Assembly (NCBI GenBank): GCA_963841915.1
Contig: CAWJEN010000006.1
Coordinates: forward strand, 960,001 to 1,024,000
From: an uncultured Planctomycetota bacterium
Lineage (GTDB): Bacteria; Planctomycetota; Phycisphaerae; Tepidisphaerales; Tepidisphaeraceae
DNA: 64,000 bases
Direction of reading: 5' to 3'
The notes below the pieces were generated by a model. It worked only from the letters and a program-made list of their open reading frames with translations, ran no database searches and was not told where the DNA came from. Both the position numbers and the translations under genes were made by a program. This document shows, one piece after another, positions 1 through 64,000 of the stretch. Each line of letters starts with the position of its first letter. Position 1 is the first letter of the stretch.

Positions 1-636
1 GAGCCGTTGCCTGACCTCTGCTGCCTCCCGGAGCGTCGGTACCGAGATGACGCGGATCGACGCCCGCTCACCGTACCGGCGGCCGAACTCTGCACGCAGC
101 ATCTCGTCGGTCAATCCGCGATCGACTGTCGGCCCGGCACCTTTGCGAAGCAGGGCGTTTGTCTCGATCGTCACGTCGAACTCGGCCCGGCTGATGCCTT
201 GCCGTGCGAGCAGCTGCGTCATCGCCTGCTCATATTGATCGGGCGGAACCTGGTCACCGAACGCCTGGGCGAGTGTGCGATTCCGCTCGTTCTGCATGTC
301 TTCATCAGTCAGCGTCAGGCCAAGCTGCTTGGCCTGCTCCCGCGCGAGTTCCCGTTGCATGAGCTGCAACGCAGCGTCGAGGCCTCGCGTCTCCCGTAGA
401 AAGTCGTCGTAGTCCTCCTCGCTCAGCGTCACCCGCACATCGGCAACCGTTGCGACGGCAATGGCCTTGCCGCGGGTGGTGGGCGAGATCTGCGTCGTCG
501 GCAGGGCGACAGGCTCATCGACCGGCACGTCGAGCACCATCGGCACGACGGGCGGCTTGGATGCCGCAGCGTCGGGCTCGGCAGGCGAGGAACAACCAAC
601 GACGAGCAGGGCGGTGATGAGGCACAGGCGATGCAT
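1..636 (-). CDS. PrsA/SurA-like foldase lipoprotein (peptidylprolyl isomerase), 3' end outside window
   Basis: Manual translation (not in ORF track): MHRLCLITALLVVGCSSP (lipobox-like), then a helical SurA-N-like region ..AREQAKQLGLTLTDEDM..LLARQGISRAEF..; frame open to the window edge. Confidence 0.6.
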   Translation of the reverse strand, partial: MHRLCLITALLVVGCSSPAEPDAAASKPPVVPMVLDVPVDEPVALPTTQISPTTRGKAIAVATVADVRVTLSEEDYDDFLRETRGLDAALQLMQRELAREQAKQLGLTLTDEDMQNERNRTLAQAFGDQVPPDQYEQAMTQLLARQGISRAEFDVTIETNALLRKGAGPTVDRGLTDEMLRAEFGRRYGERASIRVISVPTLREAAEVRQRL

Positions 637-836
637 GCGGTCACGATAGTTCGCAGCCGGTCGTGCCGTTGAGGAGCAAGTGTCAGGCTGTAGTGGATGC
701 GCGGGCGGGCAGACAAAAAAGGTTGTGTTCTTCGCGCTGTCTTTACAGTCGAGAAGGAACGGTTCGTGTATGGTGCGGCCGTCGACGCGGGACGCTCCCG
801 CTCGTCCACCCTCAGACTCGATTGGGAGAAACCCGC

Positions 837-1535
837 ATGCTTAAGACCACCCTCACCGCCGCCGCCGCCATTGCCGCTGCTGCTTCGTTCGCCTCGGCCG
901 ACCTCATCATCTCCGAAGTCATCGACGGCACCCTCGCCGGTGGCAACCCCAAGTTCGTCGAAATCACGAACACCGGCGCCGCCGACTTCACCTTCGCCGA
1001 CGGCGGCATCATCGTCCAGTCCAACCTCTCGACCGACCTCGACATCGATGTCGACCTGACGGGCATCACGATCGTCGCCGGTGACTCCTACGTCATCCAG
1101 TCGGCGAGCAACGACGGCGAAACCGTCTTCGAAGACACCTATGGTTTCGCAGCTGACCTCTACACGCCGGCCTTCTTCAGCAACGGCGACGACCGTTACA
1201 TCCTGGCCGACGCCACCGACGGCATGGGCGTCGCGACCAACCTCGTCGACATATACGGCGAGATTGACGTCGACGGCACCGGCACCGTCTGGGACTTCCT
1301 CGACGGCTACTCGTATCGCCTGCCGACCGCCATCAGCAGCAACGGTGGTGTCTTTGACGCCTCCGAGTTCTTCTTCGGCGGTGTCGACTCGCTCGAGACC
1401 GGCGACGACGTGACCGAGACCGCGCTCATCCTGAGCCTAACCACGCCCGGCACGCACGTCTTCGTGCCCGAGCCGACCAGCCTGGCCCTCGTCGGCGTCG
1501 CCGGCCTCGCCGCACTGCGTCGCCGCCGCGCCTGA
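837..1535 (+). CDS. PEP-CTERM surface protein with lamin-tail-like domain
   Basis: Signal peptide MLKTTLTAAAAIAAAASFASA; LIISEV...KFVEITN motif; C-terminal VPEPTSLALVGVAGLAALRRRRA. Confidence 0.85.
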   Translation: MLKTTLTAAAAIAAAASFASADLIISEVIDGTLAGGNPKFVEITNTGAADFTFADGGIIVQSNLSTDLDIDVDLTGITIVAGDSYVIQSASNDGETVFEDTYGFAADLYTPAFFSNGDDRYILADATDGMGVATNLVDIYGEIDVDGTGTVWDFLDGYSYRLPTAISSNGGVFDASEFFFGGVDSLETGDDVTETALILSLTTPGTHVFVPEPTSLALVGVAGLAALRRRRA

Positions 1536-1564
1536 GTAACCCTTTCGAGGCGGAGAGATTGCAC

Positions 1565-1600
1565 CCGCCGACCGTCGCACCTGCGACGGTCGGCGGCTTT
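1565..1600 (+). terminator. Rho-independent terminator
   Basis: ccgccgaccgtcgca-cc-tgcgacggtcggcgg hairpin followed by cttt. Confidence 0.7.
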
Positions 1601-2029
1601 GTGTTGCTACGGTGCGGTATCGCCGAAGAAGCACCAGTCGTCAGGCGTACGCCACCCCGCGAACTGGCCCCGAAGCTCGGCATCGGGCGTTTGACGCACC
1701 ACGTCCTGTTCTGCGACGGCCCCGCCTGCTGCGACGCGCGAGCCGGCCGTATCGCCTGGGGCCAGCTCAAGCGCGATGCCGCTCGCGTGACGCTGTCGGG
1801 TGAGGCCAATGTGCTCGTCACACGCTGCGACTGCTTGAAGATGTGCGACCGCGGGCCGATTGCTGTCGTGTACCCGGAAGGCGTTTGGTACGAATTGGCC
1901 GACGCTGATTTGATTCGCAGGATGATCGAGGAGCATGTGCTGCAGGGCAGGCCGGTCGAGGAACACGTCTTTGTCCGCGATAAGCTCGGCCGTAGCATGG
2001 ACCATGAACCACCTGCCGAGGATGCGTAG
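1601..2029 (+). CDS. Thioredoxin-like [2Fe-2S] ferredoxin
   Basis: HVLFCDGPACC...CLKMCDRGPIAVVYPEGVWY...EEHVLQGRPV; start uncertain. Confidence 0.8.
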   Translation: MLLRCGIAEEAPVVRRTPPRELAPKLGIGRLTHHVLFCDGPACCDARAGRIAWGQLKRDAARVTLSGEANVLVTRCDCLKMCDRGPIAVVYPEGVWYELADADLIRRMIEEHVLQGRPVEEHVFVRDKLGRSMDHEPPAEDA

Positions 2030-2531
2030 CTTTCGTGCCGCTTTGCTCACCGCCGGCTTAGGCGTCGGCGTGGGCGTTTGCCTCTTGACCCTCACCGGCT
2101 TTCAGCAGGACGCCGCCCCAGCGACGCAACCGACCACCATGAGCGACACCGACTACAAGGAGGCCGAGCGTGGCCTGAAGTACCGCATCACGGCCGACGC
2201 GCCGGCAGACCGCGTTGCAGAAGACGGTGACGTCTTGATGGTTCACTACACCGGCAAGCTCCAGGACGGCACCGTCTTCGACACCAGCCGGCAGATCCGC
2301 CAAGGACAACGCGAGCCCTTCCCGGTCCCGATCATGATCCGTCTGGGTGACGGCCAGGTTATTCCCGGCTGGGAGATCGGCCTGCGCGGCATGAAGGTTG
2401 GAGAGAAGCGGGAACTGCTCATTCCCTCCGACCTGGCTTACGGCGACAAGGGTGCCGGTGGTGTCATCCCGCCCGGGGCGACCCTTACCTTTGATGTCGA
2501 ACTCATCGGGCTGGCGCGTAACGAGGAGTAG
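2022..2531 (+). CDS. FKBP-type peptidyl-prolyl cis-trans isomerase, exported
   Basis: VHYTGKLQDGTVFDTS, GQVIPGWEIGL, IPSDLAYG, TLTFDVELI; hydrophobic N-terminus. Confidence 0.92.
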   Translation: MRSFRAALLTAGLGVGVGVCLLTLTGFQQDAAPATQPTTMSDTDYKEAERGLKYRITADAPADRVAEDGDVLMVHYTGKLQDGTVFDTSRQIRQGQREPFPVPIMIRLGDGQVIPGWEIGLRGMKVGEKRELLIPSDLAYGDKGAGGVIPPGATLTFDVELIGLARNEE

Positions 2532-2551
2532 ACGGCAAGATTTGGCGCTTT

Positions 2552-2576
2552 AGCCGCGACGTCTGTCGCGGCTTTA
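2552..2576 (+). terminator. Probable terminator hairpin
   Basis: agccgcgac-gtct-gtcgcggct followed by tt. Confidence 0.5.
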
Positions 2577-2904
2577 TCATGCGCTGGAACAGGGTCTGAT
2601 TGTAACGATTAGGTGGGCTCTTCTGATGGTGTAGGCGGTCCTGGAGACGGGTGTCGGAATGACGTCCTGTCGCTGCAGAACGTCGTAGTGACCTGGCGTC
2701 GCCACAGTGGGGCTTCTGCCTCGGAAGCCGCCTGGCAGTCACTGGACGATCGTTTTTCTCGGACCATCGCGGCAGCAGGTTGAGGCAATGTAACGGCGGC
2801 TTGTGGTTCGATGCACTGGTACCGGATGTCGCCAACTCCGGGGGAAACCGGGGCGGCATGCGGGCCTGAATCCATCTACTTTCATTTGGGGGTTTTTAAA
2901 CAAC

Positions 2905-3255
2905 GTGCAGACACATGATCACCTTGATTCGAAACAATCGACGACGCTCACGCGGGCCGAGTGTCCGAGGCCGTCGGCAGATGTTGAGTTGGCCAGCTTC
3001 TACGCCAGCCGGGTCCGCTCGATGGCGGCAGAAGCTCGGGTCGGCCTGCCTGGCGGCGGGCTGAAGCTCGCAATCGCCGAAGCGGCCGAAATGGCCGCGG
3101 GGCGAACGGCCGACAGCGTGCTCGACACGGTGGCCGACCGGTTGCTGACGATCTTCGAGCGGGAAGCGGACCAACCGCTGCCCGCCGACGCGTCAGCCAC
3201 CCATGTTGAAGAGGCGACCGAACAGGCCGTCTCGTACATGCGGCTTGTCGACTGA
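2905..3255 (+). CDS. Hypothetical protein
   Basis: ORF fills the gap before the priA 3' end; no motif recognised; start uncertain. Confidence 0.45.
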   Translation: MQTHDHLDSKQSTTLTRAECPRPSADVELASFYASRVRSMAAEARVGLPGGGLKLAIAEAAEMAAGRTADSVLDTVADRLLTIFEREADQPLPADASATHVEEATEQAVSYMRLVD

Positions 3256-3316
3256 ATTTGGCTACGACACCTTCTACTCGAGGGCCCGGCAGCAACCCTG
3301 CCGGGCCCTTCTTGTG

Positions 3317-5806
3317 TCACAACAGGTTGACCGGATCGACATCGACCGCCACCCGATCGTTCTGCGACAGATGACCCGCAGCCCGCACGACCGCCAGCAC
3401 CCGCTGCAGGGGCGTCGCTGTCTCGGCCCGTAGTACGATCTGGTGACGGTGGTAGCCGGCAATTCTCGACACCGCGGCTGGCATCGGGCCATCAACGCTC
3501 ACGCCACCCGTCGCTTCTGCGGCGTCGGCAAAGACGCCCGCCAAAGTCTCGCCGCGGGTAATCACCTTCTCCTCGTCGCGGTCACGAAGAATAATTCGCA
3601 CCATCCGCCCGAACGGCGGGAGCCCGGTTTCTTGACGCAGCTTCAGCTCGCGTCTGGCAAACCCTTCATAATCCTGCCGCATCGCCGCCCGAATAGCGTC
3701 GTCGAACGGGTTGAATGTCTGCAGCACGACGCGGCCCGGGATCTCACCGCGACCGGCACGACCGGCAACCTGCGTGATGAGTCCGAAGGTCCGCTCTGCT
3801 GCCCGGAAGTCGGGCAGGCTCAGGCTCGTATCGCCACTGACGACGCCGACCAGGCTGACGTTGGGAAAGTCGAGCCCTTTGGCGATCATTTGGGTGCCAC
3901 ACAAGACATCAATTTCACCGGCGGCAAAGCGCTTCAGCACCCGCTCGTAGTCACCGCTGCCGCGCATGGTGTCGCTGTCGACCCGCTCGTAGACAAGGTT
4001 GGGAAACTTGCGGGCCAGCTCTTCCTCCATGCGCTGCGTCCCGAGCCCGAAGAGGTTGAGGTTGCCGCCCATCCGCTTGGCGGCCGAGTCGAGCGGGTCG
4101 ATCGCCAGGCAGTAATGACAATGAAGCTGGCCAGTGTGCAACGCCTTCTTGAATTGGGCTCCGACCGGCCCTTCGCCGGCCGTCCGGTGGTACGTCATCG
4201 TCGCATCGCAGAACCGGCACGTCACCGGCTCGTCGGTGCTCGGGTTGTAGACGAAGTTGGCATAACCGCGGCGATTGAGCAGCAAAATGGCCTGCTGACC
4301 CTGCTCCTTCGTGTGCGTGATGAGATGCTCGAGCCGCGGAGACAGCAGGTGAACACCCTTACGCATCCGAGCTGCCTGCTTCAGATCGACCAACTCGATC
4401 GTCGGCATCGGCCGATCGGCGACGCGGGTGGGCAGGCGGTGCAGGTGTGCCGAGCCGGAGGAACGCGAGGGAACTAAGGGAGCAAAGGGCCGCGAAAGTG
4501 CAGGAGTGCTGGAAGAGCCAGTAGCGACGGCTACGCCGTCTGAACCCTCTTCTCCTCCCTTCGCCTCTACGCGACTTCGCGTTCCTCCGACCGCACGCCA
4601 GTACGTCTCCAACGATGGCGTCGCGCTGCCCAGCACGATCGGGCAACCCGCCAATTGCGCTCGCTTGATGGCAACGTCCCGCGCGTGGTAGCGCGGGGCG
4701 GTGTCCTGCTTGTACGACGACTCGTGCTCCTCATCGACGACAAATAACCCCGGCCGCGGGACGGGGGCGAAAATGGCCGACCGTGCGCCGACGACCACTT
4801 CGGCCTGACCGGCGGCGATCTGTTGCCAGTACCGGTGTCGAGCCGACGCCGACAGGCCGCTGTGCAGCACGGCCACCCGTGGAAACCGCTCTTTGATCCG
4901 CTTCGTCGTCTGCGGCGTCAGCGCGATCTCCGGCACCAGCAACACCGCCTGTCGACCACGCTCGATGGCCTCTGCCATCAGTCGCAGGTAGACCTCGGTC
5001 TTGCCGCTCCCAGTGACGCCGAGCAACAGGTGCGTCGAGAAACCGCCGTCGCGAACGAGCGGGGCGACGTCATCGAACACGCGCTGCTGATCCGCGTTCA
5101 TCGCGTGCGGTGGCTCTATCGTCGGCGACGCTGGCATCTCGCCTAACGCCGGCAGGTCGGGCACCGTCTCCAGCGTCAGAAATCCCAGCTTTGCGGCCTT
5201 CTTCGCCGTCGGAATGGTGACTCCGGCCTCACCGGCGAGGCGCACGATGTCAATCGAGTCGCCGACTTCGAGCTGCATCAGGCGGCCCAGAAGCGAGCGA
5301 CGCTTCTTGGCGGTCGTCTTCTCGAACAGCTCCTGCAACGCCTCGGGCGGCAGGGCGGGTCGGGCAATCTGCGTGTAGCCGAGCCCGACTTTCTTCTTAA
5401 CCGCTCCGGGAATCATGCTCTCGAGCACGAGCCCCAGCGCGCAGCAGTAATATCGGCCGATCCACAGAGCAAGCCGCATCATGTCGGGCTCGATCAGCAC
5501 GCGTTCGTCGTCGATGGCCGTGACCGGCTTGAGTTTTGTCGCCGCCACACCTGCGGCCTTCTCATCGAACGTCTCGATGATGTCGACGACGTAACCGAAC
5601 TGCGTGCGATTCTTTCGGCCTAGCGGCACCCGTACCCGCTGACCGGCCCGCAGCGTCCGCACCAGCTTCGGCGGGACAACGTACGTCAGCATCTTGTCGA
5701 CCGCCTGCTCTAACGCCACCCGCGCAAATGGTCCCGCCGGCACCTCCGGCTGCGACGGGGCGTCGAGGAGCAGCTCATCAAAAAGAACGTCGGTCGACCC
5801 GGTCAC
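3317..5806 (-). CDS. priA: Primosomal protein N' (replication restart helicase)
   Basis: GVTGSGKTEVY, VPEIALTPQ, VDEEHE, GSATPS, GTQMIAKGLDFP, QVAGRAGR, VDVDP. Confidence 0.97.
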   Translation of the reverse strand: MTGSTDVLFDELLLDAPSQPEVPAGPFARVALEQAVDKMLTYVVPPKLVRTLRAGQRVRVPLGRKNRTQFGYVVDIIETFDEKAAGVAATKLKPVTAIDDERVLIEPDMMRLALWIGRYYCCALGLVLESMIPGAVKKKVGLGYTQIARPALPPEALQELFEKTTAKKRRSLLGRLMQLEVGDSIDIVRLAGEAGVTIPTAKKAAKLGFLTLETVPDLPALGEMPASPTIEPPHAMNADQQRVFDDVAPLVRDGGFSTHLLLGVTGSGKTEVYLRLMAEAIERGRQAVLLVPEIALTPQTTKRIKERFPRVAVLHSGLSASARHRYWQQIAAGQAEVVVGARSAIFAPVPRPGLFVVDEEHESSYKQDTAPRYHARDVAIKRAQLAGCPIVLGSATPSLETYWRAVGGTRSRVEAKGGEEGSDGVAVATGSSSTPALSRPFAPLVPSRSSGSAHLHRLPTRVADRPMPTIELVDLKQAARMRKGVHLLSPRLEHLITHTKEQGQQAILLLNRRGYANFVYNPSTDEPVTCRFCDATMTYHRTAGEGPVGAQFKKALHTGQLHCHYCLAIDPLDSAAKRMGGNLNLFGLGTQRMEEELARKFPNLVYERVDSDTMRGSGDYERVLKRFAAGEIDVLCGTQMIAKGLDFPNVSLVGVVSGDTSLSLPDFRAAERTFGLITQVAGRAGRGEIPGRVVLQTFNPFDDAIRAAMRQDYEGFARRELKLRQETGLPPFGRMVRIILRDRDEEKVITRGETLAGVFADAAEATGGVSVDGPMPAAVSRIAGYHRHQIVLRAETATPLQRVLAVVRAAGHLSQNDRVAVDVDPVNLL
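4456..4589. repeat. Palindromic (REP/MITE-like) element inside priA
   Basis: 13-bp perfect terminal inverted repeats cggaggaacgcga (4456-4468) and tcgcgttcctccg (4577-4589). Confidence 0.6.
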
Positions 5807-5836
5807 GTTCAGGAACGGTACGGGGTTCTCGGCCGA

Positions 5837-6319
5837 TCAGAAACGCTGGACGCTTTCGGCCCGACGCATCTCGCGTTCGGCGTCTTTGGCCTTCAGCGCC
5901 TCGCGCTTGTCAGCCTTACGTTTGCCGCGGGCCACGCCGACCTCGACCTTGGCCCGACCTTCCTTGAAGTAGATCTGCAAGGGCACAATCGTGACGCCGC
6001 GCTCGCGGGTCTCATCTTCAAGCTGACGAATCTCCCGGCGGTGGAGCAGGAGCTTGCGCAACCGCCGGGGGTCGTGGTTCAGAAACTCGGCCGCGTGCGG
6101 GTACGGATCAATGTGCACGCCCTGCAGAAACAGCTCGCCTCCCTCGAAGCGTGCAAAGGCGTCTGCCATCTGCGCATGGCCGTTGCGGAGCTGCTTGACC
6201 TCGGTACCGACGAGGCGGACGCCACACTCGATCGTGCGGCTGATCTCGTAATCGAAGCGGGCCTTGCGGTTGACCATCTTCGCCGGCTCGGCCGGGTTGC
6301 GTTTGCCCTTTTTGGCCAT
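5837..6319 (-). CDS. smpB: SsrA-binding protein
   Basis: NRKARFDY, LVGTEVKQLR, RKLLLHRREI, GKRKADKRE. Confidence 0.97.
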   Translation of the reverse strand: MAKKGKRNPAEPAKMVNRKARFDYEISRTIECGVRLVGTEVKQLRNGHAQMADAFARFEGGELFLQGVHIDPYPHAAEFLNHDPRRLRKLLLHRREIRQLEDETRERGVTIVPLQIYFKEGRAKVEVGVARGKRKADKREALKAKDAEREMRRAESVQRF

Positions 6320-6352
6320 CGAACCGGAACGGTAGGCGGCGTCGAGGTTGGG

Positions 6353-7168
6353 CTATCGGCCGATAAGCTTCTTCAGGCCGTACCAGGTCGCCTCACGCTG
6401 CACCTTGGCGATGGACTCGAGCAAAGGGATGTCCTTGGGGCACACCTGCACGCAGTTGCCGGCCTTGGAGCAGTTACCCACGCCGTCTTCGCCCATCATG
6501 ACAGCCATGCGGTCGTCCTTGAGGCTCTTGCCGGTGACGTGCTCGTTGAATAGACGAACCTGACTGATGACAGCAGCACCGACAAAGCCGTTGACCGGCG
6601 TGTACTGCGGGCATGCCTCCAAACACGAGCCGCACGAAATGCAACGGCTCAGCGGGTACCGCTCTTCCTGCGTCTTCTGGCTCTCCGCCGGACCTGGGCC
6701 AAGATCGTAGGTGCCGTCGATCGGGACCCAGGCCTTGACACGCTTAAGGTCGTTGAACAGTCGGCTGCGATCGACCTGCAGGTCGCGGACGAGCGGGAAC
6801 TTCGTCATCGGCTCGAGGCTTATGGCCTCACCGTCGTCGCTAACCTTGTCGACGAGCGTGCTGCACGCCTGGCGGACGCGGCCGTTGATCCGCATGGTGC
6901 ACGCGCCGCAAACCTCCTCCAGGCAGCCGCTGTCCCAGACGGGGCTCGTGACGTCGCGGCCCTCGATGGTCTTTGGGTGGGCCGCAATCCACTGCAGGCA
7001 AGAGATGATGTTCATGTTCGGCCGCTTGGGCACGTCGAACTCATCCCACCGCTTTTCGCGGTCGGGCCCGTCCTGCCGCGAGATGCGGATGCGGATCGTC
7101 TCCTTAGGCGACGGCGCTGCCGACGAGTGGTCCGGCTGACGGGTGGCATCGGTGACGGTGGGATTCAT
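6353..7168 (-). CDS. sdhB: Succinate dehydrogenase iron-sulfur subunit
   Basis: CLEEVCGACTM, CISCGSCLEACP, CSKAGNCVQVCP. Confidence 0.95.
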   Translation of the reverse strand: MNPTVTDATRQPDHSSAAPSPKETIRIRISRQDGPDREKRWDEFDVPKRPNMNIISCLQWIAAHPKTIEGRDVTSPVWDSGCLEEVCGACTMRINGRVRQACSTLVDKVSDDGEAISLEPMTKFPLVRDLQVDRSRLFNDLKRVKAWVPIDGTYDLGPGPAESQKTQEERYPLSRCISCGSCLEACPQYTPVNGFVGAAVISQVRLFNEHVTGKSLKDDRMAVMMGEDGVGNCSKAGNCVQVCPKDIPLLESIAKVQREATWYGLKKLIGR

Positions 7169-7185
7169 CTCATGGAACTCTACGC

Positions 7186-7218
7186 AAAAACGCCCGCCGC
7201 GTGCGTCGCGGCGGGCGT
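7186..7218 (-). terminator. Rho-independent terminator of the pilM operon
   Basis: acgcccgccgcg/cgcggcgggcgt stem with a T-run on the minus strand (aaaaa on +). Confidence 0.75.
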
Positions 7219-7264
7219 CCATCACAGTTTCTGAAAGGCCCGAAGCAGCCGAACCTGTTCGCGT

Positions 7265-8968
7265 TCAGCGGCCGTCTGCCACTTCATCGTTCTCTGTGGC
7301 GAGCTCGAGGAACTCGTCGTACTCGTCGCTCTCGTCCTCGTCGGGACGATGGGAGGTGAAGACGCCATCGGTTCCGGTGAGGACAGCGATCATGTCGCGA
7401 CCCTTGTCGTCAGCCAGGTCGTCGCGCATGTCGACGAGGAAGCGGCCGGTGAAGTAGTCGATGCCGTCAACCACGCCGCCGACCGGATCACCGGCTTCGA
7501 CTTTGAAGGTCTCTTCGTTCCACGAGCCCTTCTGCCAGCGGAAGACGCTGAATCTGGCGTCGCGAACCCGCCCGTCGGATTGGGGCGTGCCGACACTTTT
7601 CATGAACCACCGACGGATCGGAGCCACTGTCGTCGGCTCACTCCAGCCATCCCGCCAAAGCTCATCACGGGCTGCCGTCAGAGCGAGCTGCGACTCGAGC
7701 TCGGGATTGTCAGCAACCTTGACCGTGTCGAACAGCGGGTTGCGGAGGCTGTAGACGATGTTGTAACGGTAAGTTTCGCCGGGTTCTGCGGTCTCGTCGT
7801 AGATGACGCCTTCGATGTCGACCCCACCTGTGGCCGGATTAAATTCACCTGGAACCTCACCACCGATGTAGACCGGAATCTGACGGTCGCGTTCCTGAGT
7901 CTGTGGCTGTGAGTAGTCGCCGCCGTAGGGGTCACCGCCGAACTCGGTACCGCCGCCGCCAAATTCACCACCACCACCAAAAGGATCGTTACCACCGTAG
8001 GGGTCAAAGCCGCCACCGCCGTAGGGGTCGACGGGCGGGCGACCGCCGCTGTTTGGGCCGTAGGGTGGACGGCGACCGTCATTCGGGTTGGGCCGACGAG
8101 GACGCTCTGGCGGGGCAGCTTCCTCGCCTTCTTCGGCCTCTTCCTCGGGAAGCGGCTCGGCGGCGACTTCTTCGGGACGGTCACCGGCCAACACCGGATA
8201 AAAAGGCGGCTGGGCGATCAACATCGGTTCGCCACGGGCAAACTCGAGGTAAATCTGCTTGTCTTCACGCGTCGCCGACTCGTCAGGCATCTTCGGCCAC
8301 GTGACGTTGCGCAGGTCGGCGATGTCGGTCGTCTCGCCGAACTCGCCGCTGCTGAGCTGTCGCTCGCGGATCAGCTTGACGTCGAGCAACGACGTCTGCG
8401 ACACCCGGCTGGGCAGCGCAACGCTGGCAAAGCGGTCGCGAATCTCGTTCATCGGCAGCGACCAGCGGACGGCGACGAAGACAACGTCTTCCTCACCGAC
8501 CTCCGGCACGTCGACCATCGCCTTTCCGCTGTTGGCGAACGTGATGGTCGCCGGGGGCAGCTCTGGAAGTGAATCAAGCGTGCCAGCCCCGCCGTCCTCC
8601 TCGGGTCGCGTGTAATCGGGCACCGGGCTCCGCGGCCCGACGAGTGCGAGCTCGTCTGCCGCGATCGGCTCACCGATTTGTCGCGTCCGGCCGACGAGAA
8701 TTTCAACATCTCTTGGCCGCACTTCGGTCATGATGCCTGCCTCAGACGCCGTAGTGCGTTCGAGGGCCTTGCCTTCAGTGTCATAGACGCGTTGATCGAC
8801 TTCGCCGGGACCGACGGTGTCGTTGGTGCCAAACGGTGCCGAGGCAACGCCAGGGTCCAGGACGTAAGTCCACAGCGTCCAAAGTAGCAGCAGGCCGGCC
8901 AATCCCAGCACCAGGAACTGCACGTAGCTCTCGAGGAAACCGCCGACTTTCTTGAGGTACTTATCCAT
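7265..8968 (-). CDS. Membrane-anchored hypothetical protein, third gene of the pilM operon
   Basis: N-terminal TM helix; Gly/Pro/Tyr/Phe-rich insert; co-directional with pilM. Confidence 0.75.
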   Translation of the reverse strand: MDKYLKKVGGFLESYVQFLVLGLAGLLLLWTLWTYVLDPGVASAPFGTNDTVGPGEVDQRVYDTEGKALERTTASEAGIMTEVRPRDVEILVGRTRQIGEPIAADELALVGPRSPVPDYTRPEEDGGAGTLDSLPELPPATITFANSGKAMVDVPEVGEEDVVFVAVRWSLPMNEIRDRFASVALPSRVSQTSLLDVKLIRERQLSSGEFGETTDIADLRNVTWPKMPDESATREDKQIYLEFARGEPMLIAQPPFYPVLAGDRPEEVAAEPLPEEEAEEGEEAAPPERPRRPNPNDGRRPPYGPNSGGRPPVDPYGGGGFDPYGGNDPFGGGGEFGGGGTEFGGDPYGGDYSQPQTQERDRQIPVYIGGEVPGEFNPATGGVDIEGVIYDETAEPGETYRYNIVYSLRNPLFDTVKVADNPELESQLALTAARDELWRDGWSEPTTVAPIRRWFMKSVGTPQSDGRVRDARFSVFRWQKGSWNEETFKVEAGDPVGGVVDGIDYFTGRFLVDMRDDLADDKGRDMIAVLTGTDGVFTSHRPDEDESDEYDEFLELATENDEVADGR

Positions 8969-9022
8969 GGAAGGTGCGTTGAAGGAGTCGCAAGGGGCAG
9001 AGTCGGATCGCTGTCGAGCTCA

Positions 9023-10693
9023 TCAGAAGGCGGCTTCGACCGGGGCGGAGTAGGCGGCAAGCGCCTGCTTGATCTTGTCGGGCATGAGCGGCACGGTCCA
9101 CTGTCGGAGGAAGATCATCTCCCCGGTGATGGTCATCTCCATGACGGCATCTTTGCCGTAAATGTACCCTTGCGTCAGGGCGACGAGCGGATCGATCGGG
9201 CGTAGCTCGGGCACGTTGAGCACCGTGATGAGCGAGTCCTGCTGAAGCAACCGCAACACTTCCGGCACGCTGTCGGCTGCCACGCGGACGCGAAGCTCGA
9301 AGCCGATCGTGTCGAAGAACGCGTTGTGCGACGAACGTCCGGTCGGGCTGAGTGAAAAGTCCCTGTTCAGTTCAACGGCTGCGTCGATGGGCAGGTCGAC
9401 GCCTGCGCCTTCAGTTTCGCCGCCGGTTTGACCGGCTGGGCCCGTTGGGCCCGTCGGGCCCGTTGGACCGGTATTGGGGGTGGGATACGGCTGGGCCGGG
9501 GGCTGCGAGAAGTCGCCGCCCATGCCGCCGCCGCCAAACTCGCCACCGCCGTAAGGGTCGTTGCCGCCGTAAGGGTCGCCACCGCCGTAGGGGTTACCAC
9601 CGCCGTAGGGGTTACCACCGCCAAACTCGCCACCGCCACCGCCACCAAAGCCACCACCACCGCCGCCAGCAGCCGGGGGCGTAGTGCGGGTCGGTACGAC
9701 GCCGCTCGGGAACTTTTCAGGCACCGACAAGGAAAGCACGTGCTTGACCGGTGCCCCGATGATGTTCTGCTGCTCGGGCGGGAGCGACTCTACCGACACC
9801 CGATTCGCATTGGCGAGGTTGAACAGCACCTCTTCGAGCACCCAAAGCTGCATCTGCGCCTCGAAGATCTCCGTCTCGTCAGGCCGATCGTTGGACGAGC
9901 CGATCGGGTGCGTGCTCAGGGCGTCGGGGTCGAGGTACATCCGGTTGTCGGTCGCCCGGATGTATTTCAGGCCACGCTCGAGTTCGAGCAGTTCCTTTTG
10001 AATGCGCTCGTCGACGGCTTCGGGTGAGATGAACTCACCCGTCGAGCCATTCCTCGGCGAACTAGCTTCGATGGCGGCGACACGTTTTTCCTTGGCGGTC
10101 GCGAGGCCTTCGGCGTCCGGTGGCTGCGTCGCGCCGATGAGCCCTTGCAGCGAATCCTGCGGGTAGCTACCGATGTCGTTGTTGAAGCCACCTTCAATCG
10201 CAAGGTAAGCCTGGTACCGCCGCAGCCATTGGTCGCGACGGAACTGGTCACCCTGACCGGCAAGCGGCCAGACTTCTGCTGCTTCTTCGTAGTTTTCGGC
10301 CGGTGTCTTGCTTGGGTTGTTGAAGTTCAGCGGCAAGCGACGGTTGGCATCGACCTCGAGCGTCAGGAGTTCACCGGCCTTGAGACTGACAGCATCCATG
10401 ACTTCACGACCGACCCTGATCGTCGGCTCGTTCGGGAAGCCGGCCAACGTGTCGTCACCGGCAGAAAGTCCACCGGCTTTGAGCCGAATGTCGGGCCGCG
10501 ACTGCTCGCGTAAAGCGCGAAGCTCGGTGGCAACATCGGCCCGCTTCTTAACCTCTTGACGAACGTCGGCAAAGCCACCGTCGATGTAGAACAGGATCAC
10601 GCCGAGCGACGCCAACAGCAGCACGACGGCAGCGATGCTGACTGCGTTGCGTTTGGCGAAAGCGGAGATTTTCTTCCAGTCGATGTTGCTCAT
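9023..10693 (-). CDS. Membrane-anchored hypothetical protein, PilO-position gene of the pilM operon
   Basis: N-terminal TM helix plus coiled coil; GGxPYG repeats; lies directly after pilM. Confidence 0.7.
   Translation of the reverse strand: MSNIDWKKISAFAKRNAVSIAAVVLLLASLGVILFYIDGGFADVRQEVKKRADVATELRALREQSRPDIRLKAGGLSAGDDTLAGFPNEPTIRVGREVMDAVSLKAGELLTLEVDANRRLPLNFNNPSKTPAENYEEAAEVWPLAGQGDQFRRDQWLRRYQAYLAIEGGFNNDIGSYPQDSLQGLIGATQPPDAEGLATAKEKRVAAIEASSPRNGSTGEFISPEAVDERIQKELLELERGLKYIRATDNRMYLDPDALSTHPIGSSNDRPDETEIFEAQMQLWVLEEVLFNLANANRVSVESLPPEQQNIIGAPVKHVLSLSVPEKFPSGVVPTRTTPPAAGGGGGGFGGGGGGEFGGGNPYGGGNPYGGGDPYGGNDPYGGGEFGGGGMGGDFSQPPAQPYPTPNTGPTGPTGPTGPAGQTGGETEGAGVDLPIDAAVELNRDFSLSPTGRSSHNAFFDTIGFELRVRVAADSVPEVLRLLQQDSLITVLNVPELRPIDPLVALTQGYIYGKDAVMEMTITGEMIFLRQWTVPLMPDKIKQALAAYSAPVEAAF
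9543..9622 (-). repeat. 18-bp coding tandem repeat (GG[G/N][N/D]PY, about 4 copies)
   Basis: ccaccgccgtaggggtta-type units read directly; adjacent 9-bp GPT repeats at about 9435-9470. Confidence 0.85.
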
Positions 10694-10760
10694 CGTCGGT
10701 AGGGGCTGAGGCCGATGCGGCCGAAGGTGCGGTGGCTCAAACAGATCATCACGCGGCAGA

Positions 10761-13043
10761 TCATTCGACTGAGGCGACTTCACCGTTGAAGCCGGCGTCA
10801 TCACCCAGTTCCGTCTCCGGCGTCGGCGGCTTGTACGCCGGCGGATCGAGCTGGACGGCCAGGAGCACCTCAATGACCGAGTCATTGATCATCGACTCGC
10901 CCGTGACCGGATCGAGCAAAGACGGATCGTCGGCAGAGACCGGACCGGTGTTGCGACCGGGGCGGTTGTTGAAACGAGCGGGCTGGCGAGGCTGCGAGAA
11001 GCTGCCACCGGGGTTGCTGAATTCGCCGCCGCCGAAATCACCCATTGGGTTCCGGCGACCGTCGCGCGGATCTCGCGGGCTCCGCGGATCGACCGGCCCG
11101 GTTTCTTCAGGTTCTGGTGCGAGAACGGCCTGCCGGGCTTCATAACGCTCGCGAAGAGACTCCAGAACCTCGGGAGAATCCTTCAGCGGCTGCGCGTCGC
11201 TCATGCTGGCCAGCGAGATCTTGTAAGGCAGGTCCGGCCGCTCAGCGGACGGTGCCAACTGCTCCAGCCGCTGTCGAAGCGACTCCGAGCCGGCATCGCC
11301 CAGCAGGTCATAGACCGAGGGCCGCCCCTCGACCGAGGCAGGTGTCAAGAGCACGAGCTTGATGATAAAACCACGGCGCGGCCCTCCTTCGGCACCACCA
11401 CCAGCAGCGGCCGACAGATCACCAAAGCCGGCGTCGGCACCGTCGGCTGCGCCGCTCCGCGGCCGACTGCCCGACAGCACCAGTCGCGCGTTCGTGTAGA
11501 AGACGCTCGCGTTGTCGACGAGCGCACCGACGTCGTCGGTGTAGACGCTTTGCATCTCGTGCAGCTGCACAAACGTCCGCTGCGCTCGCGGCGTGGCAAC
11601 CACGGCAGCCTTGTCGGCTTCGTCGTAGGTTGTCGGGTCACCCAGTTGACCGGCCAATGCAGCCGCAACGTCGCCCCGTGGTCCGGGCAACGCAGTCAGC
11701 AAGTCGGCAGACAATCCCGGCCAGTACGACATGCCATCGCGGAGCGTGTTGACGTTGCGGACTATCTGTAGTTCTGCTACGCCGCCACCCGCGACGCTTT
11801 GCCATTCCGTGCCCAGACGGTTTGCCGTGTCTTTGATGGTTTTGATCTGATTCTGAGCATTCTGCCCGCGGGAAAGCGCGCCCTCGTTCAGGAGCAGCGA
11901 GGCCAGCGCGATCATGGCCGCGGCGACACCCATGACGCCGGCGGCGACGAAGAACTTTGTCTTGTCCCGCCACATCTTGTCCTGGCGGATGTGCGTCGGC
12001 AGCAGGCTGCTGGTGATGGCCGCGTCGCCGAGTGCCTGCAGGGCCAGGCCGTAGGCGCAGGTGCCGCTGAGCGTGTTCTCCGCCAACGCCGCCGCAGCCG
12101 ACGCGTCGTCGGGGCCGGGCACGTTGAATCGTTGCGGTTTCTCGACCGGCATCTGCAGGTTTTTCTGCAGGTAGCCGCTGAGACCGTTGAGCTTGAACCC
12201 GCCGCCGAGGGCGATGATCTTGCGGACCTCGACGCCGCTGTGGCCGCTTTGGTAGAAGCCGAGCGACCGCTGCACCTCGCCGACGAGCTCGCCGAACACC
12301 GGCCGCATCGCCTGGTAAATCTGCTTGGCGTACTTACTCGCCTTGGCACCACGCTTCATCTCCTCGGCCTTCTCGAAGTCGATCTTGAAGGCTTTGGCGA
12401 GTGCCTGGGTGAAGGCGTTGCCGCCGACGTCGAGCGACCGCATCCAGATGCTGTCGTTGTCGGCCACAATCATGTCGGTGCTCTCTGCACCAAGATCGAG
12501 GATGACGGCGTGACCCTTGTCCAGCCGAGCGTCGTTCCGCACCGCGTTGTAGACGGCCAGCGGGTTCGTCTGCACCGCCAGCACGTCCAGCTCTGCGTTG
12601 ACGAACGTCTGCACGTGCGAATTCACCAGCTCTTTGCGCATGGCAAAGATGCCGACCTCGACATCGGGGTCGTCTTCACGCTCAAACAGCTGATAGCTCC
12701 ACTCGACGTCGTCGAGCGGGAACGGAATCTGCTGAACCGCCTCGAACCGAACGATCTCGGGGATTTTCCGCGGCTCGACCGGCGGCAGCTTGACGAACCG
12801 GGCGAAGCTCTGCTGGCCCGTCACGCTGACGGCCACTGCCGTCTTGCGTGTGTCGTGACGGCTGACGAACTTGGCCAGGGCGGTCTGGACGAGCTCTTCG
12901 CGGTTGTCACCGGCCTCGGAAAGGATGGTGTCGTGTTCGATGGCCGCAAAGTCGGTCATCTTCACGCCTTCGGCCGTGCGTTGCAGCTTTACAGCCTTGA
13001 GCGCACGGTTGCCGATATCGATACCCCAAGCTGCGCTGGCCAT
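10761..13043 (-). CDS. pilM: Type IV pilus assembly protein PilM with long C-terminal extension (PilMN-like)
   Basis: WGIDIGNRALKAV, FEAVQQIPFPLDDVEW, ILDLGAESTD, GGNAFT (actin-like fold), then TM helix and periplasmic region. Confidence 0.9.
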   Translation of the reverse strand: MASAAWGIDIGNRALKAVKLQRTAEGVKMTDFAAIEHDTILSEAGDNREELVQTALAKFVSRHDTRKTAVAVSVTGQQSFARFVKLPPVEPRKIPEIVRFEAVQQIPFPLDDVEWSYQLFEREDDPDVEVGIFAMRKELVNSHVQTFVNAELDVLAVQTNPLAVYNAVRNDARLDKGHAVILDLGAESTDMIVADNDSIWMRSLDVGGNAFTQALAKAFKIDFEKAEEMKRGAKASKYAKQIYQAMRPVFGELVGEVQRSLGFYQSGHSGVEVRKIIALGGGFKLNGLSGYLQKNLQMPVEKPQRFNVPGPDDASAAAALAENTLSGTCAYGLALQALGDAAITSSLLPTHIRQDKMWRDKTKFFVAAGVMGVAAAMIALASLLLNEGALSRGQNAQNQIKTIKDTANRLGTEWQSVAGGGVAELQIVRNVNTLRDGMSYWPGLSADLLTALPGPRGDVAAALAGQLGDPTTYDEADKAAVVATPRAQRTFVQLHEMQSVYTDDVGALVDNASVFYTNARLVLSGSRPRSGAADGADAGFGDLSAAAGGGAEGGPRRGFIIKLVLLTPASVEGRPSVYDLLGDAGSESLRQRLEQLAPSAERPDLPYKISLASMSDAQPLKDSPEVLESLRERYEARQAVLAPEPEETGPVDPRSPRDPRDGRRNPMGDFGGGEFSNPGGSFSQPRQPARFNNRPGRNTGPVSADDPSLLDPVTGESMINDSVIEVLLAVQLDPPAYKPPTPETELGDDAGFNGEVASVE

Positions 13044-13220
13044 AGCGTGCTCCAAACTAACAAACGGTTGTCCTGCGGTTGCAAGCGGCGATCGACCGAG
13101 GGCGGCACTGGGCGTTGGTTGCGCAGAGGCGTGCCTGGCGGGGCGGTCGAAGTTGGGGCCGTCGCGTGCCGCGGCCGGGGCTGCCGGCCGACGTCATCGT
13201 ACCGGACCGCTGCCGATCCA

Positions 13221-14147
13221 TCAAGAAGCAACCGCCACGACATCGCTAGTTGCACCAATGCCACCCGCATTCACCGCCTCGTTCCACCGCTGACGGACGC
13301 GATCCACGCCATAATCGGACGACGGCTCGCCACGCTCGGGTGACTCCACAAGCCGCAACATCGCCCGCGTGATGTGCCGCGGCAGCATCGTCTCGCTCAC
13401 AAACCCGCTGCCTTGCATCTCGGCCACCTCGGTCGACACGATCGGCAAGCCGGTCGCGGCAGCGACGTGAGCAGGCCACGGGTCGCAAGGCCCCGTCGGC
13501 GTGAGCAGGGCGGCGTCGGCACGACCGGCCGCTTCCTCATACGTCAGCCCGTGCGTCGGCTCGATCATGTCCGGCAAACCCAGCTGATCGGCGAATCGGC
13601 GCGCCTGACGCAGCCGCGGAGCGTCGCCCGGTGCCAGCAGCATGCGGTGCGTCTGTCCCTGGCGGCGCATCAGCACGTACAACAGACACGCCGCCCACAC
13701 ACCCGACTGGAGCCCACTGTTCGGCCCGGCGTCGGCAGAAAGCAGCCAGCGAAACACACCGTCGTCGGACCGTGAAGCCTCAGCAACCGTCACAGGGGCG
13801 GGCATCGAGATGCCGCCAATGCGCTCCTGCTGGGCGTTGCCGTGGCACAGGAGTACCGCACCGCCGGTCGGGCGAGCTTCGTGTGGTTGCGGGCGATAAA
13901 AGATCGTCGGAATACCGACCGAGACAGCCGTGTCGAAAGCGTCCTTCGACCAGCAGACGACACGGGTCACCCGCATCTGACGTAACCGGATGGCTGTTCG
14001 AAGCCTCAGCAAAGCGTGGTCAAAGCGTGCCTTGAGCACGACACCGTCCGACGCAACAACGTCCAGGAGGCAATCCGGCGGACTTGCCACATCAACCAGG
14101 TGAATGAGCGGCGGCGACTCCACGGGCGGCGACCCTAGTCGGCCCAC
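13221..14147 (-). CDS. Divergent glycosyltransferase (GT-B)-like protein
   Basis: ADAALL...AAATGLPIVSTEV resembles the GT4 C-terminal motif; weak. Confidence 0.45.
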   Translation of the reverse strand: MGRLGSPPVESPPLIHLVDVASPPDCLLDVVASDGVVLKARFDHALLRLRTAIRLRQMRVTRVVCWSKDAFDTAVSVGIPTIFYRPQPHEARPTGGAVLLCHGNAQQERIGGISMPAPVTVAEASRSDDGVFRWLLSADAGPNSGLQSGVWAACLLYVLMRRQGQTHRMLLAPGDAPRLRQARRFADQLGLPDMIEPTHGLTYEEAAGRADAALLTPTGPCDPWPAHVAAATGLPIVSTEVAEMQGSGFVSETMLPRHITRAMLRLVESPERGEPSSDYGVDRVRQRWNEAVNAGGIGATSDVVAVAS

Positions 14148-14341
14148 CGCCCAAACCTCATGAAGCCCCCGTTCTTACCACAGGCACGGCCGCTGTTATC
14201 GGCCCGCCTGCGGCCGAATCCACAGGAAAAATCTGACGCAATTTTCTCCAGTCAATCTCGATTTCTCGTAAGTCGTTGGTGGAGAAACGCTAAAAATCCG
14301 GCTAAAGTTATCGGTCTTACTGATGTTGTGCGAGGCGTCAT

Positions 14342-14349
14342 GCCGATAC
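14342..14349 (+). promoter_or_regulatory. Possible sigma-28 -10 element upstream of flgM
   Basis: GCCGATAC (consensus GCCGATAA) in an AT-richer spacer; no correctly spaced TAAA -35 seen. Confidence 0.35.
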
Positions 14350-14444
14350 AAAGGGTGACGGCAGGGCGGACAAGCTCGATCGTCGCCGGTGTCGCAGCCG
14401 GCTGACCCGCAACGGACTCTTCACCAGACGCAACAGGACGCACC

Positions 14445-14729
14445 ATGAACATTAACCCCACCACCGCAGCGACCGCCACCACCGCCGCCAAGCTCAACAC
14501 GGTCCAGGCCAAGCAGGCCTACGGCATTCAGGACGCGCAGCCCAAGGCCAACGCCGACCGCGTCGAGCTGAGCAAGGCCGACGGCTTCCAGCGGCTCGTC
14601 GAGATGGCCAAGGGTGGCGACATCCGCGCCGACAAGGTCGCCGACATGAAGGCCCAGATCGCCGCCGGCACCTACGACCTCGACGCCAAGGCCGACACCG
14701 TCGCGGAGCGGATGCTCGAAGACTTCTAG
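14445..14729 (+). CDS. flgM: Flagellar anti-sigma-28 factor FlgM
   Basis: DRVELS...DIRADKVADMKAQIAAGTY...AERML. Confidence 0.88.
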   Translation: MNINPTTAATATTAAKLNTVQAKQAYGIQDAQPKANADRVELSKADGFQRLVEMAKGGDIRADKVADMKAQIAAGTYDLDAKADTVAERMLEDF

Positions 14730-14800
14730 GTCGACTGCCAATCCAGCGACACGCCCGCGGGCCGCCCGGTGCCGGCCCGCGGGCGTGCCTTTGATGCCCC

Positions 14801-15175
14801 GTGCCCTTTGCCATCACCATCCGACGCACGTTCTGCGCCGCCCACCGACTCACCTTCGCCAACGGCGTCGTTGAGCCGACGCACGGCCACAACTGGCACG
14901 TCAGCCTTACCGTCCGCCGCCACGACGGCCAACTCGACGACGCCGACTGCGTCCTCGACTTCCATGAGCTCGAACATCAGCTCGACGCGGTGATCGGACC
15001 GTGGAACAACAACGACCTCAACGCGTGCCCGCCGTTCGCGAGCGGTGTCAATCCCTCTGCCGAACGCGTGGCCGAGGCCATCGCGACCGGCATCGAGGTG
15101 CAGAAGGGCGTAATCGTCGAGCGTGTCGACGTGACCGAAGCCGAAGGCTGCATCGCCACCTGGCGAGCCGCCTGA
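14801..15175 (+). CDS. 6-pyruvoyl-tetrahydropterin synthase family protein (ExxHGH, PTPS-III-like)
   Basis: FCAAHRL, EPTHGHNW, VLDFHEL, NPSAERVA, VTEAEG. Confidence 0.85.
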   Translation: MPFAITIRRTFCAAHRLTFANGVVEPTHGHNWHVSLTVRRHDGQLDDADCVLDFHELEHQLDAVIGPWNNNDLNACPPFASGVNPSAERVAEAIATGIEVQKGVIVERVDVTEAEGCIATWRAA

Positions 15176-15238
15176 GGTTTATGAGTCGGTAGTGGCTGCC
15201 CGCTGAAGTGGCAATCGCGTTTGAGAAGAGCTTTCGAG

Positions 15239-16618
15239 CTAATCGTTGGTCTCGACGCCCGCCGCCAGATCTGCCAGCGGTTCATCGAAGCGGATCAGGA
15301 TGAATTCCGTCTCATCCGGCCCCTCACGCTCGGGGCGGCCGTCGGTGAAGGGGAAGTTGTTGTCGTTGCAGACGATGACCGTCCGCTCGTCGACGACGGC
15401 GACGGACTCGATCGTCAGGTACGGGAAGCGGAAGCGGTTGTTGCCGTCGCCATCGAGGTCGTCCGGATCGGCGAGGTCGAGGAGGTCGGCAGCATCACCA
15501 CGGGTTACAGCGTCGGGTCCGCCTGGGCTGGATGTCAATATCGAGAAAACTCGAAGCCGCTTGCCCCTCGAATCGTCTCCTTGCTCCGCGTCCCTCGTGA
15601 TGTACAGGAAGTCGACAGTTGCCTCCGCTAGCAGCATCGGTGGTGCTGAGAACCAGGTTGCGCCGCCAACTGCAGACGTGCTTTCGCTCAGGCTGATGGT
15701 CTTGAACGCCTCGTTGACGTCTGCCTTAGGCCTGTAGCTTGTCCCCAGCTGGAGGCGATAGATGCGAATGTCCTGCTCTCCCTCCATCGGCTTCTCCAGA
15801 AGGGCAACAAGTGCGTCAACACGAACGGTGGCGGCCCACGCCCTGAGATCCCGAAGCTCTTGCTCACTCAACTGCTCTTGAAGGTGTTCAGGTAATTTCG
15901 TCAGGTCAAGCGTGCCGTTACGAACTGCGGCCAGACCCTCGAACCCGGAACTCCGCCCAATCTTGGCCATCGCCGGGTCCTTCGTCGGGTGGTCCGGCGA
16001 GTGCATGCCCTCGCCCGGCAGGCCCACCGGCTCCTCCAGCAACCGGCCCTCGTCGTCGAAGTGCAAGAGAAACGGCCCGAACTCGTCGCCGATCCAGATC
16101 GTGCCGTCCGGCAGCAGGACCATCGACTCGACATCAAAATCCGCCCCCGTCAGCAGGCGATTGTCGCGGATCATCGCCGGGACCGGGATGTCGCTGCCGT
16201 GGGGGGCGGGGTACGTCTCGCCGTCGGCGACCGTCGGCCAGTCGATGAGGTCGTTCGGGTCGCTCAGGTGAAACGCCAGCTCCCAGGCGACCTCGCCCGT
16301 CTCGAAGTCGGGCGTGATCTTGTAGACGCACAAGAGGTAGTCGGCACTGTTGGCCTTCGTGCCGAAGCCGTTGTCGCTGAGGGCGTAGTAGCTGCCGGGC
16401 TCGCCCGGGATCGGCACGAGCGACGAGATGCCCCCGACCGGCTGCTTGTCGACGAACGGCGCACCCTCGGCCTCGATGAACTGCCCGCTCGTCGGGCCGT
16501 CGCGGAACGTGTCGGCCGGTAGCCGCGCCAGGCCGATCAGCGTCGGCTCGGCAAGCACCGGGGCGGCCAACAACAGCACGACACACAAGGCAGTTCGCAT
16601 CGACGGCCAGCGTCGCAA
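15239..16618 (-). CDS. Exported esterase-like/phytase-like family protein
   Basis: Signal peptide; ALSDNGFG, FDVESM, IGDEFGP, GFEGLA, NDNNFP. Confidence 0.85.
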   Translation of the reverse strand: MRRWPSMRTALCVVLLLAAPVLAEPTLIGLARLPADTFRDGPTSGQFIEAEGAPFVDKQPVGGISSLVPIPGEPGSYYALSDNGFGTKANSADYLLCVYKITPDFETGEVAWELAFHLSDPNDLIDWPTVADGETYPAPHGSDIPVPAMIRDNRLLTGADFDVESMVLLPDGTIWIGDEFGPFLLHFDDEGRLLEEPVGLPGEGMHSPDHPTKDPAMAKIGRSSGFEGLAAVRNGTLDLTKLPEHLQEQLSEQELRDLRAWAATVRVDALVALLEKPMEGEQDIRIYRLQLGTSYRPKADVNEAFKTISLSESTSAVGGATWFSAPPMLLAEATVDFLYITRDAEQGDDSRGKRLRVFSILTSSPGGPDAVTRGDAADLLDLADPDDLDGDGNNRFRFPYLTIESVAVVDERTVIVCNDNNFPFTDGRPEREGPDETEFILIRFDEPLADLAAGVETND

Positions 16619-16640
16619 TTTACGCCCTGGACGGCAAGCC

Positions 16641-18152
16641 TCACAGGAACGCGACGTCGCTCAGCCGCGTCCGCGTCTCGGCAATGAGGTGTTCGTCGAC
16701 CATCGGCCGATCGGGCTGATCGAGCCGCCAGATGACCAGCCGCTGCCGGTCGGCCGTCACCGCGGCAAGTCGGCCCACGCCGGCCGACAATTCCACGAGC
16801 TCGCCGTGGTCACACGCGTACGACAGTCGGACTGAGTCATCCAGCCCGACGACCTCGATGCCGCCGTCTCGAAGCAGGCCGGCGATCCGGACATCGCCCA
16901 GCCAAGGTACAACGCACGCCGACACGACAGGCCCGGAGAAGCTTGCGCCGCCTGTCGGACAGATTGCAATTGCATCTTCTTCAGGCGGATCAAGCACAAG
17001 GCATTTCACACTGCCGTCGGCCAGGACGGCCAACACGCCACCGCTCGGCCGCCGAAGCAGGGCAACGGTGTCGCCCTCTGCGTCGACATGCTCGACCGCG
17101 TCATGATCATCAGCCTTTACGCGGACAAGCGTTCGGCCACCCGCGGCCAGAACCGAACCCTTCGGCAGGGCGGCGATGGCTTTAACACTCGACAGGCCGA
17201 GCGTTTTCAGTGACAGGTCACGAATTCGCAGGGGCGCAGCGGCAGACCGCCTTCGGCACCAGACGCCGCTGACGCCTTCGCCGGTTCGGCCCAGCCAGAA
17301 CCAGTCGGCCGGTTCGCCTTCGTAGGGCGTCGAACAGGCATCGATGGCGCCAAAACCGCTCGCCGAGGTCGAGTCATCAAGGTGCGGCAAATGCCCGACG
17401 GCATCGTCCGGATCGTCGCCCGGCCAAACCGACAGGCCGTACCGCGTCCCGGCGAGCACCGTCGCCTGATCGTCGAGCATCACCACTCGCAACCGCCTGA
17501 TACTGCCGAGCGAGTCTGTGACCTCGGCGATGGTGGCCGTCGACCGTTGCGACCAATCGAGCACCTGCGACCCCGCAGCAACAAGCAGGCGGTCGTGATC
17601 TTTGTCGAACGCGGCCTCGTGCAGCTTGAGCAGCGTCGGCTTCTGGTCGGCCTCCGGTAGGGCGGCCAAGAGCCTGCCCGGCGGAACCTGCGGGTTCTTC
17701 CTCAGAATGTCCTCAAACGTCGCAAGAAGCGAGGCCGCGTGCCCCTCGGCCGCTCGGGCGGCGGCGGTCATCTCATTCAGCGCCTGCCGTTCGCGCAGCT
17801 GTGGGGCGTCGGCCACAACGCGGACGTTCGTCGCCTCGACTCCGATGGCAAAAAGCTCAGATCGTAACGCCTTCGTCAGCATCTCCGTCGGCGGATGGTC
17901 GAGCAGGTCCTGCGCGTCAACGGGCTCGACCTGCCGAACCGTCTCCAGCAGCCGTCTCTTGAGAATCGGCGTGTGCGACTGCATGGCCTTGCCGAACGGA
18001 AACCCGGCGGCATACGCGTTGGCAAAGGCGGCCTGATCGACAGCGCCGTCGTGCAGACGGGCGTCGAGCGTGACGGAAAGGTCGACGTCGAAGCCGTCGC
18101 GGCTGCGGATGCGGCCGGCGGGCAGTTGAAGACTCGTCACGTCGTCAGGCAC
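16641..18152 (-). CDS. Hypothetical protein, beta-strand-repeat (propeller-like) C-terminus
   Basis: 503-aa ORF filling the locus; ends LVIWRLD...SDVAF. Confidence 0.6.
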   Translation of the reverse strand: MPDDVTSLQLPAGRIRSRDGFDVDLSVTLDARLHDGAVDQAAFANAYAAGFPFGKAMQSHTPILKRRLLETVRQVEPVDAQDLLDHPPTEMLTKALRSELFAIGVEATNVRVVADAPQLRERQALNEMTAAARAAEGHAASLLATFEDILRKNPQVPPGRLLAALPEADQKPTLLKLHEAAFDKDHDRLLVAAGSQVLDWSQRSTATIAEVTDSLGSIRRLRVVMLDDQATVLAGTRYGLSVWPGDDPDDAVGHLPHLDDSTSASGFGAIDACSTPYEGEPADWFWLGRTGEGVSGVWCRRRSAAAPLRIRDLSLKTLGLSSVKAIAALPKGSVLAAGGRTLVRVKADDHDAVEHVDAEGDTVALLRRPSGGVLAVLADGSVKCLVLDPPEEDAIAICPTGGASFSGPVVSACVVPWLGDVRIAGLLRDGGIEVVGLDDSVRLSYACDHGELVELSAGVGRLAAVTADRQRLVIWRLDQPDRPMVDEHLIAETRTRLSDVAFL

Positions 18153-18188
18153 GACACGTCACCGTAGCAAGGCCCGCTAGCGTGGCCG

Positions 18189-19433
18189 ATGCCGATCAAC
18201 GATGTGCCGCTGCCTTACCTGACCAGCGACACCCCCGGCATCGGCGGCAGACTTCGCGATCGGCCTGAGGACTTCTTCGTCCAGGAAGTGCCGCTCTACC
18301 AGCCCAGCGGCACCGGCTCGCACATCTATGTCGAGGTCCAGAAGGTCGGCCTGACCACCCGCGAGGCCGTCAACCGCATCGCAAGTGCCCTCGACATCGA
18401 TCGACGTGACGTCGGCTACGCAGGCCTCAAGGACCGCCACGCGATCACGGTCCAGATGTTCAGCGTGCCGTTGACCGAGCAGGTGACGGAGGATCGCGTG
18501 ATGCGGATGGAGGTCGAAGGCCTGGCCCCGCGGTGGGCGGATCTGCACGAGAACAAGCTGAAAATCGGCCATCTGTCGGGCAACCGTTTTGCCGTGCGGG
18601 TGCGGGACGTGCGGGCGACGGACGTCGTCAAGCTGCGGCCGATGCTGAACCGCCTCGAAGCCGAAGGGCTGCCCAATTACTACGGCGAGCAACGGTTCGG
18701 CCGCGACGAGGAACGGCCGAACGACGTGCTGGGCCTGCTGCTGCTTCGCGGCGACTACGACGGTTTTCTGAAGGCGTACCTGGGCGGTTCGGATGGTCGC
18801 AAAGATGTCGCCGCCGCTCGGAAGCTGTACGACGAAGGCGATCGCGACGCGGCGTTGGCGGCTTGGCCTGACAACATCAGGGCCGAGCGTCGCGTGCTGG
18901 ACAAGCTTGTCAAGACCGGCGAACCCCTCGCGGCGGTCAAGCAGATCGACAAGAAGATCCGCCGGCTCTACGAGTCGGCAGCGCAGTCGGCGGCCTTCAA
19001 CGCAATTGTCGCCGATCGCGTTTCAGACGGGCTGCTTGCCACCCTTGTCGAGGGTGATGTCGCACGCATTCACAAAGAGAATCTGACCGTCGGCGGGGCG
19101 TTCACAGTGGAAGACGCCGCCAAGGAACAGCCGCGGTGCGAGGCGTGGGAGATCAGCCCGAGCGGCCCGTTGCCAGGCCGAAAGGAGCGACCGAAGGCGA
19201 TGGCCGAGGCAGAGCGTCGCGAGTCGGCAGCTTTTGCAAGGCTTGGGGTCTCGCGCGACGACTTTGCCAGCCAGACCGGCGAACGGCGTCCGCTGCGAGT
19301 GCGGCCTATCGACACGCAGCTCAGCGGTGGTGTCGACGAGCACGGCGAACACATCACCGTCGCCTTCACGCTACCGGCCGGTTCGTTTGCGACGACGGTG
19401 ATGCGGGAGCTGATGAAGCCAGACGTCGACTAG
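18189..19433 (+). CDS. truD: tRNA pseudouridine(13) synthase
   Basis: PEDFFVQE, YAGLKDRHA, GNRF, PNYYGEQRFG, FTLPAGSFAT. Confidence 0.96.
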   Translation: MPINDVPLPYLTSDTPGIGGRLRDRPEDFFVQEVPLYQPSGTGSHIYVEVQKVGLTTREAVNRIASALDIDRRDVGYAGLKDRHAITVQMFSVPLTEQVTEDRVMRMEVEGLAPRWADLHENKLKIGHLSGNRFAVRVRDVRATDVVKLRPMLNRLEAEGLPNYYGEQRFGRDEERPNDVLGLLLLRGDYDGFLKAYLGGSDGRKDVAAARKLYDEGDRDAALAAWPDNIRAERRVLDKLVKTGEPLAAVKQIDKKIRRLYESAAQSAAFNAIVADRVSDGLLATLVEGDVARIHKENLTVGGAFTVEDAAKEQPRCEAWEISPSGPLPGRKERPKAMAEAERRESAAFARLGVSRDDFASQTGERRPLRVRPIDTQLSGGVDEHGEHITVAFTLPAGSFATTVMRELMKPDVD

Positions 19434-20305
19434 TCGCCGTCAGTCGCCTCGCCGATGGCATCACCCGCACGATTGATCAGGTCGCCTGGGCCACCGACTT
19501 CGCCGGGCGTGATTTCACGCTCTTCTTGCACTTCTCCCATGTAGCCATCGAACTTCGCCTCGGCGGCGAGGGTTGCAAAGAGCGTCCCAAGGCCACAGAA
19601 GGTCGTGAAAGCGAACAGGCCGATGCAAGCCAGACCCCAAAGACGCTGCGACGCGGCCGTGATGGTCAGGCCCCACGTGATGCCGGCCGTCCAGAACCCG
19701 TTGGCGAGGTGGAAGGTCGCGGCGATGATGCCGAGCGGGTAGATCAGGTAGCCGACCCACCACGCCGCCTGCATGTGGTTGATTGTGGTCTGCGTTGCGT
19801 AGTGCGGGTCAAAGGTGACGCGGTCGCCGAAGTCGCCGCCGATCGCGCCCTTCATGGTCAGGACGTGAAACGCGATGAACGCCAGCAGGATGAAGCTGGT
19901 GGCCCGCTGAGCGGTGTACGCCCAGTTCTTGCCGTAGCCGTAGCTGCTGACGTTGGGGCGACCGGCAAAGGCGACGAGCGTGCCGTAGACGCCATGGAAG
20001 ATGATCGGCAGGAAGATCGCGAACCATTCCACCGCCACGAGGAACGGGGTGTCGTGGATCCGGTCGACCTGGTTCTGGTAGACATCATTGGCGGCAAGCG
20101 AAGATCCAAAGGCGACCGGGAACGTCGCCTGGAGCAGCGTGGCGTTGATGAGCAGGTGGACGACGATGTACCCGCCGAAAACGATGCCGCTCAGGGAGTG
20201 CAGGCGGCGCAGGGCAAAGCGGTGCTTGTTCAGAAAGTTGGCAACGCCAGCGCGTGGGCCGCTTTTGTGGTCGTCTCTGGCAATCGGCGGGGAAAAGGCG
20301 GTCAT
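19430..20305 (-). CDS. sdhC: Succinate dehydrogenase cytochrome b558 subunit
   Basis: RRLHSLSG, HGVYG, QRATS...FH, FHLANG; five TM helices with heme-ligand His residues. Confidence 0.9.
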   Translation of the reverse strand: MTAFSPPIARDDHKSGPRAGVANFLNKHRFALRRLHSLSGIVFGGYIVVHLLINATLLQATFPVAFGSSLAANDVYQNQVDRIHDTPFLVAVEWFAIFLPIIFHGVYGTLVAFAGRPNVSSYGYGKNWAYTAQRATSFILLAFIAFHVLTMKGAIGGDFGDRVTFDPHYATQTTINHMQAAWWVGYLIYPLGIIAATFHLANGFWTAGITWGLTITAASQRLWGLACIGLFAFTTFCGLGTLFATLAAEAKFDGYMGEVQEEREITPGEVGGPGDLINRAGDAIGEATDGD

Positions 20306-20383
20306 CGGCCGAACATGCTAAGCAGGGCGGCGGCGGGTTTCATCCGCTTTGGAAGCTGACGCCAAGTGACACCGGTCCAGGAA

Positions 20384-20923
20384 TCAGGACCACGCCGTCC
20401 AGACGCTGACGACGAGCATCGCGACGCCCACGCCGCTCTTGAGCACAGTGCCCCAGAAGCGTCCCTTGAACGCGCCCCAGCCGACGCGGTTGAGTCGCCC
20501 GTAGAAGCCGCGGCGATCTTCGATGTCGTCACCGGCCTTACTCGCCTCGAGCAGGGCCGCACCGAGGAAGCTGCCGACGCACGCACCAAAGACAGCGTTC
20601 ACCACCGGCACCACGGGCACGAGAATGACGCCCAGGATGCCACCAACGACGCCCCCGAGGATCGCGCCAATGGTGCTGCGGAAACTGCCACCGGCCGACT
20701 TGCTGCCGGCGGCACCGGCAGCAAACTCGACCAGTTCCGCCAGCAACGCCAGACCCAACATGGTCAGACTGCTCACCCAGCCCACGCTCTGCCAGCCGTC
20801 TGCCCAGCCGTACGCGGCATGGGCGGCGACCATCAGCCACAGGCCCGGCAGGCCGATCAGGTTCAATGCAAGCCCGACCAGATGGCCCAGGAGCAAGGAG
20901 AGGTAGAGCGTCCAGAACCACAT
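20384..20923 (-). CDS. DUF456-like membrane protein
   Basis: GLPGLWL, ELVEFAAGAAGSKSAGGS, Gly-rich TM helices. Confidence 0.8.
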   Translation of the reverse strand: MWFWTLYLSLLLGHLVGLALNLIGLPGLWLMVAAHAAYGWADGWQSVGWVSSLTMLGLALLAELVEFAAGAAGSKSAGGSFRSTIGAILGGVVGGILGVILVPVVPVVNAVFGACVGSFLGAALLEASKAGDDIEDRRGFYGRLNRVGWGAFKGRFWGTVLKSGVGVAMLVVSVWTAWS

Positions 20924-20968
20924 GCTCAGTAGGCAAGTCCGTCAGACGCAACCGGCGGTCGATGCACG

Positions 20969-21424
20969 TTACTTCTTGATGTCTTCACCGTACTCGACGC
21001 GGGTGTTGCCGTAACCATCTTCGGTGGTGGTTTCGGCGTGCTTGCCCATCGTCTTGATCTTGCCCAGTACTCGGCCGTTGGAGTCGACGAAGAGGCGGGC
21101 GTTCTTGTTGCTCACGCCACCACCGACGGTGCCGCTGAGAATGACCTTGCTACCGCGGAAGAGCGTCATGTCGCCCGCGATGTGGCCGTATACGTGGACG
21201 CGTCCGCCGAAGTCGACAATGAGATCACCGCCCACGTTGCCGCGGACATAGCACTTGCCACCTTCGACGACGCGCAGGTCACCGGTCACGCCACCCCAGA
21301 GGGTGAACTTGTCATCGACGGTCATGTCGCCGACATGCCGCCCGCGTTCTTCACGCATGCCGGCACCTGAAGATTGGCCACGCTCGCTCGTACTCATGCT
21401 CTTGTCCCTGGTCCTCTGTTGCAT
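20969..21424 (-). CDS. Bactofilin-like beta-helical protein
   Basis: About 17-aa repeats of the form GxVxGDL/MxV...G. Confidence 0.6.
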   Translation of the reverse strand: MQQRTRDKSMSTSERGQSSGAGMREERGRHVGDMTVDDKFTLWGGVTGDLRVVEGGKCYVRGNVGGDLIVDFGGRVHVYGHIAGDMTLFRGSKVILSGTVGGGVSNKNARLFVDSNGRVLGKIKTMGKHAETTTEDGYGNTRVEYGEDIKK

Positions 21425-21472
21425 CGTCACCGTGCGACTATGGCCGATGAAACCACATCGGACCACTTGAGC

Positions 21473-22123
21473 CTAGACCGGCTCGTAAGTCGGACGTTCG
21501 TCCTCGTCTTCGTATTCGGCATCGAAGTTCGCGCCCAGCGCCCGCCGAACGCCACGGCCGCTCGTCAGCCAGCAGGCGACAAGCAACAAGAGCGAGAAGC
21601 CGGGCCAGCCGACGAACCGGATCCAGCCCAGCCAGTCAGCCCGGCCCGCAAACCCGTCGGCATTGGCAACGAGCTCCGGCCACTGGTACAGCACGCCTGG
21701 AATCCGCCAAGGTTCGCCCGACGACAGCGGATGCGACAACGCCGCCTGCCACGGCACCATGAGCACGACCAGCACCAGCGACCAGACAAATGCTCGCGCT
21801 GCCGATGCCGCACCGACCGTCCTGCCCGAGATCATCACGAGTACGATGTAGACCAGCGACAGTGAGAACAGAATCGACACAGCCAGGCCGAGCCAGGCGC
21901 TGGCGTACGTGGCCATGTAACCGATCTGGTCCCAAGGCCATGTCGAATCCTTTTGCCCCAGGACGGCCGACCGCACCTCGGGCACGAACCTCACCGTCAA
22001 GAAGAGGGCGATCTGAGCCAGGAGGATCAGCGCCAGCAGGAGAAACGTCAGCGTCCGGAACCGCCGCCCGACGGTGAGGGCGTCGTAGTAGACGGCTGCG
22101 GTAGAGGCGGGCATCAGTGTCAT
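21473..22123 (-). CDS. Hypothetical membrane protein (4 TM)
   Basis: Four hydrophobic segments. Confidence 0.7.
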   Translation of the reverse strand: MTLMPASTAAVYYDALTVGRRFRTLTFLLLALILLAQIALFLTVRFVPEVRSAVLGQKDSTWPWDQIGYMATYASAWLGLAVSILFSLSLVYIVLVMISGRTVGAASAARAFVWSLVLVVLMVPWQAALSHPLSSGEPWRIPGVLYQWPELVANADGFAGRADWLGWIRFVGWPGFSLLLLVACWLTSGRGVRRALGANFDAEYEDEDERPTYEPV

Positions 22124-22242
22124 GGCTACTCGTGTGGTGTACGCGACGCAGGGCCGACGCCGCAAATGGTAACAGCAGCCGGTGCATCTCGGGTTGCACT
22201 TGGTTCCGACTGGTCTATCGTCGCCGCCCAACCAACACGCCT

Positions 22243-23271
22243 ATGGCCGACGACAACAAGACGATGCAGATGCTTTACGCCGATGACGCTCCGATGACGC
22301 CGTTGGAGGGAAAGATGGTTGCCATTCTCGGCTTCGGGTCCCAAGGGCACGCTCACGCCCAAAATCTGCGTGAGAGCGGCGTCAATGTCATCGTCGCCAA
22401 CCGCGCCGAATCGGCCAACGGTCGCCTCGCCAAGGAAAAGGGCTTCGAGCTCTACAGTGTCGCCGACGCCGTCAAGAAAGCCGACCTCGTCATCATCACG
22501 CTGCCCGACGAGGTCCAGCCGGAGGTCTACGACAAGGACATCAGCCCGAACCTGACCGCCGGCAAGGCCCTCGGCTTTACGCACGGCTTCAACGTCCACT
22601 TCAAGACAATCCAGGTCCCCAGCGACGTCGACGTCGTCATGGTCGCCCCCAAAGGGCCAGGCCACCTCGTCCGCAGCCAATTTGAGCAGGGCGGCGGCGT
22701 GCCTTGCCTGTTCAGCGTCCATCAGGACGCAAGCGGCAACGCCCGTGGCATCGCCCTCGCCTGGGCCAACGGTGTCGGTGGCGGTCGCAGCGGCATCTTC
22801 GAGACGTCGTTCAAGGACGAGTGCGAGACCGACCTCTTCGGCGAACAAGCTGTCCTGTGCGGCGGCATCAGCGCCCTCATCAAGGCAGGCTACGAAACGC
22901 TCGTCGAAGCCGGTTACCCGCCGGAAATGGCCTACTTCGAGTGCGTCCACGAGACCAAGCTCATCGTCGACCTGATCTTCCAGGGTGGCCTTGACTACAT
23001 GCGGTACAGCGTGTCGAACACAGCCGAGTACGGCGACCTGACACGTGGCCCACGCGTGGTCGACGAGTCGGCCAAGGCCCGCATGAAGGACATCCTCGAC
23101 GAAATCCAGAGTGGCCAATTCGCCAAAGAATGGCGTGAAGAATACGAGGGCGGTATGAAGGAATTTACCCGGCTCTACGAGAAGGACCGCGACAGCTCCG
23201 TCGAGCAGGTCGGCAAGCGGCTACGCAAGCTCATGCCGTGGCTCGGTGCCAAAGAACCGCCGAAGGACTGA
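22243..23271 (+). CDS. ilvC: Ketol-acid reductoisomerase
   Basis: GFGSQGHAHAQNL, APKGPGH, ETDLFGEQAVLCGG, AYFECVHE, SNTAEYG. Confidence 0.98.
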   Translation: MADDNKTMQMLYADDAPMTPLEGKMVAILGFGSQGHAHAQNLRESGVNVIVANRAESANGRLAKEKGFELYSVADAVKKADLVIITLPDEVQPEVYDKDISPNLTAGKALGFTHGFNVHFKTIQVPSDVDVVMVAPKGPGHLVRSQFEQGGGVPCLFSVHQDASGNARGIALAWANGVGGGRSGIFETSFKDECETDLFGEQAVLCGGISALIKAGYETLVEAGYPPEMAYFECVHETKLIVDLIFQGGLDYMRYSVSNTAEYGDLTRGPRVVDESAKARMKDILDEIQSGQFAKEWREEYEGGMKEFTRLYEKDRDSSVEQVGKRLRKLMPWLGAKEPPKD

Positions 23272-23305
23272 AGCTGATCAACGCCGATGAGCAAGCCGCG
23301 GCACA

Positions 23306-23995
23306 TCAGGCCGCGGCTTTTGCACGTTCGGCCCGAAGTACGCGACCTGCGACGCGACCGATCAAGACGAAGCTGACGACTGTGGCCACACCACCGGCTG
23401 CGAGCAGCCAAGGCGTCTGCGGCCTCGACCAATCCAGCTCGCTCAATCCCGCACCAAGTAACGCGACCGCCACCACCCGAGGCATCAACCCCAAAGCTGC
23501 TCCAGCAAGATAAGGCCTGAGCGGCGTACGCATGGCCGCCAGCACAACATTCGTGGCCGCAAAGGGAGCCAATGGCGAAAGCCGTAGCAACGCCAACAGC
23601 CATGCCGTCCTGTGAGGCGACGCGTCCAGCAGCGCATCCGCCACGCCCGCCCACGTCGGCATCGCCCGCAGCGAAGAGGCCAGGCGATCACCGGCCACGA
23701 CTCGTCCAAAGCTGTACCCGAGCAGGCTGGCCGCAACGACTGCCGCCCAAGCCACTATGGGCCCGGCTAAGGCTCCTAACGCAAACCCGCTTGCGAGCGA
23801 TACGGCGTGTGTCGGCAGCAACGCCAAGCTCGCCAACAGCATGCCGCCGAAGCACACGGCGACAGCGGCTTCAACAGGCGTCGCCGCGTCGACCCATGCC
23901 GCCAATGCGGTGCCGTGTCGCGCAAGCATGGCCACGCCTACCAACGGCAGCGCACCGGCCACAATTGTTGCTGTCATCGCTCGCAGGCCTGCCAC
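23306..23995 (-). CDS. TVP38/TMEM64 (VTT/DedA) family membrane protein
   Basis: LLRLSPLAPFAATN motif; multiple TM helices. Confidence 0.85.
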   Translation of the reverse strand: MAGLRAMTATIVAGALPLVGVAMLARHGTALAAWVDAATPVEAAVAVCFGGMLLASLALLPTHAVSLASGFALGALAGPIVAWAAVVAASLLGYSFGRVVAGDRLASSLRAMPTWAGVADALLDASPHRTAWLLALLRLSPLAPFAATNVVLAAMRTPLRPYLAGAALGLMPRVVAVALLGAGLSELDWSRPQTPWLLAAGGVATVVSFVLIGRVAGRVLRAERAKAAA

Positions 23996-24211
23996 GAGTT
24001 GAAGGTAGGACGCGGAAGCAATCCAGACACACCCGAACGGAGCGTCATCAGGCTTGGGCCGATAATCAACGTTATGTATAGCCGTACCTGGCGACTGGAC
24101 CAGCCGGCGTACGACAGACCCGGTCTTAAGTCTTCATTCGACGAGAAAACGTACCCCAGTCTCAAGCTTGGAAAAAGCAGCGGTCGCATGATGGAATCAC
24201 GCACCAGGTCG

Positions 24212-25483
24212 CTACTGCATCAGGAAGAAGGCCACGCCGTCAGGCTCTACGGCCTCGTTGTTCCAAATGTCTTGCACCGTCTCTGCGCAGCCGGGTCGAT
24301 GAAGTCGCTCCGGAAGCTTGAATGAGCCGCCCTTCCCGCTTGTGTCGAAGGCGGCGAGCCAACAGCGATCGCCGCGACTGTCGTCGGCGATGAAGCCACG
24401 CCAGTCGCCGACGAGCTTGATCGGCCGGACGTTGCGGGCATGAGCTTGGCACTCGAGCAGGTGCGGGTGCGTGAGCAGCGTGAAGTCCTCGTCCGGCGTC
24501 GCAGCCAAATTGCCACCCATCAGCAGCGGCGAGCCGACAAGCGCGCGTTGCGTCAGGAAGCTCTGCTTCTGGGCACGCGTGAACCGGCTTTGCCGACGCC
24601 CGCCGACGCCGTAAAGCAGCGGTTTGGTCTCCTTCACGTCGTCGTCGGGCTCCCGCCACGAGCTCAACTCGCCGAACGGGATCATGTCGAGATCGATCGC
24701 GACATCGTCCTCACCAGCGCCGCCCCAAGTGCTCATCGCGTCGAGCCCCTTCATGAGGTCGTCGCGGCGATCCCAGATGTCAGCCGTAATACGCAGAGCG
24801 TCCGCCCGACGGTACGCCGGCAGGTCGACCACACGATTGCAGTTTCCCGGCGAAAGGCTCAGCGTCATCGGTCTGCCGCACCTGTCGATGGCGTCGGCAA
24901 CGGCTTCGATCTCACGCGGGTACGGGACGATGTCATCGACCTTCACGTAATCGACTTGCCATTCTGCGAGCAGGCGGAGGACCGAGTCGTAGTAGGCCTG
25001 TGCTCCAGGCCGGCTCATGTCGACGCCGAAGTTGTCGCCACACCAAGCGCACGTGTCGTCCGTGTCAGCGATGTCGGCGGCGGTGACGTTCGTGCCGAGC
25101 ACCGGCAGACGACGCTCCACGGCCAAACGTGGCACACCTCGCATCAGGTGAATGCCGAACTTGATGCCGTGCTCGTGGCACTTGGAAATGATCCCGCCGA
25201 GCCCGTTCGGAAAAGCGTCCGGCGCCGGCACGTAGCGGCCGTAGCCGTCGATTTCGTGGCCGAGCAACGCGTCGGCATCGACGCGTGGAAAGCGCTCGCC
25301 CGCCTTACGCCGATAGCGGCGGTACCACCCGATGTCGAGCGTGAACACGTCGTACCCGTGCGGGAGCAGGCGGTCGATAAAGACGCTCAAGTTGTCGAGC
25401 AACGCCCGCTCGTCTGCAACGGCGCCGAAGCAGTCGAAGCTGTTCCACCCGCGGATGGGACGAGGAACTGTATTACTTTGCAT
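24212..25483 (-). CDS. Glycoside hydrolase family 27 (alpha-galactosidase-like), no signal peptide
   Basis: GWNSFD, LDIGW, KFGIH, YVKVDD (nucleophile), RITADI (acid/base), DLDMIP, SPLLMG. Confidence 0.9.
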   Translation of the reverse strand: MQSNTVPRPIRGWNSFDCFGAVADERALLDNLSVFIDRLLPHGYDVFTLDIGWYRRYRRKAGERFPRVDADALLGHEIDGYGRYVPAPDAFPNGLGGIISKCHEHGIKFGIHLMRGVPRLAVERRLPVLGTNVTAADIADTDDTCAWCGDNFGVDMSRPGAQAYYDSVLRLLAEWQVDYVKVDDIVPYPREIEAVADAIDRCGRPMTLSLSPGNCNRVVDLPAYRRADALRITADIWDRRDDLMKGLDAMSTWGGAGEDDVAIDLDMIPFGELSSWREPDDDVKETKPLLYGVGGRRQSRFTRAQKQSFLTQRALVGSPLLMGGNLAATPDEDFTLLTHPHLLECQAHARNVRPIKLVGDWRGFIADDSRGDRCWLAAFDTSGKGGSFKLPERLHRPGCAETVQDIWNNEAVEPDGVAFFLMQ

Positions 25484-27821
25484 CGTCTTCGAGAACTTCC
25501 AATTCTTTGGGGTGACGCGGGATCGGACCCATCGCTTCGTCCGCATAACATCGAAGACCCATCAGCGCGGCCGGCGTCGTCTGTGACGGGTGCGTGAGTT
25601 CCAGCCTCAAACCGATGAGTTCGATCGCTTCGTTCAGCGCGACCACGACGTGCGACTGCCGATTTTCATCCCGCTCGGCCAGGACCGTCTCGGTATCCGC
25701 TTGAACAGCTACGAGCCGAAACTTCCGCACGCAGAACGGCGAGACCCGTTCAGGGTGGCCCAGCAGGACCGTTTCCATCGGGTGATCAAAGTCAGTGTCA
25801 AAATGTAGATCGATACGTCCGATCGTCGTCGGTTCGCCGAAGCGTACGTCCAGCGTCGGCACCGGATCATCGGGCGAGGCGATCCAGGCGTTGGTCCCAT
25901 GTCCGGGTCGGAAGAGGCCGTTCATCAAGTTCGAAGCGTCGAAACCCTGCACCGGCGGCGAAAACGTCAGGGCAAGCAAGCGGCCGTCCGGGCGACGGTG
26001 CGGCGGAAAGAGCAACACATCCTCGAGCCCCGGATGACGCTCGCTCGCGTCGGCGGGCGGCTTAAGGCGGCCACGCGTCGGCACAAAGCCGCTGACACGA
26101 CGGTCGCTGACACCGAGACGCATCTCCGGCGAGCCGGAGATCGTCAGCAGCACCGCCGTCGGCTCGTCGAGCGTCAGGTCCCACGACAGTTCGACAACAT
26201 CGTCGCCCGAAACGCTCGACGTTTGAGAGGACAGCACCCGCGCCGCATCGTGCAGGCCAGGCCGCTCAGACGTCCGCAGCTCGGCCCGCAGTTCGGCCGG
26301 CTTTGACGCATCGACCTTCAGCCGTATCGACGGCACCGGCCCGGCAGGCAGATGCAACCACAGGCCGCGCTCGTGATCCAAATCAGCCCAGGCGTCAGCC
26401 GCGTGCGGCAACTCGGCCAGCTTCAGCTCGCTCGACACGTCCAGCTTCGCCCGACGCACCAAATCATCCGTATCACGATCGGCATCGAGCGCCAGATGCG
26501 GCACATGCTGAGCATCGCGAAGCAGGCTTCGCTGCAACTCGTCGATCGGTACGTCACGCGGGTCGAGCTTGTTCCGCAGGCAAAGCGCCGCCGCGTGTGC
26601 AACGGCCTGACCGGCGTGAGCGCTGGTACCCATCACCCGCGTCGAACCAAAGGCGACATGTGACGCACTGATGAGCCGACCGGCCAGGAACAGGTTCTTG
26701 ACGTTGCGGCTGTACATGCAGCGGTACGGAATCTGGAACGTCCCGCGAACGTGAAATTGCGTGCAGCCGGGCTTGTCGCTGTACACGCCGTCCGCAGGGT
26801 GCAGATCGACTGCCCAGCCGCCCACGGCAACGCCGTCGTCGAAGCGTCGCGTTTGCGCTAAATCCTCCTGGCTGAGCATGTAGTCGCCTTCGAAGCGGCG
26901 GCTTTCGCGCTTGCCGGGAATGGTGCCGACCCACTCGAGCGTGTGATTCGCCGCATCCGGGAACTCGCCGCTGTTCTTGACGTGATCCCAAAGGCCATAG
27001 ACGACGCTCCACAATTCCCACTTGATCGTTTCGGTCTCGTGCACCGTGTCGAGTCGGCCGCCGTACTCGATCCACCAGAGTCGGCAACCCTGCAGGTTGG
27101 TGCTGTATCGCTTCCACCGCTCGAGTTTGGAAACGTCCTTCTTGGCGTAGCTGGGCGCGACGAAGTCGACGGGCCGGCCCATGTCCTTCGTGTAGAAGTA
27201 AAGCGAGTGGCCCAGCAGGCTGCCGTAGCCCTCGTCGGGCGCAAGCGATTCGCCGAACTCGTCGGCCGACTCGGCACCGATACGGAAGGCCGCTCCCGCC
27301 ATGAAGCCGAGCACGCCGTCGCCGCTGGCATCGACGAACAGCGGCGAGCTGACTTTGTACATCGTGCCGTTCTGGCTGCAGAAGGCGCGGACGCTTGCAA
27401 CGCGATCGGCATCGTCGTCGACCTTCGTCGCTTCGAAGACGCTCGTGTTGAGCAGCAGCGTGATGTTCGGCTCCTCAGCGACCTTCTCCAAAAGAATCGT
27501 ATCGACGATGAGGGGATTGCCCTCGCGGTTGCGCCACAAATTTTCGCAGAGGATCTCGTCCACCACGCCGCCCTCGCGGGCGAAGCGGTTGTTGTTGTTC
27601 ATGTGGCTCGTCGCGCCCAGGATCCAAAGTCGCACCTCGCTCGAGCAGTTGCCGCCGAGCACCGGCCGATCCTGGATGAGCGTGACACGCACTCCCTGCC
27701 GGGCGGCGGCAATGGCGGTGCAGGTTCCAGCTAATCCACCGCCGACAATTGTCAGATCGCCGGCGATGGGAACCGTCTTCAAGGTGCGGCGGTCCGCCGC
27801 GTCGTACGTCTGAAGGGACAT
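25473..27821 (-). CDS. FAD-dependent oxidoreductase with C-terminal beta-sandwich region
   Basis: IVGGGLAG, DRPVLGGNCSSE, DASGDG, GKRESRR, AGRLIS, STRVMGT. Confidence 0.9.
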   Translation of the reverse strand: MSLQTYDAADRRTLKTVPIAGDLTIVGGGLAGTCTAIAAARQGVRVTLIQDRPVLGGNCSSEVRLWILGATSHMNNNNRFAREGGVVDEILCENLWRNREGNPLIVDTILLEKVAEEPNITLLLNTSVFEATKVDDDADRVASVRAFCSQNGTMYKVSSPLFVDASGDGVLGFMAGAAFRIGAESADEFGESLAPDEGYGSLLGHSLYFYTKDMGRPVDFVAPSYAKKDVSKLERWKRYSTNLQGCRLWWIEYGGRLDTVHETETIKWELWSVVYGLWDHVKNSGEFPDAANHTLEWVGTIPGKRESRRFEGDYMLSQEDLAQTRRFDDGVAVGGWAVDLHPADGVYSDKPGCTQFHVRGTFQIPYRCMYSRNVKNLFLAGRLISASHVAFGSTRVMGTSAHAGQAVAHAAALCLRNKLDPRDVPIDELQRSLLRDAQHVPHLALDADRDTDDLVRRAKLDVSSELKLAELPHAADAWADLDHERGLWLHLPAGPVPSIRLKVDASKPAELRAELRTSERPGLHDAARVLSSQTSSVSGDDVVELSWDLTLDEPTAVLLTISGSPEMRLGVSDRRVSGFVPTRGRLKPPADASERHPGLEDVLLFPPHRRPDGRLLALTFSPPVQGFDASNLMNGLFRPGHGTNAWIASPDDPVPTLDVRFGEPTTIGRIDLHFDTDFDHPMETVLLGHPERVSPFCVRKFRLVAVQADTETVLAERDENRQSHVVVALNEAIELIGLRLELTHPSQTTPAALMGLRCYADEAMGPIPRHPKELEVLEDDAK

Positions 27822-27826
27822 TGTGG

Positions 27827-30013
27827 TTAGCGTTGGCCTTCCGTCTCACGCTCCGGAACATACTTCCAGATGCCGTAGCAGCTCGTCGGCGTCCAGACAT
27901 GGCCGGTGTGCGGGTCGATTTCGACGTACATCGCCTCGCGTCCGCCGTCGCGGACGGTGCCGTCGAGCGGCTCGTTCCGCGTGAGCACCTCCCACGACTC
28001 GCCTCCGTTCGTCGAGCGGATCAAAGCGACGTCGGTCGCCTCGATGTTGAGGTGCTGCGTGACGTAGAGCGTCTGCGGGTTCTTGGGATCCACCGCAATG
28101 CCCGTCACGCGGCGGCGGTTGGTCGACGAGGCGGGCACCTCTATGTCGCGTGCCCCGGCTTTGCTATTTACGTCGACCGCCAGCAGCGCCTTGATGTTTG
28201 CGACATAGATGGTCGAGCCATCAGGCGTGACGTCGAGACCTAGAACCGGCCCCTCCACCTCGGCCAGCTCAAGCCACGTTTTGCCGTAATCATCGCTGCG
28301 GACCAAAACGGCTCTGTCACTTGCGATATGGTTCGTGCCGTAGATCCGGCCTTCGGCGTCGGCCGTGAAAACGTCGGTGACGCCCTTCATCGGCTCCCAC
28401 GTTTCGCCAGCATCAGTAGTGCGGTAGCGGGCGACATAGGCGACATTCGCGTCGCGTGGGTCTATGAGGCCTTGACTCGCGCCGAAGCCCTCGTCGCCGC
28501 GGTTCTTGGCCCAGGTGACGCCGTTGACGTCGTTCCACGTCTTGCCGCCGTCGCGAGTCATGCGGAGCTGGCGGTCGCCGGTCCAGCTTGGGGCGAGGCC
28601 GACGACGTAAACGTCGGGATTGATGGCGATGCCGCCGTAGGTGAAGCCGCCCCAGCTCTTGCCGCTGGCGTTGGTGTAGGTCCAAGTGTGGCCGCCATCG
28701 TGCGTGACAGCGCCGTTGTAGTCCTGGCTGCCGACGAAGATCAGCTCCGGGTGGTGCGGGTTGAAGGCCAAGCCGCCGCCGACGAGGACGGCGTTCTGGC
28801 CCTCGCTGGCCCACTTGAAGCTCTCGCCGCCGTCGGTGCTGTGGGTGACCCAGTCGCCGCCATAGCTCCAGATCTTGTTCTCGTCCGTCGGGTGCCAGAC
28901 AAATTGGTACTGTCGGGCGTTCTGCGGAAGGAAGGCAAGCTCCTTGCTGGTCGTGGCCGTCTTCCACGTCTTGCCGCCGTCGTGCGAGACGTGCTTGTGC
29001 CACTGCCAGTCGTCGGCAAGAGACCGCATCGCCAGCCGGCCAGGGGCCGCCGGACTGGCGGTCAGGCCGTCGAACTTTACGTTCTTCCGCTTTCCTGAAG
29101 CTGTCTTGCCGTTTGTAAAAGTCAGGGGCTCATCAAGGCCGCTCGTCTCCATCTTGCTCCATGTCTCGCCGGCGTCGGTCGAAGTTTCGATAGCGTTAGG
29201 TCGGGTTGCCCACACCCGGTCTGGCTCGTGCTTGGTGGTCTCGACGCTCGTGAATTCGCCATCGGCGAACTCGCGGAATGACTCGCCGCCGTCGTCGCTG
29301 AGGAACAGGCCGTTCTCGTTCGAGGCATAGAGCCGGCCGCTCGTCGGGTGGACGGCCAGGTGGCTGTGGCCGGCGACGTCGGAGTCGCTGCCGAGCCGCT
29401 CCCATTTCCTGCCGCCGTCGTCGCTGCGGTAGAGGCCGGGTTTGCTCTCGGGCGGCGTGCCATACTGGTTGTTGCCGTCCTTCGTTCGCGACCAGTAGAC
29501 GCGGCGGGTCAGGTCTGCTTCTTGATCATAAGTCGACGGATCGAAGACGACCGACTCACGGCGATCTCGCATGCCGCACATGTTCGCCGGCTCGACGATC
29601 TCCCAAGACGCGGCCGCGTCCTCACTGAGGTAGAGGCCGTGGATGTCGCGGGCCATCGAGTTCGAGGCGACAGCAATGGCACGCTTCGGATTGTGCGGGT
29701 CAATGGCGACGTCACGTGCACCACGTGGCGTGAAGCCGACGTTTGCCGGCTCCCACGTCTGGCCTTGATCGGTGCTGCGATACAGGCCGCCGACGTCGGT
29801 GGCGAAGATCATCAGGCTGCCGTCAGTCTCGTCAATTGCGATGTCGCCCGGCCATTGCGCACCTTCGCCGCCGATGCGTACGCCCGCCTCGCGGTGTTCT
29901 GCAGAGACCCACGGCACCGGCTGCCACGGCCCCGGCAGCGGCTCGGCGGCGACGAAGGAGACACCGATTAGCATTGAGGCGACGCTGGACAATGAGTGCA
30001 GAACTGAAGGCAT
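27827..30013 (-). CDS. Secreted BNR/Asp-box beta-propeller protein (GH74/sialidase-like fold)
   Basis: Signal peptide; many SxDxGxTW Asp-boxes. Confidence 0.85.
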   Translation of the reverse strand: MPSVLHSLSSVASMLIGVSFVAAEPLPGPWQPVPWVSAEHREAGVRIGGEGAQWPGDIAIDETDGSLMIFATDVGGLYRSTDQGQTWEPANVGFTPRGARDVAIDPHNPKRAIAVASNSMARDIHGLYLSEDAAASWEIVEPANMCGMRDRRESVVFDPSTYDQEADLTRRVYWSRTKDGNNQYGTPPESKPGLYRSDDGGRKWERLGSDSDVAGHSHLAVHPTSGRLYASNENGLFLSDDGGESFREFADGEFTSVETTKHEPDRVWATRPNAIETSTDAGETWSKMETSGLDEPLTFTNGKTASGKRKNVKFDGLTASPAAPGRLAMRSLADDWQWHKHVSHDGGKTWKTATTSKELAFLPQNARQYQFVWHPTDENKIWSYGGDWVTHSTDGGESFKWASEGQNAVLVGGGLAFNPHHPELIFVGSQDYNGAVTHDGGHTWTYTNASGKSWGGFTYGGIAINPDVYVVGLAPSWTGDRQLRMTRDGGKTWNDVNGVTWAKNRGDEGFGASQGLIDPRDANVAYVARYRTTDAGETWEPMKGVTDVFTADAEGRIYGTNHIASDRAVLVRSDDYGKTWLELAEVEGPVLGLDVTPDGSTIYVANIKALLAVDVNSKAGARDIEVPASSTNRRRVTGIAVDPKNPQTLYVTQHLNIEATDVALIRSTNGGESWEVLTRNEPLDGTVRDGGREAMYVEIDPHTGHVWTPTSCYGIWKYVPERETEGQR

Positions 30014-30121
30014 AGTAAGATGGAAGGTATTCAATGTGCTGAACGGGGTACGCCGTCGTCGCCGAAGCGATGAACGGCGGGTGCGTGATTAGGAGACAAT
30101 GACAACAGTGGGTGCCGCCGC

Positions 30122-31027
30122 CTACTGCTTCATGACCGTGAACTGGCGCAACTTGACTTCCCTGAAGTTCTGCGACTCGGCATGGCCGTCGAGAAAGACG
30201 AGATTCAGGCGATCGTTGTCGCCGTGGCGACGACGGGGAGCGCGAAATGGGTAGTCTGACGCGTTAGGTCCTGCAAAAGACACGTCACTTTCTGCGGTAT
30301 CGATCGCCACCTCAAGCGTCGCTGGCGAGTTGCCCTCCCAATAAGCTAGATTCAAGCTCCGCCAAAAGTTTCCGTATTCAGCAAAAGCATTTGTGTCGAC
30401 CCGCGTCCAAGTGATCTTATCGCTCACAAATGCTGCATTGCCCTGCGTCGGATTCGCATTTGTAGCCAGGTTCTGAGTGCCGTCCCAGTAAGTCGCGACC
30501 TCCGTGCTGTTTTTGATGGGAGCGAGCTTATACGGCTTGGGAGGCTTGGTTCCCGATGGGAAAACCGGATCCATGGGGTTGATTCCAAAGCGCATATTTG
30601 GAATTAACACCGGGTGAGAGGAGTAGTGGTTGCGTGTGTTGGCCTTGGCGGCCGAATCAGCACTGGGACAGAAGAAAGCTTCGGTTGTTTCCTCACCCGC
30701 GCCGTAGCCCGTGCCGAGGTCGTTGACTGCGAGCACATCGCTGAGCAGAAGCGGCCAGTCCGTAACGGAATTTTCACCGATCGGAAGCGACCCGCTGTTG
30801 TCTTCGGTGTACAAGACATTGGCCACGCCAATCTGCCGAAGGTTCGACAGGCACGCCACACTCGCCGCCGAGCGACGTGCTGAACTCAGCGTCGGCAGCA
30901 GAATCGAGATGAGCAGCGCGATGATGCCGATAACGACAAGCAGCTCGACCAGCGTAAAACCAAGTCGCAACCGTCGAACGCCGGAAGATTCAAAGGAGTC
31001 GAGGGAACGAGTAAGCGGGTGTGGCAT
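30122..31027 (-). CDS. Prepilin-type protein with H-X9-DG C-terminal motif (DUF1559-like)
   Basis: [48 protein letters not shown]. Confidence 0.93.
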
Positions 31028-31124
31028 GGTGTCCTCCAAGCGGTAATGTTTGGCCAACGGTCGAGTGGGATGATGAGGTTCTCACGGCCTCTCGTGGGCC
31101 AGTAGAGCGGTCGTGATGCAGGTG

Positions 31125-33947
31125 CTAGCGAACGGCTCCGAAGTTGCCACGCAGGATGGCGAAATCGAGCAGGTTGACGACGTCGTCATCGTTGAAATCG
31201 CCGAGGGCAAAGCCATCTGTGACCGTCCTGCCGAAGTTGGCGCGGAGCAAGGCGAAGTCGAGCAGGTCGACGCGGCCGTCGCCGTTGGCGTCGCCGGGCA
31301 GAACCGCCAGGTCGCCTGGCAAGAGAAGTTTTAAGGCATCGAGCTGAGTCGGGGCTTCTCGCACCTTGACTTCAACAACGTGCCGCCCCGCCGAAAGATC
31401 GACGACGTAGTCGCTCGTCGCATTTCGATCGCGAACGACGCCCCATGACCATGAGGCCGCCGACTCCGGCACGTCCCAAAGCTGCCATGGGCCTCGGTTG
31501 ATCCGCACGTAAAAGCTGTCGCCGAGTTCGCCCTCGGGCGTGCGGACGCGGCCGCTTAGCCTGACATCGTTCGCCGGCTCGTCGAGCGTGAACGTAAACG
31601 ACAGCGTCGCCGCATCTGCGTTGCCATAGTTGTTGCCGGCCGTCGCGACGACATAGCGACCGCCTTCGGCTGTCGCGTCATCGACTGCCGCGAATCCGTC
31701 GTCGCCGAGCCCGCCGAGCGTCATGTGCTCGGCTTGAATGTCGAATGAGTCGAGGCCAATCTCGGCCGCGAAGAAGCCACGTCCGCCGGTGCCGGCGATG
31801 AGTCGCGAGCCGTCCGGCGAAAATGTCAGACTGTTGATCCGCAGCATCGGCAGGTTGTCAATCTGCTGCGACCAAGTCGCCCCACCATCCTCGCTCAGCC
31901 AGACGCCGTTGGCACCGCTGACGTCAAGATACGAGTCTTGATTCGTGCCGACGGCAAGCCGCTGCGGGTTCGTCGGATCAACGGCCACCATTGCCGCGTA
32001 CCGCTCTGCCTGATTCGGGAGCGACAGACGCATCCAGCCGCTGCCGAATCGCTCATGTCGCCAGACGCCTGGGTCGCCGAAGATGTCGTTGCTGGCGGCA
32101 TAGATGACGTTCGCGTTCGACGGGTCGACCGTCAGCCGAACCCGCTGCGTCGGCCCGCCGAGGAACTCAACCGAATTGCCGCCGTTGTTGGTGAAGTAAG
32201 TGCCGGCGTCGGTAGTGACGTAGAAGTCGTTCTGAAATGTCAGCACCGGCGCGATGCGTTGGACCTGCTTGCCGTCGACGTTGAGCTGCTGCCAGGAGAC
32301 GCTGCCTGCCGACGTCAACGCGTTCGTGCTGCGGTAGAGGTTGCTACCGACCGCGGCCCAGACCTCGTTGGCGTTGTCCTTGTTGACGTGGACGCTCCAT
32401 GCGCGGGCCGAGACGCTGCTGGGCGACTTGAGCACCTGCCACGTGTTACCGCCGTCGGTGCTGCGGGCGATTTGGTTGCTCGTGTTGCCTTGGCCGAGCG
32501 CGGCGAACATCGTGCCGTCGGCGGCAAATGCGACGTCGTTGCCGCCGTTGAACCTCGGCAGGCCCGGCTGCGTCATTTCATAGCTCCACCCTCCGTCGTT
32601 GCTCACCGTTGCCAGCAACCGGTCCCAGCCCTGAACGACGAGCTTGTTGTCGTTGAATGGGCTAAACTCGGCATTGTTGGCGACCCAGCCGGTGTAGCCG
32701 CTGGCGCGGTGACCATTGCCGGTCGGCGTGTTGAGCGCATCGTTCCACGTGTCGCCGCCGTCGCGGGTGACGAAGACGCTCGTCGTCGTGCCGAGGTAGA
32801 CGGTGTCACTGTCGTGCGGACTAATTTCTGCCCACCAGCCGTTAACGATGCCGGAATCGAACGGCGTCGAGTCGACGAGCTTGCTCACGACGTTCGACTG
32901 CGTCAGCACGTGCTGCCACGTCAGGCCCGCATCGGTGCTGCGGTAGGCGCCCATGCCGCCGGACCAATTGTTGTCGACGGCCCAGAGCGTGTTGCCGTCG
33001 GCACTTTGAGCGATGTGCTTGAAATCAGGCGGCCAGTAGCCGCTGGGGTCGCCGTCTTCAACCTTCGTCCAGTTGAGCCCGCCGTCGGTCGTGCGGAAGA
33101 CGCCGCCGACGTGCTGGCGGTTGGATACGTTGCCCTGGGCGGTGCCGACGACGGCGTGGAGGAAGTTTGGGTTCGTCGGGTGGGCGACCAAGCCCCACAC
33201 GGCCACGCCGTTGCCGAGCGTCGGCAGGCCGTTGCTGCGCTTCTGCCAGGTGCCGTTTTCGCCGTCGTTGCTGCTTCGCCAGACGCCCGACTCGGCGACG
33301 GCGACCCACACGGTCTCATGCGAGCCTGCACCGAATGCCGCAGCCATGATGTTGTTCTTCGACCCGCTGACGCCTGTCGGAACCTGGCTGATCTGCGACC
33401 AGGTTTCGCCGCCGTCGCGGCTGCGCCAGATCTTGCCGTAGTTTGGCACCTGATCGGCGTTGGTGCCGTCCTTGAAACGCCGATGGTCGCCACCGAAGGC
33501 GAGCAGCGTGGTATGCGTCGGGTCGCCCGCGTCGAAGAGGACGGTTTCGACCGAGGCGGGGTAGCCGTAGCCGGTGGCAGGAGGAAGGCCGCTGCGCTTG
33601 GCCGTCCAATTCGCCCCGCCGTCGGTCGATTGGTGCGGCCCGCTGTTCGTGCCGGCCCAAACAATATTCGGATCCGTCGGGTGCCAAGTGAAGTCCGAAT
33701 GCTCCCAAGACTGCCAACCCGTTGTCGGGAGCCACGACTGGCCGGCGTCGACGCTGACACCGGTGCCGAGGATGTCGCCGGCCAGCAGAACGCGATCCGG
33801 GTCGTGCGGGCTGACGGTCACAGCGTCGATCCGCCCGCCGCTGCCCGGCTCGCCCAGCGGCTGCCACTGCAGATCGGCAGCGAGCAGCCGACGTGCCTCG
33901 AGCCCTTCAAGCCGCGCACCGCAAAGATGTGGGTTCATATTGGTCAT
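31125..33947 (-). CDS. LEPR-XLL extracellular protein: Asp-box beta-propeller, CBM-like domain, dockerin-like C-terminus
   Basis: RLEGLEARRLLA; repeated SxDGGxTW; GDANGDGRVDLLDFALL...GDFNDDDVVNLLDF. Confidence 0.88.
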   Translation of the reverse strand: MTNMNPHLCGARLEGLEARRLLAADLQWQPLGEPGSGGRIDAVTVSPHDPDRVLLAGDILGTGVSVDAGQSWLPTTGWQSWEHSDFTWHPTDPNIVWAGTNSGPHQSTDGGANWTAKRSGLPPATGYGYPASVETVLFDAGDPTHTTLLAFGGDHRRFKDGTNADQVPNYGKIWRSRDGGETWSQISQVPTGVSGSKNNIMAAAFGAGSHETVWVAVAESGVWRSSNDGENGTWQKRSNGLPTLGNGVAVWGLVAHPTNPNFLHAVVGTAQGNVSNRQHVGGVFRTTDGGLNWTKVEDGDPSGYWPPDFKHIAQSADGNTLWAVDNNWSGGMGAYRSTDAGLTWQHVLTQSNVVSKLVDSTPFDSGIVNGWWAEISPHDSDTVYLGTTTSVFVTRDGGDTWNDALNTPTGNGHRASGYTGWVANNAEFSPFNDNKLVVQGWDRLLATVSNDGGWSYEMTQPGLPRFNGGNDVAFAADGTMFAALGQGNTSNQIARSTDGGNTWQVLKSPSSVSARAWSVHVNKDNANEVWAAVGSNLYRSTNALTSAGSVSWQQLNVDGKQVQRIAPVLTFQNDFYVTTDAGTYFTNNGGNSVEFLGGPTQRVRLTVDPSNANVIYAASNDIFGDPGVWRHERFGSGWMRLSLPNQAERYAAMVAVDPTNPQRLAVGTNQDSYLDVSGANGVWLSEDGGATWSQQIDNLPMLRINSLTFSPDGSRLIAGTGGRGFFAAEIGLDSFDIQAEHMTLGGLGDDGFAAVDDATAEGGRYVVATAGNNYGNADAATLSFTFTLDEPANDVRLSGRVRTPEGELGDSFYVRINRGPWQLWDVPESAASWSWGVVRDRNATSDYVVDLSAGRHVVEVKVREAPTQLDALKLLLPGDLAVLPGDANGDGRVDLLDFALLRANFGRTVTDGFALGDFNDDDVVNLLDFAILRGNFGAVR

Positions 33948-33973
33948 AGCTCCTTCAGCCTGCGACCGCGTCG

Positions 33974-34705
33974 CTACCTTGACTCGCCTGAATCGCTCGA
34001 GATGAGCAGGTTGTCGAATGCAACCTCGAGCGTGTTGAACGCCGGGTTGACGCGCAACCCAAACTGATTGCCGTCCGGTACATCGCCGCGTCCGACGGTC
34101 GCGACGAGTGGCTCGAAAGCCGGCTCGCCGTCCTGCACCAGGCGAACGCCGATCTCCAGCCCGTCGTCGATCGGCGTGCCGACCATCTCGAGCCGGAAGT
34201 CGGGCGAGCCGTCGGTCAGGTCGAACTCGTCGCTGGCCGCCAGTTCCTCGACGGCCTCGCCGTCGCCGCGGGTGAGCACGAGGCGGAAGCGTCGGCCGCT
34301 CGTGTCAATTTCCTGGACGTAAGCGAAAAGGCCGGCGAGCTTCTGCTCGAAGTTGTCGGGCCGCTGTGCGTGGGCGAAGAGGCCGATCTTGGACTGCGTG
34401 TAGTTGATCTGCTCGACATCGACATCAACGGCGAGCCGGAACCCGTCGCCGGAGTTGCCGAGCGTGCGGTAGGCGACGCCGACATCGCCGAAGCGAGAGT
34501 TGTCGTAGAAGGCGAGCGTGCCCTCGTGAAGGGTCAGGCCCGGCTCGGTGCCGAAGGTCTTGCCGACTTCGGTCGCTTGATCGCCGAAGTCGTTGAACGT
34601 GATCTGCAGGTCGGCCGGCTCGGCGTCAAAGGATTCGACCTCGCCGAACACCGGCGCTGCGACAAGCAGAGCGGCTGCAAAGATGATGGCGTTACGAGTA
34701 TTCAT
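33974..34705 (-). CDS. Secreted hypothetical protein, beta-sandwich (lectin/LamG-like)
   Basis: Signal peptide MNTRNAIIFAAALLVAAPVFG; beta-rich; ends VAFDNL. Confidence 0.7.
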   Translation of the reverse strand: MNTRNAIIFAAALLVAAPVFGEVESFDAEPADLQITFNDFGDQATEVGKTFGTEPGLTLHEGTLAFYDNSRFGDVGVAYRTLGNSGDGFRLAVDVDVEQINYTQSKIGLFAHAQRPDNFEQKLAGLFAYVQEIDTSGRRFRLVLTRGDGEAVEELAASDEFDLTDGSPDFRLEMVGTPIDDGLEIGVRLVQDGEPAFEPLVATVGRGDVPDGNQFGLRVNPAFNTLEVAFDNLLISSDSGESR

Positions 34706-34766
34706 GGCGAGATCCGGCAAAAGTCGCCTCCGACCGTTTCCGGCCGGCGGCGAGGGTGAGGAGGAA

Positions 34767-35482
34767 CTAGCGACGGCGACGCAGGCCGACCAGCCCAAGC
34801 AAGCCCAGCGCGGCGGCCGAGGCTGGCTCGGGGATGGCCACGGAGGTGATGCTGAAGGCGTCGAAGGCGATTTGGTCTGCGTTCGTCGGGTTCGAACCGA
34901 TCCGCGCGAAGACCAACAAGTCTTCGCCGACGAGCCCAGCGTTGTTGCCGGCAATCGTGTTGAACGTCAGCGTGCGGTCGACGAACGTGCCTTGTGCCGC
35001 CGTAATGACTGCACCGATATCCGTCTGATTCTCCGCAACGACGATCGGGTCGCCGAAGATGTTGCCGTCCATGTCATCATCGATGACAAGGCCGTAGCTG
35101 TAGGTGTCTGGAAGTCCCAGGTCACTGCGCTTTCCGACCTTCAGCGTAAGGACGTACGTGGTGTCTGCCTCGACAGAACCAAGGTTCTGATAGACGCCGA
35201 TGCCGTTGACGGTATCGGCAGCAAGTCCGCGGTCGTCGAGGATCAGGTACTGGTCCCCGTCGCCGTTGGCGATGGCGGTTCCACCGGTCGCCGTGTTGAA
35301 CGAGACTCGCGAGCGATCGCGGTTGCCGAACTTGGTAAAGTCGGGGACCGGAGGTGGTGCTGCCGGAGGTAATCTGCGGGCGTCTGGAAGCTGCCGTTGT
35401 CGACCTGCATGACGGCGGCCGGGGCGGCGGAGATGAGTGCGAGCGACGCGGCGGCCGCGAGGGTGGTGGTTGCGATCTTCAT
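34767..35482 (-). pseudogene. PEP-CTERM protein, frameshifted near 35345-35385
   Basis: N-part MKIATTTLAAAASLALISAAPAAVMQVDNGSFQ; another frame continues VPDFTKFG...IPEPASAAALGLLGLVGLRRRR; total 716 nt, not a multiple of 3. Confidence 0.8.
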
Positions 35483-35559
35483 GGGGTTCCTCCTGGAGGT
35501 TCTTCGGAAACAGGTGACGGCGGCCGCATCACAGGCGACGACCGATGCGTCTTGGTCGG

Positions 35560-36867
35560 CTACTCAGCCGGCGGCGCGACGCTGGCGCCAGGTTGATCTT
35601 CAAACGGCACGCACACGCGGCCGATCCGTTCGGGGTTGGCCCCTTCGGCCAGAGCACGGCCGATCTCGGCGATCCGCCGGCCCATCGCCTTGAGCGGCAG
35701 GCGGATGAGCGACAGTTCCTCCACGCCGAGCCATCGCGTGGCGGACGGGTGCGGATCGAAAGCGATAACCGACAGGTCGCCGGGGATGCTCAGGCCGACG
35801 CGTCGTGCGGCCTCGCCTATGGCCCAGATGCCGACGTAGCTGCCGGCGATAACGGCCGTCGGCTGACGTCGACGTAGCCAACGCTCCGTGCGATCCACGG
35901 CCTTTGCCATCGGCGCGTCGGGCGAGGCGTCGACTGCAAAATCCGGCAGAGCCTCGCGATGGCTCACATACACATTCCTGTGCCCCGGATGGTCCGAACG
36001 GCCGACCCAGCACACGCCCGGCTCGTCCACATCGAGGCCCGCGTCGGCCAGCGTGAGCTCAAAGCCCTCCTGCCGCTCGAACACCCAGGGGGCCGGCCAC
36101 CTGTTGATGACCATCCCGATCCGCTCGTGTCCGGCCTCGATGAGCCGTCGCGTCGCACGCTTGGCAGCGTCGAGATTATCTTCAACAACTGACGGCAAGC
36201 CGAGGTACTGGTGGGCCGTGCCCATCACCAGGCCTGGGATCTCAAGACGCACCGCGTCGCGCAGCAACAGCGCGTCGCGCGGCTTGGCGGCGAGGCTGAC
36301 GAGCACGTCCGGGCGATCCCGCTCAAGTCGCCGAACGATCGCGTTCGTGTCGCTCTCGATCGCGCCGAACAACTCCACATTCACGCCTGACTGCCCCGCC
36401 GCTTCGTCGATACCCGCCAGCACTTGGGGCGTAATCCAATCGCTGCTCAGCTTGGCGATGTCGAAGAGCACGACGCCGAGGCGGAGCGTGTTGAGCCGTT
36501 CCGACGCGTCGTGGCCGCCGGCGTTTGAGGGCTGACCCTTTTCACCAGGCGAGTGCGTGGAGCGTTGGACCGCGAGCCGCGGCCCCCCGAAGGTTCCACG
36601 ACCCGGTGTGCGGCTGACCCAGCCGTCGCGCTGAAGACCATCTAAAGCCCGCCGAACGGTCGAGCGGCTCAGCCCGGTCCGCTCGACGATCTGCGCGTCG
36701 GTCAGAAGCGGAGCACCCGGACCGAATCGGCGATGGCGCAGGTAGGTCACCATCCGGTCGCGAAGCACGTCCATGGCACCACGCGCCGGGAAGGGCTGAG
36801 CGAGCAGATCGCCCCCACCATCTCCGCCCGCCGCGACAGTCGTCTCGCTCGAACTGTTGTGAGCCAT
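35560..36867 (-). CDS. GntR-HTH / LacI-type sugar-binding transcriptional regulator
   Basis: GLSRSTVRRALDGLQRDGWVSRTPGRGTF; ERQEGF; IPGDLSVIAFD. Confidence 0.9.
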   Translation of the reverse strand: MAHNSSSETTVAAGGDGGGDLLAQPFPARGAMDVLRDRMVTYLRHRRFGPGAPLLTDAQIVERTGLSRSTVRRALDGLQRDGWVSRTPGRGTFGGPRLAVQRSTHSPGEKGQPSNAGGHDASERLNTLRLGVVLFDIAKLSSDWITPQVLAGIDEAAGQSGVNVELFGAIESDTNAIVRRLERDRPDVLVSLAAKPRDALLLRDAVRLEIPGLVMGTAHQYLGLPSVVEDNLDAAKRATRRLIEAGHERIGMVINRWPAPWVFERQEGFELTLADAGLDVDEPGVCWVGRSDHPGHRNVYVSHREALPDFAVDASPDAPMAKAVDRTERWLRRRQPTAVIAGSYVGIWAIGEAARRVGLSIPGDLSVIAFDPHPSATRWLGVEELSLIRLPLKAMGRRIAEIGRALAEGANPERIGRVCVPFEDQPGASVAPPAE

Positions 36868-37012
36868 TTTCACGATTTGAGCAGTATGTCTCGTCTATCG
36901 TCTCATGTCAAGAGGACTCTTCTCGGGTAATGGCCCGACATCGCTCCTCCTGAATGGGAGAACCCTGCTGGCACGGTCGGGCCGAGCAGACTGGATGTAT
37001 TGTGAGCCATTT
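36857..37012. promoter_or_regulatory. Two copies of ttgtgagccattt (candidate operator)
   Basis: Exact 13-bp direct repeat at 36857-36869 and 37000-37012. Confidence 0.45.
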
Positions 37013-37194
37013 GAGGCATAGCGACAAGTGTGACGAATGATCAGCGGCGACGTCGCGTCTTCCAGCACTTCGCGCTCGACCGTTCCTTCAATCGTTTGAG
37101 CTACGGTTTTTCACGAATGTCGCAGCCTCTTCTCCTTCCGATAAGTCCTCGACCTCCTCGCATCGGGTTGCGCTCATACCCAATCCCGGGCGCG

Positions 37195-37285
37195 ACCCCA
37201 GCCGCCGCGCCTCGGCCACGCGCAGCATCCCCCACTCCCGCACGGCGGCGAGCAGATCGGGGGGAGCGGGCGTGGCGGACGCCAT
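37195..37285 (-). pseudogene. Possible remnant of a type IV TA (AbiEi-like) antitoxin N-terminus
   Basis: DLLAAVREWGMLRVAEARRLG resembles an AbiEi N-terminal HTH; short. Confidence 0.3.
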
Positions 37286-37539
37286 GTTTAGTCGCTAAGG
37301 CTGGCGAGCGACACATATGCACAGCGGAAGATGTCCGATGCGGCGTGGCGACGATCAGCCGCGCCGCACGAACTGAGGTGACTAACGAGGCTCGGTGCAG
37401 TTGCAGGACAGTGCCGGCCATCGACCACCCGACGTCGCCGCCGTCGGTCGCGTAGCGGTCGAGAATTGCCGAGAGACGGTTATAAACCGGCGGATGCGCC
37501 TCGCCGATGCCTAAGCCGTGATGAACCTTGAAGTGCAGC

Positions 37540-37806
37540 GTGCTCGCCGCCGCCGCCGAGGACTACCTGCGCGAACTCAACCCGGACGCGAGCTTCGGAG
37601 CCTTCGGCCAGGATTACAACCTCGAGAGCTACGCCCTCTGCGGCTCCGACATGCTCATTAAAGGACACGACGTCTCCCACATCGCCTTCGGCGACGGCTC
37701 CACCGGCAACGCCTTCCCCGGCAGACGCTTCGACTACATGCTCGCCAACCCGCCGATCGGCGTGAAGTGGGAGGCACAGAAAGACACGGTGCAAAAGTAA
37801 CATGCC
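37540..37806 (+). pseudogene. hsdM: Type I R-M methyltransferase (HsdM) internal fragment
   Basis: YLRELNPDA..FGQDYN.ESYALCGSDMLIKG..FDYMLANPP.GVKW. Confidence 0.85.
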
Positions 37807-38301
37807 ACCGACGCCATCGCCGACGTGGTGCGTCAGATCCCCGGCGCGAGCGACGTGAAGGTCGAGCAGACCGAGGGGTTGCCCGTGCTCGACGTGCAGA
37901 TCGTTCGCGCCGCGATCAGCCGGCTCGGGCTGAACGTGGCGGAGGTGCAGGACCTCGTCGCCGCCGCGGTCGGCGGACGCGAGGCGGGCGTGATCTTCCA
38001 GGGCGATCGCCGGTTCGACCTGATCGTCCGACTGCCCGAGACGATGCGCGGCGACGTCATGGCGCTGGCAAGCCTGCCGGTCCCACTGCCCGATGCGAGA
38101 ATCGGCTCGGCCGAGTTCGCGAGCATCGGCGTTCCCCCGACGGCCCCGGCTTTCGTGCCGCTGGCCGACATCGCCACGCTCGACACGACCGTGGGCATCA
38201 ACCAGGTCAGCCGCGAGAATGGCAAACGCCGCATCGTCGTCCAGGCCAACGTCCGCGGCCGCGACATCGGCTCGTTCGTCGATGAGGCCGAAAGCGCCGT
38301 G
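37807..38301 (+). pseudogene. CusA/CzcA heavy-metal RND efflux internal fragment
   Basis: GASDVKVEQTEGLP, GDRRFDLIVRLPE, NQVSRENGKRRIVVQANVRGRDIGSFV. Confidence 0.9.
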
Positions 38302-38493
38302 CTCAGCGGCGTCGCTCGCGCGGGTCGAGGCGGCGTTCTCATCAAGGGCGGCGGCGCGCTCGAAGAACTTGGCACGCTCACCGCGATCGCTTTCGACAAG
38401 ACCGGCACGATCACGCGCGGCGAACCCCGTCTGACCGACGTCGCCGCGGCCGAGGGCGCGACGGAGGATGAACTGCTGAGCGTTGCCGCGGCG
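38293..38493 (+). pseudogene. Heavy-metal P1B-ATPase internal fragment
   Basis: SAVLSGVARAGRGGVLIKGGGALEELG..AFDKTGTIT.GEP. Confidence 0.9.
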
Positions 38494-39717
38494 GCACGGC
38501 AGTTGAGCATCTCCGAAAAGACGCTGGCCAACTTGGTGCTGGACCGGCGGCTGACGCCGACGCTGACGCCGGCGTCTTCCACGGCGCAGGTGGAGGGCCA
38601 GGACGACCCGACGGTCTTGCGGCGACGCATCCGTGAGCTCGAAGTGCAGCTGCGGCGTGCCGAGTCCGAGCGGGAGACCCTCAAGCGGGCCACCGCGTTC
38701 TTCGCCCGCGAGGACGAACAGGACCACACGCAGGACCGCCCCCGGGAAAAGCGATGAGAGCACGGACGCGCAAGCTCGCACGGACGCGCAAGCTCGCACG
38801 GAAGCGTCTCTGGATCGAGAACTATCGCGGCACGTTCGACCTGACGAGCAGGTGCCGCGTGCTGGGCGTAGGCCGCAGCGGGCTCTATGCCGCGCGTCTG
38901 CAACGCACGTGATTGCCCGGCCCGCGTCAGGTTCGTCGGCAACGCCTTGCCGAGCAGGTGCGGGTCGTCCACGAGCAATCGTGTGGGACCTACACCGCCC
39001 CGCGGGTCGCCAAAGCCCTTGAGCAGCAAGGTGAGTCGGCCTGCCGCAACACGGTGGCGACGCTGATGCATTAACAGAATCTGCGTGGCCGCGGAAGACG
39101 GCGGCGTGTCCACGCACCACCGACAGCCATCACGGCAAGCCCGTCGCGGCCAACGTGCTCGATCGCCGCTTCACCGCAGATCGGCCCGATCAAAGCTGGG
39201 TCGGCGACATCACCTACGTCGCCACGGATGCAGTCTTTTTGTATCTGGCGGTCATGATCGACCTGTTCAGTCGGAAGGTGGTGGGGTGGTCGATGACCGA
39301 CCACATGCGGGCCGAGTTGTGCACCGACGCGTTGGCCATAGCGCTGGCGAACCGGCATCCGCGGGTAACTCCAGACCCGCCATTGCTGTTCCACAGCGAC
39401 AGGGGCAGTCAATACGCCATCCAGCCCCATCGCTTGGTGTTGGACGAGAATGCCATGACCTGTTCGATGAGCCGCGTGGGCGACTGCTGGGACAACGCGG
39501 TGTCGGAGAGCTTCTTCGCGACGCTCAAGACGGAACTGGTGCACGGGGAAAACCACCCCGACTACGCCGCCGCGTGTCGGTCGATCTTCGAATACGTCGA
39601 GGTGTTCTGCAACCGCCAGAGAATGCACTCGAGCCTGAACTACTTGTGCCCCGGAGCGTTCGAGGCCACACCTCCTTCACCCAACCGCCCCACGCCCACC
39701 GAACGTGGGTAATACCA
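38479..39717 (+). mobile_element. Degenerate IS3-family element, left end missing
   Basis: orfA AARQLSISEKTLAN..IRELE..ERETLKRATAFFA; orfB CRVLGVGRSG, WVGDITY, FHSDRGSQY, CWDNAVSESFF; candidate right end ..gaacgtgggtaatacCA at 39717. Confidence 0.88.
38760..38802 (+). repeat. 18-bp tandem duplication gcacggacgcgcaagctc (about 2.4 copies)
   Basis: Read directly at the orfA/orfB junction. Confidence 0.9.
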
Positions 39718-39718
39718 C

Positions 39719-39982
39719 ACCCCCGGCGGCCGGGCCTTGGCCGGGATGCTGGAGGTGTTCGACGAGTTCGAGCGGGACATCCTCCGCGAGCGCGTGCGGG
39801 CCGAAATCGCCCAGGCTCGTAAGGAAGGCCGCCCCCACGGCCGACCCAAGACCGCCGCCAAGCTCGCCGGCCGCATGCGCACTCTCCGCCGCCAGGGCTT
39901 GAGCAAACGCAAGATCGCCGAACAGCTCGGCATCAGCCGCACCAGCGTTATCCGCCACCTTGCCGAGGTGCCGGTCGCTTAG
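39719..39982 (+). pseudogene. Serine resolvase/invertase C-terminal part, cut by the IS3 element
   Basis: TPGGRALAGML.VF.EFERDILRERV..GRPHGRP..HTH GLSKRKIAEQLGISRTSV. Confidence 0.88.
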
Positions 39983-40015
39983 CGTGCAAAAAGTAACCAA
40001 CGGAGGAGTAGCCCC
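39978..40015 (-). mobile_element. Tn3-family 38-bp terminal inverted repeat
   Basis: Minus strand GGGGCTACTCCTCCGTTGGTTACTTTTTGCACGCTAAG: 38 bp, GGGG...ACGCTAAG, directly after the resolvase. Confidence 0.8.
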
Positions 40016-40217
40016 TAAGAAAGTAGACGCCGCTAGCTGCGGGACCACCGCCCAAAGCTACCTAGAGGGAGGACGCGCTACCGATCAGAGCGGGCCACTT
40101 CAGAGCGGCTTCAACTCATCCGTAGCGGTTTGGCTTCTTGTGCATCTGGTGCATTCTCTTGTAGCCGCAAGGTTCTCTCCGCGGCTGCGAGGGACTTGAC
40201 GCCGCTCGAGAGGCGGC

Positions 40218-40391
40218 GAGCACAAGCTGACGCTGCCGAATGGCCTGCTGGCGTTCGATATCTCGGCCGGGCAGGAAACAAACGTGCTAATGGCGGCGGT
40301 GACACTGAGCGTTGTGCCGCTCATCATCGTCTTTGTCGTGTTGCAGAAGCAGCTCATTGCCGGCATCCAATTGGGTGGCGTGAAGGAGTGA
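40218..40391 (+). pseudogene. Carbohydrate ABC permease (MalG-like) C-terminal fragment
   Basis: Manual translation KLTLPNGLLAF..LMAAVTLSVVPLIIVFVVLQKQLIAGIQLGGVKE*. Confidence 0.8.
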
Positions 40392-40455
40392 CCGCCCGGA
40401 GCGGCGGTATCCTTACCGCTCCCGCTCGTTCCTGCCGCGCCGACCACCACCTGTC

Positions 40456-42396
40456 ATGACCAACTTTGCCAGTCGCTGTTTCTGCTCCGTGCTCGGTCTT
40501 TGCTTGCTCGGAAGCGTCGCCAGCGCCCACCCGACGCCGCAGCCGCATCGACCCGAGATCGCGCAATACGAGGCAAGCCCGCTGCCCGACCGCATTGTGC
40601 TGACCTGGGTCGAGGACCCGGCGACGTCGCAGGCTGTGACGTGGCGGACCAATACCAGCGTCGACACCTCGTGGGCGGAAATTGCGATCGCCGGCCACGG
40701 GCCCGACTTCATCGACGACAGCCACCGACTCGCCGCCGAGTCGACCGAACTGAGCACGCATCTGGGCAAGGTGCGGTATCACACGGTGCGGTTCGAGGAG
40801 CTGACACCCAGGACGATGTACGCCTACCGCGTCGGTGACGGTGAGCGGTGGAGCGAGTGGTTCCACTTCACGACAGCCAGCGACAAGGCCGAGCCGTTCA
40901 CGTTCATCTACTTTGGCGACGCGCAGAACGCGATCCGCTCGATGTGGTCACGCGTGCTGCGTGAGGCCCATGCCGAAGCGCCTCGGGCTGCCTTTGCCAT
41001 TCATGCGGGCGACCTTGTGAATGTCGGTGACAGCGAGCGCGACTGGGGCGAGTGGTTTGCAGCCGGCGGCTGGCTCAACGGCATGCTGCCGGTCGTTCCG
41101 GTTCCCGGTAATCACGAGTACCACCTCGATCATGAAGGACCTGAGCCGGTGCGGGCCCTTGCACCGACGTGGACTTCGCAGTTCCCGCTTCCCGACAACG
41201 GCCCGGCCGAAACGCGTGGCACGGCTTACTGCCTCGACTATCAGGGCGTCCGCCTCCTGGCACTCGACACGAATCAGCCCATCGACGGGCAGGCGGCGTG
41301 GCTGGACGAACGTCTCGAAGAGAACGAGCAGAACTGGGTCATCGTCACGATGCACCACCCCGTCCACTCGGCGGCGGCGAATCGACAAAACGATCGGCTA
41401 CGCGAGATACTCGACCCGCTGTTCAGGCGGCACGGCGTGGACCTGGTGCTGCAGGGTCATGACCACACCTACGCCCGCGGCGTCGTCAATGGACCAACCG
41501 GTGACGTCAACGTGCCGGCCGGTCGGACGCATCAAGTCGAAGGCGGACCAGTTTTCGTTGTCTCCGTCAGCGGACCCAAGATGTACGCCATCGACCGCGA
41601 GCCCTGGATGCAACGCATCGCCGAGGGCACGCAGCTGTACCAGGTCATCCACGTCGACGGCGACACGCTGAGTTACGAAGCACGCACGGCCAAGGGCGAG
41701 CTGTACGACGCGTTCACACTCGACAAGAAGGCCGGTCTCATCGAGCAACCGGTCGAGATGGACGAGCGGATTCGCGAGCCGGAGATGCCTGTGACGCAGC
41801 GGCCGCATCAGCCTTGGGTGTTCCGTTGCGTGCTGGATCGGCGGGCGCGGACGGTGGTGGTCGCCCTGTCGAATGACGTGTGGGCCGCATGGGATGCCGA
41901 AACGTGCGACTTGTACAAGGTGTGGTCCGGCGAAGCGGCTGGCGAGGGAAAGGGTGGTATGAAGTTCACCGGCACCGTCTACGACACGCGGCACGGCCCG
42001 CAGCCGCAGACGCAAGGTGAGGTTTTTGACAGCTTCGCGACGTCGAGCTGGACCGTTCTACGCGATGGTCAACCCGTCGAGGCAACGCCTCGCTGGCTCG
42101 GCCATCGCGTCGACGGCACCGAGAGCGTCACCCTCAAGCGTGAGCTTCGGCTCGACGACGAGACGGTCGTGACCATCTCTGAATCACCAGAAGCCGCCGG
42201 CCCGCGGGCGTTACGCCGCATGTTTAAGGTCGAAGGCTTACCAGTCGCAACGACGCTTCGGTTGCAACTTGCCAACGGCCCGGCGGCGACCGTCGTCGCC
42301 GAGGGCGGTACGGTGTTGGAAGAAAACCGCGGGCAGCGGGTGGTGCTGTTCGAGATTGCCGCCAACGGCCAAGCCGCGGCGACGGTGACTTGGTAG
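40456..42396 (+). CDS. Purple acid phosphatase-like metallophosphoesterase with extra C-terminal domain
   Basis: Signal peptide; FN3-like N-domain; GDAQ, GDLV, GNHE, MHHP, GHDH motifs. Confidence 0.9.
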   Translation: MTNFASRCFCSVLGLCLLGSVASAHPTPQPHRPEIAQYEASPLPDRIVLTWVEDPATSQAVTWRTNTSVDTSWAEIAIAGHGPDFIDDSHRLAAESTELSTHLGKVRYHTVRFEELTPRTMYAYRVGDGERWSEWFHFTTASDKAEPFTFIYFGDAQNAIRSMWSRVLREAHAEAPRAAFAIHAGDLVNVGDSERDWGEWFAAGGWLNGMLPVVPVPGNHEYHLDHEGPEPVRALAPTWTSQFPLPDNGPAETRGTAYCLDYQGVRLLALDTNQPIDGQAAWLDERLEENEQNWVIVTMHHPVHSAAANRQNDRLREILDPLFRRHGVDLVLQGHDHTYARGVVNGPTGDVNVPAGRTHQVEGGPVFVVSVSGPKMYAIDREPWMQRIAEGTQLYQVIHVDGDTLSYEARTAKGELYDAFTLDKKAGLIEQPVEMDERIREPEMPVTQRPHQPWVFRCVLDRRARTVVVALSNDVWAAWDAETCDLYKVWSGEAAGEGKGGMKFTGTVYDTRHGPQPQTQGEVFDSFATSSWTVLRDGQPVEATPRWLGHRVDGTESVTLKRELRLDDETVVTISESPEAAGPRALRRMFKVEGLPVATTLRLQLANGPAATVVAEGGTVLEENRGQRVVLFEIAANGQAAATVTW

Positions 42397-42421
42397 AAGT
42401 TCCCTAACCCTCGATAGCATC

Positions 42422-45133
42422 ATGTTGATCCAACGCTTCGGTCGCCCGCTCCTTGCTGTCTTGTGCCTCGCCTCGCTGGCGGCGGCTGATCCTGAGCCCG
42501 TCGACGTGGCCGACCTGGCGCTCGGCGAGGGCTTGTCGCTCCGCGTCTACGACCTCGGCGAGCCGATCGACCGTTTGCCGACCCTGATCGAGGGCCAGAC
42601 GGCCAACGTAAATAAGACGGTCGAGCGGCCCGACCTGGGCAACGACTCGTTCGAGCTCGATGACCGCTTCTACGCAGAGCTCACCGGATACCTACTCGTT
42701 GACGAGCCGGGCGAATACGAGTTCTCGCTAAAAAGCGACGACGGCAGCGCGTTCTACATCGGCAGCGACCTTGTCATCGGCCACGACGGCTTGCACGACC
42801 GCAACTCGTCGATCGAGAGCCTTGTCGAACTCGACGCTGGTGCGTACCCGATCCGCGTCGTTATGTTCGACAACACCAACTCGGCCATGCTGCGCCTGAG
42901 TTGGCGGACGCCGGGGACCGATCACATCGTCGTCATTCCGAGCAAGCACCTCAGAACGGAGACGGGCCAGGTGCGTGTCACCAGTCCCGGCACGAAGCAG
43001 TTCGACGTGCCCGGCGGGCCGCTCAAAAGCACCCGACGCGCCGGCGACAGGCGGCCTCTGGCCGGGGTTCACCCGGCGACACGTCTGGTCGAACTGCGGC
43101 CCGAAGGCTTCGAACCGGCCGTGGGCGGCATCGACTTTCTGCCGGACGGCCGCATGCTCGTGTGCCTTTGGGAACCCCAAGGCCGCGTCATGATGCTCGA
43201 CGGCGTGGCCGGGCCGGATGCCGACGCCGACTTCGTCGACGCCAAACAGATCGCCCAAGGCCTGGCCGAGCCGCTCGGCATCAACGTCATGATCGGCGAC
43301 GACGGCGAGGCGCGCATCTTCGTCCTGCAGAAGCAGGAACTCACCGAACTCATCGACCACGACGGCGACGACGTTATCGACGAGTACCGCGCGGCTGTCA
43401 CCGGCTGGCCCGTCAGCGACAACTTCCACGAGTTCGCCTTCGGCCTCACCCAGCGCGACGGCAAGCTGTACGGCACGCTCGCGCTGGCCATCAATCCCGG
43501 TGGCGCGACGACCGAGCCGCAGGTCGACGGTCGCGGCACGGTTATCGAGATGGACCCGGACGCGGGCACCTACCGCACCTACGCCGCCGGGCTTCGCACG
43601 CCCAACGGCATCGGCTACGGCGAGGCCGGTGAGATCTACATCCTCGACAATCAAGGTGACTGGCTGCCCAGCAGCAAGGTGTTGCGGCTCGAAGAAGGTG
43701 CGTTTTACAACTCGCACATCACCCCGCCGCACCCGTATGCGACACGACCCGTCACCCCGCCTGTCGCCTGGTTGCCGCAAGGAGAAATCGGCAACTCGCC
43801 CACCGCCCCGTCGCCCGTGCCCGACGGCTGGGGCCCCTACGCCGGTCAGCAGTTCCACGGCGATGTCACGCACGGCGGTGTGAAACGCGTCGATGTCGAG
43901 ATGGTCGAAGACGCCGACGGCAACGACGTCTGGCAGGGGTGCGTCTTCCGCTTCAGCCAAGGCCTCGAGGCCGGCACCAACCGCATGATGGTCGGCCCGG
44001 ACGGTGACCTCTACATCGGCGGAATCGGGTCCAACGGCAACTGGGGCCAAAGCGGCAAGTTGCGATTCGGCCTGCAAAAGCTCACGTGGACCGGTGATCT
44101 GCCCTTCGAGATGGTGCACGTGCTCCCGGGTCAGTCGAGCCAGGGCCAGGGCATCGAGATTGTCTTCACCACGCCGCTGGCCGAGGGTTCAGGCGCATCA
44201 GCGCAAAGCTACCGCGTCCGCCAATGGACGTACGAGCCCAACGAGAACTACGGTGGCCCGAAGATCGATCAGAGCGACGTGAGGATAACGTCGGTCGTCG
44301 TCTCAGATGACCGCTTGAAGGCTTACCTGCGGGTCGCCGACGAGACGCCGATGAAGGAGAACTTCCTCGTTCACGTGGTCCTCAACGATCAAGGCAATGA
44401 TGCCGTTCGCGGCGAAGGCGGCCTCGAACCCTGGACGACCGAAGGCTTCTACACCCTCAATACCCTGCCCATGCGCACTTCAAGTTTCGACACACAAAAT
44501 GATGACGACTTCACGACGCTCTTCGACGGCACCGCCGAGAGCGCGGCCGCCAACTGGCGCGGCTACAAGCAAGAGGCCCTGCCCGATGCGTGGCAAGTCG
44601 TCGACGGCAATCTGACCCTCACGAGCGGCGGCGCGGGTGACATCGTCACGAACGACACGTACACGGACTTCGACCTCCGTCTCGAGTGGAATATCAGCCA
44701 AGGCGGTAACAGCGGCATCTTTCATGGCGTCGCCGAAGAAGGCGAACACACGAAGAACACGTACCAGACCGGGCTTGAGATGCAGGTGCTCGACGACGAG
44801 CGGCACCCCGACGGTCGAAACGGCCGCGACCGGCTGGCGGGTGCGCTGTACAACCTAGTCGACGTGCCGGACCCGTCACCGGTTCGTCCGGCAGGTGAGT
44901 GGAACGAGGCCCGCATCGTCGTTGAGAACGATCGCGTCCTGCACTATCTGAACGGCACCGTCGTCGCCGACGTCATGCTCGGCAGCGACGACTGGAAGCA
45001 GCGTCTTGCCGCTTCGAAGTTCGCCGACTGGCCGCGCTTTGCCAAGGTCCGCACCGGTCATATCGGCCTGCAGGATCACGGCGACGTCGTCCACTACCGC
45101 AACATCCGCATCCGCCGACTCGGCGACGAGTGA
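42422..45133 (+). CDS. Secreted PA14 + beta-propeller + DUF1080 protein
   Basis: FSLKSDDGS (PA14); GLRTPNG, DNQGDW (propeller); GGNSGIF, EMQVLDD, GEWN, GHIGLQDHG (DUF1080). Confidence 0.88.
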   Translation: MLIQRFGRPLLAVLCLASLAAADPEPVDVADLALGEGLSLRVYDLGEPIDRLPTLIEGQTANVNKTVERPDLGNDSFELDDRFYAELTGYLLVDEPGEYEFSLKSDDGSAFYIGSDLVIGHDGLHDRNSSIESLVELDAGAYPIRVVMFDNTNSAMLRLSWRTPGTDHIVVIPSKHLRTETGQVRVTSPGTKQFDVPGGPLKSTRRAGDRRPLAGVHPATRLVELRPEGFEPAVGGIDFLPDGRMLVCLWEPQGRVMMLDGVAGPDADADFVDAKQIAQGLAEPLGINVMIGDDGEARIFVLQKQELTELIDHDGDDVIDEYRAAVTGWPVSDNFHEFAFGLTQRDGKLYGTLALAINPGGATTEPQVDGRGTVIEMDPDAGTYRTYAAGLRTPNGIGYGEAGEIYILDNQGDWLPSSKVLRLEEGAFYNSHITPPHPYATRPVTPPVAWLPQGEIGNSPTAPSPVPDGWGPYAGQQFHGDVTHGGVKRVDVEMVEDADGNDVWQGCVFRFSQGLEAGTNRMMVGPDGDLYIGGIGSNGNWGQSGKLRFGLQKLTWTGDLPFEMVHVLPGQSSQGQGIEIVFTTPLAEGSGASAQSYRVRQWTYEPNENYGGPKIDQSDVRITSVVVSDDRLKAYLRVADETPMKENFLVHVVLNDQGNDAVRGEGGLEPWTTEGFYTLNTLPMRTSSFDTQNDDDFTTLFDGTAESAAANWRGYKQEALPDAWQVVDGNLTLTSGGAGDIVTNDTYTDFDLRLEWNISQGGNSGIFHGVAEEGEHTKNTYQTGLEMQVLDDERHPDGRNGRDRLAGALYNLVDVPDPSPVRPAGEWNEARIVVENDRVLHYLNGTVVADVMLGSDDWKQRLAASKFADWPRFAKVRTGHIGLQDHGDVVHYRNIRIRRLGDE

Positions 45134-45340
45134 GCCGACAACCCAATAGTCCGGCTCGATCTCGTCCATCCGCTTTGCGGCAGCGACTCCGAGCTACGGG
45201 TCTCCACCGGACTGACCTATCAGGCTGTCGGAGTGCCGTGTGGAATGACCTACTGGTCGCCCCGCAACCGACCAGGCGGCCATGTCTTCAGCCGTTGAGG
45301 CAAGAGGTCAGCTTGCGGCAAAATTGGATAGCCTGTTGCC

Positions 45341-46765
45341 ATGCCCGACGCCAAGCAGCCGAACGTTGTTGTCGTATTTTCCGATCAGCAGCGTCATGAC
45401 TCGTGCGGCCTGCACGGCAATCCGCTCGGGCTCACGCCGAACTTCGACCACTTTGCGAGTCGCGGGACGCACGTCGCTACGTGCATCACGCCGCAACCCG
45501 TGTGCGGTCCGGCGCGGGCTTGCCTGCAGACCGGTCGTTTTGCGACGGCCGTCGGCGGTGGGTGCCACACGAACAATGGCATCCTGCCGACCGACTCGGA
45601 CGCGCTGGCCAAGCGGTTTGCAGCGGCGGGCTACGCGACGGGTTACTTCGGCAAGTGGCACCTTGGCCCTGGTGGCGGAGCGAGCCAAGCCGTCGCCCCC
45701 GAGCATCGCGGCGGCTGGCAAACGTGGCTCGCCGCCAACGCCATCGAAGCCTGCAGCGACTCGTACCACGCTGTTGCTTACGACGAAGAAGGTCGCGAGC
45801 ACCTGCTGCCCGGCTACCGCAGCGACGCCTTCACCGACGCCGCCATCCGGTTCATCGGCGAGCATCGCAACGGGCCGTTTCTGTGCATGGTGAGCAATCT
45901 CGAGCCGCACATGCAAAACCACCGCGACGCGCACCCGGCACCCGACGGGTACGAGCAACGCTACCACGGCCGCTGGACGCCACCCGATCTGGCGGCCCTG
46001 CCCGGTGTTCACCCGTTCTACGAACACCTTGTCGGCGGTAACGCCCAACAGGAGCTTGGCGGTTACTGGGGCATGTGCAAACGACTCGACGAAGGGCTCG
46101 GCCGCGTGATGGATGCCCTGCGGTCGCTAGGCCAACTCGACAACACCATCGTCGTCTACACGAGCGATCACGCGAGTCATTTCCGCACGCGAAATGATGA
46201 GTACAAGCGATCGCCTCATGAGAGCAGCGTGCGTGTGCCTTGCATGTTCCACGGCGGCCCGTTCACCGGTGGCGGGCGGATCGAGGTGCCCTTTCAGCTG
46301 ACCGACCTGGCACCGACGCTGTGCGACGCGGCAGGTCTGGGGTCGCCGACGGGCTCGCAAGGCAAGAGCCTGCTGCCGATCGTCAAGCGTCAGTCGACGG
46401 AGTGGCCCCAGGAGGCTTTTATACAGATCAGCGAGAGCGTGTGCGGCAGAGCGGTGCGGACGGCGCGGTGGAAGTACGCTGTCGAAGACAGAGACACGAA
46501 GGCGACGGAGCCGTTCGGCAGTCGGTACGTCGAGACGCATCTGTATGACCTGGCGAGCGACCCGTACGAGCTGTGCAATCTGGCCGGGATCGAGGCGTAT
46601 GCGACGGTCCGGCAGGAGATGAAAGAGCGGCTGCGTCGACGCATGGCCGAGGCGGGCGAGCCGGTGGCGGAGCTGGTCGACGCGGAGGTGCCGACGGTGC
46701 TGCCGGGGCAGGCGTCGCAGCTGGAGATTCGGGCGAGCGATGTGAAGCTGCCGAGGGTCGACTGA
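45341..46765 (+). CDS. Sulfatase (formylglycine-dependent)
   Basis: PNVVVVFSDQQR, CGPAR (CxPxR), GKWHL, YTSDH, LYDLASDPYE. Confidence 0.93.
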   Translation: MPDAKQPNVVVVFSDQQRHDSCGLHGNPLGLTPNFDHFASRGTHVATCITPQPVCGPARACLQTGRFATAVGGGCHTNNGILPTDSDALAKRFAAAGYATGYFGKWHLGPGGGASQAVAPEHRGGWQTWLAANAIEACSDSYHAVAYDEEGREHLLPGYRSDAFTDAAIRFIGEHRNGPFLCMVSNLEPHMQNHRDAHPAPDGYEQRYHGRWTPPDLAALPGVHPFYEHLVGGNAQQELGGYWGMCKRLDEGLGRVMDALRSLGQLDNTIVVYTSDHASHFRTRNDEYKRSPHESSVRVPCMFHGGPFTGGGRIEVPFQLTDLAPTLCDAAGLGSPTGSQGKSLLPIVKRQSTEWPQEAFIQISESVCGRAVRTARWKYAVEDRDTKATEPFGSRYVETHLYDLASDPYELCNLAGIEAYATVRQEMKERLRRRMAEAGEPVAELVDAEVPTVLPGQASQLEIRASDVKLPRVD

Positions 46766-46938
46766 GCAAGGTTGCGCGATGGCGGCCGCGGTGGCGCATG
46801 TCGTAATCTGCCGTATTCAGACGCACCCAGTTGCGACGGCGGTCGATTCATGCTGTATTTTTTGCTGGAAACGGCTGCAATTTTGCAGCTCGGCCGACGA
46901 CCCGCCGACGCAGTCGGAGGCTCGGCGAGTGCTCAGAA

Positions 46939-46954
46939 TGTTCCACGTGGAACA
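46939..46954. promoter_or_regulatory. parS site 1
   Basis: Perfect palindrome TGTTCCACGTGGAACA. Confidence 0.9.
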
Positions 46955-47013
46955 ATGGGCCGAGGCAAAACCCCGCTGCCGAGCCGCCAACGCACTCGGC
47001 GGGTCCGGCGGAA

Positions 47014-47029
47014 TGTTCCACGTGGAACA
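47014..47029. promoter_or_regulatory. parS site 2
   Basis: TGTTCCACGTGGAACA inside a 20-bp palindrome aatgttccacgtggaacatt. Confidence 0.9.
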
Positions 47030-47129
47030 TTGCCGCGTCCGGCGACTCCAATGGCCGCCGCCGCGCAACAAACATTCGCGTTGCAGGTGCTGGAGCGGCT
47101 GGAGCTTGACGCTCTTCTAATGTGTTTCG

Positions 47130-48008
47130 ATGCCTCTCGCGTTCATCGGTCTCGGCAGCAACCTCGGAGATCGGCAGTCGCTGATCTACGTCGCGATCGA
47201 CAAGATCAATCAGCTCGACGGCATTCGGGTCACGCGGACAAGCGACCTCTACGCGTCAGCGGCCCACGACTCGCCGCCGGGTTCGCCGAACTACCTCAAT
47301 GCGGTGGCTGAGGTGTCGACGACGCTGACGCCAACGCAGTTGCTGACGTCGCTGCAGACCATCGAGCACATGCTGGGTCGCGAGCGGCCGGCTGACGTTC
47401 GCAACGCGCCACGGTCGATCGATCTGGACTTGCTGCTTTATGAAGGGCTGGTATTGGAGACGCCCGAACTGACGCTGCCACACCCGCGGATGAACGAGCG
47501 TGCCTTCGTACTCGCGCCGCTGTGCGAGCTTTATCCGGCGTTTGTGCACCCGACGACGGGTCAGACACTGTCGACGCACTACGAGCAGATCAAGCCCACC
47601 GCAACGCCTGCTGTCCGGTTGAACAACATCAAGTCGATGGTGCTCGACAAGCGTGGGCTAACACCAGTTGATCGCTTGGCGGGAGGCATCGGATTGGCGG
47701 CTGCATTGCTCGTCGCCACCGTCGTATTTGGCAGCAGCTTCCTTGTCCTGCTGCAGTTGGAACCGGACCTCTTGCCGATTTCCGTCTTTGGCCTGCTGCT
47801 CTCGGCCATTGGAGGTTATGGCCTGATCCGTTACCACAGAGCCGCGGAGCGTCTCGACCGTTACGTGAGGACCCTGCCGCCGGACGATGATGCCGACGAC
47901 GTGGGTCATGGGTTTGAGGTGCTCGATGCCGAGGTCGTTGCCGAGGCTTCGCTACCGTCGCCCGATGCAAGTGTGCCGGACGATCAGCGAGATGCGGCAA
48001 GCCCGTGA
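47130..48008 (+). CDS. folK: 2-amino-4-hydroxy-6-hydroxymethyldihydropteridine diphosphokinase with C-terminal membrane extension
   Basis: FIGLGSNLGDR, YLNAV, PRSIDLDLL, LPHPRMNERAFVLAPL. Confidence 0.93.
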   Translation: MPLAFIGLGSNLGDRQSLIYVAIDKINQLDGIRVTRTSDLYASAAHDSPPGSPNYLNAVAEVSTTLTPTQLLTSLQTIEHMLGRERPADVRNAPRSIDLDLLLYEGLVLETPELTLPHPRMNERAFVLAPLCELYPAFVHPTTGQTLSTHYEQIKPTATPAVRLNNIKSMVLDKRGLTPVDRLAGGIGLAAALLVATVVFGSSFLVLLQLEPDLLPISVFGLLLSAIGGYGLIRYHRAAERLDRYVRTLPPDDDADDVGHGFEVLDAEVVAEASLPSPDASVPDDQRDAASP

Positions 48009-48780
48009 AGCCCTCGACGGCCGCGTCGGGTTCGTGCCGACGATGGGTGCGTTGCACGCGGGTCACTTGTCGCTCGTCGAGCAGGCTGCGTTTCACGTGG
48101 AACATGTCGCGGCCAGCGTCTTTGTGAACCCGACGCAGTTCAACGACCCGGCCGACTTCGACAAGTACCCGCGGACGCTCGATGACGATCTGGCCATGCT
48201 GGAGAAGGCGGGCGTGGAGCTGGTGTTCTGCCCGGAGCCGGGCGAGGTCTATCGACCGGGCGAGGCGGACGTGGCGGTCGACGTGCCGGCACTCACCGGA
48301 CGCTTGGAAGGGGCACATCGACCGGGTCACTTCGCCGGCGTTTGCCGGGTGGTGTTGAAGCTGTTCAACATCGTGCGGCCGGACGTGGCGGTGTTCGGCA
48401 GCAAGGATTTTCAGCAGCTTCGCGTGATCGAGGCGATGGTCCGCGGGCTCGACCTGCCGATCGAGATCATTGCTGCTCCGATCGTGCGGGAGGACGACGG
48501 TCTGGCCATGAGCAGTCGCAACCGACGCCTTTCCGAGACGGAGCGGTCGGCAGTCGTGGCCATACCCGAAGCCTTGCAGGACGCGACGGCAGACGATCGG
48601 CCGTTGCGGCTCGTCGAGCGAGAGGTGCGGGCCAAGCTCACGCGGGCGTGGCTGCGGGTCGACTACGTCGAGGCGGTCGATCCGGTCTCGCTGCAGTCGG
48701 CCCAGGAGCGGCCTGCCCGGCTGGTGGTCGCTGCCTACGCGGGAGAGGTTCGGCTGATCGACAACGTCCGACTTGGCTGA
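47965..48780 (+). CDS. panC: Pantoate--beta-alanine ligase
   Basis: VPTMGALHAGH, FVNPTQF, RPGHFAGV, GLAMSSRN, RLIDN. Confidence 0.97.
   Translation: MQVCRTISEMRQAREALDGRVGFVPTMGALHAGHLSLVEQAAFHVEHVAASVFVNPTQFNDPADFDKYPRTLDDDLAMLEKAGVELVFCPEPGEVYRPGEADVAVDVPALTGRLEGAHRPGHFAGVCRVVLKLFNIVRPDVAVFGSKDFQQLRVIEAMVRGLDLPIEIIAAPIVREDDGLAMSSRNRRLSETERSAVVAIPEALQDATADDRPLRLVEREVRAKLTRAWLRVDYVEAVDPVSLQSAQERPARLVVAAYAGEVRLIDNVRLG
48089..48104. promoter_or_regulatory. parS site 3, inside panC
   Basis: CGTTTCACGTGGAACA. Confidence 0.8.
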
Positions 48781-48840
48781 TGTTCAAGGTACGGGAGCGT
48801 CTTTGCCGCGGGTGTTGTCGGGTCGAATAGACTGCAGAAC

Positions 48841-49839
48841 GTGCTGCGCGAACTCTTTCGGATTCCGTTCATCGACTGGCCTGTCTACGGGTACGGGCTC
48901 ATGCTCGTGCTCGGCGTGTGGGCTTCGATCGAACTCGGCAAGCGGCTGTTCAAGATCTTCGGACTCAACGGTGACGACTTCGTCACGATCGGCGTGCTCG
49001 GCCTCGTCAGCGGCGTCGTCGGGGCCAGGCTCAGTCACGTGCTGGAGAACTTCGGCACCTACACCAGCGCCGAGCGGAGCATCGGAGACAACTTCCTTGC
49101 GGCCATAAACATCACCGGGGGCGGACTGACCTTTTACGGCGGCTTCCTCATGGCGACGGCGGTGCTGCTGCTCTACGGTCGCGTCAAGGGCTTGCCGATC
49201 CGACTGTCGATTGACATCGTCGGACCGTGCCTCATGTTCGGCCTGGCGTTTGGTCGCGTGGGATGTTTGCTCAACGGCTGCTGCTGGGGCCAGGTGTGCC
49301 ACGTGGAACAAGTGCCCTGGGCTATCACGTTTCCGTACGACTCACCGGCCGTTGATTTTCAACTGGAAACGGGGCAACTCAAACCCGGCGTGGATGTCCC
49401 GCAGGAGCTGGTCGGTTATGTCGAGACGGACGAAGGCCTGATCCCGACGACGCTCAACCAGCAGCAGGTACAAGCCGACCCGCGACTGGCGGAGATGGCT
49501 CGCAGCGTCCGGTCGCTGCCGGTCCACCCGACGCAGCTCTACAGCGTGCTCAATGCCCTCATCATCGCTGCAACGCTCCTGGCCTTCCTGACGACACGAC
49601 CGGCTCCGGGCAGGGTGTTCGCGCTGATGTTGCTCCTGTACGGCCCGTCACGATTTGCCTTGGAAACGCTGAGGGTCAACACGCGCCTCACGGGCAACCT
49701 GACGTACTCCATGTGGGTCAGCGTTGGTGTCACAACGGCCGGTGTATTGCTGTGGGTCGCCAGCGGCTACCTCGCCCGTCGCATGCCGTCAAAGACGAGC
49801 GACAGCAGCTTGCCCGCATCATCGACGACTGTCGCCTGA
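48841..49839 (+). CDS. lgt: Prolipoprotein diacylglyceryl transferase
   Basis: YGYGLM, GARL, GGLTFYGG, GRVGCLLNGCCWG, HPTQLY, RFALETLR. Confidence 0.93.
   Translation: MLRELFRIPFIDWPVYGYGLMLVLGVWASIELGKRLFKIFGLNGDDFVTIGVLGLVSGVVGARLSHVLENFGTYTSAERSIGDNFLAAINITGGGLTFYGGFLMATAVLLLYGRVKGLPIRLSIDIVGPCLMFGLAFGRVGCLLNGCCWGQVCHVEQVPWAITFPYDSPAVDFQLETGQLKPGVDVPQELVGYVETDEGLIPTTLNQQQVQADPRLAEMARSVRSLPVHPTQLYSVLNALIIAATLLAFLTTRPAPGRVFALMLLLYGPSRFALETLRVNTRLTGNLTYSMWVSVGVTTAGVLLWVASGYLARRMPSKTSDSSLPASSTTVA
49295..49310. promoter_or_regulatory. parS-like site 4, inside lgt
   Basis: TGTGCCACGTGGAACA, one mismatch to sites 1 and 2. Confidence 0.65.
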
Positions 49840-50771
49840 CCGGCAACCACGATTTCGGCCCCAGCCGGCCAGACGTCGCGGAGTTTGACCCAGTCTTTGC
49901 CGGTGACGACAGCCACGCCACCGTCAGGTGTGCGGGCGACGATGTTGGCAGCGTCTGAGGCTGAAAAGACGTGATGGTCCGAAAACATGAGGGTGTCTCG
50001 CACTTCAACCCCCTCGGCAACGAGAGCGTCGACGAAGGCTTGAGGATGGCCGATACCGCAGGCCACAATTGCCGGCCGTCCAGCGACCGCCGCAACATGA
50101 AGTGCGAATCGGCTGGTGAAAGTCGGTGCACGTGTCAACCTCTCGACCTCGCGTCGGGCAGCCGCGGCATCCGCCAAATCGCTCCTTGTGATCAGCACTG
50201 CCGAGGCCCGTCGCAGCCCCTCCACCGGCTCCCGCAAGAGGCCACCCGGCAGAAGCCGGCCATACCCGAATGGCCGCGTCGCGTCGATCAGCACGAGGTC
50301 GACATCCCGCGCCGCTCGCCGGTGTTGAAAACCGTCGTCGAGCACAAAGCACGTCACCTCCGGCCGTTCATTCAGTACCTGTTTGGCCGCCTCGACACGC
50401 TTCGGGTGCGACGCGAAGGCGATCGAATCACCGAGCAGGGACTGGAGCAACTTTGTCTCGTCTGACGTCTCACCGGGAGCTGCTTTGTACCCTCGACTCA
50501 GCACTGCCGGCCGCTCACCTGCGTCGAGCAACTGTCGGCACAGCCATGCCACGACGGGCGTTTTCCCGGTACCGCCTACGGTGATGTTGCCGATGGAAAT
50601 GGTCGGTCTGCCAAGACGTTCGACGTTGTTCCCTCTATTGAAGCCGACGTTGCGAAGCGACACTGCAGCTTGGTATGGAAGCGACATCAAGCCGAGCCCG
50701 TGCCGCACCAAGCGCCAGCACAAGCTCTTCTTCCTGCCGCTGACGATGTCGTGAAAGAGACGCTCCATCAT
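49767..50771 (-). CDS. lpxK: Tetraacyldisaccharide 4'-kinase
   Basis: SIGNITVGGTGKTP, LSRGY, LDDGFQH, LPGGLLREP, TGKDWVK. Confidence 0.93.
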   Translation of the reverse strand: MMERLFHDIVSGRKKSLCWRLVRHGLGLMSLPYQAAVSLRNVGFNRGNNVERLGRPTISIGNITVGGTGKTPVVAWLCRQLLDAGERPAVLSRGYKAAPGETSDETKLLQSLLGDSIAFASHPKRVEAAKQVLNERPEVTCFVLDDGFQHRRAARDVDLVLIDATRPFGYGRLLPGGLLREPVEGLRRASAVLITRSDLADAAAARREVERLTRAPTFTSRFALHVAAVAGRPAIVACGIGHPQAFVDALVAEGVEVRDTLMFSDHHVFSASDAANIVARTPDGGVAVVTGKDWVKLRDVWPAGAEIVVAGQATVVDDAGKLLSLVFDGMRRAR

Positions 50772-51697
50772 GAGTAGATGCCGAGCTTCTTCGGGTCACA
50801 GACGACAGATCGTGACGATATGCGAGCCACATCGAATGCTTCGACCCAAGCTTCGATGCTGTCGTCCTCGCCAATGTTGAAGTTGCACCAACCGGCAAGA
50901 AGCTGACGGACACGGCCGGGTGACCAGCTGAGCTCTCGCAGCTGCGCGACGCGTGTGTCGCCGTGCCTTTTGGCCAGCTTTCGACCATCCACCCCAACCA
51001 CCAGGGGCAGATGCAGGTAACGCACCTCGCCTGCTCCGGGATACAGGAGTCGACGCAAGTACGTCTGACGCACTGAGCTGTCGCGAAGGTCATCGCCTCG
51101 AACGATGTGCGTCACGCCATAGTCGAAATCGTCGACAGCCGACGCCAGCTGATACGAGATGCCACCATCTGCCCGCTGTATGACAAAAGCGCCGAGGTCG
51201 GCCAAGTCATGGGCCTCTACTCGACCCTGAAGATCAGATAGGACAACCTGACCCTCAACCTGCAGGCGAAGAACATCACCGCTGGTTCGAGTCGCCATCG
51301 CTCGTCCCGAACACGCTCCTTGATAGACAGCTGCCCCGTCCTCCGAGACTGCGCTCGCAGTAGCAATGACATCTGCGCGTGAGCAACTGCAAGGGAAAAC
51401 ACGCCCGGCCTGGGAGATTTGAGTGACGACATTCTCGTAATGAGGCACTCGCGACGAAGGGAGTGGCGTCATCTGACCCCAGTCAAGACCCAACCATCGC
51501 AAGTCGCGCTGGGCCGCGGCGACCGCGCCCGGTTTGTTCCGCGGCCCGTCTAAATCATCAATCCGCAGGAGCACTTGCCAATCAAGCTGCTTCGCCATCG
51601 CCCACTGGACGATAAAGGTTCTCGCGTTTCCAAGGTGCAACGCCCCGGTCGGCGACGGGGCGAGACGGGTAATCGACTGCTTCAGTACGTGGGTCAA
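50768..51697 (-). CDS. gluQ: Glutamyl-Q tRNA(Asp) synthetase-like protein
   Basis: RLAPSPTGALHLGN, LRIDDLD, CSCSR, RGDDL, KLAKR; no anticodon-binding domain; start uncertain. Confidence 0.85.
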   Translation of the reverse strand: MTHVLKQSITRLAPSPTGALHLGNARTFIVQWAMAKQLDWQVLLRIDDLDGPRNKPGAVAAAQRDLRWLGLDWGQMTPLPSSRVPHYENVVTQISQAGRVFPCSCSRADVIATASAVSEDGAAVYQGACSGRAMATRTSGDVLRLQVEGQVVLSDLQGRVEAHDLADLGAFVIQRADGGISYQLASAVDDFDYGVTHIVRGDDLRDSSVRQTYLRRLLYPGAGEVRYLHLPLVVGVDGRKLAKRHGDTRVAQLRELSWSPGRVRQLLAGWCNFNIGEDDSIEAWVEAFDVARISSRSVVCDPKKLGIYS

Positions 51698-51874
51698 AAG
51701 GATGATGCAATCTGTCGCAGAGAAAAAGATATTCGTCTTTTCATAGTAAGGCCGTACGCTAGCATCGGACGAAGCGGCAGACCTTTGTGAAATGGTCAGT
51801 CGCGACGCCGGGTGCGAGACGGGATTTCGGCAGGAGTAGTCCTCCTGTGTTCTGAACCTCTTCAGCCAAGTAAC

Positions 51875-52285
51875 ATGCCACGCGGACGCCCCAAGAAGCA
51901 GCCATCTATCGCCGAACTTCAAGAGATGATCCGCGCTCGTCGCGGAGAACGGACCAAACTCCTCGGTGAGCGAAAGAAGGTCCAGGCTAAGCTAGACAAG
52001 ATCGATCGTCAGATTGCCGCCTATGACGGCGACGATGGCAACGGTGGTGGTGGCTACGGCAGCCGCCCGCGGAACGCTAAGCCCCTGCCCGATGTCATCG
52101 CCGACGTATTCAAGGCGAACAGTAACAAGACGATGCGCATCAAGGATGTCGCGGAAGCCGTCGAGAAAGCCGGCTACCAAAGCAACAGCAGCAATTTCCG
52201 CGGTATCGTCAACCAGACGCTCATCAAAGAAGCTCGGTTCAAGCAAGAGGGTCGCGGCGCTTATCGCCTCGCCAAGGGAGGCTAG
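51875..52285 (+). CDS. Small basic DNA-binding protein (AT-hook-like, coiled coil, winged helix)
   Basis: MPRGRPKK; heptad-rich helix; Gly linker; MRIKDVAEAVEKAGY..VNQTLI..FKQEGRGAYRL. Confidence 0.7.
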   Translation: MPRGRPKKQPSIAELQEMIRARRGERTKLLGERKKVQAKLDKIDRQIAAYDGDDGNGGGGYGSRPRNAKPLPDVIADVFKANSNKTMRIKDVAEAVEKAGYQSNSSNFRGIVNQTLIKEARFKQEGRGAYRLAKGG

Positions 52286-52334
52286 CCCCTTCACCCTGAG
52301 ATGAGGCTGTGTCCATTGCCTCAAAAAGTTGACC

Positions 52335-52400
52335 GTGCGTGTTTGGGATCAGACACGCACGGCGCTTGCTTTGGAAGAGACCATCCATCGACCGATGGAT
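52335..52400. terminator. Two hairpins between convergent genes
   Basis: gtgcgtgtttg/cagacacgcac and atccatcg/cgatggat. Confidence 0.45.
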
Positions 52401-52418
52401 ACGAGACATTGCGTTAAG

Positions 52419-52838
52419 CTAGTATAGTGGTCCGTCGCCGACATCGCTGTTCCACAAATTGATACCGCCGGCAAGGCTCTTGACGTTGTCAAAGCCTTGA
52501 TTCCTTAGTGCATCTACGAAGGTGAGTGATCGGACGCCGCTGCGACAGTAGATGACGAGCTCCTTCGCCCGGAGCGGCTCGACGACCTCGTCGAAGCATT
52601 GCGCGAGCGACTGCAGCGGAACGAGCATCGACGGCTCTATCTTCGTGATTTCACGCTCGTGAGGAAGTCGACAATCGATGAGGATGACGTCACGGCGCTG
52701 TTTTAAAGCGGCGTAGAGTTGACGTGGCGTAATTTCACGAGAGTCATCTAGCCGATATCCTGCCGGCAAGCCACCTGCATCGAGCGCTTCTTGAGGTTCA
52801 TCTGGCACGTCGGATGGTAGACGCGAGCAGGTTGGCAT
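52419..52838 (-). CDS. Rhodanese-like protein
   Basis: LIDCR..E, YCRSGVRS, SLAGGINLW. Confidence 0.9.
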   Translation of the reverse strand: MPTCSRLPSDVPDEPQEALDAGGLPAGYRLDDSREITPRQLYAALKQRRDVILIDCRLPHEREITKIEPSMLVPLQSLAQCFDEVVEPLRAKELVIYCRSGVRSLTFVDALRNQGFDNVKSLAGGINLWNSDVGDGPLY

Positions 52839-52854
52839 TCGCTATGATGCGATC

Positions 52855-53586
52855 ATGCAACGTGTCATGATCGCTCTGGTTGGCCTGCTCACGACTGCCG
52901 CCCTGGCGAGCGCAGACAAGTCTTACGACGCGCTGCTGAAGCAATACGTCACGCCCAACGGCTTCGTCAACTACGACGGGCTCGCAGCCGATCGAGAGTC
53001 GCTCGACACCTACATCGGCGGTTTGGCGACAGTGGACCTTGCGTCGCTGTCTGGTGACGATCGGCTCGCGACGCTCATCAACGCATACAACGCCTTCATG
53101 CTCGAGACGATTCTCGAGAACCGACCGATTGACAAAGTCACTGACATCGATGGCGTCTTCAAGCAGGAGCGGTTCATTCTCGCCGGCGAGCCGGTGTCAC
53201 TGGACGAGGTGGAGCACGAGATGATCCGCAAGCAGTTTGACGAGCCGAGGATCCACTGGGCCGTCAATTGCGCCGCCTTATCGTGCCCGCCGCTCCGGGC
53301 CGAGGCATACACCGGCGAGCGGCTCGAGGAGCAGTTGGCCGACCAGACGCAACGCGTGCACGCCGATGCGAAGTTTGTCGACTACGACGGCGGTGACACG
53401 ATCACACTGAGCGGTTTGTACAGCTACTACGCCGACGACTTCAAGCAAGGCCACGACAGCGTCTTGCCGTACGTCGCGCAGTACGTGCCGGCACTGAGGG
53501 AGCAGCTCGAAGCCGGAAATGCTCCGTCCATCGAGTACAACAAGTACGATTGGACGCCCAACGATGCCGCTCTGCACGCAGATTGA
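52855..53586 (+). CDS. DUF547-like exported protein
   Basis: INAYNA, SLDEVEH, EPRIHWAVNCAALSCP, YDW. Confidence 0.9.
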   Translation: MQRVMIALVGLLTTAALASADKSYDALLKQYVTPNGFVNYDGLAADRESLDTYIGGLATVDLASLSGDDRLATLINAYNAFMLETILENRPIDKVTDIDGVFKQERFILAGEPVSLDEVEHEMIRKQFDEPRIHWAVNCAALSCPPLRAEAYTGERLEEQLADQTQRVHADAKFVDYDGGDTITLSGLYSYYADDFKQGHDSVLPYVAQYVPALREQLEAGNAPSIEYNKYDWTPNDAALHAD

Positions 53587-53624
53587 AGCGTGATGATCGT
53601 CAGCCTTGCTAACCCGGAGGAGCT

Positions 53625-54944
53625 ATGAGAAAGATCCTTACCGCCGCCTTGTTGTTGAGCCTCGCTGCTTCAACGGCGACAGGTGATGTGCTTGTACTCA
53701 TCGACGGCGAGCAAATCGTCGGCGAGGTGCGGCGAGAGCATCGCAATGGGCAGGACGGCTACCTTGTCAGCATCGGCAACGAGCAACGCTTCATCCGGCT
53801 CGATCGCGTGCGACGCCATGTCATCGGTCGCGACACGGTGGAGGCACCGGAGCCGCTTGGAGATGCATCAGAGGACGCAATTCGCCTCGAGTCGCTACGA
53901 CGCGCGACGGCTGGCTTGACCGATATAGACCTCACTCTGAAGAAGTACGACGCGTTTCTCGATGATGCGATGGACGCAGCGGTCGTGATTGCTGCCAATG
54001 CCGATCGTCGTCAATGGGAACTTCGACAGGTCGGCGGATTCGTCAAGGTCGGCGACGACTGGATGACGCCAGCCGACCGCCAGACGCTGCTCGCCGCAGC
54101 GCTGGCCCGCATCGATGACGCTCGTCAAGCCGTTTCGCAGGACGCAGCAGACGCTTTGCCTTTGGTAGAGTCGCTACTGGCTGATCCGCTGACCCAGCCG
54201 GCAGGCGCGTACCTGTCGGGGGTCGTCGCACTGCAGGCGGGTCAACTTTCAACCGCCCGTCAGCAGTTTGAGCGTGTACGGGCGGTCAATCCGACGCACG
54301 CACCGACGCTGGTCAACCTAGCCGTGATTCAGACGCAACTCGGTCGACCGGAGCGGGCGACGTGGTTCATGGCAGAGGCCATCGCTGCGGCATCCGACCG
54401 TCGCTCCGTACTCGACGCGGCCGCAGAGTTGCTGAACATGCTCGATGAACCGCGTGACCGCAACGCCGAGAAACTGGCGGCGGTCTTTGCAGAACACGAT
54501 AAGACGATGCAGCAACAGCTCAAGGAACAGGGCCTTTATCGATACGGTGGCATCTGGATCGACGCAGAACGACGCAAAGCTATCGAGGAAGAGCAGGCGG
54601 AGGTAGAAGCAGCAGTGGGCGAGCTCAAGTCGCAGTACGACACGCTGGCCCAGGAGATCCGCCTGATCGAGCGGGAGGTGTCTGCCAACGAGGCAGCGAT
54701 GCGGCAGATCGAGATTCAGAGCACTGTCCGCGACGCAGAAGGTCGCTTGATCCGCCTGCCGTTACCGGCCGAATTCGGCAGACTTCAGGCGGACAATGAG
54801 CGGTTGATCGTTGACCGGAACCAGCTTGTCGCTCAAGCCACACAGCTGGAGAACGAGGCCCAACAGCTTCGACAGGCCGTCGACCGAGGCTCGTTCACCG
54901 GCAAGATGGAACCCGTTGGCGCTGACGGTGTGCCGGTGCCTTGA
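53625..54944 (+). CDS. Exported TPR/coiled-coil protein
   Basis: Signal peptide; TPR-like NPTHAPTLVNLAVI; long C-terminal coiled coil. Confidence 0.75.
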   Translation: MRKILTAALLLSLAASTATGDVLVLIDGEQIVGEVRREHRNGQDGYLVSIGNEQRFIRLDRVRRHVIGRDTVEAPEPLGDASEDAIRLESLRRATAGLTDIDLTLKKYDAFLDDAMDAAVVIAANADRRQWELRQVGGFVKVGDDWMTPADRQTLLAAALARIDDARQAVSQDAADALPLVESLLADPLTQPAGAYLSGVVALQAGQLSTARQQFERVRAVNPTHAPTLVNLAVIQTQLGRPERATWFMAEAIAAASDRRSVLDAAAELLNMLDEPRDRNAEKLAAVFAEHDKTMQQQLKEQGLYRYGGIWIDAERRKAIEEEQAEVEAAVGELKSQYDTLAQEIRLIEREVSANEAAMRQIEIQSTVRDAEGRLIRLPLPAEFGRLQADNERLIVDRNQLVAQATQLENEAQQLRQAVDRGSFTGKMEPVGADGVPVP

Positions 54945-54956
54945 AAAAGCCGTCGC

Positions 54957-56981
54957 TCAAGCACCGGCCAACACAGGCTGCGGCGTGATGACGTCGCGGT
55001 GAATTCGTTCTTCGAAAGCATCTTCTATAGGCGTCGCGTCGAGTTCTTCGCCCTGCCGGACCAGTCGGGCCGAGTTGAAGACGACGATGATGCTTGACAG
55101 CGTTTGCAACGCAGCGGCAACGATCGGGTCGATATAGCCGGCCGCGGCCAGCAGGCCGAAGACGATGATGAAGGCCAGGCTGATGCCGATGCCTTGCATA
55201 ATCACGCGGCCGCTTTGACGCGCCAGACGCTGCAAGAACGGCACGCGGTCCAGCCGGTTGTTCATGAGCGCGACGTTGGCACTGCTAATGGCGACGTCGC
55301 TACCGGCGGCACCCATGGCGATGCTGAGATCGCCCGCTGCCAAGGCCGGTGCGTCGTTGACGCCGTCACCGACGACGGCAGTGACGAGGCCCTTCTGCTT
55401 AAGACCCTCGACCACTTTGAGCTTGTCGGCAGGCAGCACTTCGCCCTGTACGTCGGTGCAGCCGGTCTCTGCCGCGACACGCCGGGCGACGCTCCAACGG
55501 TCACCGCTGACCATGACCACCTGGCGGACGCCTTGCGTTTTGAGCAGGCTGACAGCTTCGGCAGCGTCGTCGCGGACCTTATCCTCCAAGCCGATCCAGC
55601 CGAGCAGCCTGCCGCCGCGGGCGACGTAGAGCACGCTGATGCCGTCCGGCGGTTGCTTGTCTTCGGCGAGCTCTACCGCGACGCCGTTGTCACCAAGCCA
55701 CGCCTCGCGACCGACGACGATGGTGTCGCCGTTGATGCGTCCGCGGACACCGAGGCCGCCCGTCTCTTCGAAGTCTTCAACCGGATCGACCTGCACGCGG
55801 GCCCGCTCGGCTGTTGCGACAACGGCTCGCGCAACGGGGTGCGTCGAGTTTTTCTCGACTGCGACGGCTGCGGCAAGCAGGTCGGCCGGCTCGACGCCGT
55901 CGACGGGTGCCAGGCGAGAAACGCTCAGGCGGCCAGTGGTGAGGGTGCCCGTCTTGTCGAGTACAACCGCAGAGAGATTTCGTGCCCGCTCGAGAACGCT
56001 GACATCTTTGATGAGAATGCCGAGCCGTGCCGCCGCAGATAAAGCGGCAACCATGGCGGTCGGCGTGGCGAGGATGATGCCGGCCGGGCTGCCGACAATG
56101 AGCAGCGCGACAAATCGGGGTGTGTCGTTCGTAAAGAACCAGACGACGGCTGCCACCATCAGCATCGTCGGGGTGTGATAGCTTGCGTAGGCGTCGGCGA
56201 GGCGCTGGGTGGCCGTCTTGCTCTGCTCCGCGTGGAGCACCAGATCCTGAACGCGGCCCAGCGTCGTGTCGCTGCCGGCGTGGGTGATGCGGACGTCGAG
56301 AGCGCCGGTCAGATTCGTCGTGCCACCGAAGACATCGGTGCCCTCGTCGACATCAACCGGCAGCGACTCGCCGGTGATGTTTGCCTGGTTGATGCTGCTC
56401 GTACCGCGAACGATCGTGCCGTCGCCCGGCAGGTTGTCACCCGGCTTGACGCGGACAACATCGCCGGGCTGCAGGTCTTTGGCCTCGACCTGCGACTCGC
56501 TGCCGTCGTCGTTGATCTTGAGCGCCGTAGTCGGCGTCAGGCGGAGCAACCGCTCGATCGTCCGCCGCGCGCCGAGAGCGGTACGGCTTTCGATGAGCGT
56601 CGACAGCGTCATGAAGAACGCGATCCAGCCAGCCGTCGTGTAAAGCGACTCTGCAAAGGCTGCCAGAACGGCCACCGCGGCAAGAACGCTGACGCCGAGC
56701 CGGCCTTGCCAAATGTCCTTCAGCGCGTCGACGATGATCGGAACGCCGAGCAGCAACGCTGCGAGGATGGCTGCGACGCTCGCATGGAAGTTGGCACCGC
56801 CTGCCGCGTCGTCGAAGGCGAAGCTGGCGGCGAATGCGACGAGCAACAGCACACCGCCGAAGAGCGTCATCACCAGCCGTGGCCCCACGGAGCGGGTCTC
56901 GCTCGGCTGATGGTCGGCCGGCTTTGCCGGTGTCGAGGCGGCGGTGGACTCGAAGATCGACGAAGGGCTTGCGGTGGTCAT
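54957..56981 (-). CDS. P1B-type ATPase with atypical membrane motifs
   Basis: TGES, DKTGT, HP, GDGVNDAPAL; TM6 reads IVGSPAG instead of CPC/SPC/CPH. Confidence 0.92.
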   Translation of the reverse strand: MTTASPSSIFESTAASTPAKPADHQPSETRSVGPRLVMTLFGGVLLLVAFAASFAFDDAAGGANFHASVAAILAALLLGVPIIVDALKDIWQGRLGVSVLAAVAVLAAFAESLYTTAGWIAFFMTLSTLIESRTALGARRTIERLLRLTPTTALKINDDGSESQVEAKDLQPGDVVRVKPGDNLPGDGTIVRGTSSINQANITGESLPVDVDEGTDVFGGTTNLTGALDVRITHAGSDTTLGRVQDLVLHAEQSKTATQRLADAYASYHTPTMLMVAAVVWFFTNDTPRFVALLIVGSPAGIILATPTAMVAALSAAARLGILIKDVSVLERARNLSAVVLDKTGTLTTGRLSVSRLAPVDGVEPADLLAAAVAVEKNSTHPVARAVVATAERARVQVDPVEDFEETGGLGVRGRINGDTIVVGREAWLGDNGVAVELAEDKQPPDGISVLYVARGGRLLGWIGLEDKVRDDAAEAVSLLKTQGVRQVVMVSGDRWSVARRVAAETGCTDVQGEVLPADKLKVVEGLKQKGLVTAVVGDGVNDAPALAAGDLSIAMGAAGSDVAISSANVALMNNRLDRVPFLQRLARQSGRVIMQGIGISLAFIIVFGLLAAAGYIDPIVAAALQTLSSIIVVFNSARLVRQGEELDATPIEDAFEERIHRDVITPQPVLAGA

Positions 56982-57045
56982 GCGTCGGCTCCTGCCAACC
57001 GTAGTGCCGTCGGACTTCGGATCCAAAAGCGCCTGATGCCCGCCG

Positions 57046-58041
57046 CTACGAAGCGTCGCGCGTCTGGAACAGTGCGACGGCTAACGCGAGGATGCCGACA
57101 ATCAACGCCAGGCCGTAAAGCGAGACAAGACCAACGTACTGCCAGCCGACATCGGCGATGGAACCCTGCGACAAGGCGTCGCTGAGCCAGTAAAACTGCA
57201 GATTTGGAATGGCGGCGTAACCGATCTGTGCCCACGAGGCGATGCCGGTGCCGCTTTCGTTGGCTGCGTTGACGAGACGACCAAAGGTGTAGTCACTGGT
57301 CAGCCCGAGCAGGAAGACGACGAGCATGATCGACAGCGTCGCCGCCTGACCAAGCCGCGTGCTGCACGCGACGGCAACGGCGGCGAACAACATCGTGGCC
57401 TCTAAGATCATGAAGGCCGCCAGCCACTGCCCGCGTGAGAAGACCTCGCCCGTCGGTTCTGCTGCAAAAGCATGATCAAAAGGAGCAGCCGCCAGAAGGC
57501 CCACAGGCAGCAGAATGGCCAGCCACCGGGCGGTTGTGCTGCCGAACGGCTTGCCGAACAGGTAATTGGCCGCCCCACCGATGACGACGCCGCCGAGTAA
57601 AGCCACGCCACCGAAAACCAGCACCGGAGCGTCCCAAGGCGTGCTGACGGTGCTGAAGGCACCTTGCCGGATCGCCAGCACGTGGACGATGGTCCAAACC
57701 CACCAGGCCAGGGCCAGAGCTACAGCGATGCCGATGTATTTGCCCAGGACGAACACCGGCCGTGCCAGCGGCTTGCTGATGACGGTCAACGCTGTCTTGT
57801 CTTCAATTTCACGACTGACGACGCCACTGGCGGAGAAAGCGGCCAAGACGAGTCCGCCGATGAGCAACATCGACAGACCCATGTCGGTCGCCAGCATATC
57901 ATCGTCGTCAAACGTGTAGGCGGCGAGGAACGGGCTGAGGATCAGGGCAAAGATCACGACGCCGAGCCACACGATGTAAAACGGCTGACGGACCGCTTCT
58001 ACAAGCGCATTACGAGCGACGGCGTAGAGCTGAATCAACAT
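57046..58041 (-). CDS. ABC-2-type exporter permease
   Basis: REIEDKTALTVISKPLAR..FVLGKY; multiple TM helices; PNLQ. Confidence 0.85.
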   Translation of the reverse strand: MLIQLYAVARNALVEAVRQPFYIVWLGVVIFALILSPFLAAYTFDDDDMLATDMGLSMLLIGGLVLAAFSASGVVSREIEDKTALTVISKPLARPVFVLGKYIGIAVALALAWWVWTIVHVLAIRQGAFSTVSTPWDAPVLVFGGVALLGGVVIGGAANYLFGKPFGSTTARWLAILLPVGLLAAAPFDHAFAAEPTGEVFSRGQWLAAFMILEATMLFAAVAVACSTRLGQAATLSIMLVVFLLGLTSDYTFGRLVNAANESGTGIASWAQIGYAAIPNLQFYWLSDALSQGSIADVGWQYVGLVSLYGLALIVGILALAVALFQTRDAS

Positions 58042-58557
58042 GAGTCGGACGCCGGGAAGCGGCGGATCACGATAGCTTAGCCGACAACGCGTCGGCCAAA
58101 ATCTCAGTCCAACCTGATCGCACGCCGTCGACCGTAAAGCCGTAAGCGATGACCGCCGAGTCGGTCCCGATGCCAAGGCCCTAGACGTTGCCGCCGATCC
58201 GGTCGTTGATATTCAATGGACCGGTCCACCCGACCTCCGCGTTGTTCCGGACTCGTATGTCCGGCCGAAGCAGGCAAGTGAACTTCCCATCGATTTCGTC
58301 AATTGCATCGAGCCGAAAGTCCGCCTGTCGCCCGTCGGACGAGTTGGCGAAGGCGTTGTCGTCGCTGAAGTCGATCTGCAGATTGGCGAGGCTGCGGAAT
58401 TCGCAGTGGTCGAATCACTCGATAATCAGCAGCAGCGACACGTCGCGGCTTCACCATCTACGCGTGGTGTGTCGTCGCAGACCCTGCCGGTGGCCCGGCA
58501 GTCGGCTGCAACGCTACAGTCGGCGGCGCGTTACCTTGCAACGCCGCAAGAGGAGCC

Positions 58558-60606
58558 ATGGCCGACGCGACCCCACGACTTAGCCCGCCCGACGCCGCAC
58601 CAGAATCAATGGCTGAGCAAGGTCGCGTCGTCGCCGCCTCGCTCGGCGGACTCGGCATGCAGTTTGTGCTTGTCGCGGTCGCACTCGGCCTGCTGACGAC
58701 CGGCAACCTCAACGGCCTGGGCCTAATCCCGTTTACGCTCGCCGGCTTGTTGCCGTGGGCGGCAGCGGTTGTTGCGGCAATCCTTCGCAAAGCCCGTGCA
58801 ACCGAGGCGTACGAGCTCGAAGCCGCACGACGCGGTGGCGAGGCGGCACGGACGATCTTCGAGAGCGAGATCGACGCCCGACCCGCAGGCCGCAGGCTCG
58901 AACGCTTCCTCAAGCTCGGCCTGCCGATCATCGGTGGCATTGTCGGCATCTTCCTGCTCTACAACGGGCTGACGATCCTGCGCACCGTCCTGGTCCTGCG
59001 GCAAAGGCCCTTCACCGCGCCCGACCTGCTGGCAGGTGTGACCGGTGCGGCAGCGTTCTTCGGGTTCGTCGCAGGCTTCTACCTCCTGGGGCTCGGCGGC
59101 TCGCTGAAGCGGCCGGTGCTGCGTGGTGCGGCGGTTTACCTGCTCGGCACGGTCATCCTGTTCGCCCTCGTCGCCGCTGCTGCCGCTATCGAGGCGGCGG
59201 TTGGGATCCGCGTCGTCTCAATCGTCGTCTACTACGCCCTGCCGATCATCACGTTGATTGTCGGTGTCGAGATTCTGCTTAATCTGGTTCTTGAGCTCTA
59301 TCGTCCGGCGGCGACGGGTGAAACAGTCGACAGCGCCCGGCCGGCGTTCAACCCACGCGTTGTCGAGTTCGCCGTCAGCCCGGGCGGGGTCGTTCGTCAG
59401 CTCAACGAGGCCTTCCGCTATCAATTCGGCTTCGAAGTCACCCAGTCGTGGTTCGTCGGCGTCCTCCGGAAGTCGGCCGCTTTGCTGCTGCTCGTCGGGG
59501 CTCTCATCCTCGTCCTGCTGAGCACACTCGTCGTCGTCAGGCCCCACCAGCGTGGTCTCGTCACGACATTCGGCCGGCTCGACAACGCGTCGCTCGAGCC
59601 TGGACTGCACGTCAAGTGGCCTTGGCCGATCAGCCGAGCCAGACTCGTGGAGACCGGCCGCATACGCACGCTTGTCGTCGGCACGGAAACCGACCTCGTC
59701 AACCATTCGAGCTATCTGTGGTCCAACCAGCACACGCAAAACAACGGCCTGCTGATCGTCAGTGGCACCGGGCAGACCGGCGAGGCTGCCGGCCCGGCCA
59801 TTGGTTTGGCCGCGGCAGATCTGCTTGTGCAATGGCGTGTGGATGAGAATCAGGTGCACGACTTCGTGGCCGGCTACGCCGAACCGACGCGACGGCTCCA
59901 GACGCTCGCCGACCAGGCGCTTGCCCGAGAGATTGCCAGGTACGACATCGACAGCGCGATCGGCTCGCGGCGGACGGACGTTGCCGCGGCCGTCGAGACG
60001 CGGCTTCGGTCGGCCGTCGATGGTGACCGGCTCGGCATCGATATCGTCAGCGTCGGGCTCAAGAGCGTTCGCCCGCCTGTCGAGGCGGCAGAGGCCTTCA
60101 ACGCCAGCGTCGCCGCCGAGCAGGACAGCGTCCGACTGGTCAAGGAAGGCGAAGCTCAGCGAGACGGCCTGCTGGCCCAGGTCGCCGGTTCGACCGAGCG
60201 GGCCTTGGAGCTGAGCTCGCGCATTCGCGCGTTGGAGCGGGCTGTTGTCGCCGAGGATGCCGACGCCGCTGATTTGTCTCGCACGGAGGCCGAGATCACG
60301 ACGGACCTGCTCGCCGGTGGCGGGTCGGCATCGGAGAACCTGCTGCAGGCCCGTGCCGTTCGTTGGCAGAGCGAGAACTCTGCCCGCAGCCGCACGGCTA
60401 GAGCTCGCGCCCTCGTTGAACCTTTCGCCAAGGCAGCGGACGTATTCCGCAAGCGGCTGTACCTCGAAGCCATCCGCGGGTCGCTCGCTGATCGGGCCAA
60501 AGATATTTACCTCACACCGAGTCCGGTGCAAATGGAGTTCGAAGGGGAAAGTGGCCTAGGCATCCGTGGTGCCGGCGGCCTGCGGATGCCCGAAGGTGAG
60601 CAGTAA
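58558..60606 (+). CDS. HflK-like SPFH protein with multi-TM N-terminal domain
   Basis: About 7 TM segments; VVRPHQRGLVTTFG, PGLHVKWPWP, VRPPVEAAEAF, RLYLE. Confidence 0.85.
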   Translation: MADATPRLSPPDAAPESMAEQGRVVAASLGGLGMQFVLVAVALGLLTTGNLNGLGLIPFTLAGLLPWAAAVVAAILRKARATEAYELEAARRGGEAARTIFESEIDARPAGRRLERFLKLGLPIIGGIVGIFLLYNGLTILRTVLVLRQRPFTAPDLLAGVTGAAAFFGFVAGFYLLGLGGSLKRPVLRGAAVYLLGTVILFALVAAAAAIEAAVGIRVVSIVVYYALPIITLIVGVEILLNLVLELYRPAATGETVDSARPAFNPRVVEFAVSPGGVVRQLNEAFRYQFGFEVTQSWFVGVLRKSAALLLLVGALILVLLSTLVVVRPHQRGLVTTFGRLDNASLEPGLHVKWPWPISRARLVETGRIRTLVVGTETDLVNHSSYLWSNQHTQNNGLLIVSGTGQTGEAAGPAIGLAAADLLVQWRVDENQVHDFVAGYAEPTRRLQTLADQALAREIARYDIDSAIGSRRTDVAAAVETRLRSAVDGDRLGIDIVSVGLKSVRPPVEAAEAFNASVAAEQDSVRLVKEGEAQRDGLLAQVAGSTERALELSSRIRALERAVVAEDADAADLSRTEAEITTDLLAGGGSASENLLQARAVRWQSENSARSRTARARALVEPFAKAADVFRKRLYLEAIRGSLADRAKDIYLTPSPVQMEFEGESGLGIRGAGGLRMPEGEQ

Positions 60607-60645
60607 GCTTGAGACGAACCGCAATGCCAGGAGCTGTTTGACCCG

Positions 60646-61610
60646 ATGAATCGCCTGCTCAACATCCTCGTCGCCCTTGCCCTGTTGCTCGTGCTGATCG
60701 GCTATGCGGCGACGTACACCGTCTCCTTCAATGAGACGGCCATCGTTACGACGTTCGGCAGCGCCGGTGACGGCAGCGTAAAGAACGCCCCGCGTCAGGA
60801 CGGTGTGACCGAGGCCGATCCCAATGACGGCGGTGCCGGCCTCTACTTCAAGCTGCCCTGGCCGATTCAACAAGTCGCCGCCCGTTACGACACGCGGGTG
60901 CAATTGCTCGAAAGTGCCGTCGAACAGGCCACGACGGGGGATCAGCAGAGCATTGTGCTACGCGTCGCAGTGACGTGGCGGGTCGTGGATCCGCTGGCGT
61001 TCTACAAGTCGCTCGGCAGCCTCGGCGAGGCCGAGTCGCAGCTCCGTAATCGGATCCGCGCCGCCCGCGGCCTCATCGGTGACTACGACTTCAACGACCT
61101 GGCCAACATTGAGGGCACTGCGACTGCCGCCAGCGAACTGGCCGACCGCATGATGACCGGCGTGCAAAGCGGTGTTGACTCCAGCGGCTACGGCCTGGAG
61201 GTATTGGATCTCGAAGTGACGAAGCTTGAAGTGCCCCGCGGCGCAGTGACTGACAGCGTGGTGCAGCGCATGGCCTCGGAGCGGACGCTCCTTGCCGCCC
61301 GGCGCAGCAATCGGGTGCTGCGGGCCAGGCTCGGCTCATCACCGAGGGTCAGCAGAACGCGAGCGTCATCACCAGCTTCGCCGAAGAGCAGGCGGCTGAG
61401 ATTCGCAGTCGCGGCGAGGCGGCGGCGGCGGCGACGTTGGCCGAACTGACGGGCGAAGCTGCAGAATTGGCCGTGCTGCTCGACGAAATTGAGACCATTC
61501 GCCTGTCAGCCGGCAGCCGTGCCCGATTCTTCATCGACGCCGCGTCGTTCTACCCGCTCAATCGGCTCAGCGAATTCCTCGACGTGCCCGAGCCGAAGGA
61601 GCAGCCGTGA
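60646..61610 (+). CDS. HflC-like SPFH protein, frameshift near 61300
   Basis: YTVSFNETAIVTTFG, GLYFKLPWP, WRVVDPLAF, RMASER; second frame continues ..AAEIRSRGEAAAA.. to a TGA overlapping the next gene's GTG. Confidence 0.85.
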
Positions 61611-63073
61611 GCGAATTGGCTCCAGAACACGATCACGATGCCGGCGTCGAGCAGACGCCCGAGCGAGGATTGACCGACGCACTGGCGATCAGCTTCCGCG
61701 TACTGCGGGTGCTGTTCGTCATCATGCTGATCTTCTTCCTGTTCAGCGGCGTCTTTACGGTCAACCAGAATCAAGTCGCTGTCCGCACCAGCTTCGGTCG
61801 AATTTCAGGCGGACCCGGCGGTGAAGTATTGACCGCAGACGGCGGACCTTACTTCCGCTGGCCCAAGCCGGTCGGTCAGGTCTTCTACATTCCGACCGAA
61901 GAGCGAAGGCTGCAGATCAGCCAGACGTTCGCCTTCCAGGCGACCGACAGCACCGAGTCGCTCGCGACGGCCGCCCCCGCGGCGGATCAGACGAATGTCG
62001 TCGATTTCGGCTTCCTTTTAACGGGTGACAAAAACATCGTCTACGCCCGGTACAACGTCGACTACAGGGTGCGGCCTGAGGAGGCTATCAGCTTCCTTCG
62101 CCATGCTGCCGGACCTGAAAACGACCGACTGCTTCTGCCCGATGGCCAGCTCGGTGCTCCTCGAGACACAGCTGATTTTGCTGTTATTGCCGACAATCCG
62201 GATCGGATGTTCGAGCGGGCCAACCGGCTCGTGGCCGCCGCTGTGGAGCAAGCGGTCATCGCCGACACGGCACGTCGCAGCGTCGAGGAGTTCCGGCTCG
62301 GCCGCGCCGCCGAAGGAACGAGCGATCTGCAATCCGCCATCACGGGCGACGCGCAGCAGATGCTCGATGACATGAATCTCGGCATCGAGATCGTCAGTCT
62401 GCAACGCACCGAAGCGTCCGTGCCGCCACAAATCAGAAGCATCTTCGAGCAGCTCAACCAGGCGTTACAACTTCAGGCAGCGCTCCTTGATCAAGGGCGG
62501 GGCGAGCAGCGGAATCTGCTAACGGGTGTCGCCGGCGATGCGGCCCCGGCGTTGCTGGCGTCGATTGAGGTTTACGAAGCGGCCGACGCCCGCCGGCAAG
62601 CAGGCGACGAGACGGCCAGTCAGGAAGCTGAAGACGCACGGCAAGCCATTGCCGACCTGCTGAATGGCGGGACGGTGAGCGAGGTCCTGACCCGCCTTGC
62701 CGAAACGCTGCCCGCCGACGCACCCGCCCGCCAGCAGTTACTCGACGAAGCGACGGCCGGCAGAAACCTGACGGTCAGCGGCACCGCATACGAGCTCGTC
62801 GGCACGGCCGCCAGTGATGCTTCGCAGATCGTCCGCCAGGCGCAGGCGCTTCGGCAACGCACGCAGGGGCTGACGGAGGAATACGCCGCCAACCCCGAGC
62901 GACTTCGCGGGCGTCTCATGCTGGCTGCACTTCGTGATATCCTGACCGCCCCGGACGCCGAGATTGAGTACGTCCCGGTGGCCGACATGATTCGCTTGCA
63001 GATCACGCCCGATGCTGAGCGTCGGAGCCAAAACGAACGTCGTCGTCTTGATGGCGCACGACAGCCGCAATAA
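61607..63073 (+). CDS. Second HflK-like SPFH protein
   Basis: LTDALAISF, SGVFTVNQNQVAVRTSFG, FRWPKP, LLTGDKNIV, VPPQIRSIF. Confidence 0.82.
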   Translation: MSELAPEHDHDAGVEQTPERGLTDALAISFRVLRVLFVIMLIFFLFSGVFTVNQNQVAVRTSFGRISGGPGGEVLTADGGPYFRWPKPVGQVFYIPTEERRLQISQTFAFQATDSTESLATAAPAADQTNVVDFGFLLTGDKNIVYARYNVDYRVRPEEAISFLRHAAGPENDRLLLPDGQLGAPRDTADFAVIADNPDRMFERANRLVAAAVEQAVIADTARRSVEEFRLGRAAEGTSDLQSAITGDAQQMLDDMNLGIEIVSLQRTEASVPPQIRSIFEQLNQALQLQAALLDQGRGEQRNLLTGVAGDAAPALLASIEVYEAADARRQAGDETASQEAEDARQAIADLLNGGTVSEVLTRLAETLPADAPARQQLLDEATAGRNLTVSGTAYELVGTAASDASQIVRQAQALRQRTQGLTEEYAANPERLRGRLMLAALRDILTAPDAEIEYVPVADMIRLQITPDAERRSQNERRRLDGARQPQ

Positions 63074-63085
63074 GGGTTTACCTAC

Positions 63086-64000
63086 GTGACGACCACCACC
63101 GCCACCAATACGACTCACGATGACGACGCCGTGCTGGAGCTGCGCGGCGTCTCCAAAACCTTCCGCGACTTCTGGCTCAGGCCACGCGTTAAAGCCGTTC
63201 AAGACGTCGATCTGGTCGCCCGTCGCGGCGAAGTCATCGGCCTGCTCGGCCCCAACGGCAGCGGCAAGACGACCACGATCAAGATGATCCTCGGGCTGCT
63301 CAACCCGACCGCCGGGCAGATCGCAGTCCTCGGCAAGCGGCCAAGCGACGTCGCTCTGAAGCACAAGATCGGCTACCTGCCCGAGGAGTCAAACCTTTAC
63401 CGCTTCCTCAACGCAGGCGAAACGCTCGACTTCTACGGCCGCCTGTTCAAGATTCCCGCCGTCGAGCGGAAGGGACGTGTCGAGAGCCTGCTCGAGATGG
63501 TCGGCTTGACCGCCGCTCGCTATCGGCCGGTCGGTGAGTATTCCAAGGGCATGCAACGCCGTGTCGGGCTGGCTCAAGCACTCATTAACGACCCGGACCT
63601 GCTCGTGCTCGACGAGCCGACCACCGGCATGGACCCGATTGCCACGCGGCAAATCAAGGACCTCATCAAGACGCTCCGTGATCGTGGCAAGACCATCCTC
63701 CTCTGTACGCACCTGCTCGGCGAAGTCGAAGACGTCTGTGATCGGCTCGTCATCATGTACGGCGGCAGGATCCGGGCATCGGGCACCGTCGGCGAACTGC
63801 TCACTGTGCCTGACAAGCAGTCGATCGAGGTCGACGGTGAAGCACTTGATGCGGCGACCGTCGAACGACTGACGGCAGTCATCAACGAAAGCGGCAGGCA
63901 GGTGTCCGAGGTGCGTCATCCACGTCAAAAGCTCGAGAACGTTTTCATGGATGTGATCGAGCTGGCCAATCGTGGCGGCGAAACGACCACCGGTGCCGCC
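63086..64000 (+). CDS. ABC transporter ATP-binding protein, runs off window
   Basis: Manual translation: GLLGPNGSGKTT, GYLPEE, YSKGMQRRVGLAQAL, LVLDEPT, CTH. Confidence 0.93.
   Translation, partial: MTTTTATNTTHDDDAVLELRGVSKTFRDFWLRPRVKAVQDVDLVARRGEVIGLLGPNGSGKTTTIKMILGLLNPTAGQIAVLGKRPSDVALKHKIGYLPEESNLYRFLNAGETLDFYGRLFKIPAVERKGRVESLLEMVGLTAARYRPVGEYSKGMQRRVGLAQALINDPDLLVLDEPTTGMDPIATRQIKDLIKTLRDRGKTILLCTHLLGEVEDVCDRLVIMYGGRIRASGTVGELLTVPDKQSIEVDGEALDAATVERLTAVINESGRQVSEVRHPRQKLENVFMDVIELANRGGETTTGAA

Follow-up and report, generated by a model that had tools for sequence, protein, structure and literature searches.

An SPFH trio co-encoded with a P1B-type ATPase and an ABC/TPR unit: a conserved planctomycete gene module and candidate transporter scaffold

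The window analysed here, a stretch of 64,000 nucleotides from an uncultured planctomycete, ends in two divergent operons, as a sequence-only reading of it had described. The minus-strand arm carries an ABC-2-type permease of 331 aa (permease 1; 57046..58041; PF12679 E 6e-6, below the cut-off) and a P1B-type ATPase of an HmtA-like, SPFH-linked clade (54957..56981; TIGR01525, 532 bits; ATG start with AGGAG upstream). On the plus strand, K1, a multi-TM Band_7 protein of 682 aa (58558..60606) with a predicted CDF-fold domain, a linker and an HflK-type TM, SPFH and coiled-coil unit, is followed by the HflC-like SPFH protein C (60646..61610) and by K2, an HflK-like SPFH protein of 488 aa with one TM helix (61607..63073). 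The tight packing noted earlier is seen at 61607-61610, where the GTG start of K2 overlaps the stop of C (GTGA). An HflC-like gene is present in the trio as claimed; what did not hold is that it forms a single open frame, since the frame changes between about 61293 and 61314 in the assembly. The ABC ATPase (393 aa; 63086..64000 plus 267 bases past the window, contig positions C6:1023086-1024267; highest NCBIfam scores for DrrA and GldA, neither reaching its cut-off) is cut by the window edge, and the operon does continue beyond it: permease 2, a paralogue of permease 1 (622 aa, with a large hydrophilic insertion; C6:1024264-1026132), overlaps the ABC ATPase by ATGA, and X (648 aa; C6:1026180-1028126) is a membrane-anchored helical protein in which a TPR-like solenoid follows a single TM helix at the N-terminus, which brings the module to eight genes.

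The two arms had been thought to be tied together by ABC halves split between them. That argument is weak, because permease 2 follows the ABC ATPase and thus provides a permease on the same arm; the arms are tied by gene order instead, all eight genes being co-oriented in 9 of 47 complete loci. The divergent intergenic region of 516 bp (58042..58557) contains a minus-strand frame of 77 codons that lacks a start codon, no match to the sigma-70 consensus and no regulatory box, promoter and palindrome scans having given nothing above chance or interpretable. Three neighbouring genes were tried as module members and rejected: TPR439 and DUF547 were found at none of 20 relative loci, and the GT87-methyltransferase was found in one congener only.

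K1, C and K2 are SPFH proteins with an N-terminal TM helix and a coiled coil, and include both K- and C-type subunits. Their scores (K1 110, K2 58.5, C 56.8, the last for the N-terminal frame only) all fall below the equivalog cut-offs of TIGR01933 (at least 159.4) and TIGR01932 (at least 134.4); several intact relatives of C pass TIGR01932. In an SPFH tree built with FastTree only (179 sequences, 284 columns), the three proteins cluster with proteobacterial trios (support 0.83-0.99), apart from E. coli HflK/HflC and from planctomycete two-gene pairs, and it is the pairs, not the trio, that group with E. coli HflK (0.88) and HflC (0.62). As judged from these sequences, the trio forms a lineage of its own, separate from ordinary HflK/C, and is not its orthologue. 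The genome has no second hflKC, its single FtsH (with a two-TM-like N-terminus) is encoded on the same contig about 950 kb away, hflX lies on a different contig and a search for hfq gave no hit at E<=1e-3; none of the three genes is in the window, as had been stated. This distance, the separate clades and the coexistence of pairs with trios in other genomes uphold the earlier view that the module is independent of the FtsH locus and of ordinary hflKC.

The N-terminal domain of K1 (about residues 20-250) is predicted, from a structure model and from profiles, to adopt the six-helix CDF fold. Its five best non-SPFH structural matches are all ZnT/SLC30 transporters, the best having a Z of 13.7 (rmsd 3.4 A over 178 residues), which according to the tool is near the level that helical bundles can reach by chance. 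Profile-profile comparison with CDF gave a probability of 74.9 (E 2.6e-5), against at most 1.45 for five controls. The site A ligands of TM2 and TM5 are missing: F59, G63, Y194 and T198 stand at the positions of FieF D45, D49, H153 and D157. Across 102 K1 sequences the D49 position is Gly in 84, and Asp is not among the six commonest residues at the D157 position, where 29 of 29 ordinary CDFs have it; E238 and R249 are invariant (102/102). K1 is therefore predicted to carry a disabled domain of the zinc-transporter type, devoid of the metal-site aspartates. A shallow profile made from the N-termini of seven Pseudomonas-type K1 proteins failed to match either CDF or the PVC K1 profile. In related trios, the first SPFH protein is fused to a CDF that is intact or nearly so (6 loci), to a P1B ATPase (4) or to an ArsP permease (7), and the presence of these transporters in that slot points to a transporter scaffold, in line with the SPFH-transporter association proposed from the window.

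The pump (674 aa if it starts at the ATG, 689 aa if at a TTG further upstream) has six predicted TM helices and no N-terminal metal-binding domain. Its DKTGT, TGES, HP and GDGVND motifs are intact and, together with the TIGR01525 score, identify it as a P1B ATPase. TM4 reads SPA instead of CPC, none of the Cys tripeptides (CPC, SPC, PCP, SCA, CSC) listed in the accessible part of PMC13460109, and the His of TM6 is replaced by Gln. Linked pumps, including those of proteobacterial K-C-K operons, form one clade (support 1.0, 79 sequences), in which CPC is kept in 42 of 63 extended-module pumps and 12 of 16 core pumps; the TM6 His is kept in 59 of the 63, and TM6 HN occurs in 13 of 16 core pumps and 11 of 63 extended ones. 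TM4 variants (SPA, TPA, TPC, CPS, CPG, CPT, CPF, CPM, VPA) are found in several separate branches with invariant catalytic residues, SCA in no linked pump, and many linked pumps have His-rich N-termini. One unlinked orthologue adjoins a ZIP-family gene. Both TM4 cysteines are lost across this genus and the TM6 His as well in this genome, so the pump here probably moves a less thiophilic ion or drives its partners as an ATP-powered motor.

On the ABC arm, the ATPase has the Walker A motif GPNGSGKT, the signature YSKGM and an acidic C-terminal tail, and the two permeases align with an hhalign probability of 99. X belongs to no Pfam or NCBIfam family and has no Foldseek match at E<=0.001; compared with VIA, it retrieves generic TPR/HAT solenoids only (best Z 12.3, rmsd 7.5).

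A gene-neighbourhood survey of 80 PVC loci, in which each partner was counted only where the flank was long enough (informative loci), confirmed that similar clusters exist in PVC genomes and that the eight-gene planctomycete block is conserved. The HflC-like partner is present in 71/71 informative loci, K2 in 64/64, the ABC ATPase in 53/53, permease 1 in 65/65, the other permease in 47/47 and X in 43/43, so that six partners co-occur without exception across several gene orders. The pump is linked in 29 of 44 informative loci, and an orthologue was found elsewhere in four of five pump-unlinked genomes tested. In each of the 47 complete loci, permease 1 is placed at the far side of the trio; two additional loci, in which it matches more weakly, have it after the TPR gene. 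The genes co-occur far more than by chance. The module joins two older units, a core of HflK-HflC-HflK and P1B ATPase and an ABC/TPR unit, each of which is also found alone: K-C-K-pump cores without ABC genes, and ABC/TPR units without SPFH genes.

The sequence-only reading knew of no characterised function for such clusters, which overlooks the hmtA locus of P. aeruginosa, where the same four-gene core responds to zinc starvation. According to published reports, the trio and hmtA are both upregulated when zinc is limiting, the PA2439 promoter is bound by Zur (PMC4542158, PMC11761036, PMC8531726), and deletion of the trio in PA14 does not copy the phenotypes of hflKC (PMC13086221). The PA2439-PA2437 trio is probably PaFlo5-6-7 of PA14, given one three-SPFH operon per paper. 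As far as they could be consulted, published accounts treat the P. aeruginosa trio as FtsH partners or leave it unexplained, and do not describe a CDF-like domain. A literature search covering a minority of subscription journals found no paper on a fusion of SPFH and cation diffusion facilitator with HflK, on HflK and HflC with a P-type ATPase in Planctomycetes, or on an SPFH and P1B-ATPase metal scaffold in bacteria.

With about even confidence, we propose that the eight genes encode one inner-membrane machine, in which a K1-C-K2 cage has the co-encoded transporters rather than FtsH as clients, most likely in the handling of Zn/Cu-type metals. K1, C and K2 would form a periplasm-facing cage of the HflK/C type, K1 and K2 alternating with C in the ring as HflK and HflC do, and the disabled CDF domain would serve within the membrane as a docking or partner subunit, keeping the P1B ATPase in the ring. 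An ABC ATPase dimer, the permease heterodimer and the TPR protein as periplasmic adaptor would make up a second complex, recruited from a pilus-associated ABC unit and working in the same membrane patch; our best guess for its substrate is an envelope protein or a metal-loaded cargo. The metal role, the most likely one, is borrowed by analogy from Pseudomonas, and export or remodelling, as suggested earlier, is less supported. Against a cage for transporters it counts that fusion and synteny show linkage, not enclosure, that 15 of 44 informative loci lack a linked pump and that each half exists alone. Against the metal role count the degenerate ligands of the CDF domain and of many pumps, the lack of a regulatory box in the intergenic region and the hmtA mRNA, which, in one study known from its accessible text, is not repressed by zinc; against the CDF reading, the null result of the seven-sequence Pseudomonas-type profile and a Z near chance level for helical bundles. 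More tentatively, and we think it somewhat doubtful, the trio may belong to a widespread, undescribed class of SPFH cages with one transporter-built subunit (CDF, P1B ATPase and ArsP being interchangeable), which in PVC bacteria would corral a P-type motor, a disabled CDF subunit and the heterodimeric ABC/TPR complex into one station for metal delivery or envelope assembly.

The separate occurrence of both halves also fits an unlikely alternative, namely two modules around one shared promoter region, with the trio serving only the pump and the ABC/permease/TPR unit working on pilin or another envelope substrate. Matches to the TPR family, for the most part short paralogues, occur in 138 of 201 planctomycete genomes, and the trio is absent at all 20 short-paralogue loci examined; in Ca. 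Manganitrophus (Nitrospirota) a homologous ABC-permease-TPR-permease set directly follows a prepilin gene among pilM/PilZ genes, and the present genome itself contains a paralogue of the ABC-permease-TPR unit as well as a permease paralogue 2 kb from pilB/pilT-type ATPases. However, the halves are interleaved: of 47 complete loci, 19 have the pump inserted between K2 and the ABC ATPase, and all have permease 1 beyond the trio. The ABC arm keeps its link to the trio even at loci that the pump has left, and prepilin motifs were found at only six extended-module loci (L034, L070, L083, L110, L117, L148), so the pilus link is mostly not kept. It is improbable, in our view, that the trio is simply this lineage's HflK/C, caging FtsH, and that the operon couples the transporters to proteolytic control. 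E. coli HflK is indeed the best structural match of K1 (E 5.6e-14), the genome offers one FtsH and no other hflKC, and FtsH is a zinc protease according to the accessible text of PMC11761036; yet nine planctomycete genomes have an ordinary two-gene K-C pair besides the trio, those pairs take the place beside E. coli HflK/HflC in the tree, the HflC-like match is absent in 16 of 24 genomes of this family, and the PA14 trio mutant shows none of the tobramycin, swimming or pyocyanin phenotypes that the hflKC mutant has (PMC13086221). Among the FtsH-contact residues of HflK, R141, E142 and R185 (PMC13220708), R185 is kept in 11 of 11 ordinary pairs, in 5 of 24 K1 and 12 of 24 K2 proteins, and is lost in both K1 and K2 of the window; R141 and E142 are not kept even in ordinary planctomycete pairs.

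KdpB powers KdpA, and by analogy a P1B ATPase with a decayed site might power a CDF-derived partner in a PVC machine that no longer moves metal and hands a non-metal substrate to the ABC complex. TM4 decay in separate branches with catalytic residues unchanged, and the loss of the CDF site in a domain whose E238 and R249 are invariant, would agree with this. We nevertheless hold it decidedly improbable, since two thirds of extended-module pumps retain CPC and nearly all the TM6 His, many have His-rich N-termini, an unlinked orthologue sits beside a ZIP-family gene, and M. tuberculosis CtpG transports cadmium with the non-canonical motif APC, as the accessible part of PMC13460109 states. Scarcely credible is a module that is real in relatives and decaying in this genome, as the frameshift in C and the TM6 Gln, unlike the His of the four closest relatives, might suggest: both halves of C are 40-62% identical to the closest relatives' intact genes, beyond the shift the reading frame stays open, with 40-48% identity to close relatives, the remaining seven genes are intact, and a second frameshift, located some 9 kb off in a gene that has 86-90% identity to that of a congener, gives the pattern expected from assembly indels. 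The frameshift is probably an assembly error.

If the more tentative reading of a class of cages is true, it would describe an SPFH cage in prokaryotes that is characterised by having transporters as its clients, and a P1B pump that acts by way of a partner subunit. The clients of bacterial SPFH proteins other than HflKC-FtsH are largely an open question; the trio family names a likely client in its own sequence, because a metal transporter, or what remains of one, is fused to its first subunit. The original HmtA paper reportedly found odd import behaviour with HmtA assayed without its operon partners, for which the linkage of trio and pump may be an explanation. PVC cell biology would gain a conserved eight-gene envelope machine and a protein family of 3,348 clusters that has no Pfam entry. 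A 2026 study deleted all nine SPFH genes of P. aeruginosa and, in its accessible part, reports only mild phenotypes (PMC13086221).

Among known systems, the P. aeruginosa PA2439-PA2434 locus is the closest: in the accessible sources, PA2439/2438/2437 (HflK/HflC family) and HmtA (PA2435) make up the same four-gene core, and plasmids of Rhizobium, Klebsiella and Burkholderia carry the genes in this order too (long K, C, K, pump), their proteins falling in the clades of the window proteins. The window matches this core, with its linked P1B pump of one clade, by comparison with the proteobacterial plasmid loci rather than PAO1/PA14; the core differs in having no ABC/permease/TPR arm, and its pumps mostly keep CPC and HN. 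With the E. coli HflK/HflC-FtsH cage (7vhp/7vhq, 7wi3, 9cz2, 9paw) the trio has the SPFH and coiled-coil fold and the K and C types in common, whereas it has three subunits, one with six extra TM helices, belongs to separate clades and lies outside an hfq-hflX-yjeT context. The CDF/SLC30 transporters (YiiP/FieF, ZitB, ZnT1/3/4/7/8, SLC30A10) have the same six-helix fold as that predicted for K1, in which the site A aspartates are gone and the cytoplasmic C-terminal domain is replaced by the linker and SPFH unit. The Myxococcus PilGHI unit, likened by description rather than sequence, also consists of an ABC ATPase, permease(s) and an accessory protein, as presumably does the pilus-associated XapABCD of Geobacter; most eight-gene loci, unlike these, have no pilin motif nearby. 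Ferrosome fez clusters likewise place an atypical P1B pump (FezB, P1B-6) among membrane-protein genes, and their TM6 HNxxT resembles the HN of core-type pumps, but the window pump has SPA and QT where P1B-6 (FezB/CtpC-like) pumps have SCA and HNxxT, and the accessible text of the preprint (bioRxiv 10.1101/2020.01.10.902569) makes no mention of SPFH or HflK. In M. tuberculosis effluxosomes, as far as the accessible part of PMC13460109 goes, an operon-encoded scaffold, PacL, stabilises and clusters P1B ATPases (CtpC/CtpG/CtpV); the analogy is functional, PacL being a single-TM DUF1490 protein and not SPFH, in a system for which that text describes no ABC arm.

The two divergent arms claimed by the sequence-only reading are borne out by ORF calling and family scans. 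The minus strand encodes an ABC-2-type permease (permease 1; 58041-57046) and a P1B ATPase (the pump; 56981-54957), and the plus strand three SPFH proteins, HflK-like, HflC-like and HflK-like (K1, 682 aa, 58558-60606; C, 60646-61610; K2, 61607-63073), followed by an ABC ATPase (from 63086). The operon was also expected to run beyond the window, and it goes on there with a second permease (permease 2; 622 aa) and then X, a 648-aa TPR-like protein. The module is genuine and conserved, and it has more parts than the window alone shows. The frame of C shifts near 61293-61314, which is likely an assembly indel, since both portions match intact genes of relatives and a split is also seen in a second conserved gene some 9 kb off. 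This second gene (G000:C6:1030020-1032537, where G000 is the genome under study and the window is C6:960001-1024000) is assigned from its sequence to the flavoprotein/4Fe-4S type; its frame changes near 1030586, and it has 86-90% identity to the intact frame of a congener. Between the arms, a start-less 77-codon open frame with high GC3 (58181-58414, minus strand), possibly a gene remnant, was matched neither among the fetched loci nor in the rest of the genome. Elsewhere in the window (37825-39712), a 310-aa frame fusing an efflux-permease-like piece with a P-type ATPase fragment adjoins an IS3-like integrase frame, and these sequence-derived labels suggest that metal-transport genes were disrupted here.

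Searching GTDB genomes with a K1 alignment brought up 445 related stretches, of which the best 80, nearly all titled Planctomycetota with 3 Verrucomicrobiota, were retained for building per-gene profiles, which are hence tuned to the same loci. The gene-neighbourhood survey across PVC genomes suggested by the earlier reading shows the trio, ABC ATPase, permeases and X together in every informative locus, that is, every locus with enough contig flank (C 71/71, K2 64/64, ABC ATPase 53/53, permease 2 47/47, X 43/43, permease 1 65/65). Membership of the P-type ATPase holds in part: it is linked in 29/44 informative loci and not linked in 15, and an orthologue lies elsewhere in four of five genomes with a pumpless locus that were searched (the unlinked pump call in genome G017 being the 803-bit score of a contig-end fragment, outside the tree). 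Genome G030 carries two pumps of the module type, one of them an unlinked orthologue followed by a ZIP-family gene (L255:5178-8272; Pfam Zip 65 bits). Several gene orders occur among the 47 complete loci (a set including a few genomes fetched twice): 9 have all eight genes in one orientation, and in 19 the pump separates K2 from the ABC ATPase. One complete eight-gene locus (L123, CAYQWK010000036.1) is on a contig titled Bifidobacteriaceae, probably a binning error; its pump clusters with Verrucomicrobiota loci. Of 201 planctomycete genomes sampled evenly, at least 48, counted among the 150 matches listed, have a K1 match extending into the N-terminal domain. Distribution is patchy within the Tepidisphaeraceae, where full-length K1 was found in four congeners and one other genus (24 genomes, including the unpublished G006).

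The eight-gene module joins two older units, a K-C-K-pump core and an ABC/permease/X unit, each of which is also found alone. The X profile matches in 138/201 planctomycete genomes, chiefly short paralogues, and hits 3,348 clusters at 50% identity; the 20 short-paralogue loci fetched lack the trio and mostly hold an ABC-permease-X row. The genome under study has a paralogue of this ABC ATPase-permease-X unit (G000:C5:151099-155857; L178:8100-12858) and, elsewhere, a permease-1 paralogue (C5:1098972-1100075; L179) some 2 kb away from a cluster of pilB-pilT-pilB-type ATPases. X is modelled with high confidence (pLDDT 86) as a TPR-like solenoid with a single TM helix, and the structure search found no specific structural relative; for the label 'IRE (Iron responsive...', given to a short X paralogue in one source, no basis was found. 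Permeases 1 and 2 are paralogues (profile-profile probability 99), which fits the heterodimeric membrane domain that they may make together.

The core (long K, C, K and pump, without ABC genes) occurs in other planctomycetes and on plasmids of Rhizobium, Klebsiella and Burkholderia. In a FastTree phylogeny rooted on E. coli CopA, 79 linked pumps including proteobacterial ones, a count that omits two ZntA-like pumps of CDF-type trios, form one clade (support 1.0), apart from ZntA-like, CopA-like and fused pumps. All catalytic motifs show no variation, or almost none, across 48 sequences, and TM4 reads CPC in 42/63 extended and 12/16 core loci, being degenerate in the others. The window pump has SPA in TM4 and, differing from its four closest relatives, Gln at the TM6 His position; it fits none of the motif-defined P1B subclasses in the portion of PMC13460109 consulted.

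The AlphaFold2 model of K1 (pLDDT 88) matches HflK in the C-terminal half. For the six-helix domain at the N-terminus, structure searches rank SLC30A10 (Z 13.7, rmsd 3.4), ZnT3 (Z 12.0) and ZnT1, ZnT8 and ZnT4 (Z about 10) above every other non-SPFH fold. A profile of 29 ordinary CDFs (the SLC30/ZnT family) aligned to K1 over 185 columns with probability 74.9 (E 2.6e-5), against 1.45 or less for five controls; the site-A aspartates are absent from the domain. An intact or nearly intact CDF is fused to the first SPFH protein of the trio in six loci (L048, L049, L166, L170, L171, L245), and the CDF and K1 N-terminal profiles match each other's members. A whole P1B ATPase occupies this position in L168, L169, L236 and L237, its pumps forming a separate clade (support 0.98), and an ArsP permease in L173-L175 and L246-L249 (Pfam-checked for four, by custom profile for the remainder), where no P-type ATPase was detected in the fetched stretches. 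The fusion loci were chosen from the search listing by their long frames and show existence, not frequency. The P1B fusion proteins (about 1000 aa, CPC, TM6 HQ) head K-C-K-type operons, and the ArsP fusions are of the ArsP/DUF318 type. In the literature searched there was no account of transporter-SPFH fusions or of the PVC module. An ordinary CDF transporter was found in 14/18 family genomes searched (G006 included), and none in the genome under study or in 3/4 congeners.

The mechanism that we find most likely, with about as much reason for belief as for doubt, is a three-subunit SPFH cage that acts as a scaffold in metal handling. K1, C and K2 would form the cage, the disabled CDF domain of K1 would tie the P1B pump to it, and in PVC bacteria an ABC/TPR complex would be scaffolded as well. 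The analysis shows the linkage, the predicted folds, the fusions and the phylogeny; all physical contacts and the substrate are inferred.

As for known systems, the window was said to lack ftsH, hflX and hfq, and this agrees with the genome, where the single FtsH is about 950 kb away, hflX is on another contig, hfq is not detectable and there is no other hflKC; an HflC-like match is absent from 16/24 family genomes. In a 179-sequence tree, planctomycete two-gene pairs cluster with E. coli HflK and HflC, whereas the three proteins of the trios, K1, C and K2, from PVC bacteria and proteobacteria alike, form their own groups by position (0.83, 0.85 and 0.99), with a few divergent loci (L046-L048, L166) basal; pair and trio are both present in nine genomes. 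According to the part of PMC13086221 consulted, the PA14 mutant without the three-SPFH operon did not show the hflKC phenotypes; its only defects were a slight loss of biofilm and attenuated virulence. On the ABC side, a homologous ABC/permease/X set in Ca. Manganitrophus lies directly behind a prepilin gene, amid pilM and PilZ genes, and recalls, by description alone, the ABC-like pilGHI of Myxococcus, reported to be required for pili (PMC3724824, PMC6060248). The earlier reading knew of no characterised function for similar clusters; this overlooks the hmtA locus of P. aeruginosa (PA2439-PA2434), which has the same layout as the four-gene core and responds to zinc starvation in the accounts consulted: in a znuA mutant the three SPFH genes and hmtA are up 5.6- to 14-fold (PMC4542158), and zinc depletion raises their proteins (PMC11761036). 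The PA2439 promoter is described as shifted by Zur, although zinc did not repress hmtA mRNA (PMC8531726), and HmtA is given as a Cu/Zn importer in a review (PMC8456098). The core is already known from P. aeruginosa, where its scaffold is unexplained.
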